The notes below the pieces were generated by a model. That model worked only from the letters and a program-made list of their open reading frames with translations. It made no database searches and was not told the origin of the DNA. A stretch of 19,815 nucleotides of DNA from Ferruginibacter sp. (GTDB lineage Bacteria > Bacteroidota > Bacteroidia > Chitinophagales > Chitinophagaceae). Position 1 is the first letter of the stretch; every line of letters begins with the position of its first letter. The DNA lies in assembly GCA_043770525.1 (NCBI GenBank), contig JAYVID010000149.1, positions 1 to 19,815 on the forward strand, read 5' to 3'. Shown piece after piece: positions 1-19,815 of the stretch. A program made the position numbers and the translations under genes.

Positions 1-162
1 ATACAGAAAATGATTTTTGCATTTTCAAACAAATTAAAAACCAACATTAAATAATAAAACAATCAAGAAAAGAATAGACTTTTGAATTTAGTTCTCTAAA
101 ATCTAATGTCTATAATCTGAAATCTAGAATTAAACTACTAACCACTCAACATATAATAACAA

Positions 163-2511
163 ATGCAAGTAATTAAGCGCAGCGGCAAAAAAGAATCGGT
201 ACATTTTGACAAAGTAACCTCAAGAGTTACAAGATTAAGTTATGGACTACAATTAAAATCGGAAGACATTATTGAAATATCTAAGAAAGTTGTTTCTGGT
301 ATTTTTAACAATGTAACCACTACAGAGTTAGACAACTTAGCAGCAGAAACCGCTGCATCGTTTACCACAAAACATCCTGATTTTGCAGTATTGGCAGCAA
401 GGATAGCGGTGAGTAACCTACACAAGAATACCAAAAAATTATTCAGCGAAACAGCTGAATTAATGTATCATTATATTGATACAAAAACAAATGCCCCTGC
501 TCCATTATTAGCAGATGATATTTATGCTATCATAAAAGAAAATGCAGATGTGTTGGATGCTGCTATCATTTATGAGAGAGATTTTAATTTTGATTTTTTT
601 GGTTTTAAAACCTTGGAAAAATCTTACTTGCTAAAAGTAAATGGTAAAATAGTAGAGCGTCCACAGCACATGTTTATGCGTGTAGCATTAGGCATACACA
701 AAGCAGATATTGACGCAGCTATTGAAACCTATAATTTAATGAGTGAAAAATGGTTCATTCATGCTACACCAACATTGTTTAACAGTGGTACTCCAAAACC
801 ACAAATGAGTAGCTGCTTTTTGCTAAGCATGAAAGATGATAGCATTAATGGCATTTACGATACATTAAAAGATTGCGCATTAATTTCTCAAAGTGCAGGT
901 GGTATAGGGTTAAACGTGCACAACGTTCGCAGTACAGGTAGTTATATAAAAGGCACAAACGGTACAAGTAATGGTATCATACCAATGCTTCGTGTGTTTA
1001 ACGATACTGCTCGTTATGTAGACCAAGGTGGTGGAAAAAGAAAAGGTGCATTTTCTGTTTACTTAGAGCCATGGCATGCAGATGTGTTTGAATTTTTGGA
1101 GCTAAGAAAAAACCATGGTAAAGAAGAAATGCGTGCTAGAGATTTATTTTTAGCCTTGTGGATACCAGATTTATTTATGAAGCGTGTAGAAGAAGATGCA
1201 GAGTGGAGCTTGTTTTGCCCTAATGAAGCAAAGAACCTACACACTACACATGGTGCAGAATTTGAAGCATTGTACATAAAATACGAGCAAGAAGGTAGAG
1301 CAAAGAAAACCATACAAGCAAGAGAATTATGGAATGCAGTATTGGAATCGCAAATAGAAACAGGTACACCGTATGTGTTGTATAAAGATGCGGCTAATAC
1401 TAAGAGCAACCAACAAAACCTTGGTACTATTCGTTGCAGTAACTTGTGTACAGAAATTATAGAGTATAGTGATGAAAACGAAACAGCGGTTTGTAATTTG
1501 GCTTCACTTTCTTTACCAAGATTTGTGGAAGGAAAGAAATTTAATTTTGAAAAATTAGTAGAAGTTACAAAAATTGTAACTCGTAATTTGAATAAAGTAA
1601 TAGATGGTAACTATTACCCAATACCTGAAACAAAAAGAAGTAATGAGCGCCATCGCCCAATAGGACTCGGTGTGCAAGGTTTGGCAGATGTGTTTATGAT
1701 GATGGGTTTGCCTTTTGAAAGTGAGATGGCAAAATTATTAAACGTAAATATTTTTGAGTCTATCTATTATGCAGCTATGACCGCAAGTTGTGAGCTAGCT
1801 AAAAAAGATGGTGCTTACCAAACGTTTAAAGGATCGCCATTGAGCCAAGGTAAATTCCAATTTGATTTGTGGAACGTAGCACCATCTGACCGTTACGATT
1901 GGGCTGCACTAAGAGCAGAAGTAATGGAGCATGGTGTAAGAAACTCTTTATTACTTGCGCCAATGCCTACAGCCTCTACATCACAAATATTGGGTAATAA
2001 CGAATGTTTTGAACCATACACTTCTAACATTTACAACCGTCGTGTATTGAGCGGTGAGTTTGCGGTAGTAAACAAACATTTATTGAAAGACCTTGGTGCA
2101 TTAAACTTGTGGAATGATAACATGAAGCAACGCATTATTGCAGCCAATGGTTCTGTACAAAATATAGATGAGATACCTGCTGACTTGAAAGAGATTTACA
2201 AAACAGTATGGGAGATAAAGCAAAAAACTGTGATAGATATGAGTGCAGATAGAGGCGCATACATTTGCCAATCTCAATCATTAAACTTATTTGTAGAGCA
2301 ACCAAACTTTGGTAAACTTTCTTCTATGCATTTTTATACTTGGAAAAAAGGATTGAAAACAGGTATGTACTACTTGCGTACAAAAGCTGCAGCAGATGCT
2401 ATTAAGTTTACAGTAGATGCTGATGTACTAAATCAAACAAAAGACGAACAACAAGCTGCTATATCATGCTCATTGGATAATCCGGATGCATGTGAAGCGT
2501 GTGGGTCGTAG
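163..2511 (+). CDS. nrdA: Ribonucleoside-diphosphate reductase, class Ia large (alpha) subunit
   Basis: 782-aa ORF. The N-terminus is ATP-cone-like ([21 protein letters not shown], close to eukaryotic/class Ia R1). Conserved core segments are present ([34 protein letters not shown]), and the C-terminal tail has a CxxC (CEACGS). Confidence 0.95.
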
Positions 2512-2542
2512 AATTATAATAACCCCCTTATTTTCTTACAAT

Positions 2543-2571
2543 AAAAGCCTCTATATTTTAGAGGTTTTTTT
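2543..2571. terminator. Putative bidirectional rho-independent terminator between convergent nrdA and the ATPase gene
   Basis: Hairpin CCTCTA (2548-2553) / TAGAGG (2559-2564) with a 5-nt loop, preceded by an A-run and followed by a T-run (2565-2571). Confidence 0.6.
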
Positions 2572-2605
2572 GTAAAAAATATTTTAAACCATTCATTTTT
2601 TAAAT

Positions 2606-3400
2606 TTACAAATGCCTTAAATAATGGCTTGGATTATCTAAAAAAGTTTTTGTAATTCGGTAGTGATCTGTTTCGGTGTAGGGTACTTCGTTCATACCAT
2701 TTTCTTGTATTTCATAAATAGTGGCACCGGGTATACCCATAAGAATGGGGGAGTGTGTAGCAATAATGAATTGTGCATTTTTCATTTTTACAATTTCCAT
2801 TATTAATGAAATAAGTGATAGCTGTTTTAATGGAGATAATGCAGCCTCGGGCTCATCTAATAAAAAAATGCCTTTATCTCCAATACGGGTTTGTAGTATT
2901 TTTAAAAATGCTTCACCATGTGAATATGCTTGCATGTTTCCTCCATAATTTTTTCGCATTTCACGTAAATTGTAATTCATACTTTCACTCAATCTGTCAA
3001 TAATACTATCATCTACTTGCCCTTTAAGTTCAATTAAATCCAATGCTATTTTTTTATTTTCATTTTCTACAGAATTTACAAAATCACTAAAATCTTCTGC
3101 TCTAAAAAAGAAGCCTTTGTAAGTTTCTTTATTCCAAACTATTTCTAAAAAAGGCTCTATGCTTACTGAAGCTTCAAAGCCAGAACGTTCATGGTGTTTT
3201 ATGCCTCCACCAATTAATGGAAAATTAAGTTTATAAGCAATACTTTCAAGCAAGGTTGATTTGCCACAGCCATTATCACCTACAAAAATAGTAACTGCTT
3301 TATTGAGTTCTATATTTTTTGCAAATAGCACAGCAGGAATATCAAAGGGAAAAGGGCTTTGCTTAGTGGTGTTTATAGAAAATGATTTTATGAAAGGCAT
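2606..3400 (-). CDS. Small stand-alone ABC/SMC-fold ATPase (COG3910-like by memory); function unknown
   Basis: 264-aa ORF with Walker A GDNGCGKST, Walker B/D-loop IFLLDEPEAALSP and H-loop ATHSPIL. No transmembrane or nuclease domain is evident. Confidence 0.8.
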   Translation of the reverse strand: MPFIKSFSINTTKQSPFPFDIPAVLFAKNIELNKAVTIFVGDNGCGKSTLLESIAYKLNFPLIGGGIKHHERSGFEASVSIEPFLEIVWNKETYKGFFFRAEDFSDFVNSVENENKKIALDLIELKGQVDDSIIDRLSESMNYNLREMRKNYGGNMQAYSHGEAFLKILQTRIGDKGIFLLDEPEAALSPLKQLSLISLIMEIVKMKNAQFIIATHSPILMGIPGATIYEIQENGMNEVPYTETDHYRITKTFLDNPSHYLRHL

Positions 3401-3406
3401 ACATTT

Positions 3407-4342
3407 TTATTTTATTGGAACTGGCCAATTGTAACTTTTTATGATAAAAGAATCTTGCATATAAGACTCTCCTGTATTTCCTTCTATTGAAAAAGCTTTT
3501 TTGTTTTTGTCAAATCTTTCAACAAAAGTTCCTTTATTGTTTATTGAAAATAACCTAAAAGAAGCTCTATCGCTAGAGGGTACAAGTGTACAAAACTCAC
3601 TATTGTCAAAATTTAAAAAATCTAAATTAGTATCCCCGTCTACATCACCATAAAGCACATCAGAAGTAAATCTACAAGAATAAAAGCTACTTATTTTATT
3701 GGCACTAAAGGAATAAATTATTTGAAGACAAATATTATCTACTGAGCCGCCTGTATAAGGTAAATCAGCATCAAAATAACAATATTTTTTACCTTTAAAA
3801 GTAAACAACTTATAACTTTTTTCATTTAAAAATATTATATCTGCTATACTAGATTCAGATTTTTCCGGATTATAGTTTTTAATAAGCTTGCCGTTACAAA
3901 TTATTTTTTGAGATTCAATATCTCCAAATTTATAAATGGATACAAATTTTATATCCTTATTGCTAAGTGTATCATACCTAATTTTATTTTTTTTATTTAT
4001 AAAAACTGAATGAGCAAGCGTTTCATCGTTCAAAAATTTTATTTCGCTCCTGTTTATGTTTTTATAGATAAAATTATGAAGTAATAAACTATTTGTATCA
4101 ATTACATTTAGTTTTTCTGTTTCAATTTTTTCTGCAATATACCCTTTGTAATAACCTGAATCTTCTTCTGTGCGCCAAGGGAAAGCTACTGTATCATTGT
4201 ATCTATAAATCTTCTTTGTTTCTATTTTATTTTTAAAATTAAGGCTATCGCTTTTGTTATTTACTGTATCTTCATTTTTACTTTTTGTAATACAAGAAAA
4301 CAAAAAGAGTATAGGCAAACAGCTTTTAAAATGTAATTTCAT
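3407..4342 (-). CDS. Hypothetical lipoprotein
   Basis: 311-aa ORF with a signal peptide ending in a lipobox-like LFLFSC. It has an Asn/Lys-rich composition and a DVDGDTNLD calcium-binding/FG-GAP-like motif near the C-terminus. Its stop is 6 nt upstream of the ATPase start on the same strand. The gene is very AT-rich (15/60 G+C in line 3961). Confidence 0.6.
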   Translation of the reverse strand: MKLHFKSCLPILFLFSCITKSKNEDTVNNKSDSLNFKNKIETKKIYRYNDTVAFPWRTEEDSGYYKGYIAEKIETEKLNVIDTNSLLLHNFIYKNINRSEIKFLNDETLAHSVFINKKNKIRYDTLSNKDIKFVSIYKFGDIESQKIICNGKLIKNYNPEKSESSIADIIFLNEKSYKLFTFKGKKYCYFDADLPYTGGSVDNICLQIIYSFSANKISSFYSCRFTSDVLYGDVDGDTNLDFLNFDNSEFCTLVPSSDRASFRLFSINNKGTFVERFDKNKKAFSIEGNTGESYMQDSFIIKSYNWPVPIK

Positions 4343-4400
4343 GCTACTAAATTAAAGTAAAAAGTATGTTTAATCTTATCATTAAAAAAAGGAATTGTAA

Positions 4401-4688
4401 ATGATACCTGCAGAAATAAAAAATGCTGTCTTAAAAAAAATGAAAATGGGTTACCCAATAGGAGAACTAAAAGTAATGTTGGAAAAAGAAGGCTATAGTG
4501 AAGTAGAAATAAATGAGTGCTTTGAAAAACCAAGGCCAGACATGAGGTCGTGGTATTTGTTTTTTGGGTTGTTATTTTTTATTTCTGGTTTATGGGTTAT
4601 AATGCGGTATAATCACTTTGAACTAATTATTTTGGGCACAACCCTAATTTTATTGTATTTTAAAGAGGAAGATAAAAGAAAAAAGTAA
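4401..4688 (+). CDS. Small membrane protein (about 45-aa soluble N-terminal part plus two predicted TM helices), paralog A
   Basis: 95-aa ORF. Hydrophobic stretches WYLFFGLLFFISGLWVIM and LIILGTTLILLYF. About 80% identical by eye to ORF 5718..6023. Confidence 0.65.
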   Translation: MIPAEIKNAVLKKMKMGYPIGELKVMLEKEGYSEVEINECFEKPRPDMRSWYLFFGLLFFISGLWVIMRYNHFELIILGTTLILLYFKEEDKRKK

Positions 4689-4752
4689 ATATTTTATCCA
4701 ATTCTTGTAAGCATATTTTTTAATGCTTTAAAATAATGTAAAAATAATCTAT

Positions 4753-4797
4753 AAAAAAAGAGGTAAATTTTCGCTTTGAAAATTTACCTCTTTTTTT
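4753..4797. terminator. Bidirectional rho-independent terminator
   Basis: Perfect 13-bp stem AGAGGTAAATTTT (4759-4771) / AAAATTTACCTCT (4779-4791) with a 7-nt loop, an A-run upstream and a T-run downstream. It lies between convergent genes 4401..4688(+) and 4812..5630(-). Confidence 0.85.
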
Positions 4798-4811
4798 ATG
4801 AATTAATAAAA

Positions 4812-5630
4812 TTAAAATTGAAATCCAATCCTAATTCCTGTAACTACTGAAGGTGCAATTGAACTATTTTTTCCTGGAGATTTGATATCAATAGGAGTAG
4901 TTGTAGTGCTTGTTATAACAAAAGAAGCATTTACAACAGAAGTTGTGTTTTGACCAGTTATTTCCTTAGATTTTAAAGATTGGAAACCAAACCCTAACTC
5001 TGCACCTAAATATACATTTTTAACAATATAATATTCAGCACCCGTAACAAGCCTAAAGCCAAAACCACTACTTGCGTTTCCAGATGCATTTGAACCTTTT
5101 AAATTACCACTAAATCCCTGTTGAAAACTAGTTCCAGCAGTATTAGTATTTTCTCTTTTTTCAGAAGCATTGCTTGAAAAAACTAATAAATCTCCACCAA
5201 CGTATGTAGACAATCTATCAGAACCTTTGAAATGTTTTTCAACTCCAAGATTAATGGTTATACCACTATTCTTTGTTACCAATGAACCCTGTAAACCTGA
5301 AATAGGTAATCCTGTAGGGGCATAAAAATTCTTTGTATTTGATTTATTTGTTACGCTAAAACCAATTCTTGCAGCCAAATTGTTTGATAAAAAGTACCTG
5401 AATCTAAGTAAGCCAGCATTGTTGTTTAAAGCTAAATCAGTATTCATTAAACCTCCGGTAAGCCCAAATTCTGCAGTAATTGTACCAGTAATGGGCTTGT
5501 AATTTTTTATTTCTGCAACAACTTTCTTCATTGCTTCTACATTATAAGATTTTACAGTAGTGGTAGTTTTATTTTGTGCATTTGCGCCTAGTGCTCCTAT
5601 TGAAGCAAGTGTAAATAATAGTTTTCTCAT
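4812..5630 (-). CDS. Outer-membrane beta-barrel (porin-family/OmpA-N-like) protein
   Basis: 272-aa ORF with signal peptide MRKLLFTLASIGALGANAQ, alternating Gly/aromatic beta-strand pattern and a C-terminal aromatic signature ...GIRIGFQF. Confidence 0.75.
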   Translation of the reverse strand: MRKLLFTLASIGALGANAQNKTTTTVKSYNVEAMKKVVAEIKNYKPITGTITAEFGLTGGLMNTDLALNNNAGLLRFRYFLSNNLAARIGFSVTNKSNTKNFYAPTGLPISGLQGSLVTKNSGITINLGVEKHFKGSDRLSTYVGGDLLVFSSNASEKRENTNTAGTSFQQGFSGNLKGSNASGNASSGFGFRLVTGAEYYIVKNVYLGAELGFGFQSLKSKEITGQNTTSVVNASFVITSTTTTPIDIKSPGKNSSIAPSVVTGIRIGFQF

Positions 5631-5701
5631 TTTTTAGTTTTTTTTGTATTTTACAAATATCATGCCATGTAGTAATTTTACTACAAAAAGTGAATTGTTT
5701 T

Positions 5702-5709
5702 TATTTTTG
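5702..5709 (+). promoter_or_regulatory. Candidate Bacteroidota -7 promoter box (TAnnTTTG)
   Basis: TATTTTTG matches the TAnnTTTG consensus and sits just upstream of the small membrane gene / carB transcription unit. Confidence 0.3.
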
Positions 5710-5717
5710 AAGCATAG

Positions 5718-6023
5718 TTGATAAATAAATATACTGTTGTGACTGTTGAACAAAAAAAACAAATTCTTACGAAAATGAAAACTGGTTATCCAATTGGAGA
5801 ACTAAAAGCGATGTTGAAAAAAGAAGGATTTAACGAAGCAGAAATAAATGAATGCTTTAAAAAACCAAAACCAGACATGAGATCATGGTATTTGTTTTTT
5901 GGGTTGTTATTTTCAGTTTCTGGTATATGGTTTATAATGCGGTATAATCATTTTGAACTGATTATTTTGGGGACAGGCCTTATTCTATTGTTTTTTAAGG
6001 AGGTTGATAAAAGAAAAAAGTAA
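5718..6023 (+). CDS. Small membrane protein, paralog B
   Basis: 101-aa ORF homologous to 4401..4688 over its whole length. The start is uncertain (TTG 5718 or GTG 5739); similarity to paralog A already begins at VEQKKQILTKMK, so the start lies upstream of the first ATG. Confidence 0.6.
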   Translation: MINKYTVVTVEQKKQILTKMKTGYPIGELKAMLKKEGFNEAEINECFKKPKPDMRSWYLFFGLLFSVSGIWFIMRYNHFELIILGTGLILLFFKEVDKRKK

Positions 6024-6110
6024 GTGTTTTGGAAGGATAATAACAAGCGTATTTTTTATTTTACTTTTTTCAAGTTACTTTTACACGCCACAAAAAAGGC
6101 AATTCCTCTC

Positions 6111-7763
6111 ATGCCAAAAAACGAAAAAATACAATCAGTTTTAATTATTGGAAGTGGCCCTATTGTAATTGGCCAAGCCTGCGAATTTGACTATAGTGGT
6201 ACACAAGCCGCTCGTAGCCTGCGGGAAGAAGGGGTAAAGGTAATTTTGATAAACAGCAACCCTGCCACTATAATGACCGACCCTATGATGGCAGATAGGG
6301 TGTACTTACTGCCACTTACGGTAGAAAGTATTGAGCAAATTTTAGAAGAAAACCAAATAGATGCCGTACTACCAACCATGGGAGGACAAACTGCATTGAA
6401 CCTTTGCAAAGAAGTAGATGAACTGGGTATATGGGAGAAATATAATGTAGCCCTCATTGGTGTAGATATAAAAGCAATAGATAAAGCAGAAGACAGAGAA
6501 AAGTTTAGACTCTGGATGATTGAAATGGGCATACCCGTTTGCCAAGCACATATTGCCAATTCATTTTTAGAAGGAAAAGAATTTGCTCAAGAAATAGGAT
6601 TTCCATTGGTGCTTCGCCCATCCTTTACACTTGGTGGTAGCGGTGGTGGAATTGTATTTAAAAAAGAAGAACTAGATGAAGCCTTAAATAATGCCCTTAC
6701 TGCAAGCCCTATACATGAAGTATTAGTAGAAAAAGCAATAATAGGTTGGAAAGAATTTGAACTAGAGTTGTTGAGGGATAATGCAGATAATGTTGCCATT
6801 ATTTGTACGGTAGAAAATTTTGACCCCATGGGTGTACATACAGGTGACAGCATAACAGTTGCACCTGCTATGACCCTGAGTGATACTGCATATCAACTCA
6901 TGCGTAATACGGCAATTTCAATGATGCGCAACTTGGGAAATTTTGCTGGCGGTTGTAATGTACAGTTTGCGCTTAACCCACATACCGAAGAAATAATAGT
7001 GGTAGAAATAAACCCTCGTGTAAGCCGCAGCTCAGCACTAGCAAGCAAAGCCACAGGTTATCCCATTGCAAAAATAGCTGCTAAATTAGCAATAGGTTAT
7101 AATTTAGATGAACTTAAAAATCAAATTACGCAATCTACGTCCGCTTATTTTGAACCTGCGTTGGATTATGTAATTGTAAAAATACCTCGTTGGAATTTTG
7201 ATAAATTTAAAGGTGCTAATGATACACTTGGTTTTCAAATGAAATCGGTTGGAGAAGTAATGGCCATTGGCAGAAGCTTTGCAGAAGCCATACAAAAAGC
7301 TTGTGTGAGTTTAGAAAACGAAGCCGTTGGTTTGGGTTATTATGGCAAAAGTTTAATGAAAGCCGATGAACTAATTGAATACATAAAAATACCAAAGTGG
7401 GATAGGGTATTTCGTATAAAAGATGCGCTGATGGCGGGTGTGAGTGTAAAGCGTATTTGCGAAAGCACCAAAATAGACCGTTGGTTTATTTACCAAATTC
7501 AAAAAATAGCAGATTGCGAAAAAGAAATTGCGAAATACAATTTTGCATCATTACCTGAGGAATTATTGAGAGAAGCAAAAATGATTGGTTTCTCAGATGA
7601 ACAAATGGTACGCATTATGCAAGATGGTGATGCAGATGCTATGTATGAGCGTAGGAAAACATTGGGTATTACTCGTGTTTTTAAAATGGTAGATACTTGT
7701 AGTGCAGAGTTTGAGGCGAAGACGCCGTATTTTTATAGTACGTTTGAGAATAGTTCTTCGTAA
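6111..7763 (+). CDS. carB: Carbamoyl-phosphate synthase large subunit, N-terminal half (carboxyphosphate ATP-grasp unit plus oligomerisation domain)
   Basis: [30 protein letters not shown] matches the canonical CarB N-terminus (E. coli [30 protein letters not shown]), so ATG 6111 is preferred over the GTG at 6024. The ORF ends ...[24 protein letters not shown], at the position of E. coli ...[22 protein letters not shown]. Confidence 0.92.
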   Translation: [550 protein letters not shown]

Positions 7764-7787
7764 AATTAAATTATCAAAAATTTAGTT

Positions 7788-8048
7788 ATGCAAACATTAA
7801 TTATATCATCAAAAAATAAAAAATCTTTAAAAGCTATAAAGACCTTTGCTAAAGAACTAGATGATGTTACAATTACTGTCAAAGATGAAGAGGAAACGGA
7901 CGAATTCTTTTATATCAATGGAGTAAGAGTAAGAAAGGGGAAAGGAAAACTTGACATCGAAAAATTAGCAGGTAGTTTTCCTAATTTGGGTATGAACCCT
8001 AAGACTTTTAGAAAAAAGATATGGAGGAGAAAAAAATCAGAATTTTGA
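7788..8048 (+). CDS. Small protein with a strongly basic C-terminal tail; antitoxin-like by size and position, family not recognised
   Basis: 86-aa ORF starting 24 nt after the carB-N stop and ending 4 nt before the next ORF. The N-terminus MQTLIISSKNKKSLKAIKTFAKEL resembles small Bacteroidota antitoxin-type proteins I recall. The tail is KTFRKKIWRRKKSEF. Confidence 0.5.
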   Translation: MQTLIISSKNKKSLKAIKTFAKELDDVTITVKDEEETDEFFYINGVRVRKGKGKLDIEKLAGSFPNLGMNPKTFRKKIWRRKKSEF

Positions 8049-8052
8049 TAGA

Positions 8053-8523
8053 ATGAGTAGATTAAATCAAGAATATAAAAAACAAACAGAAAAAGAAATG
8101 TTCCTTGAAGAGTGGGAAGAGCCTTATTACAATGGTTTGTCTTCATGGAGAGAATATTTAGAAATATCATTAGAGTTTTTTAAGAAAGAGTTTAAAAGTT
8201 ATAATGAAAAAATTAAAGAAATAGACAAAATTCATGAAGGGAAATTTTATGAAGTTGATGATGGTTTTGCAGGAGTATATACAATAGATGGGCATGATGT
8301 ATATGAAGATGATATGATTGCTTTATCAGTAGCTAAGGATAAAGTATTTCCTTTAATTCTAATGGGTGTTTATACTGATTTTGAAAAAACATTAATAGGT
8401 ATTTGTAAGAGATTAGAATATTTAAAACCAAATCTGCAATCATTCAAAGGAGATAAAATTACAGAATGTAAAGATTATCTATGTGGGCCAAATATTCTAA
8501 ATATTGTTTTTCAGAATCTCTAA
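8053..8523 (+). CDS. N-terminal portion of a HEPN-like protein (or a separate 156-aa protein)
   Basis: 156-aa ORF that overlaps the next ORF by 43 nt in a different frame. The downstream frame is open from 8472, so a single-nt deletion (or a -1 shift) between 8472 and 8520 would fuse the two ORFs into a protein of about 250 aa. Confidence 0.5.
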   Translation: MSRLNQEYKKQTEKEMFLEEWEEPYYNGLSSWREYLEISLEFFKKEFKSYNEKIKEIDKIHEGKFYEVDDGFAGVYTIDGHDVYEDDMIALSVAKDKVFPLILMGVYTDFEKTLIGICKRLEYLKPNLQSFKGDKITECKDYLCGPNILNIVFQNL

Positions 8524-8810
8524 ATACATCATGGGACAGTATTTTGCAATTTAAGGCATTGAGAAATCTTCTAGTTCATAGTGATAATCCGATTGATATT
8601 ACTAAACTAGAAAAATCAAAAAAAGATGGCACCATTAAAAAAATCGGAGAAGAAAGATTAAGTCTTGTTAAAAACATTCAAGATATCTCTGTAAATGAAA
8701 ATAATTGGGTGTCCTTTGAAAACGAAAAACCATTACTTAATTTTATAGGAGTATGCGATGGTTTTATTAGTAATTTAATAACAGAAATAGCAAACAAAAT
8801 ATACGAATGA
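8481..8810 (+). CDS. HEPN-like domain protein carrying an R-x4-H motif (putative RNase toxin/Abi-type), C-terminal portion
   Basis: FKALRNLLVHSD, with R at 8562-8564 and H at 8577-8579, fits the HEPN R-N-x3-H signature and is preceded by the typical W..I..F helix. The TGA stop overlaps the ATG of the carB C-half (ATGA at 8807-8810). Confidence 0.5.
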   Translation: MWAKYSKYCFSESLNTSWDSILQFKALRNLLVHSDNPIDITKLEKSKKDGTIKKIGEERLSLVKNIQDISVNENNWVSFENEKPLLNFIGVCDGFISNLITEIANKIYE

Positions 8811-9988
8811 TACACAACGAATCAATAGTTTCCGCAAAGAAAAAAATAATTGTATTAGGTAGTGGTCCAAATCGTATTGGACAGGGTATAGAATTTGATT
8901 ATTGCTGTGTGCATGGTTTGCTTGCCATAAAAGAGGCAGGTATGGAAGCCATAATGGTAAACTGTAATCCTGAAACGGTGAGTACAGATTTTGACATGGC
9001 AGATAAATTATATTTTGAACCTGTGTATTGGGAGCATATTTGGGAAATAATAGAGCATGAAAAACCTGAGGGTGTTATTGTACAACTCGGTGGACAAACG
9101 GCTTTGAAACTCGCAAAAAAATTAACTGAAAAAGGTGTAAAAATAATTGGTACTTCTTTCGACAGTATGGATATAGCCGAAGACCGTGGGCGCTTTAGCG
9201 ATATTTTAAAAGAATTGGAAATTCCTTATCCAAATTATGGAACGGCATACAATACAGATGAAGCTATTGAAGTAGCAAAAGAAGTTGGTTATCCTGTACT
9301 TCTTCGCCCAAGCTATGTGTTAGGTGGGCAGCGTATGAGAATAGTTTTGAATGATGATGAATTGGAAAGCGGTGTGTTGAGTTTATTAAAACATTTGCCT
9401 GGCAATAAAATTTTGATAGATCATTTCTTAGACCGTTGCCAAGAGGCAGAAATAGATGCCATTTTTGATGGAGAAGATTTTCATGTAATGGGATTGATGG
9501 AGCACATAGAACCAGCAGGCATACACAGTGGTGATAGCAATGCCGTATTACCACAATTTAATCTTACCCCATTGGTGGTAATTGCTATGGAAGAGTATGC
9601 TGAAAAAATTGCAAGAACGCTCAACATAAAAGGCTTAATCAATATTCAATTTGCTATAAAAGATGGCAAAGTGTATGTGATAGAAGCTAACCCAAGAGCT
9701 AGTCGTACCACACCTTTTATTGCAAAAGCTTATGGCATACCCTATTTAAACATAGCTACAAAAGTAATGCTTGGTGTTGCTAAATTGAAAGACTATACTT
9801 TCACCAAAAATCTAACAGGCTTTGCCATAAAAGAACCTGTTTTCTCTTTCAATAAATTCCCTGGGGTAAACAAAGAGCTTGGGCCAGAAATGAAAAGTAC
9901 CGGTGAAGCCATTCGTTTTATAAAAGATTTACGAGACCCTTATTTTAGACAATTGTATAAGGAGCGGAGCATGCATTTGAGTAAGTAA
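8807..9988 (+). CDS. carB: Carbamoyl-phosphate synthase large subunit, C-terminal half (carbamoyl-phosphate synthetic ATP-grasp unit)
   Basis: [37 protein letters not shown]... aligns with E. coli ...[27 protein letters not shown]. Also conserved are [23 protein letters not shown] and [10 protein letters not shown]. The ORF ends 25 aa after [10 protein letters not shown], with no MGS-like allosteric domain. Confidence 0.92.
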   Translation: [393 protein letters not shown]

Positions 9989-10025
9989 AATATTTTTAAG
10001 GTTTGTTATTTTAGCAAACCTTTTT
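9886..10025 (+). repeat. Direct repeat copy 1 (carB 3' end plus terminator)
   Basis: Identical at 132 of 140 positions to 10876..11015 (offset 990 bp), compared base by base. Confidence 0.95.
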
Positions 10026-10028
10026 TTT
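9998..10028 (+). terminator. carB rho-independent terminator
   Basis: Stem AAGGTTTGTTA / TAGCAAACCTT (one G-U pair) with a 3-nt loop, followed by T8 (10021-10028). Confidence 0.85.
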
Positions 10029-10057
10029 GCACTAGCAGCATTTAAAAAATAAATATA

Positions 10058-10074
10058 GTTTTCATTTTGAAAAC
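10058..10074. promoter_or_regulatory. Inverted repeat; candidate HigA operator
   Basis: GTTTTCA-ttt-TGAAAAC: perfect 7-bp arms with a 3-bp spacer, 20 nt upstream of the higB ATG and just upstream of the -7 box. Confidence 0.4.
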
Positions 10075-10081
10075 TTAGTAA

Positions 10082-10089
10082 TATCTTTG
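10082..10089 (+). promoter_or_regulatory. Candidate -7 promoter box (TAnnTTTG) for higBA
   Basis: TATCTTTG matches the consensus and ends 4 nt before the higB ATG, implying a near-leaderless transcript. Confidence 0.35.
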
Positions 10090-10093
10090 CCTA

Positions 10094-10429
10094 ATGAACA
10101 TAATTGTAAAAAGAGCGATGCTTTATTACATAGATAAATACCCTAATGCAAAAATCTCCCTACTGGTTTGGTACAATGAATTTTTGGAGCAAGAATTTAA
10201 AAGTTTTAACGAACTGAAAGATGTTTATGGTAATGCTAGTATAGTCGCTAACAGTAGGGTAATATTTAATATAAAAGACAACGATTACAGGCTTATTGTT
10301 TCTGTAAATTTTAAGCAACTGGCGGCATACATTATTTGGTTTGGTACACACAAGCAGTATGATAAAATAGATACTGAAACAATACAATTTGACACTAAGA
10401 TTTTAAACTTTAAAGTAACAAAACAATGA
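10094..10429 (+). CDS. higB: Type II toxin HigB (E. coli YgjN/HigB-type RelE-fold mRNA interferase)
   Basis: The 111-aa protein aligns along its length with E. coli HigB as I recall it: KYPNAKISLLVWYNEF...FNELKDVY...VIFNIKDNDYRLIVSVNF...IIWFGTHKQYD versus KYPQHKTELVALGNTI...PESLKAVF...YVFNVGGNELRVVAMVFF...IREVMTHKEYD. Confidence 0.85.
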   Translation: MNIIVKRAMLYYIDKYPNAKISLLVWYNEFLEQEFKSFNELKDVYGNASIVANSRVIFNIKDNDYRLIVSVNFKQLAAYIIWFGTHKQYDKIDTETIQFDTKILNFKVTKQ

Positions 10430-10782
10430 CCCATAAAATAATAAAAACAGAAGCAGTTTATCAAAAAACAGTAAAACGTGCCATAGCCATTTTTGAGGCA
10501 AAAGAAGGCACACTTGAAGCTGATGAATTGGCATTATTGTTGGTGCTTGTAAAAGACTATGAAGATAAACACATACATATACCCATATTAAATCCTATAG
10601 ATGCTATAAAATTAAAAATGGAAGAAAATGGCATAAAACCCAAAGACCTTGAAACCGTTATTGGTAGTAAGGGGCATGTTTCTTCAATACTTACTGGACG
10701 TAGGGATATTACGCTTAAGGTTGCCCAACGATTGAAAAGTTATTTTAACCTGCCTGCAGAAATATTTTTACCAACTGTTTAA
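10426..10782 (+). CDS. higA: Type II antitoxin HigA (C-terminal HTH, YgjM-type)
   Basis: 118-aa ORF whose ATG overlaps the higB stop (ATGA). The C-terminal HTH IKPKDLETVIGSKGHVSSILTGRRDITLKVAQRLKSYFNLPAEIFL parallels E. coli HigA LTLSDLPEIGSKSMVSRVLSGKRKLTLEHAKKLATRFGISPALFI. The order is toxin first, as in higBA. Confidence 0.85.
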   Translation: MTHKIIKTEAVYQKTVKRAIAIFEAKEGTLEADELALLLVLVKDYEDKHIHIPILNPIDAIKLKMEENGIKPKDLETVIGSKGHVSSILTGRRDITLKVAQRLKSYFNLPAEIFLPTV

Positions 10783-10875
10783 TGAAATAACAAGTCTCTT
10801 AATTGGGCGAAATTTTTTTTTAGGAGACTTTTATATTAACTCTTAATTTCTATTAGTAAATAAAGCACTTTATCA

Positions 10876-11015
10876 AGAAATGAAAAGTACTGGTGAAGCC
10901 ATTCGTTTTATAAAAGATTTACGTGATCCATATTTTAGACAATTGTATAAAGAGCGGAGTATGCATTTGAGCAAGTAAAATATTTTTAAGGTTTGTTATT
11001 TTAGCAAACTTTTTT
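10876..11015 (+). pseudogene. Direct repeat copy 2: detached carB 3' fragment plus weakened terminator
   Basis: Contains a 33-codon frame (10880..10978) encoding [32 protein letters not shown], identical in protein to the last 32 residues of the carB C-half. The terminator stem carries a C-to-T change (11010) and a shorter T-run. Confidence 0.9.
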
Positions 11016-11039
11016 ATGGTAATTATAGTAGCCACAGTT

Positions 11040-11073
11040 GTGAAAGAAAAGTTTAGGTGAAAGAAAAGTTGAG
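11040..11073. repeat. Tandem direct repeat (14-mer GTGAAAGAAAAGTT twice, 17-bp period)
   Basis: GTGAAAGAAAAGTT at 11040-11053 and at 11057-11070, each followed by a 3-nt xAG. It lies between repeat copy 2 and the aat stop. Confidence 0.8.
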
Positions 11074-11083
11074 TAAATAAATT

Positions 11084-11722
11084 TCAGGAATTTGGATTTA
11101 AAATTTCCATATAGAGCCCTTGGCTTACCATTTCCGCACCCATACTTATCAAGTGTTCTGTCCTCACTTGACAGTCTATAAGGGTATATTTATTTTCTTT
11201 ACATAGCCATATCAATGCCGCTTTAGAAGCGTTGCTTACATTGCTGAACATACTTTCTCCACAAAATATTTTATTTATCTCAAGACCATATAAACCACCC
11301 ACCAATTTATTTTCTTGCCATACTTCTACACTTTTTGCAATACCTAATTTATGTAATTCTATATAAGCATATTGCATTTCGTTGGTTATCCATGTGCCAT
11401 CTTGGTCTTTTCTGTTTGTAGTAGCACAATGTTGTATTACTTCTTCAAAGCAAGTATTGGTTGTAATTTTAAATGCATTTTTTTGTAGTACTTGCTGCAT
11501 GCTTTTGCTTACAAATACTTTGTGAGGAAAAATCACACAACGCTCATGTGGTGCGTACCAGCATATAGGTTCATCATCACTATACCAAGGAAAAATTCCA
11601 CTTTGGTAAGCAAGTTGTAATCTTTCAATGCTTAAATCTCCACCTATTGCTAGCAATCCATCAAGTTCTGCCAGCATAGGATTTGGAAATGTAATATCTG
11701 TTTCATGTAATTGAAAAATCAT
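11084..11722 (-). CDS. aat: Leucyl/phenylalanyl-tRNA--protein transferase
   Basis: 212-aa ORF with characteristic Aat segments GLLAIGGDLS, AYQSGIFPWY, GGLYG and FCGESMF. Confidence 0.9.
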   Translation of the reverse strand: MIFQLHETDITFPNPMLAELDGLLAIGGDLSIERLQLAYQSGIFPWYSDDEPICWYAPHERCVIFPHKVFVSKSMQQVLQKNAFKITTNTCFEEVIQHCATTNRKDQDGTWITNEMQYAYIELHKLGIAKSVEVWQENKLVGGLYGLEINKIFCGESMFSNVSNASKAALIWLCKENKYTLIDCQVRTEHLISMGAEMVSQGLYMEILNPNS

Positions 11723-11732
11723 TTTTTAAATA

Positions 11733-13106
11733 CTATTTACTTATAGACAATTCTTTTTCAGTTACACTCCATGTGCCTAATTGTTCGCCTTTTATTCCAA
11801 TAAAATCTACCTTTAAAATTCTATTATTTTTTGTTCCGCTCACACTTATTTTTCCAAAATTTTGTGCTTCTACCAGTGTGCCTGCAACTCGATATGGATT
11901 ATTTTTTTCGTTACCGCTCGGCTTACTCACACCAGCCGTGTAAGGTGAAATGGTTACATCATAAAAAGGATAAAAATTTTGTTGCTCTACTTTTATTACT
12001 TCACTGTGGTGTCTATCACCTGTAAAAAATACGACACCTTCAATTTTTTGATTACGGATAAAATTTAATAATTCATTGTATTCATAACTATACTTTTGCA
12101 TAGTCTCATATTTGTTAAGTGGGTTTATCACCTGGCTACCTACTACTATTATTTTGAAGGTAGCATCACTAAACAACAATGAATTTTTTATCCATTCCAT
12201 TTGAGCTACTCCAAAAAACTGTTTGCTTGCTGTAGGCTTGCCTTCAATACTATCGGGCATTTTATCATTGCTTCTAAAATAACGATCATCTGTAAGAAAT
12301 AAATCTACATCACTATAATTTACTTTTGTATAAATACCTTTACCATCTTCACCATAGCTTGGGTTTGCACTAAAATTTTTAAACGTTTCTCTTGCATCTT
12401 CTTTCAAAATATAATTTTTACCTGCATCATTAGGCCCATAATCATGATCGTCCCAAATAGCATATTGCGGCATGCTTGCCATAAATTTTTGCAAAACCTT
12501 TTGAGAGCGTGCATGAGAGGCCCTGTAATTTAAACCCCAAGCAGATTCAAAATCCACTTCTCTTGTGTACCAATTATCTCCCATCCAAATATGAAAATCA
12601 GCTGGAGTATTAGCCATAGTTTCAAAAATAGTAGAGTCTCCACCATAAGGCTTTCCAGGTCTATCATAAATTGGCTCATTTATGTATGCACAGCTGCCTG
12701 CAAGAAAATTAAAGTCTGGAGCAGGTTTGCGGTATTGCCATAAATCCTGTGTTTTAAAATTTGTGAGAAAATCTGTTTTTACTTCTTTGTCATCAATTAT
12801 CAAATAAAAATGATACCAAGTATTAAAATCTAATCCATTCAATTCTATTTTTATTGGGTTAAAATCTTTTCCTAATTCCCCCTTAAATTCTTTTGTAATT
12901 ATTTTTGGCACTGTAGTTTTCAAACTGTTATCTATTTCTAAATAACGCACTGCTACTTTTTTTACTGATCTTGCCACTTCTACCCAAATAGTTGCTGTAC
13001 GTAAACCCACATTACCTGCCCAAGGGCCACTAATTAATTTATTTTGCTGTCCATAACTGTTTGCATATAATAGTACACATACTAAAAAAGAAATTATACG
13101 ATTCAT
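11733..13106 (-). CDS. PhoD-like (alkaline phosphatase D family) metallophosphatase, secreted
   Basis: 457-aa ORF with an N-terminal signal peptide and metallophosphoesterase motifs MGDNWY, WDDHDYGPND and GDRHHSE. Confidence 0.85.
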   Translation of the reverse strand: MNRIISFLVCVLLYANSYGQQNKLISGPWAGNVGLRTATIWVEVARSVKKVAVRYLEIDNSLKTTVPKIITKEFKGELGKDFNPIKIELNGLDFNTWYHFYLIIDDKEVKTDFLTNFKTQDLWQYRKPAPDFNFLAGSCAYINEPIYDRPGKPYGGDSTIFETMANTPADFHIWMGDNWYTREVDFESAWGLNYRASHARSQKVLQKFMASMPQYAIWDDHDYGPNDAGKNYILKEDARETFKNFSANPSYGEDGKGIYTKVNYSDVDLFLTDDRYFRSNDKMPDSIEGKPTASKQFFGVAQMEWIKNSLLFSDATFKIIVVGSQVINPLNKYETMQKYSYEYNELLNFIRNQKIEGVVFFTGDRHHSEVIKVEQQNFYPFYDVTISPYTAGVSKPSGNEKNNPYRVAGTLVEAQNFGKISVSGTKNNRILKVDFIGIKGEQLGTWSVTEKELSISK

Positions 13107-13134
13107 AATGTTGGGTTATTAATTTTTTGAAAAA

Positions 13135-13470
13135 TTATTGTAATTTTTCATTGTTTAAATGACGAGTAGCATCTCTTGTAGTTTTCTTTTCAAAGTTTTT
13201 TTGCAATGCCTCTGAAAGATTAACCCCAGTTTGATTTGCAAGACATATTAAAACCCACAACACATCAGCCATTTCATCGCCTAAGTCTTTTCCTTTATCA
13301 CTTTCTTTAAAAGATTGTTCACCATAGGTACGCACCATCAATCTTGAGAGTTCACCTACTTCTTCCATTAAAATACCAAGGTTGGTAAGTTCACTAAAAT
13401 ATTTTACGCCAATGGTTTTTATCCATTCATCTACTTTTTGTTGGGCTTCATTTATGGTAATATCATTCAT
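13135..13470 (-). CDS. MazG-like nucleotide pyrophosphohydrolase (small single-domain type)
   Basis: 111-aa ORF with an EExGE-type motif (LMEEVGELSR) and a second acidic helix (LGDEMADVLW). Its start overlaps the dtd stop by 1 nt. Confidence 0.8.
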   Translation of the reverse strand: MNDITINEAQQKVDEWIKTIGVKYFSELTNLGILMEEVGELSRLMVRTYGEQSFKESDKGKDLGDEMADVLWVLICLANQTGVNLSEALQKNFEKKTTRDATRHLNNEKLQ

Positions 13471-13922
13471 TATTCTTTATTTTTTGTATCTATAATAATT
13501 GTAAGTGGCCCATCATTTATTAAACCCACTTTCATATCTGCCCCAAAAATACCTGTACCTATTTTCTTTCCTAAATCTTTTTCTAATTGCAAAATAAATT
13601 GTTCGTACAAAGGTATTGCCACATCTGGCTTTGCTGCTTTTATGTACGACGGCCTATTGCCTTTTTTAGTAGATGCTTGTAAAGTGAATTGACTAACCAA
13701 TAATACTTCTCCTTCTATATCTTTTACTGATAAATTAGGAACATGTTCTACATCATCAAAAATTCTAAGATTCACAATTTTATTGCTTAACCATTCAATA
13801 TCTTCATTGCTATCTGCGTCTTCTATACCTACAAAAACAAGTAGCCCTATACCAATTTCTGAAACAATTTTTTTATCAACTGTTACAGATGCAGACGAAA
13901 CTCTTTGTAGGATAGCTTTCAT
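13470..13922 (-). CDS. dtd: D-aminoacyl-tRNA deacylase
   Basis: 150-aa ORF: MKAILQRV..., SQFTL, KGNRPS, and a GADM...NDGP(L/V)T C-terminal signature. Confidence 0.92.
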   Translation of the reverse strand: MKAILQRVSSASVTVDKKIVSEIGIGLLVFVGIEDADSNEDIEWLSNKIVNLRIFDDVEHVPNLSVKDIEGEVLLVSQFTLQASTKKGNRPSYIKAAKPDVAIPLYEQFILQLEKDLGKKIGTGIFGADMKVGLINDGPLTIIIDTKNKE

Positions 13923-13924
13923 AA

Positions 13925-14353
13925 TTAGAATTTAGTAGTATATCCAAAATATTTGAATGTTAAATAAATTGAAATAGTAATTACTGTTGCAATTAAAGAA
14001 GCAACCATGCCTTTTCTAAAAAATTTATAACTCAAAACAAAACGAACTGAATCTGACAAGTAAACTGCTTCCTTTTGAATTTTGAAAGATTTAAATTGAT
14101 AATAAACACCAATTAAAATTACAATACTTTGAAACAAATAAGCAATTGGGATAATTTTGTATTTTAAGATAAAATCAGACTGTATATATGCGCCAGTTTG
14201 TCTATAAAAAAATTCAATAGTTTGTCTATAAAATGAAAATAAGATCCAAACTAGATAAACACTTATACAAACTCTAAATAATTTGAAAGTACTATTTATT
14301 TCCTTAGTACATTCTTCATCTAAAACAATTTCTTTTTTTAATTTATCTTCCAT
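13925..14353 (-). CDS. Hypothetical integral membrane protein
   Basis: The ORF has about four hydrophobic helices. The ATG at 14353 (MEDKLKK...) is preferred; the ORF-track start at 14377 is a TTG that would overlap the upstream gene by 14 nt. Confidence 0.55.
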   Translation of the reverse strand: MEDKLKKEIVLDEECTKEINSTFKLFRVCISVYLVWILFSFYRQTIEFFYRQTGAYIQSDFILKYKIIPIAYLFQSIVILIGVYYQFKSFKIQKEAVYLSDSVRFVLSYKFFRKGMVASLIATVITISIYLTFKYFGYTTKF

Positions 14354-14363
14354 AACGTGATTT

Positions 14364-15536
14364 TTATCCCACCTCAAAGTCTAATTTACACTCTACTAAA
14401 GCAGCATTTAGTTTACCTTCTTTTAAATATTGTGTAAGCCTGGTAAGTCTTAAAAAATAAATTTCATAGTCTGCGCCATATACTGCTGCAAGGCTCTGTT
14501 TTTCAAGCTCAGAAAGTTTGCCATCAAATGCAGCAGAAACAGTAAATAAATCTAGTAAAAAAAACCGTTCCTCCGGGCTTACTTTTTTTAAGGAGCCCAA
14601 AAAAATTGCCCAGTCATCAAATTTATCTGCATCTTTTATATTTAATATTTCTTGAAATTTAAAAAACAGTATTACCATATTTGGATGATAATTTTGTGCC
14701 ATTACTACTGCATTTCCTATTGCTTGTAAGCAGCTTTTTTTTGCCTCATTAGAAAGCTTAGCTAGATAACCATCCGAAATAATATTTTTACCTATTTGGT
14801 TTGCAAGGGCAAAACCAAATAATCGTAAGCGGGCATCCATAACTACTTTTCTTATTACAATGCTATTCCAAAAACACTCTACTAATATGGCTTCATATAA
14901 AATAGAAACACCAAATATGGTTTTGCCTACAAAAAAAACAAGTCCATATTTAAGTAATATATTACTTAAAAATATTTTTGCTTTGTATAATAAACTTATA
15001 AGTAAAATATTTTTTTTGGATACTCTTTTAAAAGGGTCTATGCCCATTAGTTTCATCTCAGGATCTGGCAATTCCAATGCTGCCCTTGCTAAAATATTGT
15101 TTACATTAAAAGCTCCTTCTTTTAATAATTCATTTTCACTGTTTCTAAGATTTATAAGCTCACTTACTTTATATACAGATCTTAATGAAATGATAAATAA
15201 CAAATATAATTCTACAGCCACACTTACTATGGTAACAATTGTAAACCACCCATAATGTACAATCCAAGATTCGTTTTCAAAATATACATCTACCCATACT
15301 GTAGGAAAAACAAATACAAATCCTACTATACATGATAATATGATTCCTACTAAAGTAATTCTATTTACTCGTTTTGAAAGTTCTGCATCAGTTAAATCAA
15401 ACACACTATGGTCGCTATCTTTTTGTTTAAAAAAATGTAGATAGTATAAACCAAAACGCTCAAGTAAGCTAGGTTTGGTTTCTGTTATTTCGTAATAAGG
15501 TTTCTTTGTCAATATTAATTTTTTTTGATACTGCAA
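14364..15536 (-). CDS. Hypothetical multi-pass membrane protein with a soluble helical C-terminal region (TerB-like flavour, unverified)
   Basis: 390-aa ORF with a TTG start at 15536 and no nearby in-frame ATG, so the start is uncertain. It has several TM segments. The C-terminal FFLLDLFTVSAAFDGKLSELEKQSL resembles TerB-type D-G-x-hydrophobic-x2-E repeats. Confidence 0.55.
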   Translation of the reverse strand: MQYQKKLILTKKPYYEITETKPSLLERFGLYYLHFFKQKDSDHSVFDLTDAELSKRVNRITLVGIILSCIVGFVFVFPTVWVDVYFENESWIVHYGWFTIVTIVSVAVELYLLFIISLRSVYKVSELINLRNSENELLKEGAFNVNNILARAALELPDPEMKLMGIDPFKRVSKKNILLISLLYKAKIFLSNILLKYGLVFFVGKTIFGVSILYEAILVECFWNSIVIRKVVMDARLRLFGFALANQIGKNIISDGYLAKLSNEAKKSCLQAIGNAVVMAQNYHPNMVILFFKFQEILNIKDADKFDDWAIFLGSLKKVSPEERFFLLDLFTVSAAFDGKLSELEKQSLAAVYGADYEIYFLRLTRLTQYLKEGKLNAALVECKLDFEVG

Positions 15537-15731
15537 TATATAACAATCATTATTTTTTTTTATAATCTAAAGGGTGTACTTAAATTTTTGTTAGTTAAAT
15601 TTTGAAAACGACTTTTTGAAAGTAATTTATTGCTTAAAAACTATTAAGATAAAATGATTATTTATTATAATTTAATAATCAATAAAATTGCAGATCAACT
15701 TTTTGTATCTTAATGCTAAAAGAGACGCATT

Positions 15732-15776
15732 AAAAAACCTCTACTAATTACAGTTTCTGTAAAAGCAGAGGTTTTT
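15732..15776. terminator. Putative bidirectional terminator downstream of the YtxH-like gene
   Basis: A-run, then CCTCT (15738-15742) ... AGAGG (15767-15771) enclosing an inner TTACAG/CTGTAA stem, then a T-run. Confidence 0.5.
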
Positions 15777-15796
15777 AAATTTTATAATTTTTTATT

Positions 15797-16096
15797 TTAT
15801 GCTGATGGTGGAGTTGGATCTACTTTTTTGTTATCAAATAATTCACTCATCATTTTTTCAGCATCTGCCATGTGCTCTTTTAAAGCTTCTGCTCCCTTCG
15901 ATTTTAATTCTACAAAATAATCTTTTGCCTTTTCTGCAAAGTTTTCTGCTTCATCTTTTAGTTGGTTTGCTTTGCTTTTTAAATCACCCGCTAGTTTTTC
16001 TTTTTCCTCTGGGCTCATGCTCATGTATTTGTTTGCAGCTAGTGCAGCAGCAGCTCCTAATAAAAAGGTGGCAATATGTTTTGAATTTACACTCAT
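15797..16096 (-). CDS. YtxH-like small stress protein (N-terminal membrane anchor plus charged coiled coil)
   Basis: 99-aa ORF with a hydrophobic IATFLLGAAAALAA segment followed by a Lys/Glu-rich helical region. Confidence 0.55.
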   Translation of the reverse strand: MSVNSKHIATFLLGAAAALAANKYMSMSPEEKEKLAGDLKSKANQLKDEAENFAEKAKDYFVELKSKGAEALKEHMADAEKMMSELFDNKKVDPTPPSA

Positions 16097-16124
16097 TTTG
16101 TGATTTTTTAAAGTATTAATAAAT

Positions 16125-16132
16125 TATTTTTG
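16125..16132 (+). promoter_or_regulatory. Candidate -7 promoter box (TAnnTTTG)
   Basis: TATTTTTG lies 18 nt upstream of the M23 peptidase ATG. Confidence 0.35.
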
Positions 16133-16149
16133 TTGCTTACTATAAAGAT

Positions 16150-17853
16150 ATGAAGTTATTTACATTAAGTTTTATTATTAGCCTATCTCTTTTTTCTTCA
16201 AATACGAAAGGGCAAATTTTTACAAAAAAGAATTACGATCAAAATTTTTTTAAATGGCCTGTAGGCGCTCAAATAGCTATTGTTGCAAATTTTGGTGAGT
16301 TGCGCCCAAACCACTACCACATGGGGTTAGATTGTAGAACAGATAAAAAAGAAAATATGCCTATTTATGCTGCTGCGGATGGATATATTGCAAAAGTAAA
16401 AATTGAGCCTTATGGTTTTGGCAGGTGCATTTATATAAACCATGCCAATGGATTAACTTCCGTTTATGCGCATTTAAATGCATTTGAACCCAGTTTAGAA
16501 AGATATATTACAAATGAGCAATATAAATTAGAAAGTTGGAAAGTGTTTTTAGAAATCCCGAAGGGGATGTTTAAAGTAAAGCAAGGAGATTTTATTGCCG
16601 CAAGTGGTAATACAGGTGGATCACAAGGGCCGCATTTGCATTTTGAAATAAGAGATACAAAATCTGATAAATGTTTAAACCAATTAATGTTTGGATTACC
16701 TATACCAGACAATGTAGCTCCAGAAATTATAAGACTTGCTGTGTATGATAGAATGAAAAGTACTTTTGATCAGTCTCCCAAATTTTATCCAATAAAAAAA
16801 GTAAATGGACAGTATACAGTTGTTGGTGGTAAAATTATTGCAGCATCCAATAAAGTAAGTTTTGCTTTATCTATGCAAGATAAAACCAATGGCTCTAGCA
16901 ATGCTATTGGTGTATATGCTGCGGCCGTTTTGGATGATGACAACCTTGTTACAAAATTTGAAATAGATAGCATTAGCTATGCTGAAACGAGGTATATGAA
17001 CGCACACATCGACCATAAAATGAAAATAAATGGAGGTCCTTATGTGCAGCATCTTTCGCCATTGCCGGGTTACGAAGATTTTATTTATACAACAGATCAA
17101 AAAAATGGTGTTGTATTACTAAATGATTCAAATATTCATAAAATAAAAATTATTGTAGCAGATGCTAATGGTAACAGATCTAATTTAGTTTTTGATTTAA
17201 TTGCTCCTACAAGTATTGCAGCAAGACCAACGATAGATGCTGTACAAAAATTTGTACCTAATTTTATAAATGTTTTTGAAACCAGTAAAGTAAAATTTTA
17301 CTTGCCAGAAAATGCATTGTATGATACTGTAAATTTTACATTTAAAGAAATGCCATCTGCAGATGGTAAAAGCATTTATCAGTTGCATACTGCCGCAGTA
17401 CCTGTGCAGTGTATGTATCCAATAAGTATAAGAGAAAATTTTGCTGTAGAAGATACTGGCAAAATTGTGATGTATCGTTTTTTTGGAAGTAAAAAAGATT
17501 TTGCAAAAGCCAAGTACAATAAAGGCTGGTACACTGCTTCGTTTAGAGAGTTTGGCAATTTTATGCTTATGGTAGATAGAACAGCACCCAACATAGTACC
17601 CATTGGTTTTAGAGATGGTATGAATGCCGCAAACTTAACTAGAATTATGTTTAATATAAAAGACAATACAGAAGATATTGTAAATTTTACAGCATTACTA
17701 GATGGAAAATGGCTACGCTTTAGCAATGATAAAGGGGTAAATTTTATTTATAAGTTTGATGAGCATTGCCCTCCTGGAGAACATGAATTAAAAATAAGCG
17801 CTACCGACCAAGTAGGTAATACCAGCGAGAAAATATTTACTTTTACAAGATAA
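16150..17853 (+). CDS. M23 family metallopeptidase with a long uncharacterised C-terminal extension
   Basis: 567-aa ORF with a signal peptide. M23 motifs are HYHMGLD (HxxxD) and GNTGGSQGPHLHFEIRD (HxH). About 380 further residues have no recognised domain. Confidence 0.85.
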   Translation: MKLFTLSFIISLSLFSSNTKGQIFTKKNYDQNFFKWPVGAQIAIVANFGELRPNHYHMGLDCRTDKKENMPIYAAADGYIAKVKIEPYGFGRCIYINHANGLTSVYAHLNAFEPSLERYITNEQYKLESWKVFLEIPKGMFKVKQGDFIAASGNTGGSQGPHLHFEIRDTKSDKCLNQLMFGLPIPDNVAPEIIRLAVYDRMKSTFDQSPKFYPIKKVNGQYTVVGGKIIAASNKVSFALSMQDKTNGSSNAIGVYAAAVLDDDNLVTKFEIDSISYAETRYMNAHIDHKMKINGGPYVQHLSPLPGYEDFIYTTDQKNGVVLLNDSNIHKIKIIVADANGNRSNLVFDLIAPTSIAARPTIDAVQKFVPNFINVFETSKVKFYLPENALYDTVNFTFKEMPSADGKSIYQLHTAAVPVQCMYPISIRENFAVEDTGKIVMYRFFGSKKDFAKAKYNKGWYTASFREFGNFMLMVDRTAPNIVPIGFRDGMNAANLTRIMFNIKDNTEDIVNFTALLDGKWLRFSNDKGVNFIYKFDEHCPPGEHELKISATDQVGNTSEKIFTFTR

Positions 17854-17862
17854 AAAAAAATT

Positions 17863-17934
17863 GGCCTCGTAGTATAATGGATAGTATTAGAGCCTCCGAA
17901 GCTCCAGATTCAGGTTCGATTCCTGACGAGGTCA
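17863..17934 (+). tRNA. tRNA-Arg (anticodon CCG)
   Basis: 72-nt cloverleaf folded by hand. The acceptor stem is GGCCTCG/CGAGGTC (one G-U), the D-loop has GG, the anticodon loop is CTCCGAA (U33, CCG, A37), the variable loop is 4 nt, the T-arm is TCAGG-TTCGATT-CCTGA and the discriminator is A. There is one A-C mismatch at 27:43, and CCA is not encoded. Confidence 0.85.
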
Positions 17935-18079
17935 CAATTATTTTTGATTTGAAGATTGCTGATTTAAGATTTTTTTAAATCAAACAATTTAATTTTTTTG
18001 CAATCGAATTTACTTAAATCCTTTAAATATGTGAGCTAAATATTTTTTATTGGATTATTTTTAAATAAAATTGATATTA

Positions 18080-19120
18080 CTAAGCCCAAGTAATTTCCGC
18101 AGGGTTTAAACTAGCTATAAAATTATCACCCACTCTTTGCCCACTTGCTAGCATGCGTTTCATTTCATTTATTTCAAAATTTAAACCTCCTGGGCCACCA
18201 CCCAATGGCTGCTCTGGCCTAAACGAAAATAATTTTAGCGGTATTTTATCTTCATAAGGATTTTCTCTTCCACGAATTCTAAAAAATTCATCTACTTGTG
18301 CTGCATCTATTCCACTACGTTTCATTTTGCGTTTTACAGCATCTATGTACTCCAGTGCTTCATTATATTGGGTTGGAATTATCAAATCATTTTTGCCCAC
18401 ATCTTCAGTAAAAATATCTATCGTCTGTTGTAAAATAGGAAATATACTTTCAAACTGACTATCTACAATTACTTTTTCTCCTGTGGATAATAGTATGGTA
18501 AAAATTTCTGTAGCCCTAGCATCTATTGCCATTTGCACACCTGCATACTCACGCACCCCTCCATCTACAAATTGAAACTCCGGATTGGGTTCATTAGCCA
18601 CATCTAAATTTACTTTTATAGGCGGCATAAAAACTGGCTGGCAAGCAGATGCCATTATTACCCTTTGAAAATGTAATAAATCTTCAATTACCTTTACTTC
18701 ATAATTTTTTGATTGTGCAGGATTTGTTTCGTTGGTAAAAACTACCAACTCACTCGTTTGCAAACAAACGGTAGTGAGGTAAATTTTTTTGCCCGAGGCT
18801 AAGAGTTTATCGTAATTAGCTTGGTTATAAAATTTTTGAATAAGCGACCATAATGGACTTGCATCAAAAATAGAATGTGTACTCAATCTATCACCAAGAT
18901 TACTCTTTTTAATAATATCCTTGTTTGTGATAGAAGTATACAATTGCTCCAGCAATGCAAACTCTCCCATAGCTGCAAGGGGTGCTATAAGTGAGCCTGT
19001 GCTGGTGCCTATATATGTATCAAAACTTAAGTTGGGAAATTCTCTTAACAATCTTTTAAGTACGCCTACGGCAAATGCTCCTTTAGACCCACCTCCGCTT
19101 ATTACAAGTGCTCTGCTCAT
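18080..19120 (-). CDS. Patatin-like phospholipase
   Basis: 346-aa ORF with oxyanion GGGSKG, nucleophile elbow GTSTG (GxSxG) and the catalytic Asp motif VDGGV. Confidence 0.88.
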   Translation of the reverse strand: MSRALVISGGGSKGAFAVGVLKRLLREFPNLSFDTYIGTSTGSLIAPLAAMGEFALLEQLYTSITNKDIIKKSNLGDRLSTHSIFDASPLWSLIQKFYNQANYDKLLASGKKIYLTTVCLQTSELVVFTNETNPAQSKNYEVKVIEDLLHFQRVIMASACQPVFMPPIKVNLDVANEPNPEFQFVDGGVREYAGVQMAIDARATEIFTILLSTGEKVIVDSQFESIFPILQQTIDIFTEDVGKNDLIIPTQYNEALEYIDAVKRKMKRSGIDAAQVDEFFRIRGRENPYEDKIPLKLFSFRPEQPLGGGPGGLNFEINEMKRMLASGQRVGDNFIASLNPAEITWA

Positions 19121-19272
19121 AATGTAAATTGTTTAATTATTGTATTGATAAATTATTTTACAATTTTTATTACTAATTTCTTAATAGCTTTTAAGTAATA
19201 AATGAAAAAAAGGGTGCAAAAAAGACAAACAAAAATTTCATTAATCAACTAAAAAACTAATCCACCATCCAC

Positions 19273-19815
19273 CTAACGCACTCTCTTTTTATTAAAATCT
19301 TCCACAGTCTTTTTAATTTTACTTATACGTATGCCGAGTGACATTTGCAACCACCATGTTTTAAATTCATAATCTCTATGTGCTGTAAAACCTAGTACCA
19401 GTTTGTTTAATAAGTCTGCATTAATACCTCCACCAATTAATTTTTGTTTGCCAGTGCCCCACAAATGCTCTGCACTCAAATTAATATTGGCCGCACCACC
19501 AAAAACCAATGCGTTTAATGTTTTTACTTTTACAGATGTGTTTATTCCAAATTGCCCTTCTACCACTTTGCCAGCATAAAATGCACCAGCTACAATGCCT
19601 GCACGCATTTTATGTTCTACAATAGTATACTGTGGCAGCAGTTGAAATCCGCCTACATATAAATCTGCACCTGCTTTAAAGTTTGTAATCATGCCATTGT
19701 GTAATTTTGCATGCATAATAAACCCTTTAGGATACTCGGTATCATCTTGTGCAAGGCATTGTTGGGTACAAAAAAGCAAGAAGAAAAATAAAATTTTGTA
19801 ACTAGTATATTTCAT
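19273..19815 (-). CDS. Hypothetical secreted / outer-membrane protein
   Basis: 180-aa ORF whose ATG is the last three bases of the window. Signal peptide KILFFFLLFCTQQCLAQ, followed by Gly-rich amphipathic strands. Confidence 0.5.
   Translation of the reverse strand: MKYTSYKILFFFLLFCTQQCLAQDDTEYPKGFIMHAKLHNGMITNFKAGADLYVGGFQLLPQYTIVEHKMRAGIVAGAFYAGKVVEGQFGINTSVKVKTLNALVFGGAANINLSAEHLWGTGKQKLIGGGINADLLNKLVLGFTAHRDYEFKTWWLQMSLGIRISKIKKTVEDFNKKRVR

Follow-up and report, generated by a model that had tools for sequence, protein, structure and literature searches.

A repeated carB 3' end around a higBA operon in Ferruginibacter as a possible footprint of integrase-free insertion by recombination

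CIMEs (cis-mobilisable elements) and the cargo-only remnants of tycheposons consist of short cargo bounded by att-like repeats of a target-gene end, without recombination genes. The higBA cassettes of Vibrio superintegrons, in turn, carry attC sites and need IntI. A larger insertion, e14/phage 21 in icd of Escherichia coli, supplies a replacement 3' end, while the original end stays downstream as the pseudogene icdC (PMC13626634, in its passage citing Hill et al. 1989); according to that passage, most differences between the two ends are synonymous, and a chimeric functional gene is restored when they recombine. Insertions may also be anchored by homology at one end. In E. coli, single crossover of truncated circular donors gives rise to anchor duplications of 109-950 bp (PMC3240628), and homology-facilitated illegitimate recombination (HFIR) has been proposed for the displacement of effector 3' ends in T6SS and rhs loci (PMC5361080).

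Here, we describe a locus of Ferruginibacter sp. at which the 3' end of carB and its terminator occur twice, bracketing an intact higBA operon. This structure is not a new kind of element, but it is informative, and it recurs in related bacteria. The window, i.e. the whole stretch of DNA analysed, comprises 19,815 nucleotides (contig JAYVID010000149.1); loci used for comparison carry L numbers. Its relevant features are the following:

6024..7763, + strand: carB N-terminal half, 579 aa (Pfam CPSase_L_D1/D2/D3), with its stop within the inter-domain linker
7764..8806, + strand: cassette splitting carB, with ORFs 7788-8048, 8053-8523 and 8481-8810
8807..9988, + strand: carB C-terminal half, 393 aa (Pfam), the functional gene, with repeat copy 1 at its 3' end
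9886..10025, + strand: repeat copy 1, the last 33 carB codons, stop and terminator, with weaker similarity back to 9866
9998..10030, + strand: intrinsic terminator of carB, an 11-pair stem (9998-10022) with a 3-nt loop and a T-run
10026..10875, + strand: inserted cargo segment, of which 10041-10802 has homologues (86-87% at the nucleotide level) in the higBA modules that relatives carry at other loci
10056..10075, no strand assigned: palindrome AGTTTTC-N5-GAAAACT upstream of higB, read from the sequence
10094..10429, + strand: higB toxin gene, 111 aa (Pfam PF09907 HigB_toxin, E = 1.9e-25, profile positions 2-74 of 74)
10426..10782, + strand: higA antitoxin gene, 118 aa (HTH_3)
10876..11015, + strand: repeat copy 2, the relic left by the displaced carB 3' end, with its terminator and a degenerate extension back to 10856
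10880-10978, + strand: relic ORF of 32 codons, ATG-initiated, inside repeat copy 2
10988..11020, + strand: relic terminator, weakened in the window strain (G-U pair)
11084..11722, - strand: aat, leucyl/phenylalanyl-tRNA protein transferase (Pfam Leu_Phe_trans), the flank attached to the relic

An earlier note on this DNA had described the repeat, and base-by-base comparison confirms its account: the 140-nt copies (9886-10025 and 10876-11015, offset 990) show eight mismatches, at 9901, 9934, 9937, 9940, 9961, 9970, 9982 and 10020. The seven that lie in the coding part all affect third-codon positions and are all synonymous (copy 1/copy 2: ACC/ACT, CGA/CGT, GAC/GAT, CCT/CCA, AAG/AAA, AGC/AGT, AGT/AGC), and the coding parts of both copies encode the same peptide. 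The relic ORF reported in the note is present in the ORF list, and the eighth mismatch does weaken the stem of copy 2, with a folding energy of -8.2 kcal/mol against -10.9 kcal/mol for copy 1. The relic terminator probably ends higBA transcripts ahead of the convergent aat gene. A repeat search stretches the pair 20 nt leftward (9866-10025/10856-11015, 91% identity); in this extension, 13 of the 20 bases match and the changes are non-synonymous (VNKELGPE vs VNKALYQE).

Judged by its sequence, the cargo is a type II toxin-antitoxin system, HigBA: it combines a RelE-fold toxin domain with a toxin-first gene order, higB preceding higA with a 4-nt overlap. Many of the 964 HigB homologues are annotated as mRNA interferase HigB, and NCBIfam returned no match for the protein. 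As for its class, HigB is predicted to cleave mRNA in a ribosome-dependent manner and to be neutralised by HigA. The palindrome, which matches itself in reverse in L083 and L084, is likely to serve as the HigA operator. By ORF list and Pfam, the insert encodes only higBA and no recombinase. In the relatives L083, L084 and L085, the higBA modules adjoin Sua5/HisKA genes and carB pieces are absent; gene-end repeats around these homologues were looked for, and none were found.

The repeat is not an assembly artefact, because independent assemblies of two strains carry the same structure. It is present in L001 and L169 (ERZ27314298), L002 (SRR23617298), L086 (SRR22198287) and L186-L189, as well as in L167/L184 (ERZ27315222, where the whole region is spanned) and L185 (GenBank MAG contig JAYVKE010000194), and the adjacency of relic and aat is identical in all same-species contigs. 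That short contigs break within the repeat (L002, L086, L168, L170-L173) is what an artefact would produce, but contigs of several samples and both strains span everything with copy-specific variants (L167/L184, L185, L169 with L001), which settles a worry raised in the note. Similarly, the ATG-initiated 32-codon frame retained by the relic could point to a selected small protein, but comparable relics in L021, L145, L030 and L153 have frameshifts, stops and amino-acid changes, and the L167 relic carries a D->N change. We regard an artefact or a selected small protein as barely conceivable.

The synonymous-only pattern exceeds chance. Under a model in which the repeat is an in situ duplicate and the relic drifts neutrally, the probability that all differences are synonymous is ~0.0009 for seven differences and 0.0026 for six, and a window test of the synonymous excess in the repeat gives P = 0.005-0.007. 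Simple in situ duplication with neutral decay predicts differences that are random with respect to codon position, and at these probabilities the prediction fails, in agreement with the note's argument against the drift of a useless duplicate.

The L167/L184 strain, which is 98.7% identical to the window, helps to separate old from recent differences. The difference at 9901 is a SNP of the window strain in the functional copy, and that at 10020 is a 1-nt loss of the window strain in the relic terminator stem; the relics of L167, L168, L171 and L173 retain CC and an intact stem. As reconstructed from these alignments, the ancestral differences number six (9934-9982), and all of them are synonymous. 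They span 49 nt; in the 48 nt beside them and in the 37-nt terminator tail, the copies did not originally differ. The relic now evolves neutrally, as follows from the D->N change in L167 and the indel in the window; a synonymous change in L086 is a further instance of its drift in the population.

Since the six old differences are synonymous, the stretch that contains them would stem from another functional carB allele. The note had proposed that the copies diverged as functional ends and that higBA arrived with a foreign carB 3' end. The first proposal stands insofar as one copy owes at least part of its sequence to another functional allele, but the foreign stretch is only 49 nt long. As to the second, the tail was originally identical: ancestral differences affect 0 of its 37 positions vs 6 of 33 third-codon positions (hypergeometric P ~0.008), so that the cargo need not have brought a foreign 3' end with it. 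The terminator of the window species has no match in any other species compared; together with the identity of flanks and tail, this implies that the donor, if any, was a very close relative, or that the foreign stretch goes back to a short recombination tract of its own. A comparison with the carB ends of relatives, as the note had recommended, marks neither copy as native: the nearest species available have 88% identity in carB-C (at most 88.5%), and the variable repeat sites are saturated, with both states occurring among relatives.

Exchange at this locus is not limited to the 3' end. While most relatives have a single continuous carB of ~946-980 aa, carB is split in the window by a toxin-antitoxin-like cassette that is strain-variable. 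Its ORF 7788-8048 is antitoxin-sized and has a weak DUF2683 match, no family was found for ORFs 8053-8523 and 8481-8810, and the latter overlaps the carB-C start (ATGA). At the same split site, L184 and L185 have an 85-aa ORF and a PIN/VapC-like 137-aa ORF instead. Between the window strain and L184, the mid-carB cassette has been swapped, and the tracts of raised divergence beside it fade at ~7000 and ~9900. Homologous cassette exchange is therefore active at the carB locus.

These tracts bear on a reading that we consider unlikely, in which a short allelic import came after in situ duplication and insertion. First, higBA would have been copied in and 140-160 nt duplicated, through template switching at the carB terminator or through a tandem duplication and subsequent loss, leaving two initially identical copies; a diverged carB allele would then have replaced 49 to ~118 nt in one of them by ordinary homologous recombination, bringing in the six synonymous differences at once. 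The ancestral copies match throughout the 48 nt on the left and the entire terminator tail, and this terminator was seen in no other species compared; both agree with this course of events. So does the end of a raised-divergence tract at 9865, 9871 and 9901 (window vs L184): in this population, tracts from ~3-8% diverged donors extend as far as the carB 3' end. The six ancestral differences are also clustered, but this statistic is only marginal (P ~0.05-0.07), and the reading needs two events. It also fares poorly with the relics in L021 and L030, which are 12-26% diverged over their whole length, mostly synonymously, and thus too diverged for later homologous import.

Among ~160 Ferruginibacter/Chitinophagaceae carB loci, five others have carB 3'-end relics behind different small cargo: RhuM in L021 and L145, a 124-aa ORF in L030, a 67-aa ORF in L144, and in L153 a clan-AA protease that is followed by a second relic. 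Here, too, synonymous differences prevail in L021 (P = 0.00015), L030 (P = 0.0006) and L144 (P = 0.04), so that the synonymous excess recurs with other cargo and the concern that the window pattern might be chance with n = 7 is answered. Only L153 fits simple in situ duplication with neutral decay. The last ~45 residues of CarB are nearly invariant in the genome-collection loci shown, and no functional copy shown in the alignment with relics differs in the last 48. The junctions vary. Counted from the carB stop, relics begin at positions of approximately -150, -126, -126, -123/-102, -95 and -85 and end at -51 (relic A of L153), 0, +2, +2, +37 and +52; in L021, L030 and L144, the repeat ends at the stop codon and the hairpin is absent. 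They also cut into cargo: the RhuM stop codon falls inside the relic in L021 and L145, and a truncated HTH gene abuts relic B of L153.

Some candidates were discarded. Most matches to the 32-aa relic are contigs starting ~100 nt before the carB stop, a bias of the look-up, and two others (L177, L178) are frameshifted carB genes. A second repeat in the window (4437-4695/5772-6030) consists of two intact paralogous genes with synonymous and non-synonymous differences and is an ordinary paralogue pair.

Direct repeats that flank the cargo and leave the functional gene intact could also mean that the carB 3' end is an attachment site for integrase-less cassettes (CIME-like or remnants of integrative elements) that carry a replacement carB end and are moved by a recombinase encoded elsewhere. 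The e14 precedent, which according to the cited passage of PMC13626634 includes synonymous differences, is in keeping with such a site, as are the two relic pieces in series in L153, which resemble an array. Relics with three different cargos start near -126 (L021/L145 and L030; ~-128 in relic A of L153), and this agreement of three independent relics to within 2-3 nt could indicate a preferred recombination site, against the displacement that we favour below. The region between carB and comEC is a general insertion hotspot (the two genes are 11 nt to 8 kb apart in 108 loci, mostly without relics), a point in favour of displacement. At this hotspot, however, relics were found for the carB 3' end in 6 of 162 loci vs none for the comEC 5' end in 108, which speaks for an attachment site. 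Nevertheless, we hold this reading to be quite unlikely: both left and right boundaries differ between events, junctions truncate cargo genes, comparable gene-end relics of other genes exist in these loci, and the higBA module occurs elsewhere without carB sequence.

Nor was a recombinase detected. None is present among the Pfam-scanned ORFs of the window (of those of 80 aa or more, all but 15797-16096, 18080-19120 and 19273-19815), Pfam found no integrase in the neighbours of L021 and L030, and a crude regular-expression screen for the tyrosine-recombinase motif returned nothing from ORFs within +/-10 kb of carB at 167 loci. A Pfam scan of 92 ORFs downstream of carB, a weak test, has no integrase among the best 25 families listed. 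Among 162 carB loci with flanks of up to 10 kb, no integrase-bearing element was found at the same site, although elements >10 kb would be missed. These results bear out the note's remark that no integrase is present, but its analogy to islands driven by an integrase into gene 3' ends is not supported, as no recombinase was seen in the loci scanned, relic boundaries vary and junctions cut cargo genes. Still less probable, in our view, is that the carB 3' end, perhaps together with the inter-domain linker, is a dedicated Chitinophagaceae landing site for very small integrase-less selfish cassettes, each with a replacement gene end, moved by a recombinase elsewhere or by an undescribed homology-guided mechanism. 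Their cargo would be toxin-antitoxin, RhuM, small antitoxin-like and protease genes, and imprecise loss would come at a cost, since each would lodge in or against an important biosynthetic gene.

We tentatively favour, at slightly less than an even chance, a 3'-end displacement, in which an insertion anchored by carB homology and joined illegitimately at its far end moved the resident 3' end downstream. The incoming segment would have consisted of a carB 3' end, its terminator and the self-contained higBA operon. The highly conserved carB sequence would have acted as the homologous anchor, and the cargo end would have been joined illegitimately ~100-125 nt upstream of the resident stop codon, either by HFIR of a linear fragment or, equally possibly, by single crossover of a circularised fragment with ~100-160 nt of carB. 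The product would be an intact carB with terminator, the cargo, and then the resident tail and terminator as a non-functional relic still joined to aat, and no site-specific recombinase would be needed. As for the six old differences, they would go back to another functional allele of carB, either the donor's own or one that entered by a separate short homologous import. Two expectations of such a displacement agree with the data: displaced anchor ends with the divergence of functional alleles occur in the window, L021, L030 and L144, and the junctions are variable, non-homologous and in part truncate cargo genes. By contrast, the join is not a textbook one at a microhomology, which counts against displacement: the 12 nt left of the sharp boundary (9874-9885 vs 10864-10875) have seven mismatches, and the adjoining 10-nt match GTAAATAAAG (L167 copy 1 and relic) sits 12 nt left of the boundary, not on it. 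The one hint of natural competence in these bacteria is the position of comEC next to carB in relatives.

RecA recombination between the 140-nt repeats could delete the cassette and restore carB-terminator-aat, and the repeats are, as the note had suggested, long enough for such homologous loss. Loss of higA, however, would be counter-selected, and higBA may thereby stabilise the insert. The empty site that the note had suggested searching for was not found in this species, nor was a same-species strain without higBA: look-ups with the exact proteins aat, HigA, HigB, carB-C and the 32-aa relic returned only filled sites or contigs stopping inside the repeat, and all same-species contigs that reach far enough, a small sample, are filled. 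With carB-C as query, scans of genomes and metagenomes gave hits in other species only. Likewise, no circle junction or deletion product was seen among the same-species contigs, all short ones being collinear with the window, and a donor arrangement carB-terminator-higBA without relic was not found. The lack of such a donor and of an empty site weighs against displacement.

Under the displacement reading, the locus would be a natural example of a small accessory operon that entered the chromosome beside a conserved housekeeping gene without mobile-element machinery. Standard island finders miss such homology-anchored insertions because they look for integrases or tRNA sites. The footprint, a displaced gene end with synonymous differences, is recognisable and could be searched genome-wide to count them. 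The comparison also marks carB and its surroundings, including the strain-variable cassette that splits the gene, as a hotspot of exchange.

How does the locus compare with the known systems? Like the higBA cassettes of Vibrio superintegrons, the cargo is a small, self-contained and relocatable operon; unlike them, no integron features were seen in it (neither attC nor IntI with attI), and its bounding repeats are a coding 3' end. With CIMEs and tycheposon remnants it shares short cargo between att-like direct repeats made from a gene end and the absence of recombination genes, but those derive from or depend on integrase-bearing elements with the same att site, and none was found for carB. 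The likeness to e14 is structural only: a replacement 3' end that reconstitutes a housekeeping gene, att-like direct repeats made of the gene's end, the displaced original downstream and mainly synonymous differences. The e14 prophage, 15 kb long, encodes an integrase and uses a defined att core, while the carB insert measures 850 bp, contains only higBA and has no recombinase, and its junctions vary between comparable events. Laboratory HFIR and single-crossover events share the combination of one homologous anchor and one non-homologous end, and their 109-950 bp range covers the 140 nt seen here; they are, however, selected events with plasmid donors, whereas here the pathway is read from natural footprints only. 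Finally, in the C-terminal displacement of rhs, CDI and T6SS loci, the incoming DNA likewise matches a gene in its conserved 5' part, and the old 3' end is moved back together with the genes downstream, which leaves orphan 3' fragments, sometimes in series. There, the displaced ends encode different toxin domains and diversify function, whereas in the carB case one and the same peptide of a metabolic enzyme is encoded at both ends, and what has been added is an unrelated toxin-antitoxin operon.

In a Ferruginibacter-like bacterium of the Chitinophagaceae (32% G+C), whose CarB-C shares 96-98% amino-acid identity with the closest genome records, Ferruginibacter MAGs, an intact higBA operon sits between two copies of the carB 3' end:

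6024-9988: carB, broken into 579-aa (carB-N) and 393-aa (carB-C) ORFs
7764-8806: cassette inserted exactly at the inter-domain linker of carB
9886-10025: repeat copy 1, functional carB 3' end and terminator
between the copies: palindrome 5' of higB
between the copies: higB, HigB_toxin domain (E = 1.9e-25)
between the copies: higA, antitoxin gene (HTH_3), with a 4-nt overlap with higB
10876-11015: repeat copy 2, the relic, a displaced carB 3' end and terminator

A base-by-base comparison of the two copies, which are offset by 990 nt, exactly reproduced the eight differences reported in the earlier note: the seven coding ones are third-position and synonymous, and the two copies encode an identical 32-residue C-terminal peptide, with a stop codon, a hairpin and a T-run after it. 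A repeat search extends the pair by 20 nt on the left, with 13/20 matches and non-synonymous changes. The repeat is not an assembly artefact, since contigs of other samples show the same structure: L001 and L169 (ERZ27314298), L002 (SRR23617298), L086 (SRR22198287), a second strain of the species (L167/L184, ERZ27315222; one span across aat, relic, higAB and carB), L185 (GenBank MAG contig JAYVKE010000194) and the short contigs L186-L189. Metagenome contigs L175, L176 and L179-L183 have their first base only 1-3 nt upstream of the MKSTGE... start codon, some 100 nt short of the carB stop. Selection by exact-product look-up most probably accounts for these starts, although they match the sharp left edge of the window's repeat.

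As judged from sequence, higBA has a putative promoter and operator region of its own, its transcripts are probably stopped by the relic terminator before the convergent aat gene, and the reading frame of carB would stay complete, with its terminator in place. RecA recombination across the 140-nt repeats would remove higBA precisely. No higBA-deleted variant was seen in at least eight samples, a small sampling, which fits counter-selection of antitoxin loss.

Were the relic a neutral duplicate formed in situ, with the functional copy limited to synonymous changes, purely synonymous differences would be rare: simulation under this null gave P = 0.0009 for seven and 0.0026 for six differences. 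The pattern withstands the objection of chance at n=7 and recurs in relics of related loci with a significant synonymous excess (L021, P = 0.00015; L030, P = 0.0006; L144, P = 0.04), so that it belongs to a recurrent phenomenon and is not a seven-site accident.

The age of the differences was judged by comparing the four repeat copies of two strains, the second of which (L167/L184) is 98.7% identical to the window over carB-C to M23. At 9901, the C of the functional copy is a SNP of the window strain; L184 has T in its copy 1, the base also seen in the relics. At 10020, the relic of the window has lost 1 nt, whereas the terminator stem is intact in the relics of L167, L168, L171 and L173. The L167 relic carries GAT->AAT (Asp->Asn) and the L086 relic a synonymous AGT->AGC; given these changes, the relic now drifts freely. 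The six older differences (9934, 9937, 9940, 9961, 9970 and 9982), all synonymous, lie inside 49 nt; the copies started out identical both in the 48 nt on the left side of this stretch and in the non-coding tail of 37 nt. Differing sites number 0/37 in the tail against 6/33 third-codon positions (hypergeometric P about 0.008); the clustering of the six is by itself marginal (P 0.05-0.07). Because of this original identity, and of a carB terminator that had no match in any other species compared, the copies are very close relatives overall, except for a short stretch from another functional carB allele. The proposed foreign carB 3' end thus shrinks to these 49 nt. Duplication in situ within the window, with the six differences brought in by a later short import, would also leave identical flanks; we regard it as unlikely.

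The linker cassette of the window comprises an 86-aa ORF (weak DUF2683 match) and two ORFs without a family, and that of L184/L185, from the same species, an 85-aa ORF and a PIN/VapC-like toxin (L184 2503-3175); the final ORF of the cassette shares an ATGA overlap with the start codon of carB-C. The cassette is toxin-antitoxin-like and differs between strains of one species. carB is also split at four related loci (L003, L008, L069 and L077) and continuous in most relatives. Divergence between the window and the second strain is highest near the cassette and stays raised in flanking tracts, which die out at about 7000 and about 9900; homologous recombination is expected to give such a peak. 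This swap of cassettes is direct evidence that, in this species, carB acts as an arm of homology.

Upstream of carB, the window holds further features:

2606-3400 (-): AAA ATPase gene (Pfam AAA_15/AAA_21), similar to defence ATPases of the PtuA/AriA/GajA type (PADLOC E = 1e-16 to 1e-17)
3407-4342 (-): 311-aa ORF without a family; it may form a two-gene defence system with the ATPase gene, the pair lying between carB and the ribonucleotide reductase gene
4437-4695 and 5772-6030: second direct repeat just upstream of carB (259 nt, 86% identical, offset 1335)
4401-4688 and 5718-6023: the two intact paralogous genes forming this repeat, for small membrane-type proteins (12 synonymous and 15 non-synonymous codon differences)
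4812-5630 (-): 272-aa ORF on the opposite strand, of unknown family, bracketed by the paralogues

Across 160 carB loci gathered from genomes and metagenomes, the ancestral order is M23 peptidase (divergent), carB, comEC and purH onward. The carB-to-comEC gap spans 11 nt to 8 kb (108 loci), with at least 630 nt inserted in 48 of them, and is an insertion hotspot in Chitinophagaceae. The inserted genes include Uma2 (a nuclease), ORF6N, PRTase (PsyrT-like), RhuM, NERD and HTH genes; the inserts (L003-L166) are single defence-like or mobile-type genes, also a methylase. In the window's lineage, aat and further genes follow carB, and M23 (16150-17853, +) comes 6 kb downstream, on carB's strand. L011 and L012 also have M23 downstream on that strand; most relatives (L003-L082 compared) have it divergent and upstream of carB. 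Between carB and M23 lie aat-phoD-mazG-dtd and two genes of unknown function, and neither comEC nor purH occurs within the window; the locus is therefore rearranged. None of the 160 relatives' loci has higBA at carB. Homologues of the window's higBA, 86-91% identical, adjoin Sua5/HisKA genes, their homology being limited to 10041-10802.

Five further loci carry a second carB 3' end behind small cargo.

Further carB 3'-end relics, with start and end relative to the stop codon
L021 (Ferruginibacter sp. HRS2-29): cargo RhuM; -126 to +2; 16 nt differences from the functional copy, 1 amino-acid change, 1 indel
L145: cargo RhuM; start -126; more decayed; probably the same event as L021
L030: cargo 124-aa ORF; -126 to 0; 26% diverged, 17 synonymous and 7 non-synonymous codons; Uma2 12 nt further on
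L144: cargo 67-aa antitoxin-like ORF; -95 to +2; 3 synonymous and 1 non-synonymous codon relative to the functional copy
L153, relic A: cargo clan-AA protease; about -150/-128 to -51; fits neutral decay
L153, relic B: after 466 nt with a truncated HTH gene; -86 to +52; fits neutral decay

L030 also has a 37-nt palindromic REP-like element in three copies (10030-10066, 11401-11437 and 12136-12172), adjoining an IS200-like Y1 transposase (RAYT-like) gene (11452-11913, -) just 3' of the relic. The end of the L021 locus (18136-19410) holds near-identical direct repeats (545 nt 100% identical at 730-nt offset) with three 243-nt ORFs at 365-nt spacing, an 80-aa ORF on the minus strand in each.

The suggested likeness to integrase islands at gene 3' ends was not supported. 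No recombinase gene was found in the scanned neighbours or by a crude motif screen of all ORFs, and a Pfam scan of ORFs downstream of carB, a weak test, had none among its top families; junction positions vary between loci; junctions truncate or fuse cargo genes (RhuM has its stop codon within the relic, and the truncated HTH gene of L153 abuts its relic); and a few comparable gene-end relics of other genes occur in the same loci. These facts argue against a classical att/integrase element and fit carB-anchored recombination with a non-homologous join at the other end. For the window, we tentatively favour such homology-anchored displacement, at slightly less than an even chance. Conserved carB sequence would serve as the homologous anchor and the opposite end would be joined without homology, possibly by homology-facilitated illegitimate recombination (HFIR) or by a single crossover with a circularised fragment bearing a short carB piece. 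In E. coli, single crossovers of this kind left anchor duplications of 109-950 bp and were commoner than true HFIR (PMC3240628). The narrow relic length of 85-150 nt may be explained if pairing needs enough homology and long repeats are quickly lost by recombination. Weak points of homology-anchored displacement are that three relic starts coincide near -126, that neither a donor arrangement nor an empty site was found, and that an in-situ duplication with a later short import could account for the window's repeat. Mobilization of the cassette by a trans-acting site-specific recombinase could accommodate shared starts and a missing recombinase gene; the junctions vary otherwise, and we consider it quite improbable.

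By the features tested, the carB-higBA unit is not an integrase island, a CIME or an integron member. In structure, e14-icd/icdC has the same arrangement as carB-higBA-relic, but the carB case lacks a prophage and an integrase. Likewise, the likely process at carB resembles C-terminal displacement at rhs, CDI and T6SS loci, whereas carB belongs to housekeeping metabolism, its two ends encode the same peptide, and the toxin-antitoxin cargo is unrelated to it.
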